Notes under the pieces: generated by a model
What the model was told of the DNA's origin: nothing
Database searches by the model: none
The model's input: the letters and a program-made list of their open reading frames with translations, nothing else
Part shown: positions 1 to 38,501 of the stretch, in pieces
Layout of the letters: each line of letters starts with the position of its first letter
Numbering within the stretch: position 1 is the stretch's first letter
From: Escherichia phage RCF
Length of the DNA: 38,501 nt
Sequence record: OR941417.1
Strand: one strand, 5' to 3'
Made by a program: the position numbers and the translations under genes

Positions 1-969
1 GCCAAGGGTAATTGGGGTCTGGAGTCGATGGACTACTGGCAGACACTGGCGGAGCGTATGCGTGATGTTGGTTTCGTCAAGCTGGGCAACGGTCACTTTA
101 GCGCAGCCTATGAACACGCACTGCTACCGGGTAAGGTCATCAAGGTAGGCTTTAAGAAAGAGGACTCAGGCGCTGCCTATGCTGCCTTCTGCCGTATGAA
201 TCAGGGTCGTGAGGGTATCCCTACGGTGTACGACATTCAGCGTCATGCGGGCTGCTACACGGTGGTCTTGGACTATCTGACACCGCTTAACGATTGGTGC
301 TACGGTGAAAGTGATAAGATTCGCCACCACTTCCACGCTGCAAGGGAAATCATTCAGGAGGATTGCTTCGACACCGCCGAAGAGTACCCGATAAGCGAGG
401 GCTTCATTGAGACCTGCAAGGATATCCGCAAGTTCTTCTTAGGCATCGCATCGTTCGACTGTCATAGCGGTAACATGATGAAAGACCAGATGGGACGCCT
501 GATTATCACAGACCCGGTATCATTCAGCGCAGACGACAAGTTAAAGCCGGGTGAGTTCCACTGTGACCCGGATGAACTAATCGCTGAGATTGAGGCGCTG
601 AGGGCGCAGGAAGCGATTGACCGCTGTAAGGCACGCAAGGCACGCCGTGACCCTAACGGAACCTTTCAGGCAGCACGTAAAGCCCGTGCCAAATGGCGCA
701 GAAAGGCCTCTAAGCGTGAGAAGCGCAACGCTAAGGTACTCGCTAAGATGCGCATGGATGCCAATCAGAATCGCAGGGATGAGCCTAGGGCGCGTATGGT
801 GTGGGGCGATAAGCACTGGCGCAACGCTTGGATGCACCACAACAATCTAAACTTTGCAGAACTGGAGCGCCGCGCTGCTGCGGCAATGATGATGCATGAT
901 GAGGTGCGCATTCAGTGGGGCAAACCGTTACACATAGACGCATACCTTGACAAGCGTCTGCAAGGCTGA
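1..969 (+). CDS. 0.7: Gene 0.7 protein kinase / host transcription shut-off protein, C-terminal portion; the ORF begins at 38234 and continues across the window wrap (about 369 aa in total)
   Basis: Translation matches T7 gp0.7 (FKMLGNGHFSAAY, GKVIKVGFKKEDSGAAY, CRM.QGR.GIP.VYD, HAGCYTVVLD, basic C-terminus). Frame is continuous with 38234..38501 through the 127-nt overlap. Confidence 0.9.
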   Translation, partial: AKGNWGLESMDYWQTLAERMRDVGFVKLGNGHFSAAYEHALLPGKVIKVGFKKEDSGAAYAAFCRMNQGREGIPTVYDIQRHAGCYTVVLDYLTPLNDWCYGESDKIRHHFHAAREIIQEDCFDTAEEYPISEGFIETCKDIRKFFLGIASFDCHSGNMMKDQMGRLIITDPVSFSADDKLKPGEFHCDPDELIAEIEALRAQEAIDRCKARKARRDPNGTFQAARKARAKWRRKASKREKRNAKVLAKMRMDANQNRRDEPRARMVWGDKHWRNAWMHHNNLNFAELERRAAAAMMMHDEVRIQWGKPLHIDAYLDKRLQG

Positions 970-980
970 TAAAGTCTTTT

Positions 981-1012
981 CTTACAGGTCATCATGCGGT
1001 GGCCTGAATAGG
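981..1012 (+). promoter_or_regulatory. Possible RNase III processing hairpin between genes 0.7 and 1 (CAGGTC...GTGGCCTGAAT)
   Basis: Weaker version of the recurring hairpin motif; position corresponds to T7 R1. Confidence 0.35.
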
Positions 1013-1039
1013 AACGATTTATTCACAATGAGGTAAGCA

Positions 1040-3694
1040 ATGAACATCATCGAAAACATCGAAAAGAATGACTTCTCCGAAATCGAACTGGCTGCTATCC
1101 CGTTCAACACACTGGCAGACCACTACGGTAGCGCATTGGCTCGTGAACAACTGGCTTTAGAGCATGAGTCTTATGAGCTAGGCGAGCGCCGCTTCCTCAA
1201 GATGCTTGAGCGTCAAGCGAAAGCTGGTGAGATTGCAGACAACGCAGCCGCTAAGCCATTACTCGCTACGCTTCTCCCTAAGTTAACCGCACGTATCGTT
1301 GAGTGGCTCGAAGAGTACGCATCGAAGAAAGGCCGCAAGCCCGTAGCCTATGCACCACTCCAGCTACTCAAGCCGGAGGCGTCCGCGTTTATCACACTCA
1401 AGGTCATCCTTGCGTCACTGACCAGCACGAACATGACAACCATTCAGGCCGCTGCTGGTATGCTGGGGAAGGCCATTGAGGACGAGGCACGTTTCGGGCG
1501 CATCCGTGACCTCGAAGCGAAGCACTTCAAGAAGCACGTTGAGGAACAACTCAACAAGCGCCACGGGCAAGTCTACAAGAAAGCCTTTATGCAGGTGGTT
1601 GAGGCCGATATGATTGGTCGTGGGCTGCTGGGAGGCGAGGCGTGGTCTAGCTGGGACAAGGAAACCACGATGCACGTAGGGATTCGCCTGATTGAAATGC
1701 TGATTGAATCCACGGGTCTGGTGGAACTACAGCGCCACAACGCAGGCAACGCAGGCTCTGACCATGAGGCACTGCAACTGGCCCAAGAGTACGTCGATGT
1801 GTTAGCGAAGCGTGCAGGAGCACTGGCGGGTATCTCTCCGATGTTCCAGCCGTGTGTCGTACCGCCGAAACCTTGGGTATCAATCACAGGTGGCGGCTAT
1901 TGGGCTAACGGTCGCAGACCTTTGGCACTCGTTCGCACTCACTCTAAGAAGGGACTGATGCGCTACGAAGACGTTTACATGCCAGAAGTCTACAAGGCTG
2001 TGAACATCGCACAGAACACCGCATGGAAAATCAACAAGAAAGTTCTTGCCGTTGTCAATGAAATTGTTAACTGGAAGAATTGCCCGGTCGCAGATATTCC
2101 ATCGCTGGAGCGCCAAGAGTTACCGCCCAAGCCGGACGACATTGACACCAACGAGGCAGCACTCAAGGAGTGGAAGAAAGCCGCCGCTGGTATCTACCGC
2201 TTGGACAAGGCACGAGTGTCTCGCCGTATCAGCTTAGAGTTCATGCTGGAGCAGGCCAACAAGTTTGCAAACAAGAAAGCAATCTGGTTCCCTTACAACA
2301 TGGACTGGCGCGGTCGTGTGTACGCTGTGCCGATGTTCAACCCACAAGGCAACGACATGACGAAAGGTCTGCTGACCCTCGCTAAAGGCAAGCCAATCGG
2401 TGAGGAAGGGTTCTACTGGCTGAAAATCCACGGTGCGAACTGTGCGGGTGTCGATAAGGTTCCTTTCCCTGAGCGCATCGCGTTCATTGAGAAGCACGTA
2501 GACGACATTCTGGCTTGCGCTAAAGACCCAATCAACAACACTTGGTGGGCCGAGCAGGATTCACCATTCTGTTTCCTCGCGTTCTGCTTCGAGTATGCAG
2601 GCGTTGCGCACCACGGTCTGAGCTACAATTGCTCTCTGCCGCTGGCGTTCGATGGGTCTTGCTCCGGTATCCAGCACTTCTCCGCGATGCTCCGCGATGA
2701 GGTAGGCGGTCGCGCGGTTAACCTGCTGCCAAGCGAAACCGTGCAGGACATTTACGGAATCGTTGCACAGAAAGTAAACGAGATTCTCAAACAGGATGCA
2801 ATCAACGGCACACCTAACGAGATGATTACCGTGACCGACAAGGACACCGGGGAAATCTCAGAGAAGCTCAAGCTGGGAACCTCAACGCTGGCGCAACAGT
2901 GGCTGGCATATGGTGTAACCCGTAGCGTAACTAAACGTTCGGTCATGACGCTGGCTTACGGTTCCAAGGAGTTCGGCTTTCGTCAACAGGTACTGGACGA
3001 CACCATTCAGCCTGCGATTGACAGCGGTAAGGGCTTGATGTTCACTCAACCTAACCAAGCGGCTGGCTATATGGCTAAGCTGATTTGGGACGCGGTGAGC
3101 GTGACCGTAGTCGCAGCGGTTGAGGCGATGAACTGGCTCAAGTCTGCCGCCAAGCTGCTGGCTGCTGAGGTCAAGGACAAGAAGACCAAGGAGATTCTGC
3201 GCCACCGTTGCGCGGTTCACTGGACTACGCCGGACGGCTTCCCGGTATGGCAGGAATACCGCAAGCCACTCCAGAAGCGTCTCGATATGATTTTCTTGGG
3301 GCAATTCCGTCTGCAACCGACGATTAATACCCTCAAGGATTCAGGCATTGACGCACACAAGCAGGAGTCTGGCATCGCGCCTAACTTTGTTCACTCACAG
3401 GACGGTAGCCACCTCCGCATGACAGTCGTTTATGCTCACGAGAAGTATGGCATTGAGTCCTTTGCGCTCATCCATGACAGCTTTGGGACTATCCCGGCAG
3501 ACGCTGGTAAGCTCTTTAAGGCTGTGCGTGAGACGATGGTTATCACCTATGAGAACAACGATGTGCTGGCAGACTTCTATGACCAGTTTGCAGACCAGCT
3601 ACACGAGACCCAACTGGACAAGATGCCTCCGCTTCCGAAGAAAGGAAACCTGAACCTGCAAGACATTCTCAAGTCTGACTTTGCCTTTGCATAA
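1040..3694 (+). CDS. 1: Single-subunit phage RNA polymerase (T3-type), 884 aa
   Basis: 884-aa ORF collinear with T7 RNAP, preceded by a GAGGT Shine-Dalgarno. Its cognate T3-type promoters recur through the genome. Confidence 0.98.
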   Translation: MNIIENIEKNDFSEIELAAIPFNTLADHYGSALAREQLALEHESYELGERRFLKMLERQAKAGEIADNAAAKPLLATLLPKLTARIVEWLEEYASKKGRKPVAYAPLQLLKPEASAFITLKVILASLTSTNMTTIQAAAGMLGKAIEDEARFGRIRDLEAKHFKKHVEEQLNKRHGQVYKKAFMQVVEADMIGRGLLGGEAWSSWDKETTMHVGIRLIEMLIESTGLVELQRHNAGNAGSDHEALQLAQEYVDVLAKRAGALAGISPMFQPCVVPPKPWVSITGGGYWANGRRPLALVRTHSKKGLMRYEDVYMPEVYKAVNIAQNTAWKINKKVLAVVNEIVNWKNCPVADIPSLERQELPPKPDDIDTNEAALKEWKKAAAGIYRLDKARVSRRISLEFMLEQANKFANKKAIWFPYNMDWRGRVYAVPMFNPQGNDMTKGLLTLAKGKPIGEEGFYWLKIHGANCAGVDKVPFPERIAFIEKHVDDILACAKDPINNTWWAEQDSPFCFLAFCFEYAGVAHHGLSYNCSLPLAFDGSCSGIQHFSAMLRDEVGGRAVNLLPSETVQDIYGIVAQKVNEILKQDAINGTPNEMITVTDKDTGEISEKLKLGTSTLAQQWLAYGVTRSVTKRSVMTLAYGSKEFGFRQQVLDDTIQPAIDSGKGLMFTQPNQAAGYMAKLIWDAVSVTVVAAVEAMNWLKSAAKLLAAEVKDKKTKEILRHRCAVHWTTPDGFPVWQEYRKPLQKRLDMIFLGQFRLQPTINTLKDSGIDAHKQESGIAPNFVHSQDGSHLRMTVVYAHEKYGIESFALIHDSFGTIPADAGKLFKAVRETMVITYENNDVLADFYDQFADQLHETQLDKMPPLPKKGNLNLQDILKSDFAFA

Positions 3695-3706
3695 CAAGCA
3701 CTTAGC

Positions 3707-3729
3707 ATTAACCCTCACTAACGGGAGAC
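3707..3729 (+). promoter_or_regulatory. phi1.05: T3-type phage RNAP promoter, ATTAACCCTCACTAACGGGAGAC
   Basis: Consensus match immediately after gene 1. Confidence 0.85.
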
Positions 3730-3780
3730 TACTTAAGGTCTCCCACTTTAAGACACTTTAGGTACTAAGAGATTAAATTT

Positions 3781-4053
3781 ATGATTAACATTAAGGCTTT
3801 CTTTAAGAACATCTTTAAGTTAAACCGCTTGACTTCCGTTAAGTTCTACGCTTGGATGCCCGGTAGTGATGACCTCCGCAAGACTGAATTTAAGTTAGGC
3901 TTAGGGCCGTGCGGTAAGGTGGTCACGAAGTTGGAATGTTACTCAACGTCCTCCGGGATGGTCATCTTCCAGACCACTGAGGACAACGAAACGAAATCCT
4001 TCTACTACCCGGAAGGTTCAACGTGTGGTCGTATCGAACGGACATACAGTTAA
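3781..4053 (+). CDS. Gene 1.05-like hypothetical protein (90 aa)
   Basis: ORF directly downstream of a phage promoter, in the position of T3 gene 1.05. AT-rich; function unknown. Confidence 0.55.
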   Translation: MINIKAFFKNIFKLNRLTSVKFYAWMPGSDDLRKTEFKLGLGPCGKVVTKLECYSTSSGMVIFQTTEDNETKSFYYPEGSTCGRIERTYS

Positions 4054-4071
4054 CCCTCACTAACGGGAGAG
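4050..4071 (+). promoter_or_regulatory. phi1.1: T3-type phage RNAP promoter, TTAACCCTCACTAACGGGAGAG
   Basis: Consensus match overlapping the gene 1.05 stop. Confidence 0.85.
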
Positions 4072-4075
4072 TTAG

Positions 4076-4110
4076 CCTCAAGGTCATCCAAGCGGGTGGC
4101 CTTTGTGATT
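4076..4110 (+). promoter_or_regulatory. RNase III-type processing hairpin (CCTCAAGGTCATCCAAGCGGGTGGCCTTTGTGATT)
   Basis: Member of the conserved CTCAAGGYC...GRGCCTTTRTGAT family; imperfect stem with bubble. Confidence 0.65.
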
Positions 4111-4145
4111 AACTTTCAATATACATCAACATGAGGTAAGATACT

Positions 4146-4286
4146 ATGCGTACCAACTTTGAGAAATTTACCAAGCGCGATTCAGTGGTCAACGAGCATG
4201 GCGAACAGTGGCAAGAGCGCCGTGACCGCATGAAGAAACGCCACAAGCAGCAGCGCGGTAACTCACAGAAACGGGAGTGGAACTAA
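4146..4286 (+). CDS. 1.1: Gene 1.1 small basic protein (46 aa)
   Basis: Not in the ORF track (under 60 aa). ATG at 4146 after GAGGT; MRTNFEKFTKR...KRHKQQRGNSQKREWN resembles T7 gp1.1; stop overlaps the gene 1.2 start. Confidence 0.65.
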   Translation: MRTNFEKFTKRDSVVNEHGEQWQERRDRMKKRHKQQRGNSQKREWN

Positions 4287-4561
4287 TGATGGGACGTATC
4301 TATAGCGGCAACCTGAACGATTACAAAGATGCGGTAGCGCGTCTACAGGAAGACCATGACGTGACCGTGAAGGTGGAGTCGTTCAGCTATGAAAACCCAG
4401 CGAAGATGTGCAGGTCATCCGGTGAGGTTCTCCGTGTGTTCACACGCTCCGGGCATCTGGTGGCATCCAGAACCTTCGAGCACAGCGACAGCGATGTACA
4501 AATCAACGCGCAGACTGCATGGCTCCGCAAGGTTCACAGCGATTTGAAACACTGGCAGTAA
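4286..4561 (+). CDS. 1.2: Gene 1.2 protein (host dGTPase inhibitor in T7)
   Basis: MMGRIYSGNL... resembles T7 gp1.2 (MGRLYSGNL...). Start is 4286 or 4289; the track start 4277 lies inside gene 1.1. Confidence 0.8.
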   Translation: MMGRIYSGNLNDYKDAVARLQEDHDVTVKVESFSYENPAKMCRSSGEVLRVFTRSGHLVASRTFEHSDSDVQINAQTAWLRKVHSDLKHWQ

Positions 4562-4582
4562 TAACCCTCACTAACAGGAGAA
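4561..4582 (+). promoter_or_regulatory. phi1.3: T3-type phage RNAP promoter, ATAACCCTCACTAACAGGAGAA
   Basis: Consensus match after gene 1.2. Confidence 0.85.
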
Positions 4583-4583
4583 T

Positions 4584-4618
4584 CCTCAAGGTCACTTTAA
4601 CGAGTGGCCTTTGTGATT
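4584..4618 (+). promoter_or_regulatory. RNase III-type processing hairpin (CCTCAAGGTCACTTTAACGAGTGGCCTTTGTGATT)
   Basis: Same motif family, upstream of the ligase gene. Confidence 0.65.
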
Positions 4619-4655
4619 CGAACTGATTAACTTTCAACCAATGAGGAACAACCTT

Positions 4656-5672
4656 ATGAACATCTTCAAGACCAACCCATTCAAAGCTGTGTCATTCGTA
4701 GAGTCTGCCGTTAAGAAAGCGCTGGAGACCTCCGGCTACCTAATGGCTGATATCAAATATGATGGTGTGCGCGGTAACATTGTGGTTGACAACGTGGCTG
4801 AGGCTGCATGGTTGTCTCGCGTATCCAAGTTCATCCCGGCGCTGGAACACCTGAACGGTTTCGATAAGCGCTGGCAGCAACTGCTGAACGATGACCGCTG
4901 CATTTTCCCGGACGGCTTCATGCTGGATGGTGAACTGATGGTCAAAGGCGTAGACTTCAACACAGGGTCTGGCCTGCTGCGTACCAAGTGGCTCAAGAAG
5001 AACAACTTCATGTTTGACCGTGGTGGTGTTGAGCCGCTGAAAGGTTCCAAAGTAGCCTTTGAGTTAGACCCTAAGCGCCTGAGTGTGCGCCTGTATGCGG
5101 TCATGCCGATTCACATTGCTGAGTCTGGCGAGGACTACGATGTGCAGAACCTCCTGATGCCGTATCATGTGGAAGCCATGCGCTCTCTTCTGGTTGAATA
5201 CTTCCCGGAAATCGAGTGGCTTATCGCTGAGACCTACGAGGTCTACGACATGGATTCGCTGAGTGAACTATACGAGGCCAAGCGTGCCGAAGGTCACGAG
5301 GGTCTCATTGTGAAAGACCCGCAGGGCATCTACAAGCGAGGCAAGAAGTCTGGCTGGTGGAAGCTCAAGCCTGAGTGTGAAGCTGACGGTATCATTCAGG
5401 GTGTCAATTGGGGAACCGAAGGGTTAGCCAACGAGGGTAAAGTGATAGGCTTTAGTGTGCTTCTTGAGACTGGTCGTTTAGTAGACGCCAACAACATCTC
5501 TCGCGCACTGATGGACGAGTTCACAGCCAACGTTAAAGCCCACGGTGAAGACTTCTACAACGGGTGGGCCTGTCAGGTCAACTATATGGAAGAGACCCCG
5601 GACGGCTCCCTGCGTCACCCTAGCTTCGAGAAGTTCCGAGGCACTGAGGACAACCCTCAAGAGAAAATGTAA
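4656..5672 (+). CDS. 1.3: ATP-dependent DNA ligase
   Basis: Strong match to T7 ligase (KTNPFKAVSFVESA, IKYDGVRGNI, GFMLDGELMVKGVDFNTGSGLLRTKW, EGLIVKDP, SLRHPSF). True start is ATG 4656 after GAGGAA; track start 4641 is inside the RBS. Confidence 0.95.
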   Translation: MNIFKTNPFKAVSFVESAVKKALETSGYLMADIKYDGVRGNIVVDNVAEAAWLSRVSKFIPALEHLNGFDKRWQQLLNDDRCIFPDGFMLDGELMVKGVDFNTGSGLLRTKWLKKNNFMFDRGGVEPLKGSKVAFELDPKRLSVRLYAVMPIHIAESGEDYDVQNLLMPYHVEAMRSLLVEYFPEIEWLIAETYEVYDMDSLSELYEAKRAEGHEGLIVKDPQGIYKRGKKSGWWKLKPECEADGIIQGVNWGTEGLANEGKVIGFSVLLETGRLVDANNISRALMDEFTANVKAHGEDFYNGWACQVNYMEETPDGSLRHPSFEKFRGTEDNPQEKM

Positions 5673-5682
5673 CCAACTCACT

Positions 5683-5710
5683 GGCTCACCTTCACGGGTG
5701 GGCCTTTCTT
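5683..5710 (+). terminator. TE: Early intrinsic terminator (TE-like): GGCTCACC-ttcacg-GGTGGGCC followed by TTTCTT
   Basis: 8-bp GC-rich stem with 6-nt loop and a T-rich tract, directly after the ligase gene, as for T7 TE. Confidence 0.7.
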
Positions 5711-5723
5711 CGTTCCGGGTGGG

Positions 5724-5747
5724 AATTAACCCTCACTAACAGGAGAC
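5724..5747 (+). promoter_or_regulatory. phi1.5: T3-type phage RNAP promoter, AATTAACCCTCACTAACAGGAGAC
   Basis: Consensus match just downstream of terminator TE. Confidence 0.85.
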
Positions 5748-5754
5748 ACACACC

Positions 5755-5832
5755 ATGTGGCTTATCCTATTCGCTATCGTCGCAACGCTGGGATTAATGG
5801 CTGCCGACGACAACATTTGGCCTGATTGTTAA
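5755..5832 (+). CDS. Gene 1.5-like hydrophobic micro-protein (25 aa, MWLILFAIVATLGLMAADDNIWPDC)
   Basis: ATG 8 nt after the promoter start with AGGAGA upstream; one predicted TM helix. Short, so uncertain. Confidence 0.35.
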   Translation: MWLILFAIVATLGLMAADDNIWPDC

Positions 5833-5844
5833 GGAGACAACATC

Positions 5845-6102
5845 ATGCGTTTACATTTCAACAAATCCAACGGTATCTTTTCGGTTCGCCGTAAAGACCG
5901 CTCGACCGTATTGGCCTCTGAGCGCAACGCCAAGCTGCCGCTGATTGGTTCGGTCGCCACGCTATCGCCTTGCGTTCACCTGCTGATTACTCGTGGCGAG
6001 TTCGTAAAGGCGATGAATAAAGAGCGTCCACATCTGGAAGCCGTGGTCACTTACTGGCCTCGCATCCGTCTGTTCGTTAAGTGGATTAAGGAGGTGCTGT
6101 AA
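5845..6102 (+). CDS. Gene 1.6-like protein (85 aa)
   Basis: ORF with AAGGAGA RBS in the syntenic position of T7/T3 gene 1.6; function unknown. Confidence 0.6.
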   Translation: MRLHFNKSNGIFSVRRKDRSTVLASERNAKLPLIGSVATLSPCVHLLITRGEFVKAMNKERPHLEAVVTYWPRIRLFVKWIKEVL

Positions 6103-6593
6103 TGCTGCAACATCATTGGAACAAACCAGACTTAGAGGCTCGCTTCCCGGTTAACTCTGTGGTACGATACTCCGGCGGTGGCCTCAAGCGCATCTTAGGG
6201 ATGAGCGGAGTGGTAACTGGTCACTCGCACACAGGTCGCGTTAAGGTTCGCTTCGGTACTCAGCACGCTGAGGTTCTTCCGAACAACCTGATTCCGCTAC
6301 CGAAAGCTGGCGTTAAGACTCCGAACGTTGAAGCACCGAAGACAGAAGTCAAGTCTGACGTGACTCATCCGAACCACTACATGCTGTTCGACAACGTGGA
6401 AGCCATTGAGGTTATCGCCCGGTCAATGACCGTCGAGGCGTTCCGTGGGTACTGCCTTGGGAATATTTTGAAGTACCGCCTGCGTGCTGGTAAGAAATCC
6501 GAACTGGCAACGATGGAGAAAGACCTTAAGAAAGCTGCATTCTATCAGGAACTCTTTGACAAACATAAGGGGCTGTGTTATGACGCTTCGTGA
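6102..6593 (+). CDS. 1.7: Gene 1.7 nucleotide kinase
   Basis: C-terminal half matches T7 gp1.7 (HYMLFD.VEAIEVIARSMTVE.F.GYC.GNILKYRLRAGKK); GGAGG RBS. Confidence 0.8.
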   Translation: MLQHHWNKPDLEARFPVNSVVRYSGGGLKRILGMSGVVTGHSHTGRVKVRFGTQHAEVLPNNLIPLPKAGVKTPNVEAPKTEVKSDVTHPNHYMLFDNVEAIEVIARSMTVEAFRGYCLGNILKYRLRAGKKSELATMEKDLKKAAFYQELFDKHKGLCYDAS

Positions 6594-6717
6594 GTACTGC
6601 GATTGGTGTGCCGCTAAGTGGAACCAAGCTATTGAGGCTGGTGACGAGGCCGCAGCCAACGCCTACCAACAATTGTACGCGCTGTGGGAGAGGCGCTTTA
6701 AGGAGGCCAATAAATGA
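6580..6717 (+). CDS. Gene 1.8-like small protein (45 aa, [16 protein letters not shown]...)
   Basis: ATG 6580 with AAGGGG upstream, overlapping the gene 1.7 end; syntenic with T7 1.8. Track start 6484 is an in-frame upstream ATG inside 1.7. Confidence 0.5.
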
Positions 6718-6950
6718 GCCAGTGTAACAACGGGTGCCAGTACGCGAAGGACGTAGGGATGGAGAACCACTCCTGTGCAAATCGCTGCATGTACTCAGAA
6801 CAGAAATACCTTCTGACGATAGAAGGAAACACCGAGTCCTTTGAGGTTCCGGTATTCGCCCGGTCTCTCGAAGAGGCAACGCTACAGGCTGAACATTATG
6901 AGGACGCTGGGTTCGTAGTGACTCGCATCCGTCCAGAAGTGAAAGCCTAA
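6714..6950 (+). CDS. 2: Gene 2 host RNA polymerase inhibitor
   Basis: C-terminal region matches T7 gp2 (SFEVP.ae.LeEA...AGF.VTR.RP); GGAGG RBS. An internal Met start is possible. Confidence 0.8.
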
Positions 6951-6970
6951 TTACCCTCACTAAAGGGAAC
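6949..6970 (+). promoter_or_regulatory. phi2.5: T3-type phage RNAP promoter, AATTACCCTCACTAAAGGGAAC
   Basis: Consensus match upstream of the SSB gene. Confidence 0.85.
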
Positions 6971-7002
6971 AACCCAATCATTAACCACAAAGGAGAAACA
7001 TT

Positions 7003-7701
7003 ATGGCTGGTTTCAAGAAGAAAATTTACACCTCTGGTCTTGGCACTGCTGAGCCGTATGCTTACCTGAGTAAGCCTGATTACGGCAACGAAGAGCGTGG
7101 CTTCGGCAACCCTCGTGGTGTCTATAAGGTAGACCTGACTCTTTCCAATAAAGACCCGCGCTGTCAGGCGATGGTCGATGAAATCGTGAAGACCCACGAA
7201 GAGGCTTATGCTGCTGCCGTGGAAGAGTTCGAAGCTAACCCGCCGCAGATACAGCGTGGTAAGAAACCACTGAAACCTTACGAGGGCGACATGCCGTTCT
7301 TCGATAACGGTGACGGTACGACTACCTTCAAGTTCAAATGCTATGCATCTTTCCAAGACAAGAAGACCAAAGAGACCAAACACATCAATCTGGTCGTGGT
7401 CGATAGCAAGGGCAAGAAGATTCAGGACGTTCCGATTATCGGTGGCGGCTCTAAGCTGAAAGTGAAATACTCTCTGGTGCCTTACAAGTGGAACACCGCT
7501 GTGGGCGCAAGCGTCAAGCTGCAACTTGAATCCGTGATGCTGGTCGAACTGGCTACCTTCGGTGGTGGCAGTGAAGATGAGTGGGACGATGAAGTCGAAG
7601 ATGGCGGTTACACTGCGAGTGAATCCCGTCAGTCCCGCGATGAGCAGGAGTGGCAGGAAGACGAGCACGAAGAAACCCCGGATGATGACGAGGACTTCTA
7701 A
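7003..7701 (+). CDS. 2.5: Single-stranded DNA-binding protein with acidic C-terminal tail
   Basis: 232 aa, collinear with T7 gp2.5; acidic C-terminus ending DDDEDF. Confidence 0.95.
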   Translation: MAGFKKKIYTSGLGTAEPYAYLSKPDYGNEERGFGNPRGVYKVDLTLSNKDPRCQAMVDEIVKTHEEAYAAAVEEFEANPPQIQRGKKPLKPYEGDMPFFDNGDGTTTFKFKCYASFQDKKTKETKHINLVVVDSKGKKIQDVPIIGGGSKLKVKYSLVPYKWNTAVGASVKLQLESVMLVELATFGGGSEDEWDDEVEDGGYTASESRQSRDEQEWQEDEHEETPDDDEDF

Positions 7702-8162
7702 TGGCTGGCGCATACGCTGCGCGAGGTGTACGCAAGGTCGGGGCTTTCCGCTCCGGCCTAGAAGATAAAGTCTCAAAGCAGCTTGAGAGTAAGGGAATTA
7801 AGTTCGACTATGAACTTTGGCGTATCCCTTACGTCATCCCTGCGAGTGACCACTTATACACTCCAGACTTCCTGCTACCTAACGGTATCTTCATTGAGAC
7901 CAAGGGGCTGTGGGATTCCGATGACCGCAAGAAACACCTTTTGATTCGTGAGCAACACCCTGAACTGGACATTCGCTTGGTCTTCTCAAGCAGCCGCTCA
8001 AAGCTCTACAAGGGTAGTCCAACAAGCTACGGTGAGTGGTGCGAGAAGCATGGCATTCTGTTTGCTGACAAGCTGATACCAGTGGCGTGGCTCAAAGAAC
8101 CCAAGAAGGAGGTTCCGTTCGATAAATTTAAGACTAAGAAAGGAGTAAAGAAAAATGGCTAA
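7701..8162 (+). CDS. 3: Endonuclease I (Holliday junction resolvase)
   Basis: 153 aa matching T7 endo I (YTPDFLLPNGIFIETKG, ELDIRLVFSS); ATG overlaps the 2.5 stop. Confidence 0.93.
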   Translation: MAGAYAARGVRKVGAFRSGLEDKVSKQLESKGIKFDYELWRIPYVIPASDHLYTPDFLLPNGIFIETKGLWDSDDRKKHLLIREQHPELDIRLVFSSSRSKLYKGSPTSYGEWCEKHGILFADKLIPVAWLKEPKKEVPFDKFKTKKGVKKNG

Positions 8163-8610
8163 AGTTCAATTCAAACCACGAGCAACCACGGAGGCAATCT
8201 TTGTGCATTGCTCAGCAACCAAGCCAAGCCAGAACATTGGCGTTCGTGAGATTCGTCAATGGCACAAAGAGCAGGGCTGGTTAGACGTAGGATATCACTT
8301 CATCATCAAGCGTGATGGAACTGTGGAAGCAGGCCGCGATGAACTGGCTGTAGGTTCCCACGTGAAAGGTTACAACCACAACTCCGTAGGCGTATGCCTC
8401 GTGGGTGGGATTGATGATAAAGGCAAGTTCGACGCCAACTTTACACCTGCGCAAATGCAAGCGCTGCGTAGTCTGCTGGTCACGCTGCTGGCGAAGTATG
8501 AGGGTTCAATCCTTCGTGCTCACCATGACGTTGCACCCAAAGCCTGCCCGTCCTTCGACTTGAAGCGCTGGTGGGAGAAGAACGAACTGGTTACATCTGA
8601 CCGAGGGTGA
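8155..8610 (+). CDS. 3.5: Lysozyme / N-acetylmuramoyl-L-alanine amidase (RNAP inhibitor)
   Basis: 151 aa, near-collinear with T7 lysozyme (ARVQFKQR..., IFVHCSAT, GYHFII.RDG, CPSFDLKRWW). Confidence 0.95.
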   Translation: MAKVQFKPRATTEAIFVHCSATKPSQNIGVREIRQWHKEQGWLDVGYHFIIKRDGTVEAGRDELAVGSHVKGYNHNSVGVCLVGGIDDKGKFDANFTPAQMQALRSLLVTLLAKYEGSILRAHHDVAPKACPSFDLKRWWEKNELVTSDRG

Positions 8611-8614
8611 TACC

Positions 8615-8722
8615 ATGAGGATGATTTGTATTCGCTGTGATAAGCCGTTGAAGAGTCGTGTACCGTCACGTCAGTGTCAGTGCAAAGACCCAATCAAGGC
8701 TGAGGAACACACCGAGGAATAA
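8615..8722 (+). CDS. Cys-rich mini-protein, gene 3.7-like (35 aa, MRMICIRCDKPLKSRVPSRQCQCKDPIKAEEHTEE)
   Basis: Not in the ORF track. ATG 4 nt after the lysozyme stop; CxxC...CxC pattern suggests a zinc ribbon; ends just before the phage promoter at 8721. Confidence 0.4.
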   Translation: MRMICIRCDKPLKSRVPSRQCQCKDPIKAEEHTEE

Positions 8723-8743
8723 TTAACACTCACTAAAGGGATG
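8721..8743 (+). promoter_or_regulatory. phi4: T3-type phage RNAP promoter variant, AATTAACACTCACTAAAGGGATG
   Basis: Consensus match with CCC to CAC change at about -11 and an atypical +4 to +6. Confidence 0.7.
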
Positions 8744-8775
8744 ACATAACGTTGTCCCTTTGTTCGCACTATTGA

Positions 8776-10544
<1,769 letters not shown>

Positions 10545-10546
<2 letters not shown>

Positions 10547-10567
10547 TTAACCCTCACTAACGGGAAC
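10545..10567 (+). promoter_or_regulatory. phi4.3: T3-type phage RNAP promoter, AATTAACCCTCACTAACGGGAAC
   Basis: Consensus match. Confidence 0.85.
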
Positions 10568-10593
10568 AACCATTAAACCATAGGAGACACATC

Positions 10594-10806
10594 ATGTTTA
10601 AACTAATTAACGCTTTAGGTAAGCTGGTAGTTAAACTGTACTTCATCGAAGCCAAGAAGCTGGACAAGAAGGCCAAAGCTGATTCACAGCGAGCCATTGA
10701 GTTGGCGAAACAGTCCCGTGAGAAATCCGATGCGGCTGTTAGTGGCATCCACAAGTCGGCAGCGATTGCAGCCAAAGCACAGTCCATGAGCAAATTCTTT
10801 GAGTAA
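10594..10806 (+). CDS. 4.3: Gene 4.3 protein
   Basis: MFKLINALGKLVVKLYFIEAKKL... ends SKFFE, like T7 gp4.3; follows a phage promoter. Confidence 0.75.
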   Translation: MFKLINALGKLVVKLYFIEAKKLDKKAKADSQRAIELAKQSREKSDAAVSGIHKSAAIAAKAQSMSKFFE

Positions 10807-10818
10807 GGAGCGCACACT

Positions 10819-11103
10819 ATGAGCAAGTCAATCACCCACGCAAACACCATCCGTCTTCCAGACACCGCTGACCAGTTCTCCCGCCGAGTACACATCAATG
10901 TGCGTGGTGAGAAGGTCACGATGGTCTACCGCTGGAAAGACCACAAGTCTCCGAAAGCACACACTCAACGCATGACCTTGGATGACAAGCAGGTCGGTCG
11001 CCTGATGGGTGCCCTGACTATGGCTGCTGACAAGGTGGTCGGTGATAACCGTGAGCGTCTGGTAGAGTTCGGCGCTGGTATGCAAGAGATTATCGAGAAG
11101 TGA
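10819..11103 (+). CDS. 4.5: Gene 4.5 protein
   Basis: 94-aa ORF in the syntenic position of T7 gp4.5, with an RNase III-type hairpin immediately downstream. Confidence 0.7.
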   Translation: MSKSITHANTIRLPDTADQFSRRVHINVRGEKVTMVYRWKDHKSPKAHTQRMTLDDKQVGRLMGALTMAADKVVGDNRERLVEFGAGMQEIIEK

Positions 11104-11104
11104 T

Positions 11105-11142
11105 AAACTCAAGGTCGCCCAAGGGTGGCCTTTATGATTATC
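11105..11142 (+). promoter_or_regulatory. RNase III-type processing hairpin (ACTCAAGGTCGCCCAAGGGTGGCCTTTATGATTATC)
   Basis: Same motif family, between genes 4.5 and 5. Confidence 0.65.
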
Positions 11143-11170
11143 ATTTATCCTGAAATGAAAGGAGGGCATT

Positions 11171-13285
11171 ATGCTCGTAAGTGACATTGAGGCCAACAAC
11201 CTCTTAGAGAAAGTCACCAAGTTTCACTGTGGCGTTATCTATGACTACCGTGATGGTGAGTATCATAGTTATCGTCCGGGCGACTTCGGGGCGTATCTGG
11301 ATGCGCTGGAAGCCGAGGTGAAGCGAGGTGGGCTTATTGTTTTCCATAACGGTCACAAGTATGACGTTCCGGCTTTAGAGAAACTCGCAAAGCTGCAACT
11401 CAATCGTGACTTCAAGTTACCCCGTGAGAATTGTATTGACACACTGGTGCTCTCGCGTTTACTTCATGCGAACCTTAAAGACACAGACATGGGGCTTCTT
11501 CGTTCCGGGAAACTACCCGGTCGTCGCTTCGGGTCTCACGCTCTTGAGGCATGGGGTTATCGCTTGGGCGAGATGAAGGGTGAATACAAGGACGACTTCA
11601 AGGCTATGCTGGAAGAGCAGGGCGAAGAATATGTTGAAGGTGCCGAGTGGGTTTCGTTCAACGAGCCGATGATGGCGTATAACGTTCAAGACGTTGTGGT
11701 CACTGTCAAGCTCTTAGAGAAATTCCTTACAGACCTCCACTACTTCCCTGCGGGTATGGACTTCACGAAGTACGATGCGGATTTATTCTGGCGTGAAGCT
11801 GGTGAGTCTGTGGATATTGAACATCGTGCAGCGTGGCTGTTAGCGAAGCAGGAGCGTAACGGCTTCCCGTTCAACACACAGGCCATTGAGGAACTTTATG
11901 TAGAACTGGCAGCGAAACGCGCCGAACTTCTGCGAAAGTTAACCGAAACGTTTGGCTCATGGTATCAACCGAAAGGTGGTAAGGAACTCTTCAAGCACCC
12001 ACGGACAGGCAAGCCGCTGCCGAGTTATCCTCGCGTGGTCTATCCGAAACAGGGTGGCGTGTACAAGAAGCCTCGTAATAAGGCACAGCGCGAAGGTCTT
12101 GAACCTTGCGACTTGGACACGCGGGATTACATGGAGGGTGCTCCGTACACTCCGGTCGAGTTCGTTACGTTCAAGCCAAGTAGCCGTGACCACATTCAGA
12201 AGAAACTACAGGAGGCCGGATGGGTGCCTGAGAAGTTCACCGAGAAGGGTGCGCCTGTGGTAGATGATGAGGTCTTGGAGCATGTACGAGTGGATGACCC
12301 TGAGAAGCAGGTGTGCATTGACTTGATTAAAGAGTACCTGATGATACAGAAGCGTATCGGTCAGGCGGCAGAAGGTGACAAAGCGTGGTTACGTTATGTT
12401 CAAGATGATGGTAAGATTCATGGAGCCGTTAACCCTAACGGTGCAGTTACTGGTCGTGCTACTCATAGTTTCCCAAACCTTGCACAAGTACCCGGCGTTC
12501 GTTCTCCTTACGGGGAGCAGTGTCGTAGCGCTTTTGGTGCTGAACATCATTTGGATGGGATTACTGGCAAGCCGTGGGTGCAAGCGGGGATAGACGCCAG
12601 TGGCTTAGAGTTGCGCTGTCTGGCACATTTCATGGCTCGTTTCGATAACGGAGAGTATGCGAATGAGATTCTCAACGGTGACATTCACACCAAGAACCAG
12701 AACGCTGCGGAACTCCCAACGCGAGACAACGCCAAGACCTTCATTTACGGGTTCCTTTACGGAGCAGGAGATGAGAAGATTGGTCAGATTGTTGGGGCCG
12801 GGAAGGAGCGCGGGAAGGAACTCAAGAAGAAATTCTTAGAGAACACCCCGGCTATTGCAGCGCTACGAGAAGCTATCCAACAGTCTCTCGTTAAGTCTTC
12901 CGCTTGGATTGGCGGTGAGCAGAAAGTACAGTGGAAACGCCGTTGGATTAAGGGTCTGGACGGTCGCAAGGTTCACGTCAGGTCTCCACACGCAGCGCTC
13001 AACACATTGTTGCAGTCTGCTGGTGCTCTGATTTGTAAGCTGTGGATTATCAAGACCGAAGAGATGCTCATTGAGAAAGGCTTGAAGCACGGCTGGGATG
13101 GTGACTTTGCGTACATGGCTTGGGTTCATGATGAGATTCAGGTGGCCTGCCGTACAGAGCACATCGCTCAGATTGTTATTGACACCGCGCAGGAAGCTAT
13201 GCGTTGGGTCGGAGAGCATTGGGCTTTCCGTTGTCGTTTAGATACCGAAGGTAAGATGGGGCCGAATTGGGCTGTCTGCCACTAA
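11171..13285 (+). CDS. 5: DNA polymerase (family A, with 3'-5' exonuclease and thioredoxin-binding region)
   Basis: 704 aa, highly similar along its length to T7 DNA polymerase (VSDIEAN, HNGHKYDVPAL, KLPGRRFGSHALEAWG, ...HDEIQV, MGPNWAVCH). Confidence 0.98.
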   Translation: MLVSDIEANNLLEKVTKFHCGVIYDYRDGEYHSYRPGDFGAYLDALEAEVKRGGLIVFHNGHKYDVPALEKLAKLQLNRDFKLPRENCIDTLVLSRLLHANLKDTDMGLLRSGKLPGRRFGSHALEAWGYRLGEMKGEYKDDFKAMLEEQGEEYVEGAEWVSFNEPMMAYNVQDVVVTVKLLEKFLTDLHYFPAGMDFTKYDADLFWREAGESVDIEHRAAWLLAKQERNGFPFNTQAIEELYVELAAKRAELLRKLTETFGSWYQPKGGKELFKHPRTGKPLPSYPRVVYPKQGGVYKKPRNKAQREGLEPCDLDTRDYMEGAPYTPVEFVTFKPSSRDHIQKKLQEAGWVPEKFTEKGAPVVDDEVLEHVRVDDPEKQVCIDLIKEYLMIQKRIGQAAEGDKAWLRYVQDDGKIHGAVNPNGAVTGRATHSFPNLAQVPGVRSPYGEQCRSAFGAEHHLDGITGKPWVQAGIDASGLELRCLAHFMARFDNGEYANEILNGDIHTKNQNAAELPTRDNAKTFIYGFLYGAGDEKIGQIVGAGKERGKELKKKFLENTPAIAALREAIQQSLVKSSAWIGGEQKVQWKRRWIKGLDGRKVHVRSPHAALNTLLQSAGALICKLWIIKTEEMLIEKGLKHGWDGDFAYMAWVHDEIQVACRTEHIAQIVIDTAQEAMRWVGEHWAFRCRLDTEGKMGPNWAVCH

Positions 13286-13301
13286 CAGTAGGAGAAACAT
13301 T

Positions 13302-13604
13302 ATGGCAATGACAAAACACTTTAAAGTAACCTTCGACGTTACCGCTGTGATTGACAGTGAATCCGAGAAGAATCTGAACGAGTTGCTGGTAGACCTAGCT
13401 AAGAAGGCTGGGGCTGGCGAGAAGCTGAATCCGTTCAAACAAGAACTGCTTATTCAAGGTCTGACACACGGGCCGGAAGGTGCTGCTGCGTTCTGCATCA
13501 AGCAGGGTCTTCGTGAGTTTATCCGCGATGGTCACAGTGAGTTAAGCTCTACCGAGCAGAAGCTGATGAGATTCTCACCTGCAACTGTGCGGGAGGTGTT
13601 CTAA
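13302..13604 (+). CDS. 5.5: Gene 5.5 protein (H-NS-binding protein in T7)
   Basis: MAMTKHFKVTFDVTA...SPATVREVF resembles T7 gp5.5. No gene 5.3 homologue sits between gene 5 and this ORF. Confidence 0.8.
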   Translation: MAMTKHFKVTFDVTAVIDSESEKNLNELLVDLAKKAGAGEKLNPFKQELLIQGLTHGPEGAAAFCIKQGLREFIRDGHSELSSTEQKLMRFSPATVREVF

Positions 13605-13813
13605 TGAGTGAATACCTGAAAGTGCTGGCAGCTATCAAAGGCTGCCCTAAGTCCTTTCAGTCGAACTATGTGCGAAACAATGCGGCTCTCGTAGCTGAGG
13701 CCGCTTCTCGTGGACACATTAGCTGTTTGACTGTGGGCGGTCGCAATGGTGGAGCATGGGAGGTCACAGCCTCTGGTGTGCGCTTCCTGAAACGAATGGG
13801 AGGTTGCGTATGA
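13604..13813 (+). CDS. 5.7: Gene 5.7 protein
   Basis: 69 aa, near-identical in pattern to T7 gp5.7 (MSEYL.VLAAIK.CPK.FQSNYVRNNA.LVAEAASRGHISCL...RFLKRMGGCV). Confidence 0.85.
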   Translation: MSEYLKVLAAIKGCPKSFQSNYVRNNAALVAEAASRGHISCLTVGGRNGGAWEVTASGVRFLKRMGGCV

Positions 13814-13992
13814 TTATGCCAAAGAGTGACACCGTAACGATGACCCGTGATGCGTGGAACGATGTTAGCGCGTACATTGATAAGCTGGAGAAAGACCTAG
13901 AGTTACTGAATGCGCTTAAGGCGTGTGGTGTGGATAATTGGGACGGATACTCTGATGCAGTCGAAATGGTTTACGGGGAGGACGACGAATGA
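13810..13992 (+). CDS. 5.9: Gene 5.9 protein (RecBCD inhibitor in T7)
   Basis: MIMPKSDTVTMTRDAWNDVSAYIDKLEKD... resembles T7 gp5.9 (MSRDLVTIPRDVWNDIQGYIDSLERE...). ATG overlaps the 5.7 stop; track start 13756 is upstream in-frame. Confidence 0.7.
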   Translation: MIMPKSDTVTMTRDAWNDVSAYIDKLEKDLELLNALKACGVDNWDGYSDAVEMVYGEDDE

Positions 13993-14903
13993 GCCTAATC
14001 ACATTGAAAGACTTCGCGGAGATGCGTGAAGGTAAGCCTGTGGAGAAGGGCGTGCTGGTCATGGATGGTGACTGGCTTGTGTATCAGTCGATGGCTGCTG
14101 CCGAAGTTGAGACGGATTGGGGTGATGACATTTGGACTCTTGAGTGTGACCACGCCAAGGCACGGAGCATTCTCGATTCTGCAATCGAATCATACCGAAC
14201 CCGCAAGAAGGCGTGGCGTGACGCTACGGTAGTTCTGGCGTTTACCGATGATGTTAACTGGCGTAAGGTGCTGGTCGATGAGACCTATAAGGAGAACCGC
14301 AAGGCGACCCGTAAACCTGTGGGCTACCGTGACTTCTTAGCGAAGCTGTGGGAGCGCGATGAGTTCATTCACATCAAAGAGGACATGCTGGAAGGGGATG
14401 ACGTTATGGGCATCATTGGGTCTGGTCACGAGGTCTTCGGCTTCAAGAAGGCTGTGTTGGTCTCCTGTGACAAGGACTTCAAGACTATCCCGGACGTTGA
14501 CTTCCTGTGGTGTACCACTGGCAACATCTTGACGCAGACCAAAGAGACCGCTGATTGGTGGCATCTCTTCCAGACTATCAAAGGTGATATGACCGATGGC
14601 TACTCCGGGATTCCCGGCTGGGGCGATACGGCAGAAGGTTTCCTGAATGACCCGTTCATTGTGGAGCCTGTAGAGTCCGTGTTGAAGTCCGGCAAGAACA
14701 AGGGACAGACAGTAACCAAGTGGGTGAAGCGTGCTCCTGATGCGACTGAGACGCTGTGGGACTGCATTAAATCCATTGGTGCCAAAGCTGGGATGACCGA
14801 GCAGGAAATCATCAAGCAAGGCCAGATGGCTCGCATTCTTCGCTTCGAGGAATACAATTACATTGACAAGGAGATTTACCTATGGACGCCGCAAAGTACA
14901 TAA
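13989..14903 (+). CDS. 6: 5'-3' exonuclease
   Basis: 304 aa collinear with T7 gp6 ([63 protein letters not shown]). Confidence 0.95.
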
Positions 14904-14995
14904 CCATCGCTGTGCTGGTAGGTATGCTGGCGAGAGGTCTCTGGATGTTCGCTCTCATAGTCCGAGACGTGAAGCGAGACTCCGAGATTAAGTGA
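14882..14995 (+). CDS. Gene 6.3-like hydrophobic micro-protein (37 aa, [37 protein letters not shown])
   Basis: Not in the ORF track. Overlaps the gene 6 end in another frame and stops just before the R6.5 hairpin/promoter; one predicted TM helix. Confidence 0.4.
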
Positions 14996-14997
14996 TA

Positions 14998-15055
14998 AAC
15001 TCAAGGCTCTCTGTATTAACCCTCACTAAAGGGAAGAGGGAGCCTTTATGATTAT
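14998..15055 (+). promoter_or_regulatory. RNase III-type processing hairpin with a phage promoter in the loop (CTCAAGGCTCTC...GAGGGAGCCTTTATGATTATT)
   Basis: Same motif family; the arms flank the promoter at 15014..15036. Confidence 0.65.
15014..15036 (+). promoter_or_regulatory. phi6.5: T3-type phage RNAP promoter embedded in the loop of an RNase III hairpin, TATTAACCCTCACTAAAGGGAAG
   Basis: Consensus match; same arrangement as T7 phi6.5/R6.5. Confidence 0.85.
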
Positions 15056-15087
15056 TACTTTAAGACTTAACCTTAAGAGGTGAAATT

Positions 15088-15333
15088 ATGTTACAACCAA
15101 TTAATCATGTTTTAACTCATCCCGATGATATTCCTAGTATGCCTCGTGCAGCTAAAGAGTATCTACAGGTGCGCTTCAATCAGACCTATGTGATGGAGTC
15201 CGGGGAGTACCGTGCGCTACGCGCTGCTGGATACTCTGAGTCTTTCATTGCGGGTGTGATGCATGGTCTGTACCTTGCCTCTCGAACACTTGATGAGATT
15301 GAGGTGCGTAAAGAGCAACTGAGACAGGAGTAA
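15088..15333 (+). CDS. 6.5: Gene 6.5 protein
   Basis: 81-aa ORF after a phage promoter, syntenic with T7 6.5. Confidence 0.7.
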   Translation: MLQPINHVLTHPDDIPSMPRAAKEYLQVRFNQTYVMESGEYRALRAAGYSESFIAGVMHGLYLASRTLDEIEVRKEQLRQE

Positions 15334-15337
15334 TTAT

Positions 15338-15589
15338 ATGTGCTGGAAACCGAAGGTGAAAGTCCCTAAGATGGACACTAACCAGATTCGCGCTGCCGAA
15401 CCAGCACCTTTGACTGAGCCACCGAAATCTGTGGTATGGGGAGGCGATGACGATGAGGACACAAGCGTGTCTTCCTCTGAGGTGCCAACCTCACCGAGCA
15501 GCGGTAAGAGCAGTCTCAAGGTAAAGCTGGATGACAACGCAGCCAAGAACAAGAGTAAATCCTCCATTCGCTCCAAGGCGTTTGGGTAA
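15338..15589 (+). CDS. 6.7: Gene 6.7 virion protein
   Basis: MCWKPKVKVPKMDTNQIRA... matches the T7 gp6.7 N-terminus. Confidence 0.75.
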   Translation: MCWKPKVKVPKMDTNQIRAAEPAPLTEPPKSVVWGGDDDEDTSVSSSEVPTSPSSGKSSLKVKLDDNAAKNKSKSSIRSKAFG

Positions 15590-15616
15590 CTGTAACATAA
15601 CATAGGGAGAAACATC

Positions 15617-15937
15617 ATGGGATTCTTCAAGAAAATCAAGAAGGCCGTTAAGAAAGTCGTGAAGGAAGTTACCAAACCAGTCGAGAAGGCAGGCAAGGAA
15701 GTCGGTAAAGCCGTTGGCGGTGCGCTTGGTGCAGGTAAGCAGGAGATTATCCAACAAGAGGCTCCAGTACCAGTAGTGACTGCGCCACCTCCAGCACAGG
15801 TTGTAGACGTACCTGAACAGGATAAGGCTGAGGGTGAGGATGAGGCACAAACCGAAAGCGCACGTAAGAAAGCACGCGCTGGCGGTAAGAAGTCTCTGAG
15901 TGTAGCCCGTAGCTCCGGCGGTGGCATCAACATCTAA
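15617..15937 (+). CDS. 7.3: Gene 7.3 tail-associated protein
   Basis: C-terminus TESARKKARAGGKKSLSVARSSGGGINI matches T7 gp7.3. No gene 7 homologue lies upstream. Confidence 0.8.
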   Translation: MGFFKKIKKAVKKVVKEVTKPVEKAGKEVGKAVGGALGAGKQEIIQQEAPVPVVTAPPPAQVVDVPEQDKAEGEDEAQTESARKKARAGGKKSLSVARSSGGGINI

Positions 15938-15947
15938 GGAGGACTGA

Positions 15948-17555
15948 ATGGCTGATTCAAAACGTACAGGATTGGGCGAAGACGGCGCTAAAGCTACCTA
16001 TGACCGCCTAACGAACGACCGTAGAGCCTATGAGACTCGTGCGGAAAACTGTGCGCAATACACCATTCCGTCCTTGTTCCCGAAGGAGTCCGATAACGAA
16101 TCTACCGACTACACGACTCCGTGGCAGGCTGTAGGTGCGCGGGGTCTTAACAATCTGGCCTCTAAGTTAATGCTTGCGTTATTCCCGATGCAGTCGTGGA
16201 TGAAGCTGACCATTAGCGAATATGAGGCGAAGCAGCTTGTTGGAGACCCTGATGGACTCGCTAAGGTGGACGAAGGTCTGTCTATGGTTGAGCGTATTAT
16301 CATGAATTATATCGAATCCAACAGCTACCGTGTGACACTCTTTGAGTGCCTCAAGCAGTTGATAGTGGCAGGTAATGCACTGCTTTACTTACCGGAACCC
16401 GAAGGTAGCTACAATCCGATGAAGCTGTACCGATTGTCTTCTTATGTTGTCCAAAGAGACGCATACGGCAATGTGTTACAGATTGTCACTCGTGACCAGA
16501 TAGCCTTTGGTGCTCTCCCGGAAGACGTTCGGTCTGCGGTAGAGAAAGCTGGTGGTGAGAAGAAGATGGACGAAATGGTCGATGTGTACACCCATGTGTA
16601 TCTCGATGAAGAGTCCGGCGATTACCTCAAGTACGAGGAAGTAGAGGACGTTGAGATTGATGGCTCCGATGCCACCTATCCGACTGACGCTATGCCCTAC
16701 ATTCCGGTTCGCATGGTTCGCATTGATGGCGAGTCTTACGGTCGCTCCTACTGTGAAGAATACTTAGGTGACTTAAGGTCGCTTGAGAATCTCCAAGAGG
16801 CTATCGTCAAGATGAGCATGATTAGCGCTAAGGTCATCGGTCTGGTTAACCCGGCTGGCATTACGCAGCCCCGTAGATTAACCAAAGCTCAGACTGGTGA
16901 CTTCGTTCCCGGTCGTAGAGAAGACATTGACTTCCTGCAACTGGAGAAGCAAGCTGACTTTACCGTAGCGAAAGCTGTGAGTGACCAGATAGAAGCACGC
17001 TTATCGTATGCCTTTATGTTGAACTCTGCGGTACAGCGCACAGGTGAACGTGTGACCGCCGAAGAAATTCGATACGTTGCGTCAGAACTGGAAGATACGC
17101 TTGGTGGCGTCTATTCGATTCTGTCTCAAGAACTGCAATTGCCTCTGGTTCGTGTGCTCTTGAAGCAACTCCAAGCAACCTCGCAGATTCCTGAGCTACC
17201 GAAAGAAGCCGTTGAGCCTACTATCAGTACAGGTCTGGAAGCAATCGGGCGTGGTCAAGACCTCGATAAGCTGGAGCGCTGTATCTCCGCTTGGGCTGCT
17301 CTGGCTCCTATGCAGGGAGACCCGGACATTAACCTTGCCGTCATTAAGCTGCGCATTGCTAACGCCATTGGTATTGATACTTCTGGTATCCTACTTACGG
17401 ACGAGCAGAAGCAAGCCCTGATGATGCAGGATGCAGCACAAACAGGTATCGAGAACGCTGCCGCCGCTGGTGGGGCTGGTGTGGGTGCTCTAGCGACCTC
17501 AAGTCCAGAGGCTATGCAGGGTGCAGCAGCACAGGCTGGCCTAGACGCCACCTAA
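15948..17555 (+). CDS. 8: Portal (head-tail connector) protein
   Basis: 535 aa collinear with T7 gp8; GGAGG RBS. Confidence 0.97.
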   Translation: MADSKRTGLGEDGAKATYDRLTNDRRAYETRAENCAQYTIPSLFPKESDNESTDYTTPWQAVGARGLNNLASKLMLALFPMQSWMKLTISEYEAKQLVGDPDGLAKVDEGLSMVERIIMNYIESNSYRVTLFECLKQLIVAGNALLYLPEPEGSYNPMKLYRLSSYVVQRDAYGNVLQIVTRDQIAFGALPEDVRSAVEKAGGEKKMDEMVDVYTHVYLDEESGDYLKYEEVEDVEIDGSDATYPTDAMPYIPVRMVRIDGESYGRSYCEEYLGDLRSLENLQEAIVKMSMISAKVIGLVNPAGITQPRRLTKAQTGDFVPGRREDIDFLQLEKQADFTVAKAVSDQIEARLSYAFMLNSAVQRTGERVTAEEIRYVASELEDTLGGVYSILSQELQLPLVRVLLKQLQATSQIPELPKEAVEPTISTGLEAIGRGQDLDKLERCISAWAALAPMQGDPDINLAVIKLRIANAIGIDTSGILLTDEQKQALMMQDAAQTGIENAAAAGGAGVGALATSSPEAMQGAAAQAGLDAT

Positions 17556-17577
17556 TAACCCTCACTAAAGGGAGACC
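17554..17577 (+). promoter_or_regulatory. phi9: T3-type phage RNAP promoter, AATAACCCTCACTAAAGGGAGAC
   Basis: Consensus match overlapping the gene 8 stop. Confidence 0.85.
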
Positions 17578-17655
17578 TCATCTTTGAAATGAGCGATGAC
17601 TAAAGGTTGGAGTCCTTGGTTTCCCTTTATCTTTAACAACTTAGGAGATTTAACA

Positions 17656-18588
17656 ATGGCTGAATCTAATGCAGACGTTTATGCGTCCTTCGGTGTGAAC
17701 AACGCGGTAATGACCGGAAGTACACCTACTGAACACGAACAGAATATGCTGAGTCTCGATGTTGCTGCCCGTGATGGCGATGATGCAATCGTACTTAGCG
17801 AGGAACCGAGTTCTCATAACGATGACCCTTATGCGGCTGGTGAAGACCCATTCGCTAATGAGGAAGACGATGAGGGCCGCATTCAGGTTCGTATCAGCGA
17901 AGATGGTAGTGAAGCCGAGTTCGACACTGGTAGCGATAACGCTGAGGTGGAGACCGAAGGTGAAGCCGCTGAGTTTGAGCCGCTGGGTGACACTCCAGAA
18001 GAACTGAGCCAAGTGACTGAACAATTAGGTCAGCACGAAGAAGGCTTTCAGGCGATGGTCGAGCAGGCCGTTGAGCGTGGACTGAGCGCAGAGTCTGTGA
18101 CTCGCATCTACGAAGAGTACGAAGCCGATGGTATCTCTGAGAAATCCTACGCGGAACTCGAAGCTGCTGGCTATAGTCGTGCCTTTGTGGACTCCTACAT
18201 CTCCGGTCAGGAAGCCCTTGTAGACCAGTACGTCAATCAGGTAGTTGCCTTTGCTGGTGGTAAGGAGCGCTTTAGCGCAATCCATACGCACCTTGAAGCA
18301 ACCAACCCGGCTGCGGCTGAGTCCCTTGAGGCTGCCATGATGAACCGAGACTTGGCGACTATCAAAGCGATTATCAATCTGGCTGGTGAGAGCTACACGA
18401 AGAAATTCGGTAAGCCTGCCAACCGTAGTGTGACCAAGCGTGCTACTCCGGTTAAACCTGTAGCTCGTCAGAAAGAGGGCTTTACGAATCAGGCTGAGAT
18501 GATTAAAGCTATGAGTGACCCGCGTTACCGTAGTGATGCTGCCTACCGTCAAATGGTAGAACAGAAGGTTATCGACTCCAGTTTCTAA
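17656..18588 (+). CDS. 9: Capsid assembly (scaffolding) protein
   Basis: Acidic 310-aa protein in the T7 gp9 position. True start is ATG 17656 after AGGAGA; track start 17596 overlaps the promoter. Confidence 0.9.
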   Translation: MAESNADVYASFGVNNAVMTGSTPTEHEQNMLSLDVAARDGDDAIVLSEEPSSHNDDPYAAGEDPFANEEDDEGRIQVRISEDGSEAEFDTGSDNAEVETEGEAAEFEPLGDTPEELSQVTEQLGQHEEGFQAMVEQAVERGLSAESVTRIYEEYEADGISEKSYAELEAAGYSRAFVDSYISGQEALVDQYVNQVVAFAGGKERFSAIHTHLEATNPAAAESLEAAMMNRDLATIKAIINLAGESYTKKFGKPANRSVTKRATPVKPVARQKEGFTNQAEMIKAMSDPRYRSDAAYRQMVEQKVIDSSF

Positions 18589-18610
18589 TTAACCCTCACT
18601 AAAGGGAGAG
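18587..18610 (+). promoter_or_regulatory. phi10: T3-type phage RNAP promoter, AATTAACCCTCACTAAAGGGAGAG (capsid gene promoter)
   Basis: Perfect consensus match upstream of gene 10. Confidence 0.9.
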
Positions 18611-18744
18611 ACCATAGATGACTACAATGGTTGAATCACCTGAGCACAGAACTTTGTGGTCACTCCCGTAGGTGAAACATTGAGAACCAACTCGATTCAA
18701 GTAGTAACCAAACTTTTCTTTAAATCAACATAAGGAGATTCAAC

Positions 18745-19788
18745 ATGGCTAACATTCAAGGCGGACAGCAAATTGGTACTAATCAGGGTAAGGGTCAGTC
18801 CGCAGCGGACAAATTGGCGCTGTTCCTGAAAGTGTTCGGCGGTGAAGTCCTGACGGCTTTCGCTCGCACCTCCGTGACCATGCCTCGTCACATGCTGCGC
18901 TCTATTGCTTCTGGTAAGTCCGCACAGTTCCCTGTGATTGGTCGCACCAAAGCTGCTTACCTGAAACCGGGTGAGAACCTCGATGACAAACGTAAGGATA
19001 TCAAACACACCGAGAAGGTAATCCACATTGATGGGCTGCTGACTGCGGACGTTCTGATTTACGACATTGAGGACGCGATGAACCACTATGACGTTCGCGC
19101 CGAGTACACCGCACAGTTGGGTGAATCTCTGGCGATGGCAGCGGATGGTGCTGTTCTGGCTGAACTGGCTGGTCTGGTTAACCTGCCTGACGCCTCCAAT
19201 GAGAACATTGAGGGTCTCGGTAAGCCGACCGTTCTGGAACTCGTTAAGCCGACCTCTGGCGACCTGACTGACCCGGTTGAGCTGGGTAAAGCGATTATCG
19301 CTCAGTTGACCGTTGCTCGTGCGGCTCTGACCAAGAACTACGTTCCGGCTGCTGACCGTACTTTCTACACCACTCCTGATAACTACTCCGCGATTCTGGC
19401 TGCTCTGATGCCGAACGCTGCAAACTATCAGGCACTGATTGACCCTGAGCGCGGTACTATCCGTAACGTGATGGGCTTCGAAGTGGTTGAGGTTCCGCAC
19501 CTGACTGCTGGTGGTGCTGGTGATGACCGTGAGGACACTCCGGCTGGCCAGAAGCACGCTTTCCCGGCGACTTCCAGCACTACCGTTAAGGTTGCTCTGG
19601 ATAACGTTGTTGGCCTGTTCCAGCACCGCTCTGCGGTTGGTACGGTCAAGCTGAAAGACTTGGCTCTGGAGCGCGCTCGTCGTGCGAACTATCAGGCTGA
19701 CCAGATTATCGCTAAGTACGCGATGGGTCACGGCGGTCTGCGTCCAGAAGCTGCTGGCGCTATCGTTCTCCCAAAGGTGTCGGAGTAA
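18745..19788 (+). CDS. 10A: Major capsid protein 10A
   Basis: 347 aa, highly similar to T7 gp10A ([77 protein letters not shown]). Preceded by a long 5' UTR and AAGGAGA RBS. Confidence 0.97.
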   Translation: MANIQGGQQIGTNQGKGQSAADKLALFLKVFGGEVLTAFARTSVTMPRHMLRSIASGKSAQFPVIGRTKAAYLKPGENLDDKRKDIKHTEKVIHIDGLLTADVLIYDIEDAMNHYDVRAEYTAQLGESLAMAADGAVLAELAGLVNLPDASNENIEGLGKPTVLELVKPTSGDLTDPVELGKAIIAQLTVARAALTKNYVPAADRTFYTTPDNYSAILAALMPNAANYQALIDPERGTIRNVMGFEVVEVPHLTAGGAGDDREDTPAGQKHAFPATSSTTVKVALDNVVGLFQHRSAVGTVKLKDLALERARRANYQADQIIAKYAMGHGGLRPEAAGAIVLPKVSE

Positions 19789-20060
19789 TTCCCGACCCCA
19801 CTGGAGTTACTCTTAGTCAGAAGACTATGAGCTTAGACGTTGGGGCTTCTAAAGCCCTGACTTCTACGGTAACTCCGGCTGATGCAGTACAGACAGTGAC
19901 CTTTACGTCTTCCAATGCGAAGATTGCCACGGTCGATGCCTCTGGTACTGTAACTGCTGTGGGCGCTGGCTCCGCTGACATCACTGCGACTACTGTGAAT
20001 GGCCTGACGGCTGTCTGCAAGGTAACTGTGAAAGCAGTAGAGCCTCCCGTAGAAGGCTAA
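18745..20060 (+). CDS. 10B: Minor capsid protein 10B: predicted -1 frameshift product of 10A (slip at CCCAAAG 19770..19776) with a 94-aa C-terminal Ig-like extension
   Basis: The -1 frame is open from 19716 to the TAA at 20058..20060. A canonical X_XXY_YYZ heptamer (C_CCA_AAG) lies 4 codons before the 10A stop. The extension translation ([54 protein letters not shown]) looks like a Big_2 domain. Confidence 0.6.
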
Positions 20061-20099
20061 GGTCTTTACCGGGGATTTACTTTCCTTCATTACTTTATG

Positions 20100-20141
20100 A
20101 ACCCCTTGGGTGCCCTCTGAGGGTATCTGAGGGGTTTTTTT
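20100..20141 (+). terminator. Tphi: Late terminator Tphi: AACCCCTTGGGTGCCCTCTGAGGGTATCTGAGGGGTTTTTTT
   Basis: Long G:U-containing hairpin plus a T7 run after gene 10, resembling T7 Tphi. Confidence 0.85.
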
Positions 20142-20143
20142 GC

Positions 20144-20166
20144 TTTAAACCCTCACTAACAGGAGG
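20144..20166 (+). promoter_or_regulatory. phi11: T3-type phage RNAP promoter variant, TTTAAACCCTCACTAACAGGAGG
   Basis: Consensus match immediately after terminator Tphi; the initiating region doubles as the gene 11 RBS. Confidence 0.8.
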
Positions 20167-20173
20167 TAACATC

Positions 20174-20764
20174 ATGCGCTCTTATGAGATGAACATTGAG
20201 ACCGCAGAAGAGCTATCAGCCGTCAACGATATTCTGGCTTCCATCGGTGAGCCACCAGTATCGACACTTGAGGGTGATGCGAATGCTGACGTTGCGAATG
20301 CTCGACGTGTACTCAATAAGATTAACCGACAGATTCAATCACGAGGATGGACATTCAATATTGAGGAAGGTGTGACTCTTCTACCGGATGCGTTCTCTGG
20401 TATGATTCCATTTAGCTCTGACTACCTGTCCGTAATGGCAACCAGCGGTCAGACCCAATATATCAACCGTGGTGGCTATCTCTATGACCGCTCTGCGAAG
20501 ACAGACAGATTCCCTTCTGGTGTTCAGGTCAACCTGATTCGCCTGAGAGAGTTCGACGAGATGCCAGAGTGCTTCCGAAACTACATCGTTACCAAGGCTT
20601 CCCGTCAGTTCAATAACCGCTTCTTCGGTGCGCCGGAGGTAGACGGAGTGTTGCAGGAAGAGGAGCAGGAAGCGTGGCGTGCGTGCTTCGAATACGAGCT
20701 AGACTACGGTAACTACAACATGCTGGATGGTGACGCATTCACCTCTGGTCTACTTAACCGCTAA
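20174..20764 (+). CDS. 11: Tail tubular protein A
   Basis: 196 aa near-collinear with T7 gp11 ([36 protein letters not shown]). Confidence 0.95.
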
Positions 20765-20779
20765 TCATAAGGAGGCTCT

Positions 20780-23185
20780 ATGGCTCTCATTAGTCAATCA
20801 ATCAAGAACCTCAAGGGTGGTATCAGCCAACAGCCAGATATTCTCCGGTTCGCTGAACAAGGTAGCGTACAGATTAACGGTTGGTCTTCTGAGTCCGAGG
20901 GTCTCCAGAAGCGCCCACCGATGATTCACCTTAAGACCCTTGGCGCTGCTGGGTATGTGGGTGCGCAACCTTACGTGCATCTTATCAACCGTGATGAGTT
21001 CGAGCAGTATTTCGTTGTGTTCACTGGTGAAGACATTAAGGTGTTCGACCTCGATGGTAAGGAGTACCAAGTACGTGGAGACCGATCATATGTTCGTACA
21101 GCTAACCCACGAGAAGACCTGCGGATGGTAACTGTGGCTGATTATACCTTTGTGACTAACCGCAAGGTGGTTGTGCAGAGTAACGACCAATCGGTCAACC
21201 TTCCGGGCTTTAAAGACCAAGGCGATGCGCTGATTAATGTTCGCGGTGGACAATACGGGCGTAGATTATCAATCGAGTTCAACGGGGCTGAGCGTGCTGC
21301 TGTACAACTACCGGATGGTTCACAACCAGCACACGTTAACGAGGTGGACGGTCAGGCTATCGCTGAGAAGCTGGCGGTGCAGTTGCGGAATAACCTAGGG
21401 AATCCAAACAACGAGCAAGACCCGAATAAGTGGCGGTTCAATGTTGGCCCCGGATTCATCCATATCCTTGCGCCTAATAACGATAACGTTTGGGGACTAC
21501 AGACTAAGGATGGTTACGCAGACCAGCTAATCAACCCTGTAACCCACTACACTCAGTCGTTCCAGAAGCTGCCTATTAACGCGCCAGATGGGTACATCGT
21601 GAAGATTGTTGGTGACACCTCAAAGACTGCCGACCAGTATTACGTTAGGTTCGACCTCAACCGTAAGGTGTGGGTAGAAACAATTGGATGGAACACAAGG
21701 ACTCACCTACATTACCACACGATGCCTTGGGCACTTGTTCGCGCTTCTGACGGGAACTTTGACTTCAAGGTACTTGAGTGGGGCGCTCGTACTGTGGGTG
21801 ATGATACAACCAACCCATACCCATCGTTTACCGGACAGACAATCAACGATATTTTCTTCTTCCGTAACCGTTTGGGCTTCCTTAGTGGGGAGAACATCAT
21901 CTTGTCTCGAACTTCGAAATACTTCAACTTCTTCCCGGCATCCGTATCCAACTACTCCGACGATGACCCAATCGACGTTGCGGTTAGCCACAACCGGGTG
22001 TCAACCTTGAAGTATGCCGTTCCGTTCTCCGAAGAGTTGCTCCTGTGGTCTGACCAAGCGCAGTTCGTTCTGACAGCCTCTGGTATCCTATCGAGCCGCT
22101 CCGTAGAGTTGAACCTTACGACTCAGTTCGACGTGCAAGACAGGGCGCGACCACACGGTGTAGGACGTAATGTGTACTTTGCGTCACCTCGTTCTTCCTT
22201 CACATCCATTAACCGATACTATGCGGTACAGGATGTAAGCTCTGTGAAGAACGCAGAGGACATGACGGCTCACGTTCCGAACTACATACCGAATGGAGTA
22301 TTCAGTATATCGGGTACAACCGCTGAGAACTTCGTGGCTATCCTTACGAGCGGTGCGCCGAACCGAGTGTATATCTATAAGTTCCTCTACATTGACGAGG
22401 AAATCAGGCAGCAGTCGTGGTCTCATTGGGACTTTGGGGACAACGTTACGGTGTTTGCGGCACATGTGATAAACTCAACAATGACTGTATTGATGGGCAA
22501 TGAACATGCTGTGTGGATGGGACGCTTACACTTCACGAAGAACTCCATAGACATTCCGGGAGAGCCTTACAGATTATACATCGACGCTAAGAGGGAATAC
22601 ACCATCCCTGCTGGGACGTACAACGATGATACCTACCAGACGTCAATAAGCCTCTCAGCGATTTACGGGATGAACTTCACGAAGGGTATGGTTTCGGTGG
22701 TCTTTACTGATGGGAAGATTGTAGAGATAGACCCGCCAGTCAACGGGTGGAGTAGCGACCCAATATTGAGACTCGATGGGAACCAAGAGGGACAAGTAGT
22801 CTACATTGGGTTCAACATCCCATTCACGTATACGTTCTCGAAGTTCCTCATTAAGAAGACTGCTGAGGACGGCTCGACGGCTACCGAGGATATTGGTCGC
22901 TTACAGCTTCGGCGTGCGTGGGTAAACTATGAGGATTCTGGTGCGTTCACCATCCGTGTGAACAACCTGTCACGCGAGTTCATCTACACAATGGCTGGTG
23001 CTCGCTTGGGTTCTGACAATCTGCGCGTTGGCAGGTCGAACATTGGCACAGGGCAGTACCGCTTCCCGGTGGTGGGTAATGCGCAGACTAACATAGTAAC
23101 TATCGAGTCAGATGCGTCAACTCCACTGAACATCATTGGGTGCGGCTGGGAGGGGAACTACCTTCGTCGTTCTTCTGGCATTTAA
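20780..23185 (+). CDS. 12: Tail tubular protein B
   Basis: 801-aa ORF collinear with T7 gp12, immediately after gene 11. Confidence 0.95.
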   Translation: MALISQSIKNLKGGISQQPDILRFAEQGSVQINGWSSESEGLQKRPPMIHLKTLGAAGYVGAQPYVHLINRDEFEQYFVVFTGEDIKVFDLDGKEYQVRGDRSYVRTANPREDLRMVTVADYTFVTNRKVVVQSNDQSVNLPGFKDQGDALINVRGGQYGRRLSIEFNGAERAAVQLPDGSQPAHVNEVDGQAIAEKLAVQLRNNLGNPNNEQDPNKWRFNVGPGFIHILAPNNDNVWGLQTKDGYADQLINPVTHYTQSFQKLPINAPDGYIVKIVGDTSKTADQYYVRFDLNRKVWVETIGWNTRTHLHYHTMPWALVRASDGNFDFKVLEWGARTVGDDTTNPYPSFTGQTINDIFFFRNRLGFLSGENIILSRTSKYFNFFPASVSNYSDDDPIDVAVSHNRVSTLKYAVPFSEELLLWSDQAQFVLTASGILSSRSVELNLTTQFDVQDRARPHGVGRNVYFASPRSSFTSINRYYAVQDVSSVKNAEDMTAHVPNYIPNGVFSISGTTAENFVAILTSGAPNRVYIYKFLYIDEEIRQQSWSHWDFGDNVTVFAAHVINSTMTVLMGNEHAVWMGRLHFTKNSIDIPGEPYRLYIDAKREYTIPAGTYNDDTYQTSISLSAIYGMNFTKGMVSVVFTDGKIVEIDPPVNGWSSDPILRLDGNQEGQVVYIGFNIPFTYTFSKFLIKKTAEDGSTATEDIGRLQLRRAWVNYEDSGAFTIRVNNLSREFIYTMAGARLGSDNLRVGRSNIGTGQYRFPVVGNAQTNIVTIESDASTPLNIIGCGWEGNYLRRSSGI

Positions 23186-23205
23186 CTTAAAGTCTCCCTG
23201 CGGTG

Positions 23206-23229
23206 AATTAACCCTCACTAAAGGGAGAC
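23206..23229 (+). promoter_or_regulatory. phi13: T3-type phage RNAP promoter, AATTAACCCTCACTAAAGGGAGAC
   Basis: Perfect consensus match. Confidence 0.9.
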
Positions 23230-23257
23230 ACTAATAGATACGAGGGGTTAAAGCATT

Positions 23258-23668
23258 ATGTATATTACAAAGTGTTTACAAAACCACGCTGACAACTTTC
23301 AGCCGTCCATAGAGGACATTCTGGAAGCTGAGGCACTAGGTGTTGAACCAAAGGTAATTCCTGATGAGAACACTGTGGCAATGCTCAGCGATAACGCTGT
23401 GTTGGCAATCGGTGGCAATCAGGGAGACCGAGTGTGGTTCCTTACCTCTAAGTACGTCCCACTGTTTACCTTGAAGGAGCGCTTAGAGTTTCGTAGACTT
23501 ATCATTGAATATCGTGATATGATGCTGAGCCAGTACGAGTCCATTTGGAATTTCGTTTGGGTAGGCAATAAGTCACACATTCGTTTCCTAAAGACCATAG
23601 GCGCGGTATTCCATAATGAGTTTACCGCTGATGGTCAATTCCAATTATTCACTATCAGTAGGAGGTAA
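23258..23668 (+). CDS. 13: Internal virion protein A
   Basis: 136-aa ORF after a phage promoter in the gene 13 position. Confidence 0.8.
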   Translation: MYITKCLQNHADNFQPSIEDILEAEALGVEPKVIPDENTVAMLSDNAVLAIGGNQGDRVWFLTSKYVPLFTLKERLEFRRLIIEYRDMMLSQYESIWNFVWVGNKSHIRFLKTIGAVFHNEFTADGQFQLFTISRR

Positions 23669-23670
23669 CT

Positions 23671-24264
23671 ATGTGCTGGATGGCAGCGATTCCTATTGCC
23701 ATGATGGGTGCCCAAGCTCTGAGTAGCCAGAACAGTGCTGACAAGGCGCGAGTGGCACAGACCGAAGCTGGACGCAGACAGGCAATGGAGATGGTCAAAG
23801 AGATGAATATCCAGAATGCCAACGCCTCGCTTGAACAACGGGACGCCCTTGAAGCTGCATCCTCTGAGTTGACTTCACGTAACATGCAGAAGGTACAAGC
23901 TATGGGAACCATCCGTGCAGCTATCGGCGAGAGTATGCTAGAAGGCGAATCCATGAAGCGCATCAAGCGTATCGAAGAGGGCAACTACATTCGGGAGGCC
24001 AATAGCGTCACCGAGAACTACCGTCGAGACTACGCGAGTATCTTTGCGCAACAGTTGGGACGCACTCAGTCAACAGCAAGTCAAGTCGATTCCATATACA
24101 AGAGCGAGGCCAAAGGTAAGTCCGGTCTTATGCGCGTACTAGACCCTCTGTCCATTATGGGTCAGGAAGCTGCAAGTCAATATGCGGCTGGTGGATTTGA
24201 CAAGAAAGGTGGAAACCAAGCAGCACCTATCAGTGCCGCCAAAGGAACCAAGACCGGGAGGTAA
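23671..24264 (+). CDS. 14: Internal virion (core) protein B
   Basis: 197 aa, syntenic and similar in size to T7 gp14. Confidence 0.9.
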   Translation: MCWMAAIPIAMMGAQALSSQNSADKARVAQTEAGRRQAMEMVKEMNIQNANASLEQRDALEAASSELTSRNMQKVQAMGTIRAAIGESMLEGESMKRIKRIEEGNYIREANSVTENYRRDYASIFAQQLGRTQSTASQVDSIYKSEAKGKSGLMRVLDPLSIMGQEAASQYAAGGFDKKGGNQAAPISAAKGTKTGR

Positions 24265-24266
24265 TA

Positions 24267-26510
24267 ATGGCTAGTAAACTAAATAGTGTTTTAGGCAACA
24301 TGGCGACTCCCGGTATGGAACGACTCCGGGGCGTCAAAGGTATGGACTACCGGGCAGCAACCATTCAGGCTGAACAACCAAGAGCGAGTCTTCTGGACTC
24401 CCTAGGTCGATTCGCTAAGGCTGGTGCCGATATGTACATGGCGAAAGAGGAACGTGATAAGCAACGAGCCGATGAGCGCTCCAACGAGATTATCCGTAAG
24501 CTGACCCCTGAGCAGCGCCGACAGGCTATCCAGAATGGTACACTGCTGTATCAGGATGACCCATACGCAATGCAAGCCTTGAAGTTCAAGACCGGGCGTA
24601 ACGCTGCGTTCCTCGTTGACGATGAGGTTCAACAGGCCATCAAAGAGGGACGCTTCCGTACTCGTGAAGAGATGGAGCAGTATCGTCACTCACGCCTACA
24701 GGAGCACTCGAAGTCGTTCGCTGAGCAGTTCGGCATCAATGAGATGGACGAGGAATACCAGAAGGGTTTCAATGCGAACATCACCGAGCGTAACATTGCT
24801 CTGTATGGGGCACATGATACCTTCCTGAGTGACCAAGCGCAGAAGGGTGCAATCCTGAACTCGAAGGTTGAACTCAATGGTGTCCTGTCTGACCCTGACC
24901 TACTGTCTCGTCCTGAGTCCGGTGAGTTCTTCCAGAACTACATCGACAACTCCTTGGTGACAGGGATGACTGACAATCAGGCTCAACAGGTTATCTCTGC
25001 GTCCCTGAATGACGTGCTACAGCGTCCGGGTGGTGCCGCCTTCTTGCAGAACATTGAGAACCGCAAGGTGACTCTTAATGGCGCTACGACTACCTATCGT
25101 GAACTGATGGGTGATGAGCAGTGGCAGGCAATGATGATTAAGGCACAGCACACTCAATTCCAGAACAACGCGAAGTTAACCGAGAAGTTCCGACTGGATA
25201 TTAACTCAGCGCTTAACCAAGCGGACACTGGTAAAGGCTGGGAGACTCTTCAAGGTATCAAGGCCGAACTCGATAAGATTCAGCCGGGTGAAGAGATGAC
25301 TCCTGAGCGTGAGTGGTTGATTTCCGCACAGGAACAGATGCGCACCCGCTTCAAGCAGGAACAGGCTGAGACAGCCAAGCTGATGGACAAGCAACAGAAG
25401 ACCTTGAATAAATCTCTGGTCATCGACAAGCAGTTCCAGAAGCGCCTCAACGGTGAATACGTCTCGACCAATTATAAGGACATGCCGACCAACGAGAACA
25501 CTGGTGAGTTTACACATAGCGATATGGTCAACTACGCGAACCAGAAGTTAGCGGAAATCGAAGCGATGGACTTAACACCTGAACAGAAAGACAAACTGAA
25601 ATTGGACTACCTACGGGCAGACTCCAAGGAGGGTGCTTTCCGTGCAGCGTTTGGTGAGATGATTACCGACGCGGGTAACGAATGGCAGGCTGCGGTGATT
25701 AACGGTAAGATGCCTGAGAGCACACCAGCGATGGACAACCTTCGTCGCATCCGCAACACTGACCCTGACCTGATTGCCTCTCTGTATCCTGACAAGGCCG
25801 AGTTGTTCCTGACGATGGACATGTTGGACAACCAAGGCATCGACACGCAGGTTCTTATCGACGCTGATAAGGCCCGCGCACAGAAGACCAAGGAGATGCA
25901 GTTTGAGGATGACCGAGCGTGGGCCGCTATGATGAACGATTCAACGAATCCTCAAATCAAGTACATGCCTTCGAGTGTCCAAGGTTACGCGCGGAAGATT
26001 TATGATTCCGTGAAGTACCGGACAGGGAACCCTGACATGGCAACCGAACAGGTCGCAAAGTTCCTCTCCGATTCGACGACCACGTTCTCCAGTAGCGATG
26101 TTGAGGGTGATACCTACGGCGTCCTACCGAAGAACATCCTGACTGTTTCGGATGACCCTAAGTCGTGGGAGCAAGGGAAGAACATTCTGGACGAAGCCAT
26201 TAAGGGAATCACAGCGGCGAACCCTTGGATTACCAACAAGCAACTGTCGGTGTACCAGCAAGGTGATTCAATCTACCTGATGGACACAACCGGACAGGTT
26301 CGCATTCGGTATGACCAAGAGTTGCTCCAGCGTGAGTATCAGCGTACCGCACAGATGCAAGCTGAGGCAGCACGAGAGAAAGCCCTCAAAGAGGCCAACA
26401 AGCGTGCCCCAATAAGCCGTGCAACACAGGCGCGTGAAGAAGCGCGTAAACGTGTCCAAGAGAAACGGAAGAAGACTCCGAAGTACATCTATGGACGTAA
26501 AGAAGACTAA
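24267..26510 (+). CDS. 15: Internal virion (core) protein C
   Basis: 747 aa, the same length as T7 gp15; syntenic. Confidence 0.9.
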   Translation: MASKLNSVLGNMATPGMERLRGVKGMDYRAATIQAEQPRASLLDSLGRFAKAGADMYMAKEERDKQRADERSNEIIRKLTPEQRRQAIQNGTLLYQDDPYAMQALKFKTGRNAAFLVDDEVQQAIKEGRFRTREEMEQYRHSRLQEHSKSFAEQFGINEMDEEYQKGFNANITERNIALYGAHDTFLSDQAQKGAILNSKVELNGVLSDPDLLSRPESGEFFQNYIDNSLVTGMTDNQAQQVISASLNDVLQRPGGAAFLQNIENRKVTLNGATTTYRELMGDEQWQAMMIKAQHTQFQNNAKLTEKFRLDINSALNQADTGKGWETLQGIKAELDKIQPGEEMTPEREWLISAQEQMRTRFKQEQAETAKLMDKQQKTLNKSLVIDKQFQKRLNGEYVSTNYKDMPTNENTGEFTHSDMVNYANQKLAEIEAMDLTPEQKDKLKLDYLRADSKEGAFRAAFGEMITDAGNEWQAAVINGKMPESTPAMDNLRRIRNTDPDLIASLYPDKAELFLTMDMLDNQGIDTQVLIDADKARAQKTKEMQFEDDRAWAAMMNDSTNPQIKYMPSSVQGYARKIYDSVKYRTGNPDMATEQVAKFLSDSTTTFSSSDVEGDTYGVLPKNILTVSDDPKSWEQGKNILDEAIKGITAANPWITNKQLSVYQQGDSIYLMDTTGQVRIRYDQELLQREYQRTAQMQAEAAREKALKEANKRAPISRATQAREEARKRVQEKRKKTPKYIYGRKED

Positions 26511-26528
26511 CAGTGATAAGGAGGCTCC

Positions 26529-29500
26529 ATGAGCTACGATAAGAACAAACCTAGCGAGTTCGATGGGTTATTTCAAAAAGCGGCAGACAAACATGGGGTC
26601 TCCTATGACCTGCTTCGTAAATTAGCATTCAATGAGTCCAGCTTCAATCCAAAGGCCAAATCACCAACTGGCCCGAAGGGTCTCATGCAGTTCACCAAGG
26701 GTACAGCCACTGCGCTGGGACTCAAGGTAACTGATGCAGACGATGATGACCGCTACAACCCTGAGCTGGCTGTGGATGCAGCCGCTCGCCACCTGAGTGA
26801 CCTCATTCGTAAATACGATGGGGACGAACTTAAGGCAGCCCTAGCGTACAACCAAGGCGAGGGGAGAAATGGTGCCCCTCAGATGCAGGCCTACGACAAA
26901 GGTGATTGGGCCTCAATCTCTGAGGAAGGTCGTAACTATATGCGTAACCTGATTGACGTAGCTAACAGTCCTCGCAAGGGGGACTTGGAGGCGTTTGGCG
27001 GCATCACCCCAAAGGCTAAGGGCATTCCATCGGGGGATGCATTTGCTGGAATCGGGAAGAAGCAGACGGTAGGAACCGACCTGCCGGAGTCAACTGGATT
27101 CAAAGTGGAGGGTAAAGAGCAGAAAGCACCTAACGTGCCTTATGCTAAGGACTTTTGGGAAAAGACTGGAACAACACTGGACGAGTTTAACTCACGCTCT
27201 ACCTTCTTCGGAATTGGAGATGCAACAAGTGCGGAGCTTCACAACTCTGTACTTGGAGTTGCTTTCCGTGCAGCCCGTAGCGACGATGGTTTTGATTTGT
27301 TCAAGGACACCATTACGCCGACTCGCTGGAACAGCCATACGTGGACTCCAGAAGAGTTAGAGCGTATTCGTAAGGAAGTGAAGAACCCATCGTACATCAA
27401 CGTAGTCACTGGAGGCTCTCCTGAGAATCTGGACGCCCTCATTAAGATGGCGAATGACAACTACGAGATGGACGCGCGGTCTGCCGATGCTGGTGTTGGT
27501 GCCAAACTTACTGCTGGTATCGTCGGTGCTGGTGTAGACCCGCTGAGTTACGTGCCGCTAGTAGGCGTAGCCGGGAAGGGTCTCAAGGTGGTTAACAAGG
27601 CTTTCATTGTGGGTACTCAAAGTGCTGGCCTCGCTGTTGCCTCTGAGGGTCTCCGTACATCAATCGCTGGTGGAGAAGCCCACTATGCTGATGCTGCTTT
27701 AGGCGGTCTGATGTTCGGTGCCGGGATGAGTGCAATCAGTGACGCTATCGCCGCTGGTATTCGCCGTTCCCGTGGTACTGAGGTTGTTAATGACTTCGCT
27801 CCTATGGCACACCGATTGGAAGCCCGTGAGACCGCTCTGAACTCTGGCGGTGAAGACCTGACCCGTATGCCTAGCGAGAACCGTGTGTTCGACCGTGAGC
27901 ACGCTGGCGTTGAGTATTCACCTCTGGAGACCGAGCCGGGTGCCGTTGTGTTGCCTCAAGGTCAAATCCTTAGCGACACCAACCCGCTGAACCCTCAGAC
28001 TCTTAGCGAGTTCGAGGCGGTCAACCCTGAGCGCGCCTCTCGTGGTATCTCTTTGGGTGGTTTCACTGAGATTGGCTTGAAGACTCTCCGCTCTGAGAAC
28101 CCGACTGTTCGCTCCATTGCGAGTGACCTTGTGCGTTCTCCGACAGGGATGGAATCAGGCTCTAACGGTAAGTTCGGTGCGACTGCTTCTGATATTAAGG
28201 AGCGGCTCCACGCGAACAATCAGCGCACCTACAATCAGCTTTATGATGCTGTGCGTACTGCGATGAAAGACCCTGAGTTCTCCACTGGCGGTTCCAAGAT
28301 GAGCCGTAAGGAAATCCGACAGGAAATCTACAAGCGTGCAGCCTTGGCGATTGAGCGACCTGAGCTTCAAGCAAACCTGACAAAGGGTGAGCGGAACGTG
28401 ATGAACATCCTCAAGCAGCACTTCGACCTCAAACGTGAAATCATGGAGAACCCGTCAATCTTTGGCAACACCAAGGCGGTCAGTATCTTCCCCGGCTCAC
28501 GCCACAAGGGAACCTACGTGCCAAACGTGTACGACCGCGCAATCAAGATTGAGATGGTTAAGCGCTACGGTAACGATGGATTGCAGCGAGCAATCGCGGA
28601 GTCATGGTTGACGTCTTATCGCGCTCGTCCAGAAGTCAAGGCGAGGGTCGATGAGTACCTGATGGAACTCAATGGTCTCAAATCCGTGCAGGAAGTTACG
28701 CCTGAGATGGTGCAGAAGCACGCGATGGATAAGGCGTATGGTATTTCACACACTGACCAGTTCTCTGCATCCTCTGTCATTGAGGACAACATTGAGGGTC
28801 TGGTCGGTATCGAGAACAACAACTTCTTGGAAGCCCGTAACATGTTCGACAGTGACATGGCGGTGACGCTCCCTGATGGTAACACGTTCTCTGTGAATGA
28901 CCTCCGTACCTATGACATGGCTGAAATTCTGCCTGCATATGACCGACGAGTGGATGGGGACGTTGCAATCATGGGAGGTTCCGGTAAGACTACCAAAGAC
29001 CTGAAAGATGAAATCATGGCGCTGGATAAGCAGTCAGAGGGTAACGGCACACTGAAAGGTGAGGTGGAAGCCCTCAAGGATACCGTGAAGATTCTAACTG
29101 GTCGCGCTCGTAGGAACCCGGAAGGCGCTTGGGGCACAGCCCTGCGCTCCGTCAATGACCTTACGTTCTTCGCTAAGAACGCCTACATGGGTGCGCAGAA
29201 CATTACTGAAATCGCTGGTATGCTGGCTAAAGGTAACGTCTCTGCGATAACTCATGGCATCCCTATGATTAACGATTGGGTCAACCGTGGTAAACCGCTT
29301 CGTGCCTCTGAGATTAAGGAGATACACGGGATGGTGTTCGGTAAGGAACTAGACCAACTAATCCGTCCGGGACGTGAAGACCACGTGCGCCGACTCCGGG
29401 AGTCTACGGACACCAGCGCTGCGGTTGCCAATGTGGTCGGTACGATTCGTTTCGGCACTCAAGAGTTGGCTGCACGCTCTCCTTGGACAATGCTCCTAAA

Positions 29501-30491
29501 CGGAACATCAAACTACATTCTTGATGCTGCCCGTCAGGGTGTGCTTGGGGATGTGGCTGGAGCGGCCCTTGCTGGGAAAGCCTCTAAGTTCGGTAAGGCA
29601 AACTACCTTAAGTCTGCCTCTATCAGCCCTGAGCAGTGGAATGGAATCAAGCAGTTGTTCAGAGACTATGCGACTCGTGGAGAAGACGGTAAGTTCACCA
29701 TTCGTGACAAACAGGCTTTCGCTAACGACCCACGCTCAATGGACTTGTGGCGTCTGGCTGACAAGGTGGCTGATGAGACTATACTTCGTCCACACAAGGT
29801 TTCCTCACAGGATGCCAAGGCATACGGTGCCGGAGTTAAGATGGTGATGCAGTTTAAGAACTTCGTCATCAAGTCCCTGAACTCCCGGTTTGTCCGTAGC
29901 TTCTACGAGGCAACGAAGAACAACCGAGCGTTAGACCAAGCGTTGACTCATATCATCTCTTTGGGTCTAGCTGGTGGTTACTACGTTGGGCAGGCACACC
30001 TTAAGGCTGCAAGTCTACAGGAGCACAAACGTAAGGAGTACCTTAAGAACGCCCTTGACCCTAAGATGATTGCTCATGCGTCAATCTCTCGTAGTTCACA
30101 CTTAGGCTCACCATTGAGTATCTACGACATGTTCGCTGGTATGGTTGGTAGCGATACCTATAAGTACACCCGCTCTACGGTGCTCCCTAAAGAGTCCGAG
30201 AAGCGTGACCCTAACAAGGCAGTGACAGGTAGGCAGGTGGCTTCAACTATCGCAGGTGCAGTTGGTGAGCAGGTTCCGGGTTTAGGTTTTGTTGGCTCTG
30301 TTGGTGCAACAGCTATTAACGCCGCTTCCCTGCTGTCTTCTCCGAACAAGGCTACCGCTCTGGAGTTCCGTACAGGACTCTTCAACACCTCTCGTGAGTT
30401 GATTCCTAATGACCCGCTATCACAGCAACTCATTATGAAAATCTACGAGGCCAACGGTATCCGCATAAAGGAGACGCCGAAGAAACAATAA
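26529..30491 (+). CDS. 16: Internal virion (core) protein D with N-terminal lytic transglycosylase domain
   Basis: 1320 aa; the N-terminus (LLRKLAFNESSFNPKAKSPTGPKGLMQFTKGTA) fits a soluble lytic transglycosylase motif as in T7 gp16. Confidence 0.93.
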   Translation: MSYDKNKPSEFDGLFQKAADKHGVSYDLLRKLAFNESSFNPKAKSPTGPKGLMQFTKGTATALGLKVTDADDDDRYNPELAVDAAARHLSDLIRKYDGDELKAALAYNQGEGRNGAPQMQAYDKGDWASISEEGRNYMRNLIDVANSPRKGDLEAFGGITPKAKGIPSGDAFAGIGKKQTVGTDLPESTGFKVEGKEQKAPNVPYAKDFWEKTGTTLDEFNSRSTFFGIGDATSAELHNSVLGVAFRAARSDDGFDLFKDTITPTRWNSHTWTPEELERIRKEVKNPSYINVVTGGSPENLDALIKMANDNYEMDARSADAGVGAKLTAGIVGAGVDPLSYVPLVGVAGKGLKVVNKAFIVGTQSAGLAVASEGLRTSIAGGEAHYADAALGGLMFGAGMSAISDAIAAGIRRSRGTEVVNDFAPMAHRLEARETALNSGGEDLTRMPSENRVFDREHAGVEYSPLETEPGAVVLPQGQILSDTNPLNPQTLSEFEAVNPERASRGISLGGFTEIGLKTLRSENPTVRSIASDLVRSPTGMESGSNGKFGATASDIKERLHANNQRTYNQLYDAVRTAMKDPEFSTGGSKMSRKEIRQEIYKRAALAIERPELQANLTKGERNVMNILKQHFDLKREIMENPSIFGNTKAVSIFPGSRHKGTYVPNVYDRAIKIEMVKRYGNDGLQRAIAESWLTSYRARPEVKARVDEYLMELNGLKSVQEVTPEMVQKHAMDKAYGISHTDQFSASSVIEDNIEGLVGIENNNFLEARNMFDSDMAVTLPDGNTFSVNDLRTYDMAEILPAYDRRVDGDVAIMGGSGKTTKDLKDEIMALDKQSEGNGTLKGEVEALKDTVKILTGRARRNPEGAWGTALRSVNDLTFFAKNAYMGAQNITEIAGMLAKGNVSAITHGIPMINDWVNRGKPLRASEIKEIHGMVFGKELDQLIRPGREDHVRRLRESTDTSAAVANVVGTIRFGTQELAARSPWTMLLNGTSNYILDAARQGVLGDVAGAALAGKASKFGKANYLKSASISPEQWNGIKQLFRDYATRGEDGKFTIRDKQAFANDPRSMDLWRLADKVADETILRPHKVSSQDAKAYGAGVKMVMQFKNFVIKSLNSRFVRSFYEATKNNRALDQALTHIISLGLAGGYYVGQAHLKAASLQEHKRKEYLKNALDPKMIAHASISRSSHLGSPLSIYDMFAGMVGSDTYKYTRSTVLPKESEKRDPNKAVTGRQVASTIAGAVGEQVPGLGFVGSVGATAINAASLLSSPNKATALEFRTGLFNTSRELIPNDPLSQQLIMKIYEANGIRIKETPKKQ

Positions 30492-30510
30492 ACCCTCACT
30501 AAAGGGAGAG
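30487..30510 (+). promoter_or_regulatory. phi17: T3-type phage RNAP promoter, AATAAACCCTCACTAAAGGGAGAG
   Basis: Consensus match overlapping the gene 16 stop. Confidence 0.85.
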
Positions 30511-30562
30511 AGGTCACATTCTGGCCTCTTCTCTCTTAATGCTAATTTACAAAGGAGGTCAC

Positions 30563-32170
30563 ATGGCTACAACTATTAAGACCGTGATGACTTACCCGCT
30601 GGATGGCTCCACTACGGACTTTAATATTCCGTTCGAGTATCTGGCGCGTAAGTTCGTCAGAGTGACCCTTATCGGTGTTGACCGAAAGGAACTCATCTTG
30701 AATCAAGACTATCGTTTTGCGACTAAGACCACAATCTCCACAACGAGAGCATTGGGGCCAGCGGACGGTTATAACCTTATCGAGATTCGTCGGTACACCT
30801 CAGCGACTGAACGTCTGGTTGACTTTACGGATGGCTCAATCCTCCGTGCGTATGACCTGAACATCTCGCAGGTGCAGACCCTCCACGTTGCTGAGGAAGC
30901 GCGTGACCTTACCGCTGATACGATTGGCGTTAACAACGATGGCGACTTGGATGCTCGTGGTCGTCGTATCGTGAACGTTGCGGACGCTAAAGACCCCGGT
31001 GACGCAATCACTTTGGGTCAAGTCTCTCGGTGGAATGAGTCGGCACTGAACTCTAAGAATGCTGCTGCTGCATCTCAACAGGCCGCTGCTGCATCCCAAC
31101 AGGCCGCTAAGACCTCAGAGAACAACTCGAAGGTGTCTGAGAACAACGCAAAGACCTCCGAGAGTAACGCGCATCAATGGGCGCAGCGTGCAGAGGACTC
31201 TCCGGTTCAGGGTAGCGAGTTCTCTGCGTATCACTACTCACGGAAGGCCTCAAAGAGTGCCGCCGCCGCAAGTACGTCTGAGGGGAATGCAAAGACCTCT
31301 GAGAACAACGCAAAGACCTCTGAGAACAACGCAAAGACCTCTGAGAGCAACGCCGCTACCAGTGCTGCAACCGCTATCGCTGAGGCCGCCAAGTTGACAA
31401 ACATGAATGATTTTGCGACTACCATCAAGGCTGTTAACACAGCTACCTACTCGGTTTCGTGGAAAGGTGATGGCATGTTTGACGGCTCGGTCACTGCTGG
31501 TAAAGGACTTACAGTGTCTACTGGTGACGTCACCATTAACCAAGGAACGGGCAACTGGGTTTTCCTGAATGGGTACACAGCAGTTGGTGTTAACTACACA
31601 TCCAATGGCATTCGTACATCTAACCGAAACAATCAGCGCGTGGACGACTACACGTGGGAAGCGACAGGGCAGTATTTTGCCAAAGTAGTCCACGTATACC
31701 AAGCAGGCAATCCAAACATTCCAGAGTTCTTCTACGAGTTCCGAAACAATGGTACTGTGCAGTTGGGCCAAGTTAGGGCGATTGGTGGAGATGAATCCAC
31801 CTTCCAGCACAACGTTAATATCCAGTGGGGTGGCCGTGGCGCCCGTTATCAGGAAAATGGCGACATTGTGTCTATACAGGGGGATGCATCCATCTTCCGA
31901 GAATTTGGAGGAACACTTAGTGGTACAATTAACTGGCTTAAGAATGTTAACATTCAGGACGTTTGGTTAGGTGGTCAGGAGTGGTGGGGTTCTTTACGTG
32001 GCAACGGGAATAGCCGTTCTGACTGGGCATTGGGTGGAGGCTCAGTGTGTACTGGCGTGACTCAGGATATGACAGCAGGTGAGCGTAATGCTTGGATTGA
32101 TGGTATATTCCATCGTAAGGTCTGGATTCGTTATGGCTCTGGGCAGCAGCGCATCATTGCTTCTGTTTAA
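30563..32170 (+). CDS. 17: Tail fibre protein (conserved N-terminal tail-attachment domain, repeat-containing shaft, divergent C-terminal receptor-binding region)
   Basis: N-terminal ~150 aa match T7 gp17 (IKTV.TY.LDGS..DFNIPFEYLARKFV.VTLIGVDRK, GVNNDG.LDARGRRIVN); the rest diverges. True start is ATG 30563 after AAAGGAGG; track start 30539 lies in the 5' UTR. Confidence 0.9.
   Translation: MATTIKTVMTYPLDGSTTDFNIPFEYLARKFVRVTLIGVDRKELILNQDYRFATKTTISTTRALGPADGYNLIEIRRYTSATERLVDFTDGSILRAYDLNISQVQTLHVAEEARDLTADTIGVNNDGDLDARGRRIVNVADAKDPGDAITLGQVSRWNESALNSKNAAAASQQAAAASQQAAKTSENNSKVSENNAKTSESNAHQWAQRAEDSPVQGSEFSAYHYSRKASKSAAAASTSEGNAKTSENNAKTSENNAKTSESNAATSAATAIAEAAKLTNMNDFATTIKAVNTATYSVSWKGDGMFDGSVTAGKGLTVSTGDVTINQGTGNWVFLNGYTAVGVNYTSNGIRTSNRNNQRVDDYTWEATGQYFAKVVHVYQAGNPNIPEFFYEFRNNGTVQLGQVRAIGGDESTFQHNVNIQWGGRGARYQENGDIVSIQGDASIFREFGGTLSGTINWLKNVNIQDVWLGGQEWWGSLRGNGNSRSDWALGGGSVCTGVTQDMTAGERNAWIDGIFHRKVWIRYGSGQQRIIASV
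31061..31351 (+). repeat. In-frame 21-bp (heptad) tandem repeats within tail fibre gene 17: block 1 at 31061..31169 (5 units), block 2 at 31289..31351 (3 units, 62/63 nt identical)
   Basis: Units GCAAAGACCTCTGAGAACAAC x2 then GCAAAGACCTCTGAGAGCAAC (AKTSENN/AKTSESN); upstream units encode AAASQQA x2 and AKTSENN/SKVSENN/AKTSESN. Confidence 0.9.
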
Positions 32171-32180
32171 GGAGAACAAT

Positions 32181-32567
32181 ATGGTTAAGTATGAAAACTG
32201 GAAGTGGACTAACGGTGAACAAGTCGGGCCTGATCGTTATATCGCCGAGATTAACATTGGGGAACTCTCTTGGTACGACCTGATGGAAGACTTGGATAAG
32301 CAAGGAGAACGTGTGGTCGTCGGTGTGTCCAGCGATGGAAGCGTCAACTGGTTCACCGATGGTCGGGTATCAGGTGTTCACGCCCCGTCTGATGGGACAA
32401 GTGTTGTTGTGGTTGATAGTGTCCCATTCACTCAGGAAGACTATCGACAATTCATCTTGGTAGGCAACGAGTTCCAGCGTAAGGAAAGCACGCTAACTCC
32501 GCGCACTAAGGAAGACATCATGGCTGACTTAATTAAACTTCAAGAGGAACTGAAAGCTATGGCATAG
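32181..32567 (+). CDS. Hypothetical 128-aa acidic protein between tail fibre and holin; family not recognised
   Basis: ATG 32181 with RBS TAAGGAGAACAAT, 10 nt after the gene 17 stop, no phage promoter of its own. No TM segment. Track start 32079 is inside gene 17 and unlikely. Confidence 0.6.
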   Translation: MVKYENWKWTNGEQVGPDRYIAEINIGELSWYDLMEDLDKQGERVVVGVSSDGSVNWFTDGRVSGVHAPSDGTSVVVVDSVPFTQEDYRQFILVGNEFQRKESTLTPRTKEDIMADLIKLQEELKAMA

Positions 32568-32607
32568 CGATAAAGAACAAGGATGTTCACACATAAGGAG
32601 AACAAGA

Positions 32608-32811
32608 ATGTTATCTTTTGACTTCAATAACGAGGTCGTTAAGGCTGCGCCGATTGTTGGCACAGGGGTCGCTGATGGTGCGGCCCGACTCTTTTGGGGA
32701 CTATCGTTAAACGAATGGTTCTACGTTGCAGCTATCGCCTACACAGTGGTTCAGATTGGTGCCAAGGTAGTCGATAAAATGATTGACTGGAAACGTGCAA
32801 ATAAGGAGTAA
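32608..32811 (+). CDS. 17.5: Type II holin
   Basis: 67 aa, near-identical in pattern to T7 gp17.5 (ML.DFNNE..KAAPIVGTGVAD..ARLF.GLSLNEWFYVAAIAYTVVQIGAKVVDKMIDWK.ANKE). Confidence 0.92.
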   Translation: MLSFDFNNEVVKAAPIVGTGVADGAARLFWGLSLNEWFYVAAIAYTVVQIGAKVVDKMIDWKRANKE

Positions 32812-32814
32812 CCT

Positions 32815-33081
32815 ATGAGCGACAAGACTTTAATCAAGCTGCTGGAGATGCTGGACACGGAGATGGCACAGCGTATGCTTGCTGACCTCCAGAGCGAGGA
32901 ACGCCGAACTCCGCAGCTTTACAACGCAATCGGCAAACTGTTAGACCGCCATAAGTTCCAAATCAGTAAGCTGACCCCGGATGAGAACATCCTTGGCGGT
33001 CTCGCGGCTGGTCTGGAAGACTACAACAAAGTGGTCGGCCCTAATGGTCTGACTGACGATGAGACTATCACGCTACAGTAA
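32815..33081 (+). CDS. 18: Terminase small subunit (DNA maturation protein A)
   Basis: 88-aa ORF in the gene 18 position, followed by an RNase III-type hairpin. Confidence 0.9.
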   Translation: MSDKTLIKLLEMLDTEMAQRMLADLQSEERRTPQLYNAIGKLLDRHKFQISKLTPDENILGGLAAGLEDYNKVVGPNGLTDDETITLQ

Positions 33082-33085
33082 GTGA

Positions 33086-33124
33086 CATACTCAAGGTTCT
33101 CCACGCGGGGAGCCTTTATGGATG
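33086..33124 (+). promoter_or_regulatory. RNase III-type processing hairpin (ACTCAAGGTTCTCCACGCGGGGAGCCTTTATGGATG)
   Basis: Same motif family, between genes 18 and 18.5. Confidence 0.65.
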
Positions 33125-33170
33125 TTATTTGGTGCATCTATGTGAAATCTGAAAATTGATGGGAGGTGTT

Positions 33171-33623
33171 ATGCTAAAACTTTTACGCAGCGCACTCCCT
33201 TGGGTACTCGCCGGGACACTCTTTATGGGTGGCTGGCACTTAGGATCAACCCATGAGAGAGCAAACTGGAAGGAGGTAATCCAAAATGAATACATTGCGA
33301 AAACAAAAGCAACCGCAGCAACTCAGGCAGAGGTCAGTCGGGTATCCCGTGAGTACCAAGAAGAGATTGCAGCCATTGAAGGCAGCACTGATAGGATGCT
33401 TAATGACCTGCGTAGTAATAATAAGCGGCTGTCAGTCCGCATCAAAACCCTTACCGGACTACCAGAAGATAACGGTAGATGCGAGTTTAATGGTCGAGCC
33501 GAACTACACGAGTCAGATGCTAAGCGTATTATCGGAATAACCCAAGCTGCTGATGCTCACGTAAGAGCGCTCCAGCGTACTATTAAGGAGATGCAGAATG
33601 AGCGACACCCAAGCAAACCGTAA
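33171..33623 (+). CDS. 18.5: Rz-like i-spanin (inner-membrane spanin subunit)
   Basis: N-terminal TM segment then coiled region; matches T7 gp18.5 (LIPWVLAG.LF..GWHLGS...KW, EGSTDR...DLRS.NKRL.VR.KT). Start at ATG 33171 after GGGAGG. Confidence 0.85.
33286..33540 (+). CDS. 18.7: Rz1-like o-spanin (outer-membrane lipoprotein), fully embedded in 18.5 in another frame
   Basis: 84 aa with lipoprotein signal and lipobox (VVIISGC); resembles T7 gp18.7 (..ALIG....CV.TISGC..., SLMVEPN.T..ML.V.S). Confidence 0.8.
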   Translation: MNTLRKQKQPQQLRQRSVGYPVSTKKRLQPLKAALIGCLMTCVVIISGCQSASKPLPDYQKITVDASLMVEPNYTSQMLSVLSE

Positions 33624-35361
33624 TGCGCTAATCATCGCGCAGCTTAAGGGTGACTTCGTGGCCTTCCTGTTCGTATTGTGGAAGGCTTTGGCTCTCCCGC
33701 CGCCAACTAAGTGTCAGATTGATATGGCCCGGTGTCTGGCTAACGGAGACAACAAGAAGTTTATCCTACAGGCTTTCCGTGGTATCGGGAAGTCATTCAT
33801 CACCTGTGCGTTCGTTGTGTGGACGTTATGGCGTGACCCACAGTTGAAGATACTAATTGTCTCTGCATCCAAAGAACGTGCGGACGCTAACTCCATCTTC
33901 ATCAAGAACATCATTGACCTGCTGCCCTTCTTGGCTGAGCTAAAACCTCGCCCCGGTCAGCGTGACTCTGTGATTAGTTTCGATGTTGGCCCTGCCAAGC
34001 CTGACCACTCTCCGTCTGTGAAGTCGGTGGGTATCACTGGTCAGTTGACTGGTAGTCGTGCTGATATCATCATAGCGGATGACGTTGAGATTCCGTCTAA
34101 CTCCGCAACTCAAGGTGCCCGTGAGAAGCTGTGGACTCTGGTGCAGGAATTTGCTGCGCTTCTGAAACCGCTGCCGACTTCTCGCGTTATCTACCTTGGC
34201 ACGCCTCAAACCGAAATGACCTTGTACAAGGAACTCGAAGATAACCGTGGGTACACCACAATCATCTGGCCTGCGCTCTATCCGCGTAGCCGTGAGGAAG
34301 ACTTGTACTATGGCGACCGTCTGGCCCCTATGCTCCGCGAAGAGTTCAACGATGGGTTCGAGATGCTCCAAGGTCAACCAACTGACCCCGTGCGCTTCGA
34401 TATGGAAGACCTGCGTGAGCGTGAGTTGGAATACGGTAAGGCTGGCTTCACTTTGCAGTTCATGCTCAACCCGAACCTGAGTGATGCCGAGAAGTACCCC
34501 TTACGCCTCCGTGACGCTATCGTGTGCGGTCTGGACTTCGAGAAAGCCCCAATGCATTACCAGTGGCTTCCGAACCGTCAGAATCGCAATGAAGAGCTTC
34601 CTAACGTGGGCCTTAAGGGTGATGATATTCATAGCTATCATTCGTGCAGCCAGAACACTGGACAGTACCAGCAACGCATCCTCGTGATTGACCCTAGTGG
34701 TCGCGGTAAGGATGAGACAGGTTACGCAGTGTTGTTCACCCTGAATGGCTACATCTATCTGATGGAAGCTGGCGGGTTCCGCGATGGTTATTCCGATAAG
34801 ACCCTTGAGTCCCTCTCTAAGAAAGCGAAGCAGTGGAAGGTTCAGACAGTGGTCTTCGAGAGTAACTTCGGGGATGGTATGTTTGGTAAGGTATTCAGCC
34901 CTGTGCTCCTGAAACACCATGCAGCGCAACTTGAAGAGATTCGTGCTCGTGGTATGAAGGAACTACGCATTTGTGATACGCTGGAGCCTGTACTCTCTAC
35001 GCACCGCCTTGTGATTCGTGACGAGGTGATTCGTGAGGACTACCAGACTGCCCGTGACGCTGATGGCAAGCACGACGTTCGCTATTCGCTGTTCTACCAG
35101 TTGACCCGTATGGCTCGTGAGAAGGGCGCTGTGGCCCACGATGACCGACTTGATGCGTTAGCATTGGGTGTGGAGTTCTTACGCTCTACGATGGAACTGG
35201 ACGCCGTGAAGGTGGAGGCTGAGGTGCTTGAGGCGTTCTTAGAGGAACACATGGAGCACCCAATCCATTCGGCTGGTCATGTAGTCACCTCTATGGTTGA
35301 CGGTATGGAACTCTATTGGGAGGATGACGATGTGAATGGCAATAGGTTCATTGACTGGTAG
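33598..35361 (+). CDS. 19: Terminase large subunit (DNA maturation protein B)
   Basis: 587 aa, highly similar to T7 gp19 along its length ([81 protein letters not shown]). Confidence 0.97.
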
Positions 35362-35441
35362 TTATGCATATTGAGCGCATAAGGATTCAATTAGACCACG
35401 GATGGTCACTTTAAGAAACTCCTTAAGAATCAATGAGTTTG

Positions 35442-35466
35442 AATTAACCCTCACTAAAGGGAGAGA
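35442..35466 (+). promoter_or_regulatory. phiOR: T3-type phage RNAP promoter (phiOR-like), GAATTAACCCTCACTAAAGGGAGAG
   Basis: Perfect consensus match near the right end, upstream of gene 19.5. Confidence 0.85.
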
Positions 35467-35604
35467 GGGGACTTAAAGCTACTATATAGGTTAGTCATTC
35501 AGGTTATGCAATGACCCTTTATGCACTTTAAGTCTCCTCTATGATTGGTGATATTATCATTGTATAATCACCCTACCTTAGAGCAACTGAAAGGAGGTGG
35601 CTCA

Positions 35605-35754
35605 ATGTTACGCTTGCTGATTGCCCTGCTGCGTCATAGAGTCACTTGGCGATTTCTTCTGGTACTTGCTGCTACCCTTGGGTACGCAGGTCTTACTGAC
35701 CACCTCGGTCAACTGGAAGTGGCCTTTTGCTCTATACTCTCTTGTGGGGATTAA
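35605..35754 (+). CDS. 19.5: Gene 19.5 protein (49 aa)
   Basis: MLRLLIALLRHRVTWRFLLVLAATLGYAGLTDHLGQLEVAFCSILSCGD resembles T7 gp19.5; AAGGAGG RBS. Track start 35545 is upstream in-frame. Confidence 0.8.
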   Translation: MLRLLIALLRHRVTWRFLLVLAATLGYAGLTDHLGQLEVAFCSILSCGD

Positions 35755-35822
35755 ATTATTGTTGATGAACGACAAGCGGCTCTGAGGGATTCGTAGGTAT
35801 AGTTTCACTACACCAACTCATC

Positions 35823-36410
35823 CCTGTAGAGTCAACCCTAAAGGTTATACCTAAAGATGCCCTGTAGTTCGTAATGGTCTTACAGGGTCTTCTGGTGTCT
35901 CCTAGCTATCCCTTCGGGATGCGCCTATGGTCTCACCTATGGTGTGGCCTTACCTAAAGTGGGTTCCTAAAGAGACCCTTTAAGAATTTACCACAAAAAT
36001 CTGAATGGGTATCTCACAGTTCAAGAACCCAAAGTACCCCCCATAGCCCCTCTTAAAGCCACCTAAAGCCAGCCCTACCCCTAGGGTTTAACCTTCGGTT
36101 AACCTTGAGTGTCTCCTCAAGTGGCCTATAGGATAGCCTAAAGTGATTCCTAAAGTCAATACCTAAAGTGGTGGATGGCTTAAGGAGGCCTTAAAGAGTG
36201 TCCTAGTGTACCAGTTCGATAGTACATCTCTATGTGTCCCTATCTGTTAGCCTCATAAAGTAAACCCTAAAGCCTCCACCTAAAGCCTCCACCTAAAGCC
36301 ACTACCTAAAGACCAGACCTAAAGCCTCCACCTAAAGAGTGGAGCTATCTTAAAGACAACCAGACTGATAGACCAACTGTTAGCCTGTAGTGACGCCCTG
36401 TAGTTATCTG
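35823..36410 (+). repeat. Genome-end region: arrays of the heptamer CCTAAAG (about 14 exact copies plus CTTAAAG variants), CCCTGTAG motifs, and the probable terminal repeat (about 36012..36241)
   Basis: Exact CCTAAAG copies at 35837, 35850, 35953, 35966, 36062, 36137, 36149, 36162, 36266, 36279, 36292, 36305, 36318 and 36331. TCTCACAG at 36012 matches the conserved T7-group left terminus, and nearby blocks (AACCTTCGGTT.ACCTTGAG, GTGTCCCTATCTGTTA) match the T7 terminal repeat. Confidence 0.6.
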
Positions 36411-36420
36411 TAGTCAATTC

Positions 36421-36442
36421 AATTACCCTCACTAAAGGGAAT
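36421..36442 (+). promoter_or_regulatory. phiOL: T3-type phage RNAP promoter (phiOL-like), AATTACCCTCACTAAAGGGAAT
   Basis: Matches the T3 promoter consensus at the left end. Confidence 0.8.
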
Positions 36443-36495
36443 AAGGGATACTTAAAGAGGGAATAAGGGATTTAATAAAAGATTTAAATTAATGG

Positions 36496-36525
36496 TTGAC
36501 TTTAAGTAACCCTTAAGGCTATTAT
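36496..36525 (+). promoter_or_regulatory. A1: Host sigma70 early promoter A1-like (TTGACT, ~18 nt spacer, TATTAT)
   Basis: -35/-10 hexamers read from the sequence; location at the genome left end matches T7 A1. Confidence 0.55.
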
Positions 36526-36624
36526 TCATCTCGTCAACGGGACAACGGCCTTAAAGCCACTCCCTGAGATACCGGAGTCAACCGGATAAGTAGACAGCCT
36601 GATAAGTCATACGAAAAACAGGCA

Positions 36625-36654
36625 TTGACAACATGAAGTAACATGCAGTAAGAT
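36625..36654 (+). promoter_or_regulatory. A2: Host sigma70 early promoter A2 (TTGACA ACATGAAGTAACATGCAG TAAGAT)
   Basis: Near-identical to the T7 A2 promoter sequence as I recall it. Confidence 0.8.
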
Positions 36655-36734
36655 GTACCACATAACGTCAACCACAAATCGGTGTCTTCTAGGTGACTTA
36701 AGCGCACCACGGCACATAAAGCGAAACAAAATGG

Positions 36735-36763
36735 TTGACAACATGAAGTAAGCACGGTACGAT
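36735..36763 (+). promoter_or_regulatory. A3: Host sigma70 early promoter A3 (TTGACA ACATGAAGTAAGCACGG TACGAT)
   Basis: Near-identical to the T7 A3 promoter; followed by GTACCACAT. Confidence 0.8.
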
Positions 36764-36887
36764 GTACCACATTGAAACGACAGTGAGGCGGGACACTGAA
36801 AGCCGCTAGGGTCTAACGAAACCAGACCGACACGCTCTTTAACAATCTGGATAATAGCTCTTGAGTGTACCGATGTATAAGCGAATA

Positions 36888-36925
36888 ACTCAAGGTCGCA
36901 CTAAAAGCGTGGCCTTTATGATATT
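36888..36925 (+). promoter_or_regulatory. RNase III-type processing hairpin upstream of gene 0.3 (ACTCAAGGTCGCACTAAAAGCGTGGCCTTTATGATATTC)
   Basis: Same motif family; position corresponds to T7 R0.3. Confidence 0.7.
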
Positions 36926-36958
36926 CACTTAACACGAACTAACATGAGGTAACACCAA

Positions 36959-37417
36959 ATGATTTTCACTAAAGAGCCTGCTAACGTCTTCTATGTACTG
37001 GTGTCAGCTTTCCGTTCAAACCTTGACGATGAGGTGAACATGAGCCGCCACCGCCACATGGTAAGTACTTTACGTGCCGCACCGGGTCTTTATGGCTCCG
37101 TTGAGTCAACCGATTTGACCGGGTGCTATCGTGAGGCAATCGCAAGCGCACCAACTGAGGAAAAAACGGTTCGTGTACGCTGCAAGGACAAGGCGCAGGC
37201 GCTCAATGTTGCACGCTTAGCTTGCAATGAGTGGGAGCAAGATTGCGTACTGGTATACAAATCACAGACTCACACGGCTGGTCTGGTGTACGCTAAAGGT
37301 ATCGACGGGTATAAGGCTGAACGCCTGCCGGGTAGCTTCCAAGAGGTTCCTAAAGGCGCACCACTGAAAGGGTGCTTTACGATTGACGAGTTCGGTCGCC
37401 GCTGGCAAGTACAGTAA
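36959..37417 (+). CDS. 0.3: S-adenosyl-L-methionine hydrolase/lyase (anti-restriction protein)
   Basis: 152 aa starting MIFTKEPANVFYVLVSAFRSNL..., which I recognise as the T3 SAMase; first gene after host promoters A1-A3 and the R0.3 hairpin. This is T3-type, not the T7 Ocr protein. Confidence 0.92.
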   Translation: MIFTKEPANVFYVLVSAFRSNLDDEVNMSRHRHMVSTLRAAPGLYGSVESTDLTGCYREAIASAPTEEKTVRVRCKDKAQALNVARLACNEWEQDCVLVYKSQTHTAGLVYAKGIDGYKAERLPGSFQEVPKGAPLKGCFTIDEFGRRWQVQ

Positions 37418-37423
37418 GTGATA

Positions 37424-37460
37424 GACTCAAGGTCGCACTGTATGTGTGGCCTTTATGATT
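37424..37460 (+). promoter_or_regulatory. RNase III-type processing hairpin after gene 0.3 (GACTCAAGGTCGCACTGTATGTGTGGCCTTTATGATTATC)
   Basis: Same motif family; near-duplicate of the site at 36888. Confidence 0.7.
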
Positions 37461-37489
37461 ATCACTTAGCACGTTATAGGACTAACACC

Positions 37490-37690
37490 ATGAGTAAACT
37501 ACTGGCAACATCTAAAATAGAAGGCCAATGCACTGTAACACTGCGCGAGTATTACCACGGGTCAATGGGAAGCACCTACGTTGTGCGATACGGTAAACAG
37601 GTCACACATTGGGTAAATCCGATTTTAGCACAAGAGGATTATCAAGCCTGTGTGATACACCAAGCAACATGTGCGGGCTGGAATGATTGA
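37490..37690 (+). CDS. Early small protein (66 aa), function unknown
   Basis: ORF following an RNase III-type hairpin; true start ATG 37490 (MSKLLATSKIEGQC...). Position corresponds to the T7/T3 0.4-0.6 block. Confidence 0.6.
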   Translation: MSKLLATSKIEGQCTVTLREYYHGSMGSTYVVRYGKQVTHWVNPILAQEDYQACVIHQATCAGWND

Positions 37691-37709
37691 CATAACAGGA
37701 GGATTAGCA

Positions 37710-37868
37710 ATGGCTATACTTATCACTATCGCACTCTTTGCGGTCGCTGGCTGGTACTCTGAGTCACGCAAGGCCGCTCGCTATCATCGCAAGATGGTTA
37801 AACTCATGGAACACTTGGACGAAGAAGGGCGAGGCCGCGAGGCTATCGAACTGGTGAAACACGCATGA
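37710..37868 (+). CDS. Early small membrane protein (52 aa), function unknown
   Basis: ATG 37710 after AGGAGG; N-terminal hydrophobic helix (MAILITIALFAVAGWY). Track start 37671 is inside the upstream gene. Confidence 0.55.
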   Translation: MAILITIALFAVAGWYSESRKAARYHRKMVKLMEHLDEEGRGREAIELVKHA

Positions 37869-38062
37869 TGATTCTCTTTATCGCACTGGTCTATCTGTGC
37901 ATCGCAATGTACTTTATGCGAGACTTTAAGCGCGGTCTGGCAATACACAAGGCAACGCTGAGTTACTTTAAGTGGGGATTCATCCCACGGTTTACGGTTC
38001 GTGAACGTAACGGACGCTTTAAGGCCAACAAGGTAGGAGTATTCTACATTGCTACGCACTAA
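37865..38062 (+). CDS. Early small protein (65 aa), function unknown
   Basis: ATG overlaps the stop of the previous ORF (ATGA coupling); hydrophobic N-terminus, basic C-terminus. Confidence 0.45.
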   Translation: MMILFIALVYLCIAMYFMRDFKRGLAIHKATLSYFKWGFIPRFTVRERNGRFKANKVGVFYIATH

Positions 38063-38093
38063 CTCAAAGCACGTAAAGATTGCACTGTATGCT

Positions 38094-38219
38094 ATGGCTT
38101 ATGGTGCATCGAAACGTAAGGTCAAACGCATCTTAACGAGACACCGCAAGATGACCGCACGACAGGCTGCAAGCGCTGTCAAATGGGCTGAATTTACTCT
38201 TTACTCTTCTTACAGATAA
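38094..38219 (+). CDS. Possible early basic micro-protein (41 aa, MAYGASKRKVKRILTRHRKMTARQAASAVKWAEFTLYSSYR)
   Basis: Not in the ORF track. ORF between the previous early gene and 0.7; no convincing Shine-Dalgarno. Speculative. Confidence 0.25.
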   Translation: MAYGASKRKVKRILTRHRKMTARQAASAVKWAEFTLYSSYR

Positions 38220-38233
38220 CAGGACACTGAACG

Positions 38234-38501
38234 ATGACTTTCACCGAAGCACAAGCCGCACTCGAAGCTATCCGCAACCTACCGATTGAGCGCCTGAACG
38301 AACGCCAGCCCATGCTGGTGGCTCTTGCGGCTGCTATCGTGAACGCTGAGACTCAAGACGGGCAACTGACGCAGGCCAAGGGTAATTGGGGTCTGGAGTC
38401 GATGGACTACTGGCAGACACTGGCGGAGCGTATGCGTGATGTTGGTTTCGTCAAGCTGGGCAACGGTCACTTTAGCGCAGCCTATGAACACGCACTGCTA
38501 C
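38234..38501 (+). CDS. 0.7: Gene 0.7 protein kinase, N-terminal portion (3' end truncated by window end; continues in frame at window start)
   Basis: ATG 38234; MTFTEAQAALEAIRNLPIERLNERQPMLVALAAAIVNAETQDGQLTQAKGNWGLESMDYWQTLAERM... runs to the window end, and the last 127 nt are identical to nt 1..127. Confidence 0.85.
   Translation, partial: MTFTEAQAALEAIRNLPIERLNERQPMLVALAAAIVNAETQDGQLTQAKGNWGLESMDYWQTLAERMRDVGFVKLGNGHFSAAYEHALL
38375..38501 (+). repeat. Window wrap-around: these 127 nt are identical to nt 1..127 (circular permutation or assembly overlap, not a biological repeat)
   Basis: Direct comparison of the first and last 127 nt of the window; the overlap falls inside gene 0.7. Confidence 0.95.

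Follow-up and report, generated by a model that had tools for sequence, protein, structure and literature searches.

Genomic context of gene 10

The DNA analysed here, referred to as the window, is a stretch of 38,501 nucleotides from Escherichia phage RCF (OR941417.1). The region of interest within it is the gene 9, gene 10, T-phi and gene 11 block of a T7-group podophage. The major capsid gene and its boundaries are defined by the following features:

18732..18737, plus strand: Shine-Dalgarno (SD) sequence of gene 10, AAGGAG, found by sequence; its anti-SD duplex for the start at 18745 has an energy of -9.3 kcal/mol
18745..19788, plus strand: gene 10A, major capsid protein of 347 aa and 36.9 kDa in the 0 frame, from the list of open reading frames (ORFs) and from Pfam and PDB matches
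20099..20147, plus strand: T-phi-type intrinsic terminator after gene 10, an 18-pair stem followed by a T run

Gene 10A starts with the ATG at 18745 and ends with the TAA at 19786-19788. Its product belongs to the Pfam family Gp10A-like (PF21703, E 2.3e-111) and matches the T7-like capsid chains in the PDB with an E-value of 6e-181. The flanking genes are those found in T3 and phiYeO3-12, comprising the scaffold, tail tube A and T-phi, and the terminator at 20099..20147 corresponds to the T-phi annotated in both of these phages.

The close relatives of the window belong to the genus Teetrevirus (the T3 group). The DNA of gene 10 is 98-99% identical to that of Enterobacter phage KNP3, Klebsiella phages IME305 and Patroon, Yersinia phage phiYe-F10 and Citrobacter phage SH2, and a 24-kb stretch of the window shares 96.8% identity with Klebsiella phages Bobalons and GlastosBack. 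Gene 10A is also 95.9% identical at the DNA level to its counterpart in phiYeO3-12 over the part that aligns. A proteomic study of the closely related Citrobacter phages analysed SH1, a phage without the C-terminal extension described below, and not SH2.

Slippery heptamer and the -1 reading frame

Shortly before the end of gene 10A, a second open frame departs from the first:

19770..19776, plus strand: slippery heptamer C_CCA_AAG, putative -1 frameshift site, with the P-site codon changing from CCA to CCC and the A-site codon from AAG to AAA
19776..20060, plus strand: 10B-specific extension in the -1 frame, 94 codons and a stop, from translation

Read in the 10A frame, the site is CT[C CCA AAG] followed by GTG TCG GAG TAA, with the heptamer located 16 nt ahead of the 10A stop codon. 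From the GGT at 19776 to the TAA at 20058-20060, the -1 frame is open, and the encoded peptide ends in ...VEPPVEG. A sequence-only reading of the window had placed an in-frame CCCAAAG at 19770..19776, four codons before the 10A stop, followed by a -1 frame open to 20060 and encoding 94 additional residues. The sequence and its translation bear this out, including the peptide motif quoted in that reading. The shifted product, 10B, would consist of residues 1-344 of 10A and the 94 residues of the extension, giving 438 aa with a computed mass of 45.6 kDa, in line with the fused capsid species of about 45 kDa that the same reading had anticipated.

Heptamers of the X_XXY_YYZ type are short, and their chance occurrence was assessed by counting those lying in frame in the 29 long plus-strand ORFs of the window. 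There are 16 such heptamers. The one at the end of gene 10A is followed by 94 open codons in the -1 frame, compared to 17 for the next best and a median of 7. Furthermore, only 0.43% of all in-frame positions are followed by at least 94 open -1 codons. Given this length, the distance to the next best heptamer and the rarity of such positions, the arrangement is far from what chance would produce. The heptamer is common to all T3-type relatives fetched, including variants in which the 0-frame stop is shifted. According to a review, C_CCA_AAG shifts very readily in E. coli, where AAA is a better pairing partner than AAG for the single tRNA-Lys (PMC5009743). Inspection of the sequence upstream of the heptamer revealed no SD-like motif.

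A one-base offset between two coding regions is typical of homopolymer sequencing error, and the change of frame might be attributed to an indel introduced during sequencing or assembly, or to slippage of RNA polymerase rather than of the ribosome. However, the same offset is found in dozens of independently sequenced genomes, including the Sanger-era genomes of T3 and phiYeO3-12, and the A run at the site is only three bases long, whereas transcriptional slippage is known from much longer runs. We regard both of these explanations as extremely improbable.

The extension as an Ig-like domain

Most of the extension is covered by a single predicted domain:

19800..20021, plus strand: Big_2 (bacterial Ig-like group 2) domain, residues 9-82 of the extension, from Pfam, PHROG and structure-sequence matches

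The sequence-only reading had recognised a pattern of bacterial Ig-like group 2 domains in the extension, and a Pfam search assigns it to Big_2 (PF02368; 58.2 bits, gathering cut-off 22.8, E 7.8e-16), the match spanning profile positions 3-78 of 79. The extension also matches PHROG 215, annotated as "structural protein with Ig domain" (E 1.2e-26), and, by sequence, the Big_2 domains of solved structures (best E 6e-9). A single-sequence AlphaFold2 model of the extension has six beta strands and no helix, at a pLDDT of 50.6, which does not suffice for a fold search. The Ig fold of the extension is consequently predicted from sequence profiles. A protein homologue search using the extension as a query returned four proteins, and every one of these is an orphan-ORF call.

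Start codons, linker and the question of a separate gene

The domain does not coincide with the ORF that gene callers report, as is apparent from two further features:

19776..19826, plus strand: linker of 17 codons without ATG, GTG or TTG, upstream of the first ATG in the -1 frame
19827..20060, plus strand: 77-aa "small gene" of ORF callers, probably an artefact of the overlooked frameshift

As the sequence-only reading had expected, ORF callers report 19827..20060 separately, and the databases hold orphan ORFs of 54-77 aa at this position. The Ig-like domain may on these grounds be taken for the product of a separate 77-aa gene, translated either from its own ATG or by re-initiation 39 nt past the 10A stop, with a product that decorates the capsid non-covalently or stays free. 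An ATG-to-stop ORF is indeed present, its ATG is conserved in T3, in Pseudomonas phage Pf-10 and in the window, and many records annotate it as "minor capsid protein 10B", "hypothetical protein" or "structural protein with Ig domain". In addition, stand-alone Ig-like capsid decoration proteins are known in T7-like phages, e.g. Peru-2 (PMC13320782).

Several observations speak against a separate gene. A stand-alone decoration protein of this kind, such as T4 Hoc or P2_50 of Peru-2, has its own start and a complete domain, whereas the ORF at 19827 has no SD sequence and encodes a truncated domain. The anti-SD duplex at this ATG has an energy of +0.2 kcal/mol, a value that 85% of the window's ATG triplets equal or beat, versus a median of -8.45 kcal/mol for the genes of the window. 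The paper describing SH2 gives the same "RBS" (TCAGAAGACtATG) for the small ORF, and the neighbouring genes have the canonical AAGGAG. The ATG is the only one in the extension and encodes residue 18 (Met18), although the Big_2 match already begins at residue 9. When translation is started at 19827, the match begins at profile position 13, and positions 1-12 are lost together with the first strand. From 19716 to 19826 the -1 frame is devoid of ATG, GTG and TTG, and an upstream stop is located just before 19716, leaving the first strand and the 17-codon linker unreachable by start codons. The conserved methionine is an internal residue of a conserved peptide, SQKTM.

The linker itself is under strong purifying selection. 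Its peptide is identical in T3 and phiYeO3-12, and compared to Pf-10 it shows 9.5 synonymous and 1.5 nonsynonymous differences as well as one in-frame codon deletion. For the whole extension, the pN/pS ratio in the -1 frame is 0.42 against T3 and 0.32 against Pf-10. Selection thus acts on the -1 peptide starting with the very first codon past the heptamer.

Natural variants point to the same site. In one of them (L007), two substitutions directly behind the heptamer leave the -1 peptide (GVGVI) unchanged and create an earlier stop in the 0 frame. In another (L008), a 15-nt deletion places a TGA immediately after CCA AAG, and the -1 frame is still open. The heptamer is intact in both. In the Pseudomonas phages Pf-10 and Kriimani, where synonymous change is nearly saturated, the homology in the -1 frame begins at the Lys codon of A_AAG. 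Five independent lines of evidence, i.e. a domain that begins before the ATG, the lack of a start codon, the lack of an SD sequence, the selection on the linker and the variants, taken together imply that the shift must occur at the heptamer. A separate gene for the Ig-like domain is considered very unlikely.

A different explanation is that the Ig module landed out of frame in a recombination event and that the heptamer with its open -1 frame is only a tolerated remnant, slippage being adventitious, or too rare to matter, or its product functionless. The close relatives SH1, VAC1 and AP5 lack the Ig module, and whether such a module lands in or out of frame may, according to a review, be a matter of chance (PMC5009743). 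Furthermore, gp10B is dispensable for laboratory growth of both T7 and T3 (PMC3276506). A mere leftover is, however, difficult to reconcile with an intact module whose pN/pS is 0.3-0.4 across two genera and with a linker whose conservation sets in at the codon directly following the slip site. The heptamer has also been retained while flanking bases change, and the arrangement is present in about 40 phage records at 90% or higher protein identity, and in about 100 at 60% or higher. A functionless leftover therefore seems most improbable, and a programmed frameshift at the heptamer is the reading followed below.

Downstream RNA structure

Frameshifting may be stimulated by RNA structure downstream of the slip site, and folding revealed one candidate close to the heptamer:

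19782..19813, plus strand: candidate stimulator hairpin of 11 bp, 19782-19792 paired with 19803-19813, from folding

The hairpin starts 5 nt after the heptamer and has a predicted energy of -14.0 kcal/mol (z -2.6), with 4 of 200 shuffled sequences folding as well. Both its spacing and its strength would suit a stimulator. The sequence-only reading had proposed a 6-bp stem in this role, formed by GAGTAA at 19783-19788 and TTACTC at 19807-19812. These arms are present and make up the outer part of the 11-bp helix; a role as stimulator is plausible only, as the hairpin is not conserved. The equivalent hairpin in T3 is weaker (8 pairs, -8.7 kcal/mol, z -0.6), the variant with the 15-nt deletion (L008) has lost the 5' arm, and Pf-10 has no equivalent hairpin.

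When 104 nt are folded, the 3' arm of the hairpin takes other partners. Folds of this length show unusual stability both for the window (z -4.9) and for the T3 allele (z -3.6), and have similar multibranch shapes. An RNAalifold analysis of six sequences, representing three allele types only, gave an unfavourable covariation term of +2.67, leaving no net support from covariation. On the sequences compared, neither the 6-bp stem nor the larger multibranch fold can count as a conserved stimulator. An Rfam scan of positions 19600-20250 identified no frameshift element, and returned one sub-threshold chance match on the terminator. In T7, a distant element located in T-phi contributes to frameshifting, which is affected by a CCCC in the terminator (PMC5009743).

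Comparison with known frameshift systems

The closest characterised systems are those of T3 and phiYeO3-12. The heptamer and the 36 nt downstream of it are identical to the window in both phages, and the 60 nt upstream differ at a single base (T/G) located 6 nt before the heptamer. T3 has the same genus-level backbone and the same position of the site, 16 nt before the 10A stop. The record of phiYeO3-12 notes "ribosome slippage ... -1 frameshift" at the equivalent bases, and the RefSeq record of T3 does likewise. The T3 extension is also a Pfam Big_2 domain (E 2.5e-10), although it represents a different allele of the module, with 67% aa identity and a length of 89 aa compared to 94 aa in the window. 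The similarity to T3 and phiYeO3-12 at the DNA level drops from about position 19812 onward, and a spacer of about 175 nt located between the 10B stop and T-phi in these two phages is missing from the window.

The T3 system is well described. The T3 gp10B is 86 residues longer than gp10A and is found in particles (PMC3276506). A review from 2016 describes the extension of the T3 coat protein as Ig-like and produced by -1 frameshifting, whereas its T7 counterpart is "curiously" not Ig-like (PMC5009743), and the same contrast between T3 10B and T7 is drawn elsewhere (PMC13320782). T3 and phiYeO3-12 slip at lysyl codons, and phages of the T7 type at poly-U (PMC2579914).

Closer relatives carry the allele of the window itself. 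In Klebsiella phage Patroon (MK608335), the same Big_2 allele differs by one amino acid and is annotated as a joined CDS, "major capsid protein, Frame shift product". Patroon, KNP3, phiYe-F10, SH2, IME305 and GlastosBack show no substantive difference to the window, with 98-99% DNA identity in the gene 10 region and extensions that are identical or one to two residues apart. In most of these records the extension is wrongly annotated, either as a small gene of its own or as a "major tail protein".

T7 also produces a C-terminally extended minor capsid protein by shifting to the -1 frame 16 nt ahead of its 10A stop. Its heptamer is, however, G_GUU_UUC, with slippage on tRNA-Phe, whereas the window would slip on tRNA-Lys. 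The T7 extension consists of 56 codons in the -1 frame, is rich in Ala, Lys and Arg, and is predicted to be non-Ig. The earlier expectation that the T7 10B extension is shorter and lacks an Ig fold agrees with these 56 codons compared to 94, and no Pfam match was obtained for the extension of a close T7-type homologue (L058). The T7-type extensions are not homologous to that of the window, and the hallmarks of a T7-type 10B, i.e. G_GUU_UUC, a short basic non-Ig extension and the motif LTPxQKAARTRAANKA, do not describe what is found there.

In the Pseudomonas Pifdecavirus phages Pf-10 and Kriimani, the junction peptide is homologous to that of the window, and the first Big_2 domain is about 60% identical. 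Their site reads C_GAA_AAG, where good re-pairing is possible only for the A-site tRNA. Pf-10 carries two Big_2 domains, and Kriimani a Big_2 domain together with a GDSL hydrolase domain and roughly 200 additional residues. Neither module is annotated as a frameshift product. Frameshifting also adds a C-terminal Ig-like domain to a fraction of the protein in the capsid of Lactobacillus phage A2 and in the Listeria phages A118, A500 and PSA (PMC5009743). Those systems involve unrelated host proteins and slip sites, and some of them use +1 shifts (PMC5009743).

Proposed expression of gene 10 and its implications

The identity of the site and its surroundings with T3, the Big_2 domain and the selection on the -1 peptide strongly suggest that gene 10 of the window is subject to the programmed -1 ribosomal frameshift known as 10A/10B in T3-type (Teetrevirus) phages, by which a predicted Big_2 domain is fused to the capsid protein. 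The sequence-only reading had arrived at the same shift at CCCAAAG and the same fusion of an Ig-like domain to the capsid protein, and both the sequence and the comparative evidence support it. It is an already known system and its occurrence in the window is a confirmation rather than a discovery; it departs from T3 only in having another allele of the Ig module and less spacer DNA ahead of T-phi. A literature search on Ig-like capsid domains in Teetrevirus gave no match.

According to the proposed mechanism, most ribosomes would read gene 10 to the TAA and produce the 347-aa 10A. A minority would pause at C_CCA_AAG with tRNA-Pro on CCA and tRNA-Lys on AAG, and both tRNAs would then move back by one base, re-pairing with CCC and AAA. 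Translation would resume in the -1 frame at the GGT at 19776 and end at the TAA at 20058-20060. The resulting 10B is predicted to comprise the HK97-fold capsid body in full (residues 1-344), joined through a short Pro-rich linker (GVGVIPDP) to a single Big_2 domain. That the shifted protein is made and present in virions is assumed by analogy with the literature on T3 and phiYeO3-12. By co-assembly with 10A, 10B would allow a fraction of the capsid subunits to expose an Ig-like domain at the outer surface of the head. The most likely role of this domain, inferred for the allele of the window, is weak binding to carbohydrate on cell surfaces or in mucus.

Phage RCF would thereby be one more T3-type phage in which some of the capsid subunits display an Ig-like domain. 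A role of the domain in retention in mucus or polysaccharide is plausible, and is a predicted one for this allele. Such retention could matter for phage-therapy candidates directed against Klebsiella, Enterobacter and Yersinia.

The comparison also exposes a widespread annotation error. Most records of this allele split the extension off as an orphan gene of 54-77 aa, and in several it appears as "major tail protein" or "hypothetical protein". The correct feature would be a joined CDS, 18745..19776 and 19776..20060, encoding the 438-aa minor capsid protein 10B.

The cargo found behind the capsid gene varies among the T7-group phages compared. It may be a single Big_2 domain, in one of two alleles that are 67% identical (the window type and the T3 type), two Big_2 domains, a Big_2 domain with a GDSL hydrolase, or the basic helix of the T7 type. 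The junction preceding it, K-GV(G/S)V(I)..., is conserved in both Teetrevirus and the Pseudomonas Pifdecavirus. One may speculate that the -1 slot behind the capsid gene is a "display cassette" exchangeable by recombination across T7-group genera, that the allele of the window arrived in this way with a breakpoint near 19812-19834, and that its stronger hairpin might set a 10B:10A ratio different from that of T3. This proposal is tentative, and we consider it somewhat more likely to be wrong than right. If true, the conserved junction could be both a flexible linker and a recombination joint.

Apparent exchange of capsid extension modules

The DNA of the window is ~96% similar to that of T3 and phiYeO3-12 (comparison sequences L003 and L084) across 10A, the major capsid protein gene, and the linker, with a steep loss of similarity past ~19812–19834 (region compared, ~19812–20098). 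Furthermore, the ~175 nt found between the 10B stop and the terminator T-phi in T3 and phiYeO3-12 are missing from the window. There looks to be a recombination breakpoint directly 3' of the conserved linker in the window.

An exchange of modules is seen in a Klebsiella phage of the same T3-group genus, Teetrevirus:

L088 1626–1784: extension region of Klebsiella phage vB_KpnP-VAC1, MZ428229

At the position equivalent to the slip site of the window, VAC1 carries an imperfect heptamer, G_CCA_AAG, followed by a basic T7-type extension (…LTPQQKAAITRARNKALKSQQ) in place of the Ig module; C-terminal modules have therefore been swapped inside the genus. AP5, phiSG-JL2 and SH1 seemingly resemble VAC1 or lack the module entirely.

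In Pseudomonas phages of Pifdecavirus, represented by two regions, the capsid gene ends in ...ATC GAA AAG GCG TAA, and the -1 frame at A_AAG yields the same junction peptide as in the window:

L087 1492–2913: -1 ORF region of Pseudomonas phage vB_PpuP-Kriimani, PP496428
L086 1492–2028: -1 ORF region of Pseudomonas phage Pf-10, KP025626

The Kriimani -1 ORF continues for 473 aa past the junction and encodes, in this order, Big_2, a hydrolase domain of the GDSL/SGNH type (match to PF13472 at E 2.3e-9) and ~200 further residues, making its product a possible candidate for a frameshift-made enzyme shown on the capsid. The Pf-10 -1 ORF encodes two Big_2 domains. Both ORFs are entered in their records as separate genes.

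In many T7-group contigs of the Klebsiella KP32-like group (from L011–L082, IMG/VR), the heptamer is G_GTT_TTC and the -1 extension behind it is 96 aa long and beta-rich (…TLYFKGIAVGETLVTVSFDGSERKSFKLVVTN). This extension had no Pfam match and a single PHROG match, 7473, of unknown function, and may represent a third, unclassified type of capsid extension.

Several public records matching the gene 10 region (H6, H7, H11, H20, H34 and H35) carry the automated label "major tail protein" on the extension ORF, likely because Big_2 modules predominate in tail-protein PHROG families, e.g. phrog_341.

RNA folding downstream of the slip site

In both Ig alleles, the 104 nt past the slip site fold far more stably than shuffled controls: none of 200 shuffles was equally stable for the window (19777–19880, z -4.9) or for the T3-type allele (L084 2424–2527, z -3.6). 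The multibranch shape is alike in both, and a strong hairpin spans the codons for VGASKAL or EGASRAL. The equivalent fold of Pf-10 is unremarkable (z -1.2).

C_CCA_AAG also occurs in frame at 27008–27014 of the window, within an ORF of 1320 aa (26529–30491) occupying the position of internal virion protein D. The -1 frame after this heptamer is closed past one codon, slippage there would therefore only truncate the protein.

Follow-up and report, generated by a model that had tools for sequence, protein, structure and literature searches.

In-frame 21-bp repeats in a phage tail-fibre gene encode heptads of a proximal rod whose total length is largely conserved

Introduction

Near-identical tandem repeats within a coding sequence raise the question of whether the length of the encoded protein is free to vary. 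Gene 17 of the DNA analysed here (the window; 38,501 nt, sequence record OR941417.1 from Escherichia phage RCF) carries such repeats, in units of 21 bp, in the part that encodes the shaft of the tail fibre. A reading of this DNA from its sequence alone, hereafter the sequence-only reading, had proposed that the repeats expand and contract, altering the length of a coiled-coil shaft and making the region a hypervariable site for fibre length. Here, we ask what the repeats encode, how they differ among related phages, and what becomes of the length of the rod when they change.

Results

Gene 17 encodes a T7/T3-family tail fibre with a different distal module

At the protein level, gp17 of the window and the tail fibre of Escherichia phage RCF are 100% identical. 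Gene 17 has gene 16 (internal virion protein with transglycosylase) on one side and the genes for the class II holin and the terminase on the other, as judged from ORF order and the annotation of relatives, and one additional gene of 128 aa, for which we found no Pfam match, is present between genes 17 and 17.5. The closest DNA match of gene 17 is Klebsiella phage vB_KpP_GP-5 (GP-5), 96.9% identical over the entire gene, and the gene and its flanks match genomes of Teetrevirus (T3-like Autographiviridae); by these matches, the window belongs to a Teetrevirus, a T3-like podophage. The annotation of relatives, which carry an equivalent 1608-nt CDS annotated as gene 17, and the alignment to T7 Met1 both place the start of gp17 at ATG 30563 (MATTIKTV), and both contradict an upstream start at ATG 30539, which opens a listed ORF of 543 aa. 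The main parts of the gene are as follows.

30563..32170, plus strand: gene 17, tail fibre protein gp17, 535 aa plus stop (PF03906, T7 alignment, relatives' 1608-nt CDS)
30563..31054, plus strand: N-terminal tail-attachment domain and shoulder, aa 1-164, with SALNS at its end (PF03906)
31055..31390, plus strand: proximal rod or shaft, aa 165-276, 112 aa or 16 heptads, from SALNS to the KLxNxN hinge
31391..31408, plus strand: hinge KLTNMN, aa 277-282, the boundary between the rod and the distal half-fibre

The N-terminus of gp17 is the Phage_T7_tail domain (Pfam PF03906; E=3.6e-58, 196 bits against a cutoff of 25.2), and a HMMER search of PDB sequences matched gp17 to chains of T7 gp17 at E=1.5e-82. 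The N-terminal structures of T7 gp17 (7BOZ, 8DSP and 8E4G) match the N-terminal domain only, with chains that end at about residue 164. The PDB sequence alignment to T7 ends at about residue 316, and no homology to the tip of T7 gp17 (residues 371-553) was found. The distal part of gp17 (aa 290-535) had no Pfam match, and a Foldseek search of the gp17 monomer model against the PDB returned matches limited to the T7 gp17 N-terminal chains. Judged by sequence, the distal half-fibre domain is a different module from that of T7. Hence gp17 has the N-terminal domain, the gene position and the heptad rod of T7/T3-family tail fibres, and it lacks a T7-like tip.

Three arrays of 21-bp units lie in the gp17 frame

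Tandem Repeats Finder (TRF) called three arrays of period 21 within the rod, which we number from 0 to 2. Together with the stretches that lie between them, they are arranged as follows.

31064..31105, plus strand: array 0, two AAASQQA units, aa 168-181, the two differing by a single nt (TRF 31064-31108, 2.1 copies, 95% matches)
31106..31168, plus strand: array 1, three diverged xKxSExN units (AKTSENN, SKVSENN, AKTSESN), aa 182-202 (TRF 31105-31170, 3.1 copies, 68%)
31178..31243, plus strand: conserved 22-aa non-repeat insert WAQRAEDSPVQGSEFSAYHYSR, aa 206-227, with the helix broken at aa 209-221
31247..31288, plus strand: degenerate heptads ASKSAAA and ASTSEGN, aa 229-242 (unit table)
31289..31351, plus strand: array 2, two AKTSENN units and one AKTSESN unit, aa 243-263 (TRF 31289-31353, 3.1 copies, 97%, score 123)

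Array 2 is the core of the repeat feature. Its unit, GCAAAGACCTCTGAGAACAAC, occurs at 31289, 31310 and 31331 with 0, 0 and 1 mismatches, so that 62 of 63 nt are identical, and diverged copies with 2-3 mismatches occur at 31106 and 31148. Matches to this unit appeared in none of 100 dinucleotide-preserving shuffles of the window. Over 65 nt, arrays 1 and 2 share 86% identity, and a copy of the family D1 repeat lies at 31268-31332 (74% identical). Read in the gp17 frame, the N-terminal side consists of AAASQQA, AAASQQA, AKTSENN, SKVSENN, AKTSESN and AHQWAQR. The non-repeat stretch AEDSPVQGSEFSAYHYSR comes next, and after it K, ASKSAAA, ASTSEGN, AKTSENN, AKTSENN, AKTSESN, AATSAAT and AIAEAA lead to KLTNMN. 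The TRF calls and the exact-unit search bear out the sequence-only reading in that in-frame 21-bp units, including a three-copy block with 62 of 63 nt identical, lie in the shaft of gene 17. That reading recognised two blocks, the first of which resolves into two arrays (AAASQQA twice, then xKxSExN three times).

Three antisense ORFs overlap the repeats.

31250..31810, minus strand: spurious antisense ORF of 186 aa, with 3 internal stops in the 97%-identical GP-5
31107-31334 and 31234-31440, minus strand: shorter antisense ORFs, also spurious

The stops in GP-5 argue against real genes here, and so does amino-acid identity, for which the antisense frames score below the gp17 frame. The repeat unit is free of stops in all three antisense frames, which helps the three ORFs to run through. 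These ORFs had earlier been called spurious products of the repeats; spurious they are, but the repeats merely extend them, and the 186-aa ORF lies mostly outside the repeats.

The rod is predicted to be a coiled coil interrupted by a conserved insert

An AF2 monomer model built from 72 homologues has helices at residues 151-208 and 222-286, separated by a non-helical stretch with short strands at residues 209-221 (pLDDT 52-88). Across the same 72 homologues, insert residues W206, A207, V215 and S221 are invariant or nearly so, as are those of the hinge, where K277 and N282 are invariant and L278 and N280 nearly invariant; the insert is 22 aa long in 71 of 74 distinct shafts. Among 71 distinct shafts, heptad position a is Ala in 80% and Ser in 18-19% of cases, position d is Ser in 77-79%, Trp makes up 18% at position d in the N half, and the remaining heptad positions are polar. 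The a/d core residues are small (Ala/Ser), with an occasional Trp and without Leu, Ile or Val. Such a core is weakly hydrophobic and atypical of a stable coiled coil, and it fits a thin, dynamic rod.

The proximal section of T7 gp17 is a torsionally dynamic triple-helical coiled coil by AF3, MD, SAXS and AFM, flanked by a shoulder at residues ~144-160 and a hinge at residues ~266-272 (PMC13485008). The T7 hinge corresponds to the KLxNxN motif, KLTNMN of the window being aligned to KLENYN of T7. The two fibres are alike in gene position, in a homologous N-terminal domain, in an alignment that runs through the rod to the KLxNxN hinge, in heptad periodicity with small or aromatic a/d residues, and in a rod flanked by shoulder and hinge; in the HMMER alignment, the a/d residues of the window fall on the A/F positions of the FRNEAET-type heptads of T7, and W206 falls on a T7 Trp. 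They differ in that the T7 rod (~aa 160-266) is 100 aa long and continuous, with FRNEAET-type heptads and without near-identical DNA repeats, whereas the window rod is 112 aa long, with an Ala/Ser core, a 22-aa insert that contains Pro and Gly, and near-perfect 21-bp units; the distal domain of T7 is unrelated in sequence to that of the window.

A second counterpart is the depolymerase DpK2 of Klebsiella phage RAD2 (PDB 7LZJ; also 7VYV and 7VZ3), which carries AKTSEDNAKSSENAAKNSE at residues 130-171. Its AKTSEDN/AKSSENA/AKNSE heptads align to array 2 over ~42 residues (E=7e-5), and the part N-terminal of residue 191 forms an extended triple helical bundle in cryo-EM (PMC8552709). DpK2 differs from gp17 in being the tailspike of another phage type; its bundle is without an atomic model, and the match is limited to those ~42 residues.

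The 21-bp arrays are thus the coding sequence of the heptads of the proximal rod, which extends from the N-terminal tail-binding domain to the KLxNxN hinge. Because of the AF2 helices, the a/d pattern and the counterparts in T7 and DpK2, we read aa 165-276 as, most likely, a parallel trimeric alpha-helical coiled coil in two helical segments split by the 22-aa insert; the model here is of a single chain, and the trimer geometry is taken from T7 and DpK2. The sequence-only reading had taken the shaft to be a coiled coil and had suggested a check on residues ~165..265; the helices and heptad pattern of this segment (AF2 and a/d statistics), like the triple coiled coil of its T7 counterpart, agree with that idea. 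The Pfam model of the trimeric autotransporter stalk (YadA_stalk, PF05662) matched aa 143-182 of the 543-aa ORF below its threshold, with 14.7 bits where 28.4 are required (E=0.04).

Arrays change by whole units and are homogenised within genomes

Across phage records and protein clusters, every difference between the arrays of relatives amounts to a whole number of 21-bp units. Two AAASQQA units and 3 array-2 AKTSENN units are present in the window, GP-5, Keithstache and NL_ZS_3, whereas Bobalons, GlastosBack, S147 and Pantoea F2M1C have 1 AAASQQA unit and 4 array-2 units. When the window is aligned with Bobalons-type DNA, each sequence has one clean 21-bp gap, the two gaps lie ~250 bp from each other, and the DNA is near-identical elsewhere; the unit lost is AAASQQA and the unit gained is AKTSENN, in different arrays. 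Clean 21-bp indels of this kind separate genes that are 94-97% identical. In array 1, Poynor has 3 identical AKTSETN units, ECA2 has 5 identical ones, P0026 and F1M1C have 4, and P0012 has 2; array 2 has 2 units in P0012 and P0022. Overall, copy number ranges over 1-2 units in array 0, 2-5 in array 1 and 2-4 in array 2, some of these copy numbers being derived from metagenomes, where Logan k=31 assemblies could mis-assemble repeats. The comparison of copy number across related genomes that the sequence-only reading had called for therefore does reveal differences, in exact 21-bp steps. We rejected a phase-variable on/off switch, since the 21-bp unit sits in frame within the CDS and none of the variants seen departs from the reading frame.

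Units within a genome also resemble one another at synonymous sites. TCT occurs in all three units of array 2 in the window and TCA in all three in GP-5; Keithstache has GCG in both AAASQQA units; and in NL_ZS_3, the array-2 unit has replaced that of array 1 by conversion. These comparisons indicate that the arrays turn over and that units are homogenised within each genome. The near-identity of the array-2 units had been taken to imply a recent duplication. Near-identical they are, but the three-copy state is common to phages that are 3-5% diverged and all copies change synonymous sites together, which points to ongoing homogenisation or turnover rather than to one recent duplication.

Total rod length is strongly centred on 16 heptads

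Shaft length was taken as the distance between the last residue of SALNS and the KLxNxN hinge. In all 69 homologues with the WAQ...YHYSR insert, shaft length is divisible by 7, and in 62 of the 69 it is 112 aa; when a broader pattern was applied and duplicates were dropped, a length of 112 aa was found in 62 of 71 distinct shafts. The insert occupies different places within rods of this length, the helical parts before and after it measuring 27/63, 34/56, 41/49, 48/42 or 62/28 aa and always summing to 90. The N half has a length variance of 56.7 and the C half one of 49.9; that of the total is 14.2, about one seventh of the summed parts. None of 10000 permutations reached the observed concentration of lengths, in a test that ignores phylogenetic relatedness and so overstates significance. 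About ten sequence-distinct lineages have the 112-aa total in common. Within the 90%-identity protein cluster of the window, all 13 rods are 112 aa, with arrays 0 and 2 at 2+3 or 1+4 units, and Sibilus-type shafts attain an N half as long as that of the window through another mix of units (1 + 4, not 2 + 3).

Exceptions exist in both directions. Rods of 98 aa (P0012, P0013 and P0017) and 105 aa (P0022, P0111, P0284 and Poynor) are shorter, and those of ECA2 and P0135 (119 aa) are longer; Poynor and ECA2 are viable cultured isolates, and length is therefore not strictly fixed. Natural isolates thus span rods of 15 heptads (Poynor), 16 heptads (F1M1C or the P0026 type) and 17 heptads (ECA2). Rods of the T7 type cluster at 100 aa, with variants of 93 and 107 aa, and those of the T3/phiYeO3-12 type at 117 aa. 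From these sequence comparisons, rod length is quantised in heptads and strongly centred rather than hypervariable.

Alternatives to selection on rod length

The constancy of the total might be a mechanical by-product, in which a register-shifted gene conversion or double crossover, acting once between two genomes aligned one unit off, takes a unit from one flank of the insert and gives the other flank an extra one, with no selection involved. The 21-bp period on both sides of the insert and the 86% identity of arrays 1 and 2 would permit such exchange, inter-array conversion is seen in NL_ZS_3, and the two differences between the window and Bobalons, of exactly -21 and +21 bp, enclose near-identical DNA. 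Single events that change length should, however, be commoner than double ones, and length-changing variants are a minority; moreover, the units exchanged between the window and Bobalons belong to different arrays, and the 1 + 4 mix of Sibilus-type shafts attains the N-half length of the window by another route. We regard this explanation as unlikely.

It is equally unlikely, in our view, that the repeats serve mainly as recombination linkers, that is, as shared low-complexity sequence through which unrelated phages could exchange tail-fibre modules. The rod does lie at mosaic boundaries. By megablast, identity to most Teetrevirus genomes is 92-99% as far as query positions 486-528, a short way ahead of array 0, after which similarity is lost, and Ningirsuvirus and ECA2-type genes match as far as query positions ~811-878, just past the hinge (878 is 31416 of the window). 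Homology breakpoints among 113 phage records cluster at these two places, and the rod is thus exchanged as a module with shoulder and hinge as its limits. Repeats that acted as linkers would also agree with the breadth of the motif: the shaft matches 20 PHROG families, and AKTSE[TN]N arrays occur in tail-fibre ORFs of IMG/VR contigs of 5-148 kb. Yet the breakpoints fall at domain boundaries (shoulder and hinge) and not within the arrays, and a shared protein motif could stem from common ancestry or from convergence on a rod-forming sequence. Cross-family homology also appears weak in DNA, blastn of the shaft having found no match in 5,426 E. coli genomes or in the prophages that they contain; the idea that side tail fibres of prophages share this DNA is accordingly unsupported.

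Slightly less probable still is the proposal of the sequence-only reading, that freely hypervariable arrays expand and contract to give adaptive variants of fibre length. Copy number does vary in each array, and rods of 98, 105 and 119 aa exist, two of them in cultured isolates. Against free variation, 62 of 71 shafts and 13 of 13 cluster members are 112 aa, changes in one array are offset in another, and the variance of the total is far below that of its parts. Variation of the individual arrays is upheld but, because gains and losses compensate, variable fibre length largely is not.

Finally, static structural repeats whose copy-number differences are assembly errors would suit some short single-sample contigs, such as P0121 (a 2875-nt Logan contig) and P0284 (a 2256-nt ENA contig), but this is very improbable, given that complete isolate genomes differ (the window, GP-5, NL_ZS_3 and Keithstache versus Bobalons, GlastosBack, S147 and F2M1C), as do the cultured isolates Poynor and ECA2, that arrays of 42-105 bp are below typical read length, and that concerted synonymous changes cannot come from assembly.

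The heptad motif is widespread in tail fibres

Of the 20 PHROG families matched by the shaft, 17 are labelled tail or tail fibre; the matches lie at varied positions in proteins of 277-1452 aa. AKTSE[TN]N-type heptads in variable copy number (3-10+ units) are found in other phage tail fibres in PHROG and IMG/VR, and some IMG/VR ORFs repeat a whole module of heptads plus a W..V..YSAxH insert 2-5 times (L019). These other fibres have different N-terminal anchors and different tips. Tail fibres commonly use this motif to build rods, and it is no peculiarity of the phage of the window. As a homologue query on its own, the 137-aa shaft gave 8 weak matches, its low complexity and the database size penalising E-values, and tblastn of the shaft against phage records gave 26 records, restricted by the low-complexity filter; the homologue set used here came from full-length and exhaustive searches, not from the shaft-only search.

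Discussion

Taken together, these results make it likely that the 21-bp arrays of gene 17 are repeats of a coiled-coil rod that turn over by whole units while total length is held near 16 heptads, most likely by selection. Near-identical DNA units would allow whole units to be gained, lost and homogenised via replication slippage, unequal recombination or gene conversion. As changes of 21 bp are the only ones seen, reading frame and heptad register are preserved; loss of a unit in one array is usually offset by gain in another, leaving the total near 16 heptads (112 aa), and it is this fixed rod length that selection would most probably favour.

In-frame tandem-repeat rods that change by whole repeats through recombination or slippage are familiar from the adenovirus fibre shaft, streptococcal M proteins and the stalks of trimeric autotransporters. 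Length differs widely between types in those proteins, whereas the total length of window-type rods is nearly constant. For lambda Stf, P2 H and fibres related to them, motifs similar to the heptads described here were reportedly recognised in the early 1990s. In the literature that we searched on variation of heptad or repeat number in tail fibres, we found no description of a compensated rod-length pattern. The repeats can be explained without a new kind of system, and the pattern of length homeostasis is the sole, modestly new element.

Whether this pattern extends to T3/T7-type proximal rods in general is a more tentative matter. Such rods may be under length homeostasis, with frequent whole-unit mutation and with selection or register-shifted conversion keeping a set number of heptads, although we consider this slightly less likely than not. 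If it is true, the conserved insert would drift within the rod without any change in the distance between the two ends, and the rod would be a functional ruler that might, for example, help to stow fibres on the capsid or, at the cell surface, to match the length of the tail. A coiled-coil rod accounts for the conspicuous DNA repeat, and such repeats need not mean that fibre length varies freely. For the engineering of fibre chimeras, the shoulder and hinge would be natural junctions, and the number of heptads should be kept. The mutually offsetting gains and losses of units point to rod length as a constrained design parameter in T7-like fibres.

Distal half of gp17 and the downstream gene

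The distal half of the tail fibre protein gp17 is a receptor-binding module unlike the T7 tip. Searches of this half against Pfam and against PDB sequences found nothing, and Foldseek gave no significant match; the gene between gene 17 and the holin gene likewise returned no match in a Pfam search.

31409-32167: distal half-fibre, gp17 aa 283-535
32181-32567 (+): 128-aa gene between gene 17 and the holin gene

The 128-aa gene is without a counterpart in T7, is annotated as a tail fibre assembly protein in Klebsiella phage vB_KpP_GP-5 and Erwinia phage ZCEA1, and is found together with the non-T7 distal fibre domain; its product may be a chaperone of that domain.

Probable genome end and deposited records

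36050-36700 region: CCTAAAG-type short repeats, with TRF arrays at 36132-36170 and 36266-36337 (period 13)
about 36412-36434: T3-type phage promoter AATTACCCTCACTAAAGGGAAT
15629-15671: weaker second period-21 repeat AAGAAAATCAAGAAGGAAGTT, 2 copies, 77% matches

The T3-type promoter follows the run of CCTAAAG-type repeats, as do sigma-70-like TTGAC- promoters in the same region. Together, these repeats and promoters suggest that 36050-36700 is where the concatemer junction and the left end of a T3-like genome lie. The window of 38.5 kb is therefore probably a whole genome, circularly permuted. The weaker period-21 repeat sits in a different gene from gene 17.

The gp17 annotation of Pantoea phage F2M1C is 403 aa long, with small ORFs after it, and homology ends at query position 1224; in Yersinia phage WW2, two CDS make up gp17, which is broken near the N terminus. 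Frameshifts or sequencing errors in the deposited entries seem to account for both cases. A T3-like tail fibre (WP_349043436.1) lies on a 39-kb contig labelled Brucella melitensis by NCBI, and this contig is almost certainly an enterobacterial phage genome contaminating the assembly so labelled.

Short rods and long fibres

L078:950-2413: gp17 homologue P0121, Logan contig of SRR24079949
L019:601-1290: tail-fibre ORF with tandem modules, IMG/VR contig 3300026521_000098

In P0121 the rod, the heptad-bearing segment of gp17, is only 44 aa: the sequence reads as if an AKTSETN unit of array 1 were joined precisely to one of array 2, with the insert and about 70 aa missing. This short rod reflects either a natural deletion between the arrays or a k=31 assembly collapse. 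Similar short rods occur in the homologues P0134 and P0170.

The whole module, consisting of AKTSE[DN]N heptads plus the KWAEEA.DTEVETGKYSALHHA insert, is present in about five tandem copies in tail-fibre ORFs of the IMG/VR contig and of P0234, a 1553-aa homologue in which 10 separate stretches match the rod of the window. Long fibres appear to be built by iteration of this supermodule.

Follow-up and report, generated by a model that had tools for sequence, protein, structure and literature searches.

Is the tail fibre of Escherichia phage RCF of one piece with the T3-like genome that carries it, or was it assembled from parts with separate histories, and what does the additional gene downstream of it contribute? 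The window analysed here (the whole 38,501-nucleotide stretch of record OR941417.1) belongs to a T3-like Teetrevirus with about 97% identity to the Klebsiella phages GlastosBack and Bobalons; compared with the whole window, Teetrevirus genomes show 95-97% identity. A sequence-only reading of this locus had proposed that the fibre resembles T7 gp17 over its first 150 or so residues and is unrelated to it from about residue 160, that this reflects exchange of a host-range module, and that the different tip and the extra downstream ORF point to a receptor other than that of T7. Sequence comparison identifies gene 17 as a mosaic tail fibre, in which a conserved N-terminal domain is joined to exchanged outer modules (Table 1).

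The gene itself had been placed correctly: its ORF runs from the ATG at 30563, with AAAGGAGGT just before it, to the stop codon at 32168-32170. In the ORF listing it follows the gp16 homologue (26529-30491) and precedes the holin gene 17.5 (32608-32811), and thus occupies the T7-like position between genes 16 and 17.5, behind a phage RNA polymerase promoter. The core of this T3-type promoter occurs 16 times in the window, where chance alone predicts 0.12, and the GP-5 record annotates a promoter at the equivalent place.

Table 1. Features of the gene 17 locus of phage RCF (positions are those of the window)
Feature	Coordinates	Strand	Basis
T3-type late promoter upstream of gene 17	30488..30510 (core CCCTCACTAAAGGGA, 30493-30507)	+	exact core match
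Gene 17, tail fibre protein, 535 aa	30563..32170, including stop	+	ORF listing, RBS, PF03906 and PHROG tail-fibre matches
N-terminal tail-attachment domain (Phage_T7_tail), aa 1-155	30563..31027	+	PF03906, E=3.5e-58
Heptad-repeat (coiled-coil type) shaft module, aa 165-285	31055..31417	+	21-nt tandem arrays, blastn junctions
Distal fibre region, candidate receptor-contact region, aa 286-460	31418..31942	+	most variable part among near-identical relatives
C-terminal domain, putative chaperone-docking tip, aa 461-535	31943..32167	+	conserved motifs DVWLGGQEW...ALGGGSVCTG...FHRKVWIRYG
Tfa-like tail-fibre assembly chaperone ORF, 128 aa (predicted)	32181..32567	+	TfaMu-like domain aa 1-100 and helix aa 108-127
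Common right-hand junction of the exchanged cassette	about 32591..32608	+	just upstream of holin gene 17.5

The close likeness of the first 150 or so residues to T7 gp17 was confirmed and lies far above chance. The PF03906 match scores 196 bits against a cutoff of 25.2, and this domain is 76-77% identical to those of T7 gp17 (NP_042005) and T3 gp17 (NP_523342) and 94-99% identical to those of other Teetrevirus fibres. BLASTP gives 8e-93 against T7 gp17 and 2e-91 against T3 gp17, and phmmer matches the solved T7-type fibre N-termini 7BOZ, 8E4G and 8DSP.

Beyond this domain, the claim that similarity to T7 is lost from about residue 160 divides in two. The BLASTP alignment with T7 and T3 runs unbroken to about residue 303, and the phmmer match to the T7 fibre structure 7BOZ covers residues 1-308, so that "unrelated from 160" was overstated: the shaft (aa 156-303) retains weak homology to T7 and is by alignment a diverged homologue of the T7 shaft, at about 30% identity, extending to a conserved KLxNxN linker. 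From residue 304 to 535 the claim stands, with no BLASTP similarity to T7 gp17 or T3 gp17. The shaft module proper contains arrays of 21-nt tandem repeats (31064-31108, 31105-31170 and 31289-31353), and its identity to other fibres climbs from 30-32% (T7 and T3) through 44% (KLB4), 65% (Patroon) and 81% (F1M1C) to 92% (ZCEA1). Relative to GlastosBack the shaft has shifted by one heptad register, and an ungapped codon comparison between the two phages is therefore invalid in this region.

The distal part of the fibre differs from the T7 and T3 proteins (structures 7BOZ and 4A0T) in that its last 230 residues are unrelated to theirs in pairwise comparison. BLASTP similarity ends at residue 303, and the C-terminal pyramid and tip domains of the T7 type (4A0T) were not found by it; the DGNIxGxxWGGxWL connector of 4A0T was detected by the family profile only (E=0.004). 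Residues 286-460 are 91-94% identical in GP-5, GlastosBack, WW2 and ZCEA1, 46% in Erwinia phage SNUABM_09 and 34% in Erwinia phage Cronus. The last 75 or so residues, by contrast with this variable region, are conserved in all fibres that have a member of the 128-aa ORF family next downstream, and their identity between phages tracks that of the N-terminal domain of the downstream protein. In hhalign, positions 182-255 of the tip profile align end to end with residues 436-504 of the Mu fibre protein S (E=3.7e-4, with a probability of only 36%); an hmmsearch of PDB sequences with the tip profile missed the Mu fibre (5YVQ_A), and of the matches it did return, a TRIM3 repeat was discarded as spurious and the other was the T7 gp17 connector. 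The AF2 model of residues 281-535 was unusable (pLDDT 30): its input alignment had two rows, because the homologue search with the tip sequence and a nine-member tip profile returned a single relative (P0019), while GenBank holds near-identical fibres.

The downstream ORF is real. It begins 10 nt after the gene 17 stop with its own RBS (AAGGAGAA). In T7 and T3, whose fibres require no separate chaperone, no gene lies between 17 and 17.5. A longer, GTG-started version (32079-32567, as in GlastosBack) was rejected, since the ATG at 32181, where the alignment of the family starts, has an RBS of its own. In its predicted model the product adopts the fibre-binding N-terminal fold of TfaMu (5YVQ_B), its only strong structural match, followed by a single predicted helix (aa 110-127) with the invariant sequence RTKEDIMADLxKLQEELKAL and 4-3-4 hydrophobic spacing, far shorter than the corresponding domain of Mu U. 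Membership of the Tfa group rests on this predicted structure, because the protein has no Pfam match at E<=0.1, hence no Caudo_TAP (PF02413), and none in PHROGs or NCBIfam, and because hhalign of the family against Mu U is not significant (E=0.18). A search of PDB sequences with the chaperone profile gave nothing meaningful. Among 1.84 billion representatives, the family profile found about 42 clusters at 50% identity, and PF02413 is carried only by its weakest matches (P0047, P0049 and P0054-56). In every relative inspected, podoviruses and large phages alike, the ORF directly follows a gene whose fibre product ends in the conserved C-terminal domain. We read it as a putative Tfa-like assembly chaperone, in agreement with the GP-5 annotation (tail fiber assembly protein). 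As such it would mark a chaperone-dependent tip and is therefore not itself evidence about the receptor, for which the sequence-only reading had taken it.

Three known systems place this gene pair. (i) Mu encodes the fibre S and its partner U (TfibMu:TfaMu, PDB 5YVQ); the ORF is 15% identical to the Mu protein and has 128 residues against 175, with one invariant helix where Mu has a C-terminal helical domain and without the Caudo_TAP match, and RCF, unlike Mu, has a podovirus fibre and no invertible G segment. (ii) Cronus (Straboviridae) carries a homologous fibre tip (AWD90415, 40% over 210 aa) and, directly downstream and before the holin, a homologous 130-aa ORF (AWD90416, 42%); it differs in having a T4-type long tail fibre in a 176-kb myovirus whose remaining genome is unrelated. 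The 171-kb record of Escherichia phage ST2, considered as a second myovirus with the cassette, was rejected as evidently a mixed assembly, given its T7-like genes for holin and terminase. (iii) EmilieLinder (Bas103), a Teseptimavirus of the BASEL collection, encodes a fibre (Gp59) followed by a separate "Mu-like Tfa" (Gp60), the two being predicted to form a hexameric fibre-chaperone complex (PMC11990801); the pairing of a T7-like fibre with a Mu-like Tfa is thus already published. Bas103 belongs to another genus than RCF and has another tip, and its BASEL relative Bas104 has an ORF homologue with 35% identity.

Could the 128-aa protein instead stay on the virion? As an adhesin, a co-adhesin or a transient cap over the receptor site at the fibre tip, it would contribute to host range. 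Mu provides a precedent, since TfaMu reportedly stays bound to the fibre tip and possibly contacts the LPS receptor, and for Alteromonas phages a capping role of chaperones has been suggested (PMC10579305); moreover, the Cronus homologue occupies the slot of gp38 in T-even phages, which in T2-type phages is the adhesin. The ORF was not found to have the glycine-rich motifs that, in gp38 adhesins of the T2/S16 type, form the polyglycine sandwich capping the fibre and binding the receptor. We consider such a role unlikely. That the ORF has nothing to do with the fibre, being for example a single-stranded DNA-binding protein or a selfish or moron gene, is very improbable: its homologues are labelled ssDNA-binding protein in HZP2, vB_KpnP-VAC1 and KPP-5, and hypothetical protein in most records, yet Pfam and NCBIfam gave no match, to SSB or otherwise, TfaMu alone matches its structure strongly, and in all inspected relatives it lies directly behind a fibre gene encoding the conserved C-terminal domain, with which it co-varies.

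A related and more tentative proposal, which we put forward as possible but less likely than not, is that the 128-aa proteins, set apart from the assembly chaperones already catalogued, form a distinct "minimal Tfa" class that is inherited as a unit with just the last 75 or so fibre residues, occurs in virulent phages only and may also serve as a virion cap or co-adhesin. The class would be built from a TfaMu-like fibre-binding domain and one invariant amphipathic helix replacing the Caudo_TAP helical domain. It seems to be confined to virulent phages, namely T7-like podoviruses and a few large myoviruses.

The boundaries of the exchanged DNA are sharp. In blastn, identity to Teetrevirus genomes that are otherwise 93-97% identical ends abruptly at 31054 (KLB4), 31066 (Patroon) and 31416 (F1M1C), and homology resumes at 32587-32608 for F1M1C, mtp14, phage 31, T3, T7, N30 and Patroon. 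Yersinia phage WW2 shows the opposite: over the backbone it is 60-80% identical to RCF, but over 31400-32600 the identity is 92-99%, which marks this region as a clean block of horizontal transfer. Module exchange is thereby borne out, and the C-terminal part is not the T3 fibre, so that the exchange reading also survives comparison with that reference. What does not hold is a single junction near residue 160: there are at least three nested left junctions, at residues ~164, ~285 and ~460, the first two lying at about 31054-31066 and 31400-31416, and one shared right end. An origin without exchange, in which host-selected point mutations rapidly changed the C-terminus and the fit to the tail kept the N-terminus constant, would suit the fast evolution of receptor-binding regions and the clustering of nonsynonymous changes at residues 320-415 within the near-identical fibre group, but is almost certainly wrong, since identity to backbones 93-96% identical drops below detection over a few bases (at 31054, 31066 and 31416) and comes back equally sharply at 32591-32608, the WW2 cassette is far closer than its backbone, an entire additional gene is present, and the same tip and ORF are found in a T4-like myovirus.

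The exchange is to be understood relative to T3, T7 and most Teetreviruses; GlastosBack, Bobalons, GP-5, Keithstache and NL_ZS_3, its nearest relatives, share the fibre. Gene 17 is found at full length and 93.5-97% nucleotide identity in six GenBank phages, GP-5 (PP454755), Keithstache, NL_ZS_3, Bobalons, GlastosBack and S147_CPL00262, which agree with RCF in genus and gene order; their fibre genes (93.5-96.9% in direct comparison with RCF) and downstream ORFs (97.7-99.2% amino acid identity) differ from those of RCF by a few dozen substitutions, mostly at fibre residues 320-415 and including the replacement of NPNI383-386 by SQTV. The arrangement of fibre and chaperone is therefore not new, being nearly unaltered in several sequenced Klebsiella phages. 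Pattern scans for prophages in one genome per GTDB species (185,579) found no relatives of the tip or the chaperone, an absence that is weak evidence because the scans depend on short exact motifs.

Taken together, we think it likely that gene 17 encodes a modular, trimeric T7-type fibre assembled by recombination, with the 128-aa ORF as the dedicated chaperone of its tip. The N-terminal domain would plug the fibre into the T3-like virion tail, and the shaft, distal and C-terminal modules would have been joined by homologous recombination at conserved linkers, from a pool common to T7-like phages of Klebsiella, Erwinia, Pantoea, Yersinia and E. coli and to some large myoviruses. The distal module would depend on the chaperone, co-transcribed from the gene 10 nt downstream, whose N-terminal domain, with its TfaMu-type fibre-binding fold, would dock on the last 75 or so fibre residues. 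The invariant amphipathic C-terminal helix may then gather three chaperone copies, an extrapolation because there is one C-terminal helix here against a helical domain of about 70 residues in classical Tfa proteins; the three fibre chains would thereby be kept in register, with folding that starts at the C-terminus and proceeds inwards. Host specificity would be set by the fibre tip and not by the chaperone. The hosts and the unrelated tip suggest a receptor differing from that of T7; the specificity would differ from that of T3 as well, its target probably being some surface structure other than the capsule in Klebsiella and related Enterobacterales.

These results serve mainly annotation and engineering and do not change what is known of T7-like fibres. 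They fix the module boundaries of this Klebsiella Teetrevirus fibre at residues 164, 285 and 460 and place its right end immediately ahead of the holin gene, and they support renaming a family called "hypothetical" or "ssDNA-binding protein" in most records as a Tfa-like chaperone. The 1.2-kb block at 31400-32600, comprising the distal fibre and the putative chaperone, is shown to have moved between genera as a unit, so that host-range swaps of the fibre should include the downstream ORF.

The ORF listing for gene 17 spans 30539-32170; its biological start is the ATG at 30563, which is preceded by AAAGGAGGT and from which the protein reads MATTIKTV, matching the register of MANVIKTV in T7 and T3. 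Pfam placed the T7 tail-fibre N-terminal domain (PF03906, E=3.5e-58) at aa 1-155 of the 535-aa product, a region that many PHROG tail-fibre families also match, and identity to T7 and T3 is 76-77% there. BLASTP alignments to the RefSeq gp17 of T7 (E=8e-93) and T3 (2e-91) run unbroken past residue 160, up to aa ~303, and the phmmer match to the T7 fibre structure 7BOZ covered aa 1-308. Identity is 30-32% over aa 156-285 and falls to 20-24%, the forced-alignment baseline, past aa 285. Thus, while the sequence-only reading was right in seeing an N-terminus close to T7 gp17, its claim that the fibre is unrelated to that of T7 from about residue 160 stands for the distal C-terminus and fails for the shaft; judged from these alignments, the truly unrelated part is the one beginning near residue 304.

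Three tandem arrays of 21-nt units (one heptad) code for part of the shaft, as AAASQQA and AKTSENN repeats. Relative to Klebsiella phage GlastosBack, an offset of one heptad runs from aa ~176 to ~241 of the shaft, with the total length of 535 aa unchanged, which suggests that a repeat unit was lost in one array and gained in another.

The first 25 kb of the window are 95-97% identical (coverage 98-100%) to a large Teetrevirus (T3-like) group whose isolation hosts were Klebsiella, Yersinia, Citrobacter, Pantoea, Serratia and Shigella; its closest members are GlastosBack and Bobalons (97.0%), both from Klebsiella. On its + strand the window carries 16 T3-type promoter cores, where chance would give 0.12. 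In megablast, the relatives of gene 17 fell into three classes: (i) six records matching at full length (93.5-96.9%); (ii) some matching over the first ~854 or ~1200 nt only; and (iii) dozens matching over the first 492 nt only (93-98%). Local blastn of the window against the fetched loci placed the left junctions at aa ~164, where the N-domain ends, and at aa ~285, where the shaft ends, the latter at a conserved linker, KLTNMNDFATTIKAV, whose T7 counterpart is KLENYNGLAGAIDKV. The first shaft array starts at the 31054-31066 junction. Since homology resumes at ~32590-32608 in Patroon, F1M1C, T3 and T7, the right junction of the exchanged cassette is constant, just upstream of the holin gene (32608-32811). 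Erwinia phage ZCEA1, 92-93% identical over fibre aa 165-460 and less so beyond, shows an additional junction near aa 460. The clearest evidence of fibre module exchange comes from Yersinia phage WW2, whose flanking genes share 60-80% identity with the window, against 92-99% from ~31400 to ~32600. This 1.2-kb block, which holds fibre aa 280-535 and the downstream ORF, has evidently been exchanged between different backbones. With such sharp junctions and the WW2 block, the proposal of module exchange was correct in substance.

Features of the fibre region and phages compared with it (window positions; identities to the window)
Feature or phage	Position or left junction	Strand	Identity up to left junction	Right side or remark	Identity, fibre aa 461-535	Identity, chaperone N-domain
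T3-type promoter core	30493-30507	+		Ahead of gene 17		
Shaft tandem arrays	31064-31108, 31105-31170, 31289-31353					
Downstream ORF	32181-32567	+		128 aa; RBS AAGGAGAA; 10 nt past gene 17 stop		
KLB4	31054		95.8%	Record stops after fibre gene		
Patroon	31066		93%	Homology back at 32608 (96.8%)	61%	52%
F1M1C	31416		93%	Homology back at 32591 (97.9%)		
T3 and T7	~30988		~68%	Homology back at ~32590		
ZCEA1					76%	52%
SNUABM_09					72%	50%
N30					36%	43%
Cronus					52%	41%

The type species T3 itself seems to be the recombinant at the fibre locus: when 758-2509 of the T3 locus is compared with window 30563-31027, its N-domain is only 77% identical to that of the window, against 94-99% in other Teetreviruses; it looks nearly the same as that of T7 in BLAST alignments; and an unused T7 promoter is annotated just upstream of its gene 17.

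The extra ORF behind the fibre gene, noted from the sequence alone, does exist: a spacer of just 58 nt separates genes 17 and 17.5 in T7 and T3, whereas here the space holds a 128-aa frame with its own ribosome-binding site. Its product had no match in Pfam, PHROG or NCBIfam. With tblastn, homologues were found in 55 phage records, each directly behind a fibre gene; nearly all carriers are T7-like (~39 kb), the exceptions being the T4-like Erwinia phages Cronus and IT22. Cronus has a homologous tip on its distal long-fibre protein, with the ORF homologue placed after that gene and before the holin, where T-even phages carry the gp38 gene. The family is a small one, with 18 clusters (90% database) and, out of 1.84 billion, 42 representatives at E<=1e-3; the weakest of these are proteins of 173-179 aa with Pfam Caudo_TAP, which gives an initial, remote connection to classical Tfa proteins. 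In the family alignment the N-terminal 100 residues are variable and the C-terminal motif RTKEDIMADLxKLQEELKAL is invariant. The label of ssDNA-binding protein given to homologues in HZP2, vB_KpnP-VAC1 and KPP-5 had no support in Pfam or other searches, nor did our searches support the longer, 160-aa version annotated in GlastosBack, which overlaps gene 17.

A confident AF2 model built on the family alignment (pLDDT 90) shows a mixed beta/alpha domain and, after it, a helix (aa 110-127) whose invariant residues I113, L117, L120 and L124 are spaced 4-3-4. Foldseek of this model against viral predicted structures returned family members on top and next annotated myovirus Tfa proteins. The part of the Mu assembly protein TfaMu resolved in 5YVQ is its non-conserved, fibre-binding N-terminal domain, and its conserved C-terminal helices are thought to trimerise (PMC9608196). 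The 128-aa protein, with its variable N-domain and invariant helix, resembles a shortened TfaMu. The alignment of the ORF family with Mu U by hhalign was not significant (E=0.18), although its register is plausible. The model lends structural support to the putative chaperone assignment.

Every fibre trailed by a family member shares a conserved C-terminal stretch of ~75 residues (DVWLGGQEW...DWALGGGSVCTG...FHRKVWIRYG..IASx), and the 150 residues before it vary widely. The last 74 columns of a tip profile built without Mu aligned with residues 436-504 of the Mu fibre S (E=3.7e-4, probability only 36%), reaching the final residue on both sides; the T7 gp17 crystal fragment matched only via the connector DGNIxGxxWGGxWLxxYL (E=0.004). 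Identity in the chaperone N-domain follows that in fibre aa 461-535, not that in aa 304-460 (Table). Because of this tracking, aa 461-535 are likely the chaperone-docking domain, co-inherited with the ORF, on a basis of sequence and co-variation only. On a 142-kb IMG/VR contig (IMGVR_UViG_3300045988_041714), the stretch 26-3375 contains a fibre ORF of 968 aa or more that ends in a DGNIQG..YGG connector and a Mu-S-like C-terminus, followed by a 148-aa chaperone homologue ending ERTKEDILADLIKLQKELESM; the contig thus adds another large phage whose end modules are arranged in this way.

Beyond the near-identical set, the closest tips are those of T7-like phages of Erwinia pyrifoliae and Pantoea (52-54%), followed by Sibilus and SNUABM_12 (43%), Cronus and IT22 (40%) and the mtp, Keithsmous and Bumbleweed group of Klebsiella Teetreviruses (34-37%). 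A protein-database search with the tip (31403-32170), as sequence and profile, returned a single relative, 34% identical, against 93-96% for GenBank fibres. Pattern-limited scans of one genome per GTDB species found no relatives of tip or chaperone, and IMG/VR contributed only a few T7-like contigs and the 142-kb one with its fibre-end plus chaperone arrangement; the module pool therefore appears, tentatively, to circulate among virulent phages. In Pantoea phage vB_PdeP_F2M1C, a 127-nt tandem duplication in gene 17 (locus 3200-3330, window 31636-31762; in blastn, 31762 adjoins 31636 at 3200/3201) splits the fibre ORF into a 403-aa CDS and small fragments; either the gene is truly disrupted or the assembly is at fault. 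Escherichia phage ST2 (OM982647.1), labelled a 171-kb partial genome of Kagunavirus, has a T7-like class II holin, small terminase subunit and primase/helicase beside its chaperone homologue; the record, which appears to be a mixed or chimeric assembly, was set aside as evidence.

Pfam detected no enzymatic domain in the gene 17 product, and ~230 residues are short for a depolymerase; the 'N-terminal glycosidase domain' noted in the GP-5 fibre record was unsupported by our searches. The GP-5 fibre gene is 96.9% identical to gene 17 of the window. GP-5, obtained on a wbaP-disrupted strain, infects capsule-deficient K. pneumoniae, and a non-capsular receptor was suggested for it by its authors (PMC11486747); the host range of NL_ZS_3 is relatively broad (PMC8677704). 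For phages from capsule-deficient Klebsiella, and not specifically for the RCF-type tip, resistance often lies in O-antigen or LPS-core genes (PMC10433977). Within the near-identical group, codon changes number 2 nonsynonymous against 8-10 synonymous in the ORF, and 11-14 against 14-19 in fibre aa 286-460; these counts, though small, fit the idea that the tip rather than the chaperone sets specificity. The nonsynonymous differences concentrate in aa 320-415, a possible receptor contact; at aa 383-386 (31709-31720) the window has NPNI and both GP-5 and GlastosBack have SQTV.

That unrelated phages exchange distal tail-fibre modules along with their chaperones has been known for a long time. Among T7-like phages, the second BASEL paper describes a Teseptimavirus whose fibre is followed by a separate "Mu-like" Tfa (PMC11990801), six phages in GenBank carry the RCF fibre at 93.5-97%, and three GenBank records already name ORF homologues "tail fiber assembly protein". 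The finding is in that sense ordinary, with the fibre already in GenBank. What our analysis adds is (i) the precise nested junctions and the WW2 transfer block; (ii) model-based structural support for the putative chaperone; (iii) an ORF co-inherited with no more of the fibre than its final 75 residues; and (iv) an ORF family that Pfam, PHROGs and NCBIfam miss and that is often mis-annotated.

Follow-up and report, generated by a model that had tools for sequence, protein, structure and literature searches.

Tail fibre assembly (Tfa) proteins are modular: a variable N-terminal domain attaches to the distal fibre, while trimerisation is the task of a conserved helical domain at the C-terminus (PMC9608196). 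The chaperones of Mu and Ur-lambda remain on the virion and those of T4 (gp38) and Pam3 (gp25) do not (PMC9608196). A module of fibre and chaperone is common to Alteromonas phages of different families (PMC10579305). Among T7-group phages, the BASEL phage EmilieLinder (Bas103, Teseptimavirus) carries a Mu-like Tfa, Gp60, after the gp17-type fibre Gp59, and the two proteins are predicted to assemble as a hexameric fibre-chaperone complex like that of Mu (PMC11990801).

Here we analysed a 128-aa ORF located between tail fibre gene 17 and the holin gene of Escherichia phage RCF (OR941417.1). The window, i.e., the whole stretch of DNA that was analysed, is 38,501 nt long. The small ORF very probably codes for a shortened protein of the Tfa type (lambda Tfa, Mu U, P2 G), i.e., a tail-fibre assembly chaperone that acts in trans. 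The locus is a fairly ordinary and widespread host-range cassette that dozens of sequenced phages already carry, and nothing here overturns current understanding.

Layout and expression signals of the locus

The window is a T3-like phage genome whose region 30500-33100 shares 97% identity with Klebsiella phage vB_KpP_GP-5 (Teetrevirus). The features of the locus are as follows.

30488..30509, plus strand: T3-type late promoter ATAAACCCTCACTAAAGGGAGA upstream of gene 17, 1 mismatch to the consensus
30560..32170, plus strand: gene 17, tail fibre (Pfam Phage_T7_tail, E 3.6e-58; PHROG tail fibre families)
30563..31027, plus strand: N-terminal tail-attachment domain of gp17, conserved backbone part (Pfam PF03906, aa 9-163 of the 543-aa ORF)
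31064..31374, plus strand: fibre shaft with 21-nt (heptad) tandem repeats AAASQQA and AKTSENN
31417..32590, plus strand: exchanged host-range module, consisting of the distal fibre (from about aa 286 onward), the small ORF and a 3' spacer (blastn breakpoints)
32168..32179, plus strand: gene 17 stop TAA within the small ORF Shine-Dalgarno sequence TAAGGAGAACAA, with the ATG next at 32181
32181..32567, plus strand: small ORF, 128 aa, 14.5 kDa, pI 4.47, probable short-form Tfa-like tail-fibre assembly protein
32181..32498, plus strand: N-terminal beta-rich domain of the small ORF, aa 1-106, with a SWYDLM motif, predicted to bind the fibre tip
32499..32564, plus strand: C-terminal tail of the small ORF, aa 107-128, PRTKEDIMADLIKLQEELKAMA, predicted single helix, near-invariant in the family
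32608..32811, plus strand: gene 17.5, class II holin (Pfam Phage_holin_2_2, E 1.4e-33; Shine-Dalgarno sequence at 32594-32605), downstream backbone flank

With the ATG that GP-5 has as its start, gene 17 encodes 536 aa; the longest possible ORF begins at 30539 and has 543 aa. The small ORF runs from its ATG at 32181 to a TAG stop at 32565-32567 and is separated by a 10-nt gap from the gene 17 stop (TAA, 32168-32170). The original prediction of a 128-codon ORF starting 10 nt after gene 17 matches these coordinates and the translation exactly, and the product is acidic as it stated. The ORFs on the minus strand across the locus are short (44-49 aa). Compared with GP-5, 9 of 10 nucleotide differences within the small ORF fall at third codon positions (8 synonymous and 2 non-synonymous codons). 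The small ORF is real, coding and under purifying selection, and its family is well conserved in alignment. The two blocks of 21-nt repeats in the gene 17 shaft could permit slippage or unequal recombination that alters fibre length. Klebsiella phage depolymerases of solved structure (e.g., 7lzj) have a repeat akin to those of the shaft, AKTSE(D/N)NAK, in their N-terminal part.

Twelve matches to T3-type promoters were found in the window against 0 expected. The promoter at 30488-30509 precedes gene 17, and one is annotated at the equivalent place in the GP-5 record; the next lies at 35443, with none between. No phage promoter other than the one at 30488-30509 can drive gene 17, the small ORF and the holin gene. 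A terminator pattern scan of the interval between gene 17 and the small ORF gave no convincing terminator. With no promoter between the genes and no convincing terminator, the straightforward reading is that the small ORF is co-transcribed with gene 17, as had been predicted from the lack of a phage promoter of its own. An Rfam scan of 30300-33700 on both strands gave no match above the gathering scores. A weak match to CRISPR-DR42 at 32165-32198 on the minus strand (29.9 bits, gathering score 40, E 0.17) is almost certainly due to chance.

The resemblance noted earlier between the ribosome binding sites of the small ORF and the holin gene is exact over 12 bases: TAAGGAGAACAA precedes both genes and occurs in just two copies in the 38.5-kb window, at 32168 (small ORF) and 32594 (holin). 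It had been read as an insertion that copied the junction, and this part of the original prediction did not hold up. A fibre stop codon inside a TAAGGAG Shine-Dalgarno sequence was also found in N30, Pila, pEp11, D226 and Koku and is the usual arrangement for the family in T7-like phages. Beyond TAAGGAG, the two sites of the window have only AACAA (5 bases) in common. Since the overlap of stop and Shine-Dalgarno sequence is normal for the family, a junction duplication is not needed and was rejected as unnecessary.

Exchange boundaries, distribution and pairing with fibre tips

In the T3 reference genome (NC_003298) the holin gene directly follows gene 17 and the small ORF is absent, in agreement with the T7-group layout given in the original prediction; the Teetrevirus ECA2 is alike. 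Nucleotide alignment to ECA2 (blastn) gave the boundaries of the difference: homology ends inside gene 17 at 31416 and returns at the holin ribosome binding site at 32591, from where the window has 98% nucleotide identity with ECA2. Between these points 1174 nt of the window (31417-32590) replace 838 nt of ECA2. The event was thus a replacement of the distal fibre with addition of the ORF, not the simple insertion first supposed. Compared with VSG32 and KPP-5, homology ends at about 31055-31060 and returns at 32501, i.e., at codon 107, where the helix segment of the small ORF starts. The KPP-5 small ORF (2301-2741 of segment L013, aligned to 32181-32607 of the window) has an N-domain of the VSG32 type (80% identical), with a C-terminal tail and 3' spacer identical to those of the window, and its mosaic joint lies at the conserved helix. 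It follows from the return of homology at 32501 and the KPP-5 mosaic that the conserved helix-coding segment also serves as a recombination joint.

The first 150 aa of gp17 show 75-99% identity among T7-like relatives regardless of tip type. The conserved fibre N-terminus and divergent C-terminal region described earlier were seen here as well, as the Pfam match covers only aa 9-163 and the distal part is unrelated to that of ECA2 at the nucleotide level. The argument that a longer genome fits the extra content did not stand: the T3 length of 38208 bp counts the terminal repeats and the 38374-nt unit of the window does not, so that one figure cannot be set directly against the other. Between the starts of gene 17 and of the holin gene, the window exceeds T3 by only about 313 nt. 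The first 127 nt of the window recur without mismatch at its end (1-127 = 38375-38501, unit 38374 nt); this direct repeat is the terminal repeat or else an overlap of a circular assembly.

In tblastn searches a homologue of the small ORF was found in about 55 deposited phage genomes, from phages of Klebsiella, Escherichia, Erwinia, Pantoea, Serratia, Yersinia, Citrobacter and Dickeya. A divergent subtype of 144-146 aa (VSG32/KPP-5) occupies the same slot in further Teetreviruses. The family profile matched 42 clusters (50% identity) at E<=1e-3 among 1.84 billion representative proteins. Judging from these searches, the family is small, and it is restricted to phages that infect enterobacteria and related bacteria. 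Two long profile matches (P0038 and P0041) are cadherin and Ig-repeat proteins and were treated as spurious. Escherichia phage ST2 (OM982647, 171 kb) was discarded as a myovirus host of the family, as the record is partial and appears chimeric with a T7-like block. In ST2 (labelled Kagunavirus) a fibre fragment, a family member, a class II holin and a small terminase stand beside unrelated genes, probably because of a chimeric assembly or a mixed lysate.

Database labels for the gene disagree: 'hypothetical protein', 'tail fiber assembly protein', 'tail fiber assembly protein U' and 'ssDNA-binding protein' are all used. The last is found in MW600722 (KPP-5, 2277-2741 of segment L013), MN013074 (Emp27), MZ428229 (VAC1), OM103160 (VR4605) and MK542821/NC_048164 (HZP2), and looks like a propagated mis-annotation. 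In BASEL phage AnnaIndermaur (Bas104), a sister of Bas103, a short-form member is labelled 'hypothetical protein'. Because no Pfam, PHROG or NCBIfam model covers the gene, a dedicated family model would fix the inconsistent names in about 55 genomes.

The gene order is constant. At 21 of 21 loci with upstream sequence, a long fibre ORF on the same strand ends at the start of the family member, and the holin is next. The T4-like Erwinia phage Cronus has the order distal long tail fibre, family member, holin, and IMG/VR contigs L023 and L025 have a fibre, a member and a Pfam-confirmed T-type holin. In L025 two consecutive pairs of fibre and small ORF precede the T-type holin, and the helix is found only in the second small ORF. 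The window fibre (aa 238-543) is 34% identical to the distal long tail fibre of Cronus (E 1e-42) and the two small proteins are 43% identical, so that tip and ORF are common to a podovirus and a myovirus as a pair.

The small protein also varies together with the fibre tip. Across 11 loci, in which three near-identical pairs contribute to the result, the identities of fibre tips and of small-protein N-domains were correlated (Mantel r 0.81, p 2e-4). The N-terminal attachment domain of the fibre showed no such relation in the same comparison (11 loci; r 0.19, p 0.08). The original suggestion that the ORF and the fibre C-terminal region were swapped together is borne out by the ECA2 breakpoints, the co-variation with the tip and the paired occurrence in Cronus. 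On these alignments, the distal fibre together with the small ORF has evidently displaced a T3-type tip.

A search for homologous proteins with the fibre tip found none. By sequence against PDB, only the heptad repeats of the shaft were matched, to the N-terminus of a Klebsiella depolymerase. A comparison of the fibre-tip profile with the Mu S/S' tip, in which an end-to-end motif is visible, is suggestive only (hhalign E 1e-3, probability 22%), and the single-sequence AF2 model of the tip has a pLDDT of 30. No intramolecular chaperone domain (Peptidase_S74) was found in gp17, which has only Phage_T7_tail and weak sub-threshold matches, in line with a fibre dependent on a trans-acting helper. 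Over about 90 aa, the chaperone-less T3 gp17 (NC_003298) matches ORF-bearing tips (VSG32, Cronus, Kp31) with E 1e-7 to 1e-5. It has about 45 extra C-terminal residues and ends differently from the window fibre.

Fold and homology of the small protein

The small ORF gave no significant match in Pfam, PHROGs, NCBIfam or PADLOC, and a PDB search with the family sequence profile gave no match. Pfam Caudo_TAP (PF02413; gathering score 22.1 bits) did not match the window ORF even at E<=1, nor the VSG32 and Cronus members; the Mu U control scored 127 bits. The original prediction had left the ORF unplaced, which is right as far as curated HMM libraries are concerned. As a statement about the gene it is not, since the 97% identical GP-5 already has it labelled 'tail fiber assembly protein' and a Mu-like Tfa has been described after the fibre of another T7-group phage (PMC11990801).

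The AF2 model of the small protein (mean pLDDT 90.4) consists of a beta-rich N-terminal domain (aa 1-100) followed by one helix (aa 110-127). In Foldseek the sole match was the Mu tail fibre assembly protein (5YVQ chain B) with a probability of 1.00, the next match having 0.08. In the BFVD viral library, the best matches outside the family are canonical myovirus tail fibre assembly proteins of 137-199 aa. By structure comparison, the N-domain of the predicted model has the TfaMu fold.

A sequence link to Tfa proteins was found through intermediates. Five weaker matches of the family profile (173-179 aa) exceed the Caudo_TAP threshold in their C-terminal halves, and the family profile matches their N-terminal halves with E 2e-7 to 5e-4 (1.84-billion library). 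By hhalign, the family aligns with these five Caudo_TAP proteins plus Mu U with a probability of 99.4% and E 1e-21 (113 columns), up to the first turn of the C-terminal helix. The family profile against Mu U alone was not significant; the sequence link therefore leans on intermediate proteins which were themselves found with the family profile. Taken together, the hhalign result and the fold match indicate that the small ORF is homologous to the fibre-binding N-domain of Tfa proteins, and to that domain only.

The canonical Caudo_TAP C-domain of about 60-70 residues is absent, as the protein ends after the single helix. Its motifs (..I.PLQDA..L..AT.EE...L..WK.YR..L.RVD...WP..P), which are seen in the Caudo_TAP set, are missing from the family alignment. 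Since the C-domain that defines the Pfam family is absent, we classed the small ORF as a short-form variant and not as a plain Tfa member. The helix (RTKEDIMADLxKLQEEL) is invariant in 18 of 18 aligned members and recognisable in the myovirus copies too. Its hydrophobic residues (113, 117, 120, 124 and 127) have a 4-3-4-3 spacing compatible with a helical bundle, and the helix may form such a bundle. Two members, the 105-aa product of contig L025 (350-667) and protein P0039 (106 aa), have the N-domain only and lack the helix.

A more extended reading is put forward here tentatively and is on balance doubtful. The small ORF would be a minimal Tfa in which the C-domain has shrunk to one near-invariant 20-residue helix. 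As protein, the helix would be a universal trimerisation handle for many unrelated tips. As DNA, it would be a fixed right-hand homology arm with which tip plus N-domain pass as a unit between podoviruses (T7/T3-like) and large myoviruses (T4-like or other). The protein could act as a transient cap if the bundle covers the tip until release. In the open-access literature we found no description of the short form, with one invariant helix in place of the Caudo_TAP C-domain, and none of its serving as an exchange joint.

Proposed function and comparison with known systems

The fibre chaperone suggested as one option in the original prediction became the probable function, given the Mu fold match, the homology to the Caudo_TAP N-domain, the position next to the fibre and the co-variation with the tip. 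The proposed mechanism is as follows. The small ORF shares the promoter at 30488 with gene 17, and the Shine-Dalgarno sequence for its translation overlaps the fibre stop, so that the protein is probably made alongside the fibre. The predicted target of the N-domain (aa 1-106) is the very C-terminal end of the gp17 tip, with one chaperone per fibre chain, and the C-terminal helices are predicted to come together in a short three-helix bundle. Such a bundle would put three fibre C-termini in register, and trimerisation would begin at the distal end. We infer that the small protein binds the tip physically, that the helix trimerises and that the fibre depends on the ORF. A tip of the T3/T7 type needs no such helper to fold; its terminal domain may play in cis the part that the small ORF has in trans. 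A tip type common to T4-like long tail fibres has taken the place of the former distal fibre, and the putative chaperone came along with it, making up a two-gene host-range cassette.

The closest competitor to this mechanism is that the Tfa homologue is mainly a virion component, which stays on the tip and aids receptor recognition or forms a transient cap, and is thus a second host-range factor. It overlaps with the chaperone explanation and differs only in the fate of the protein after assembly. The nearest structural match, the Mu protein, was crystallised bound to its fibre; the chaperones of Mu and Ur-lambda are present in mature phages and are said to aid receptor recognition (PMC9608196), and a 'transient chaperone cap' was proposed for the fibre chaperones of Alteromonas phages (PMC10579305). 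However, T4 gp38 and Pam3 gp25 are absent from mature particles, and it is the gp38 slot that the family occupies in T4-like phages. The co-variation of N-domain and tip fits the matching of a chaperone to its client and is by itself no sign of host contact. We regard a mainly virion role as possible but rather unlikely. The same gp38 slot could speak for an adhesin of the T2/S16 type, i.e., a separate receptor-binding protein that caps the tip and contacts the receptor, as the slot protein in the T2 subfamily is an adhesin (note in the T4 record). The features of such adhesins, a polyglycine-rich receptor-binding domain and the fold of PDB 6F45, were not found in the small protein, and this role is very improbable.

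An unrelated accessory gene (moron) between gene 17 and the holin gene, with a role such as anti-defence or superinfection exclusion, was also considered. Accessory genes are often located where structural and lysis genes meet, and no curated family matches the protein. Nevertheless, there was no PADLOC match, the fold and the N-domain homology point to Tfa, and an independent moron would neither stay next to the fibre gene in podoviruses and large myoviruses nor have an N-domain that tracks the tip. A moron is thus as hard to credit as the adhesin. A single-stranded DNA-binding function has a negligible chance of being correct. It is suggested by nothing but the product names in the GenBank records of KPP-5, Emp27, VAC1, VR4605 and HZP2. 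No SSB/OB-fold match was found in Pfam or NCBIfam (the best NCBIfam match is CspE with 15 bits against a cutoff of 120), no SSB/OB-fold protein is among the structural matches, and the gene lies in the late structural/lysis block, always after the fibre gene.

Host-range engineering by gp17 swaps mainly uses T3 and T7 as chassis. If tips of this kind fold only with the cognate ORF, distal fibre and ORF (roughly 31417-32590) would have to be transplanted as one unit. Junctions for engineering would naturally be placed in the conserved helix-coding segment and at the holin ribosome binding site. As a naturally minimised Tfa with a single C-terminal helix, the small protein also offers a route to test what the conserved Tfa C-domain does. 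The locus adds an enterobacterial case of the cassette of fibre tip and chaperone that is common to podoviruses and T4-like myoviruses.

Compared with Mu U (TfaMu, 5YVQ chain B) and the other Caudo_TAP proteins (lambda Tfa, P2 G, Mu U/U'), the likely short-form chaperone is alike in its N-domain fold and its position downstream of the fibre gene. Its evolution is also modular as in Tfa, with a variable N-domain matched to the fibre tip and a conserved C-terminal part. It differs in size (128 aa instead of about 175-195 aa), in having the 20-residue helix in place of the C-domain, and in its carriers, which are T7/T3-like podoviruses and some T4-like myoviruses and not Mu, P2 or lambdoid phages. 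Bas103 is the published precedent of a T7-group podovirus with a separate Tfa gene right after the fibre gene; Gp60 was compared by description only.

T4 gp38, the chaperone of gp37, has the same presumed job of aiding trimerisation of the distal fibre (PMC9608196). It occupies the same slot as the family members in the T4-like relatives Cronus, L023 and L025: the T4 order is 37-38-t, and its counterpart in the window is gp17, small ORF and class II holin. The family has no detectable similarity to T4 gp38 by hhalign (probability 0.7%), and T4 gp38 (183 aa) matched no Pfam family either. T4 also needs gp57A. The chaperones of Pam3 (gp25) and of Alteromonas phages V22 and A5 are likewise trans-acting, with a fibre-binding beta domain and a trimerising helical C-terminal domain. 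Fibres and spikes with Peptidase_S74 domains (T5 pb1, K1F endosialidase) follow the same logic, in that a C-terminal module acts as the nucleus for trimerisation at the distal end. Those domains are cis-acting, auto-cleaved parts of the fibre, whereas in this locus the putative helper is a separate gene.

Follow-up and report, generated by a model that had tools for sequence, protein, structure and literature searches.

The closest described systems are the concatemer junctions of phages T7 and T3. According to PMC10438801, each junction of a concatemer holds one copy of the terminal repeat and the second copy is made during packaging. Specificity for homologous DNA is given by gp19 through sequences within 5% of the termini, and an RNA polymerase that pauses at a class II signal interacts with gp18/gp19 to start maturation (PMC3276506). 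This signal, ATCTGTT, is a strictly sequence-specific pause and termination signal of T7-type RNA polymerases and lies at the T7 concatemer junction. A T7 origin together with the concatemer junction, when placed on a plasmid, leads to its packaging into particles. For T3, the ends were determined from read-start pile-ups, which gave the forward terminus TCTCATAGTTCAAGAACCCA, the reverse terminus AGGGACACATAGAGATGTAC and repeats of 230 bp (PMC3896407). It is documented that short-read assembly of T7-like phages can merge the direct terminal repeats and place them mid-contig (PMC10438801).

We computed the terminal repeat of four linear records as the longest exact prefix that is also a suffix of the record. 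The repeat measures 230 bp in phiSG-JL2 (EU547803) and in T3 (KC960671), 232 bp in Yersinia phage phiYeO3-12 (AJ251805) and 160 bp in T7 (NC_001604).

Here we analyse record OR941417.1 of Escherichia phage RCF, a stretch of 38,501 nt (hereafter the window). An earlier note on this DNA had proposed that the genome ends meet inside the window, between gene 19.5 and the phiOL promoter. Comparison with the reference phages makes it highly probable that this interval is a concatemer junction. With similarly high confidence, homology places the left end of the virion DNA at 36012 and its right end at 36241.

Genome and form of the assembly

The window is a complete T3-like genome. Several Teetrevirus records, Klebsiella phage GlastosBack and Yersinia phage phiYe-F10 among them, share 96-97% identity with it over 24.9 kb, and the identity to GlastosBack is about 97% over most of the genome. 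Genes follow the T7-group order on the + strand throughout, and 11-12 T3-type promoters (AATTAACCCTCACTAAAGGGAGA) were found. High identity to T3-like genomes, collinearity with them and T3-type promoters together assign the window to the genus Teetrevirus.

The two ends of the window repeat each other.

1..127, no strand: assembly overlap, first copy, identical to 38375-38501
38375..38501, no strand: assembly overlap, second copy, identical to 1-127

The overlap is exactly 127 nt long at 100% identity, leaving a unique genome length of 38,374 bp. The open reading frame of gene 0.7 (369 aa) spans the contig join, running from 38234 to 38501 and continuing at 128..969. Because the ends overlap and gene 0.7 is restored across the join, the whole contig closes as a circle that was opened inside gene 0.7, at an arbitrary point. 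The overlap together with the split gene points to short reads assembled into a circle, and in our own reading its length of exactly 127 bases suggests a k-mer overlap that the assembler did not trim. An assembler would have closed the genome into a circle because the same 230-bp sequence would be common to both ends of the virion DNA.

Many public relatives have likewise been deposited permuted, so that the junction falls within the record, where it carries no annotation. Klebsiella phages GlastosBack (OR896841), KpnP_VR4605 (OM103160) and vB_KpnP_Emp27 (MN013074), about 94-97% identical to the window over the junction, are permuted in the same way and hold a single repeat copy. These permuted Teetrevirus records differ from the window by small indels and by other array copy numbers. 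In GlastosBack, short minus-strand 'hypothetical protein' genes are annotated at 903-992 and neighbouring positions, across the junction and the early promoter region; these calls probably arose from annotating a permuted record.

Borders of the predicted terminal repeat

The earlier note had placed a probable terminal repeat of 230 bp at about 36012..36241.

36012..36241, + strand: terminal repeat, 230 bp, present as a single copy in the assembly and assigned by homology to reference phage ends
36011/36012, left border: AAGAATTTACCACAAAAATCTGAATGGGTA / TCTCACAGTTCA (the slash marks the cut), with the 30 bases before the cut the same in phiSG-JL2 and T3
36241/36242, right border: TCTCTATGTGTCCCT / ATCTGTTAGCC, the same in phiSG-JL2 and T3, with GTGTCCCT / ATCTGTTA common to T7

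At single-base precision, this stretch corresponds to the terminal repeats computed for the reference phages, which supports the proposed repeat, its ends being drawn by homology. The left border reads ...AATCTGAATGGGTA followed by TCTCACAG, the right border ...TGTGTCCCT followed by ATCTGTTAG, and both match phiSG-JL2. The border motifs are also common to phiYeO3-12 and T7. In general form, the left terminus reads TCTCAYAG and in the concatemer is preceded by ...AAAAATCTGA(A/G)TG..TA, while the right terminus reads ...GTGTCCCT and then ATCTGTT, preceded by A, C or T; the window has both. The octamer TCTCACAG, which the earlier note had read as the conserved left terminus of the T7 group, does stand at 36012 in the context seen in T3 and phiSG-JL2. 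This octamer is not significant alone, and its significance comes from the 20-30 bp context.

The measured T3 termini provide a direct comparison. The T3 termini mapped by read starts fall on 36012 and 36241. More specifically, the forward terminus TCTCATAGTTCAAGAACCCA, a 20-mer, matches window positions 36012-36031 with one mismatch, and the complement of the reverse terminus, GTACATCTCTATGTGTCCCT, matches 36222-36241 exactly; each is the sole match in the window. The identity of the borders and the position of the T3 termini together indicate that the terminal repeat is 36012..36241.

Further relatives agree with these positions. In many independent linear records, the first base is the homologue of 36012. 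These are the records of phiSG-JL2, phiYeO3-12, T3, T7M, Citrobacter SH1, Klebsiella Kpn-11mx, phiYe-F10 and Serratia 2050H2, and in several of them (phiSG-JL2, phiYeO3-12, Citrobacter SH1, Klebsiella Kpn-11mx, phiYe-F10 and T7M) a terminal repeat of 227-232 bp is annotated. In an alignment of 10 Teetrevirus junctions, both borders are invariant.

A repeat search found no second copy of 36012..36241 in the window. The mature DNA should begin with TCTCACAG at 36012 and, after one full turn, end with GTGTCCCT at 36241. The predicted virion DNA is thus 38,604 bp long with an exact direct terminal repeat of 230 bp.

Comparison with described phages

The overall arrangement of gene 19, phiOR, gene 19.5, junction, phiOL, A1-A3 and gene 0.3 is the same in the window, phiSG-JL2 and T3, as are the 230-bp repeat and the ATCTGTT site. 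Within the repeat, the window is 96.1% identical to phiSG-JL2 and 91.8% identical to T3. The window differs from both in its circular permutation, with the repeat present once, in an extra 23-bp segment at 35901-35923 and in a longer left array, with two more 13-bp units than phiSG-JL2 and four more than T3. The 23-bp indel is common to six public relatives, and the extra array units are also present in Klebsiella phage KpnP_VR4605.

Phage phiYeO3-12 has the same architecture and border motifs, and its repeat is 94.4% identical to that of the window. It differs in its 232-bp repeat, its left terminus TCTCATAG, two extra heptamer units at the right end and a shorter left array.

The more distant T7 shares with the window the left terminus TCTCACAG, the right border GTGTCCCT followed by ATCTGTT, CCTAAAG arrays with a period of 12-13 bp on both sides, the AACCTTCGGTT hairpin in the repeat and the placement of phiOR and phiOL. 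In contrast to the window, T7 has promoter sequences of the T7 type rather than the T3 type, and its repeat measures 160 bp because ~70 bp in the middle of the T3-type repeat have no counterpart there. The earlier note had rightly pointed to blocks matching the T7 terminal repeat: 130 of the 160 T7 positions align identically to the window, mostly in the ~100 bases at the start and the ~20 at the end.

Elements of the junction

On its left, the junction is bounded by gene 19.5, upstream of which lies phiOR; on its right follow phiOL, A1-A3 and gene 0.3. In order, it comprises right-end unique sequence (35755-36011), one copy of the repeat (36012-36241) and left-end unique sequence (36242-36419).

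35442..35464, + strand: phage promoter phiOR (AATTAACCCTCACTAAAGGGAGA), at the homologous position of the promoter OR annotated in phiSG-JL2 and phiYeO3-12
35605..35754, + strand: gene 19.5, 49 codons and a stop, with no further gene between it and the right end; phiSG-JL2, phiYeO3-12, T3 and T7 all have it annotated as gp19.5
35755..36011, + strand: right-end unique non-coding segment, 257 bp, with four CCTAAAG (two pairs, 13 bp apart) and two CCCTGTAG
35860..35887, + strand: inverted repeat CCCTGTA / TACAGGG, 7-bp stem and 14-nt loop, DNA fold -5.6 kcal/mol, z = -2.96
35901..35923, + strand: 23-bp indel polymorphism CCTAGCTATCCCTTCGGGATGCG with a small ATCCC/GGGAT hairpin, from the alignment
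36088..36121, + strand: two adjacent small hairpins in the repeat, TTAACC-ttc-GGTTAA and CTTGAG-tgtctc-CTCAAG, -6.1 kcal/mol, z = -2.0
about 36130..36159, - strand: leftward sigma-70-like promoter in the repeat (TTGACT, 18-nt spacer, TATCCT), equivalent to the putative A0 of phiSG-JL2 and phiYeO3-12
36420..36442, + strand: phage promoter phiOL (CAATTACCCTCACTAAAGGGAAT), annotated as promoter OL in phiSG-JL2 and phiYeO3-12
36496-36525, + strand: host promoter A1, from a promoter scan and the homologous phiSG-JL2 annotation
36625-36654, + strand: host promoter A2, from the same two sources
36735-36763, + strand: host promoter A3, from the same two sources

Promoter phiOR reads rightward through gene 19.5 and over the junction; the gene 19.5 product has no Pfam match. 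The right-end segment 35755..36011, where by homology we take the right-end packaging and cleavage signals to lie, is nearly invariant in 10 Teetrevirus sequences save for one indel and one array expansion, the latter in phiYeO3-12. Both arms of the CCCTGTA/TACAGGG inverted repeat are invariant in all Teetrevirus sequences compared. The 23-bp segment CCTAGCTATCCCTTCGGGATGCG is present in the window and six relatives and absent from T3, phiSG-JL2 and phiYeO3-12, and the fold of its hairpin is not significant (-4.2 kcal/mol, z = -1.6). It lies ~90 bp left of the right-end cut with CCTA on both flanks, so that its placement is ambiguous by up to 4 bases.

Within the repeat, the hairpin TTAACC-ttc-GGTTAA (36088-36102) does not vary among T3-like phages. 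Its T7 equivalent is TCAACC-ttc-GGTTGA, in which a compensatory change from T-A to C-G keeps the stem. This compensatory change hints at a selected structure. At the right repeat border, DNA folding of 36195-36250 gave no structure beyond chance (z = -0.46), so that no hairpin marks the cut on this side. An Rfam scan of 35000-37500 at E <= 1 returned no known RNA family, only a chance match to a microRNA model with 20 bits against a gathering score of 80 bits.

To the right of the repeat, promoters A1-A3 (36496..36763) mark the start of early transcription from the left end. Upstream of CCCTCACTAAAGGGA, the AT-rich part of phiOL reads CAATTA where the T3 consensus has AATTAA, with AAT versus AGA after +1. 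This phiOL variant is common to KpnP_VR4605, Emp27 and others, and phiSG-JL2 and GlastosBack have ATTAAC.

The interval between gene 19.5 and phiOL had been described as free of ORFs, and this is essentially right. At a minimum of 30 aa, 35755-36419 has the tails of two ORFs overlapping gene 19.5 and one 37-aa minus-strand ORF (36319..36432), the last being the only ORF that lies wholly inside 35755-36432. We regard this ORF as spurious and rejected it as a gene: it starts with GTG, it lies inside the heptamer array and phiOL, and the phage genes are all on the + strand.

Terminase, polymerase and proposed maturation

The window encodes both terminase subunits of the T7 type and a single-subunit RNA polymerase, and carries a candidate pause signal directly at the right repeat border.

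1040-3694, + strand: single-subunit RNA polymerase, 884 aa, PF00940 and PF14700
32815..33081, + strand: gene 18, small terminase subunit, 88 aa, PF11123 DNA_Packaging_2, E = 1.2e-16
33598..35361, + strand: gene 19, T7-type large terminase subunit, 587 aa, PF22530 Terminase-T7_RNaseH-like, E = 1.6e-39, and PF03237
36242..36248, + strand: ATCTGTT, class II pause/termination signal ('CJ' site), directly right of the repeat and preceded by T

The gene 19 homologue in phiSG-JL2 is annotated as gp19, DNA packaging protein B. A motif search for HATCTGTT found a single + strand copy in the genome, at 36241-36248. ATCTGTT is invariant in T7, T3 and eight other relatives, and the phiSG-JL2 annotation has the CJ terminator at bases 231-237. 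In T7, unprocessed concatemers are the phenotype of polymerase mutants that no longer respond to class II signals.

From the homology to T7 and T3, we infer the following course of events, each step of which follows what is described for those phages. Replication would join genomes head to tail through the repeat, giving one copy per junction. Phage RNA polymerase starting at phiOR would cross gene 19.5 and the repeat and pause at ATCTGTT (36242-36248). Terminase (gp18 and gp19) with the prohead would then be recruited to the junction and would cut sequence-specifically between 36011 and 36012 and between 36241 and 36242. DNA synthesis would duplicate the repeat, such that both neighbouring genomes retain a copy.

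Other readings of the ends have to be weighed against this concatemer junction. The ends could lie in the region at other bases than 36012 and 36241, either through a cut a few bases away or through a repeat that is not 230 bp long, the length given here resting on homologous borders. Repeat lengths do differ among the 10 aligned relatives (227, 228, 229, 230, 232 and 243 bp, with 232 bp in phiYeO3-12). However, this spread results from small indels inside the repeat and not from shifted borders, the border contexts being invariant in 10 of 10 genomes. Moreover, the 30 bases outside each cut are the same as in T3 and phiSG-JL2. We therefore consider displaced ends very improbable. A more radical reading is that the genome is truly circular or packaged by headful and so lacks fixed ends, the stretch being simply a repeat-rich intergenic spacer. 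A contig that closes by a 127-bp overlap is also expected of a circular or permuted genome, but circular closure is the expected artefact of short direct terminal repeats. Furthermore, homology to measured physical phage ends extends over the entire stretch, and the terminase is of the T7 type. We give the reading without fixed ends almost no credence. In particular, we rejected headful (pac-type) packaging by a P22-, SPP1- or T4-type terminase since the terminase matches a T7-specific nuclease domain and the region is homologous to fixed, measured ends. The concatemer junction with ends at 36012 and 36241 thus remains our reading of this stretch.

Heptamer arrays and CTGTAG motifs

The junction is rich in the heptamer CCTAAAG. 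In the whole window, 20 copies were found where 3.9 +/- 2.2 are expected, and none of 100 shuffles reached 20. The earlier note had counted about 14 exact copies plus variants in the junction; the count is exactly 14, all on the + strand between 35837 and 36337, compared to ~0.07 expected per 664 bp. With the relaxed pattern [CT][ACT]TAAAG, the region holds 18 copies, which are 79 times denser here than elsewhere in the genome. Four exact copies lie left of the repeat, four inside and six to its right, so that arrays stand on both sides, and within clusters the spacing is mostly 12-13 bp.

36253..36355, + strand: left-end heptamer array, six exact CCTAAAG and two variants with a 13-bp period, from motif and tandem-repeat search
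36385..36413, + strand: cluster of three CTGTAG just upstream of phiOL, mostly conserved in the alignment and degenerate in ESh7

The number of exact copies in the left array ranges from 2 to 6 among 10 genomes: T3 has 2, phiYeO3-12 has 3, most have 4-5, and the window and KpnP_VR4605 have 6. In the array left of the repeat, phiYeO3-12 has two extra units. The arrays flanking the repeat are a conserved architectural feature with variable copy number.

The other motif that had been pointed out in this stretch, CCCTGTAG, is indeed present, in three copies at 35822, 35860 and 36396. These are the only ones in the window and all lie within 0.6 kb; the count alone is not significant, as 10 of 100 shuffles reach 3. 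For the shorter CTGTAG, 5 of the 10 + strand copies genome-wide fall in the junction region.

The role of the CCTAAAG arrays is the least certain part of our explanation and its weakest link. A full-text literature search for CCTAAAG returned only unrelated primer sequences, and a search for pacB returned PacBio papers or nothing. The OL and OR names in T7 denote origin-associated promoters. The arrays may not be packaging signals at all; they could instead be binding sites linked to the secondary replication origins at phiOL and phiOR, serve DNA entry or be largely dispensable sequence kept by replication slippage. This alternative, which concerns the arrays only, we regard as less likely than not. 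It agrees with the 13-bp tandem period, which favours slippage, and with an enlargement of the right-hand array found solely in phiYeO3-12 in the 10-genome alignment. It also agrees with a left-array copy number of 2-6 among phages at least 92% identical in the repeat, and such free variation argues against a strict requirement. On the other hand, the heptamer, its strand and its positions on both sides of and inside the repeat are kept from T7 to the T3-like phages despite ~20% divergence, which argues for selection on the motif itself. A further idea, which we hold to be improbable, is that the variation in the left array (2-6 units among near-identical phages) and the 23-bp hairpin indel beside the right-end cleavage region are more than neutral slippage and adjust, according to host, how efficiently DNA is packaged or how well terminase and DNA fit each other. 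If this were true, the long-unexplained CCTAAAG arrays would become testable by comparing natural variants.

Consequences for the record

The descriptive statements of the earlier note all proved correct, and its interpretation is supported. The feature itself is already known, a standard T3-type concatemer junction and the well-known meeting place of the virion DNA ends; the identification is correct but ordinary. It brings no new biology and its value is mainly practical. The advice in the earlier note to re-linearise the record from 36012 is sound, given that the assembly was closed into a circle and its opening point falls within gene 0.7. Specifically, the record can be corrected by dropping the 127-bp overlap, reopening the circle at 36012 and appending a second copy of 36012-36241, which gives 38,604 bp. 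After re-linearisation, gene 0.7 is whole and spurious genes across the junction, of the sort annotated in some public relatives, should not be called. Genome comparison and classification depend on correctly placed ends, as does the engineering of T3/T7-type phages and of phagemids that need the junction for packaging.

Two further open reading frames were observed elsewhere in the window. A 416-aa ORF with a TTG start (6526-7776, minus strand) is antisense to + strand genes. As every known gene of this genome is encoded on the + strand, the frame is probably open by chance. The ORF at 30539-32170 (543 aa), presumably the tail-fibre gene 17, contains two blocks of 21-bp tandem repeats at 31085-31374, which encode seven-residue units such as AKTSENN, SKVSENN and AKTSESN.

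Follow-up and report, generated by a model that had tools for sequence, protein, structure and literature searches.

The open reading frame at positions 36959..37417 of the window (the whole 38,501-nucleotide stretch of Escherichia phage RCF DNA analysed here, record OR941417.1) is very probably gene 0.3 of a Teetrevirus, a T3-like podovirus, and encodes an S-adenosylmethionine (SAM) lyase, or SAMase, a judgement that we make jointly for the identification and for the mechanism proposed below. The identification of this SAM lyase gene is already known and the exact protein is public; the current understanding is unchanged. The original prediction had placed a reading frame of 152 amino acids here and had called it the first early gene. 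The frame is indeed present on the + strand with exactly these coordinates, and it is the first class I gene behind the host promoters A1-A3, with no + strand ORF of at least 60 aa between these promoters and position 36959 in the ORF list of the window. The layout of the early region around the gene is as follows.

36425..36440, + strand: phiOL, a T3-type phage RNA polymerase promoter core, an exact match to ACCCTCACTAAAGGGA, aligning with T3 phiOL 366-388
36496..36525, + strand: host (sigma-70) early promoter A1, TTGACT-18-TATTAT, 10/12 matches, aligning with T3 A1 443-472
36625..36654, + strand: host early promoter A2, TTGACA-18-TAAGAT, aligning with T3 A2 572-601
36735..36763, + strand: host early promoter A3, TTGACA-17-TACGAT, aligning with T3 A3 683-711
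36878..36931, + strand: RNase III hairpin R0.3, upstream of gene 0.3, -17.3 kcal/mol, z=-4.3, aligning with the T3 stem_loop 822-875
36946..36950, + strand: Shine-Dalgarno GAGGT, read from the sequence, 8 nt before the gene 0.3 ATG
36959..37417, + strand: gene 0.3, SAM lyase (SAMase), an ORF of 152 aa plus stop, ATG to TAA
37040..37417, + strand: internal in-frame start at Met28, giving a 125-aa 0.3B product; the ATG at codon 28 is kept, with GAGGTGA before it
37414..37468, + strand: RNase III hairpin R0.45/R0.5, -24.8 kcal/mol, z=-5.1, equivalent to T3 R0.5 and to phiYeO3-12 R0.45

The promoters and RNase III hairpins of the window are collinear with the annotated features of T3, and gene 0.3 is bounded by RNase III sites on both sides. 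The two flanking hairpins share a near-identical conserved core (CTCAAGGTCGCAC...GTGGCCTTTATGAT, at 36889..36922 and 37426..37459), and the downstream one overlaps the stop codon of gene 0.3 and continues beyond it. The Shine-Dalgarno sequence is identical in T3 when the two are aligned, and ORFs that overlap the gene in other frames or on the opposite strand reach at most 57 aa in the window ORF list. In the T3 record, the segment 982..1359 is annotated as 'in-frame internal initiation', and a 125-aa '0.3B protein' is found in the same protein cluster as the gene 0.3 product; by analogy with the T3 annotation, the internal start at Met28 would be used in this phage as well.

To assess the identity of the protein, we compared it with the Pfam families and with all PDB chains. 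The sole Pfam family matched was PF23780, S-AdoMet_lyase (E=2.5e-42, 144.4 bits, against a score cutoff of 28 bits), with protein residues 13-151 lying on profile positions 1-132 of 133. Among all PDB chains a single sequence was matched, T3 gp0.3 (7OCK, 8BB1; E=3e-100), entered there as 'SAM hydrolase / S-adenosylmethionine lyase', which aligns over all 152 residues and is identical at 149 of them (98%), the three substitutions from T3 being C23D, S62A and Q137K. As judged by sequence comparison, the match to T3 gp0.3 and to PF23780 is far beyond chance, and the claim that the gene encodes the SAM-degrading enzyme of T3 is borne out. The name 'hydrolase', under which it had been predicted, is superseded: the family consists of lyases, which give MTA and L-homoserine lactone through a unimolecular lyase mechanism and not through hydrolysis (PMC7877911). 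An identical protein is present in GenBank as QZE51066.1, from Klebsiella phage vB_KpnP-VAC1, and was seen on 14 contigs; a second Klebsiella phage, vB_KM5a1-KLB7 (PP582758.1), also gave a 100% match to the gene 0.3 protein by tblastn. The nearest nucleotide match to the gene in the phage collection is 97.8%.

The resemblance to T3 extends beyond the sequence of the protein as a whole. The T3 protein (P07693) is likewise 152 aa long, is encoded by the first gene after A1-A3, lies between R0.3 and R0.5, has the internal start at Met28 and carries the same catalytic and MetK-contact residues. At the nucleotide level the two genes differ at 26 of 459 positions, and the changed codons comprise 21 synonymous and 3 non-synonymous ones (dN/dS 0.06). 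The phiYeO3-12 gp0.3 is one residue apart from the window protein (Q137K; dN/dS 0.012) and the SAM lyase of the Salmonella phage vB_SAg-RPN15 is two residues apart (dN/dS 0.08), so that dN/dS against relatives spans 0.01-0.08. Gene 0.3 is intact and under purifying selection.

Conservation was read from an alignment of 33 homologues, the lowest identity being 44%. Invariant positions include, among others, M1, I2, T4, E6, N9, Y12, E59, Q94, D95, T104 and H105, with E68 conserved at 90% or more; all invariant family positions, and E68 as well, are retained in the window protein. The substrate-positioning residues E68, Q94 and D95 (T3 numbering), mutation of which lowers or abolishes catalysis in the T3 SAMase (bioRxiv 10.1101/2023.02.27.530186; PMC7877911), are all present. 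The elements that contact the host SAM synthetase MetK are also the same as in T3, namely I2, T4 and K5 at the N-terminus and Q103 and T104 in the beta4-beta5 loop, the positions that were mutated in the T3 enzyme to probe MetK binding (bioRxiv 10.1101/2023.02.27.530186). As for the three substitutions, close relatives in this alignment more often have D23 and A62 than the T3 residues, and K137 is found there as well.

We propose that, once the left end of the genome enters the cell, host RNA polymerase would transcribe gene 0.3 from A1-A3, and that cleavage at the flanking RNase III hairpins would release it from the early transcript. The protein would split SAM into 5'-methylthioadenosine and L-homoserine lactone and would also bind MetK, by which SAM resynthesis would be blocked; the drop in SAM would then turn off SAM-requiring defences (type I restriction-modification (R-M) and BREX) and reduce host methylation. 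The identity of the gene, its intactness, its conserved functional residues, its genomic position and the purifying selection acting on it are established here; experiments on T3 gp0.3, 98% identical to the window protein, are the source for the lyase chemistry, for the binding of MetK and for the range of defences countered, which would hold here too.

In those experiments, T3 SAMase was found to bind MetK of E. coli and to inhibit the synthesis of SAM (PMC8406200; bioRxiv 10.1101/2023.02.27.530186), and it has both anti-BREX and anti-EcoKI activity (bioRxiv 10.1101/2023.02.27.530186). The two cryo-EM studies of the SAMase-MetK assembly differ, with open filaments in one and a discrete 4:4 complex in the other (PMC8406200; bioRxiv 10.1101/2023.02.27.530186). 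Type I R-M, which cannot cleave without SAM, is disabled when SAM drops, as is the active stage of BREX, and SAM depletion causes more toxicity in cells with the type II system EcoRV (bioRxiv 10.1101/2023.02.27.530186). The view that the enzyme works by removing the cofactor of type I R-M is incomplete, since the T3 enzyme also inhibits MetK and defeats BREX (PMC8406200; bioRxiv 10.1101/2023.02.27.530186). The conjugation frequency fell when a K. pneumoniae plasmid donor was made to overexpress T3 SAMase, an effect that the authors credit to SAM depletion (PMC12456054), and this result is relevant here because the closest relatives of the window infect Klebsiella. In C. botulinum, a related lyase breaks down SAM-AMP, a signal of type III CRISPR, and a possible anti-CRISPR role has been suggested for phage lyases (PMC10600005); for the T3 type such a role is hypothetical.

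Other members of the enzyme family place the T3 type in a wider setting. The SAM lyases Svi3-3 and Orf1 from environmental phages belong to the same family and share the unimolecular lyase mechanism (PMC7877911), with Glu69 of Svi3-3 corresponding to Glu68 of the window protein (PMC7877911), but their sequence similarity to the T3 type is barely detectable. Svi3-3 assembles as a trimer and has its active sites at the interfaces between subunits, whereas the T3 SAMase is dimeric when in complex with MetK (PMC7877911; PMC8406200).

Several other readings of the gene have to be weighed against this one. The suggestion that protection is mainly non-catalytic, through the sequestration or inhibition of MetK or another host partner, with SAM cleavage secondary for anti-restriction, strikes us as the less probable account. 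In its favour, EcoKI was still overcome by classical T3 mutants without SAMase activity, the catalytically dead E68Q/Q94A T3 SAMase keeps MetK binding and partial anti-BREX activity, and the MetK-contact residues are conserved in the window protein. However, catalytic mutants of the T3 enzyme show reduced anti-BREX activity, and the active-site residues are strongly conserved across the SAM lyase family. A MetK variant that escapes T3 SAMase binding likewise reduces anti-BREX activity; as impairment of either catalysis or MetK binding has this effect, both routes contribute. It has also been argued for T3 that the enzyme serves mainly to hold the phage genome free of methylation, a state that would govern how the phage behaves in starved cells, and not to overcome restriction (PMC8406200). 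In T7, the homologous slot is occupied by a protein dedicated to anti-restriction, and we regard this role as the main one as improbable.

The two remaining readings concern what the gene is rather than how its product protects. A decaying or non-functional remnant, with the working anti-restriction function residing elsewhere, for example in an Ocr, is very hard to reconcile with a full-length, intact frame, with dN/dS in the range given above, with the retention of all the functional residues tested in T3 and with the lack of an Ocr homologue on either strand of the window; the intact frame and the low dN/dS led us to reject a pseudogene or decaying copy. That the product is a SAM-dependent methyltransferase, as the label of phrog_2226, of many Pharokka-type annotations and of RefSeq records including T3 NP_523296.1 would have it, has close to no probability in our estimation. 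Pfam finds the lyase family alone, without a methyltransferase domain, and NCBIfam finds nothing; the T3 protein, which is 98% identical, is a lyase by both its solved structure and its biochemistry (7OCK/8BB1; PMC7877911), and UniProt names P07693 S-adenosylmethionine lyase. The methyltransferase label was rejected as an annotation error on the missing domain in Pfam and NCBIfam and the published lyase biochemistry. Among the homologues, many RefSeq records are labelled 'SAM-dependent methyltransferase', one (MF979561.1) is labelled 'serine recombinase' and most others are labelled 'hydrolase'; mislabelling of the SAM lyase family is a widespread database error.

With the SAM lyase reading retained, its relation to the T7 system can be considered. 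Ocr, the gp0.3 of T7, occupies the same genomic slot and acts against the same targets (type I R-M and BREX), but it works by DNA mimicry rather than by cofactor depletion and has no sequence similarity to the window protein. Positions 36962-37416 of the window have no blastn match in T7. No Ocr homologue was detected by tblastn on either strand of the window, the best hits being at unrelated sites, with E=0.16 for T7 Ocr and E=1.4 for the Ocr of RPN15. The prediction that the phage has no T7-type Ocr is thus upheld, as queries with the T7 and Teetrevirus Ocr returned only noise (E of at least 0.16).

The same prediction took the gene as a lineage marker. The genome is T3-like, but the marker is not a strict one, with T3-type SAM lyase homologues in 471 phage records (tblastn) across several genera and a phage that carries both genes. 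Among the carriers are records under the names Przondovirus and Klebsiella KP32-type (about 38-43% identity), as well as Erwinia, Pectobacterium and Yersinia phages. In the Teetrevirus Salmonella phage vB_SAg-RPN15 (NC_071009.1), the region 2617..3501 holds a SAM lyase with 99% identity to the window protein and, immediately after it, a genuine Ocr homologue. RPN15 is the only phage in the collection in which the two genes are adjacent (megablast; two records of one phage), and this tandem is a rare exception. One further record, PQ520054.1 (7.8 kb, named 'Enterococcus phage IME_EF3'), holds a SAM lyase 63% identical to the window protein; this host assignment is odd, and the record is possibly mislabelled or a contaminant fragment.

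The genome at large also reflects the assignment to T3-like phages. The 127 bases at the start of the window (1..127) recur exactly at its end (38375..38501), an overlap from circular assembly, and the window represents a complete genome in circularly permuted form, about 38.4 kb long, in which the terminal repeat has been collapsed into a single copy. The sequence of the physical left end in T3-type genomes (TCTCA[C/T]AGTTCAAGAACCC...) aligns at about window position 36012. Relative to T3 there is an insertion of about 52 bp at about 36268..36319, with extra short repeats containing CCTAAAG, of the type found just inside the left end. The window is 86.5% identical to T3 over 93% of its length and 72.5% identical to T7 over 79%, and it contains 16 T3-type RNA polymerase promoter cores and none of the T7 type. 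RPN15, T3 and phiYeO3-12, the close relatives in the collection for which the taxonomy line was read, all carry Teetrevirus there, and on these similarities the window is assigned to Teetrevirus (T3-like Studiervirinae). It is about 97% identical over 25 kb to Klebsiella phages such as GlastosBack and Bobalons, and the host is likely Klebsiella or another enterobacterium rather than E. coli. Elsewhere in the genome, positions 30989..32586 have no blastn similarity to T3 or T7; by collinearity with T3, this segment lies in the distal part of tail-fibre gene 17, and it is probably the host-range module.

Directly downstream of the SAM lyase, the window departs from T3 in having two small genes, which lie between the SAM lyase and gene 0.6 and are absent from T3.

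37490..37690: gp0.45, 66 aa, phrog_6500, 95% identical to phiYeO3-12 gp0.45, with no NCBIfam model
37710..37868: a 52-aa protein with a hydrophobic N-terminal stretch, phrog_25811

The Yersinia phage phiYeO3-12 also has gene 0.45 downstream of gene 0.3, as in the window. In RPN15, the slot of these two genes is occupied by Ocr plus a 0.4-like gene, and copies of the RNase III-type hairpin core stand at 2547, 3084 and 3643, one of which separates the SAM lyase from Ocr. A speculative reading, to which we give a rather low probability, is that the left end forms a modular anti-defence array of hairpin-bounded cassettes (core CTCAAGGTC...GTGGCCTTTATGAT), in which phages exchange SAM lyase, Ocr and small uncharacterised genes. 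The near-identical RNase III hairpins could serve as recombination points for such swapping.

If the cassette reading is true, both gp0.45 and the 52-aa protein would count as uncharacterised factors for anti-defence or for host takeover. For the SAM lyase itself, the value of the finding lies in annotation and in the prediction of host range for phage therapy: a phage with gene 0.3 would have no gain against SAM-independent defences, and it should resist those that depend on SAM, such as type I R-M and BREX.
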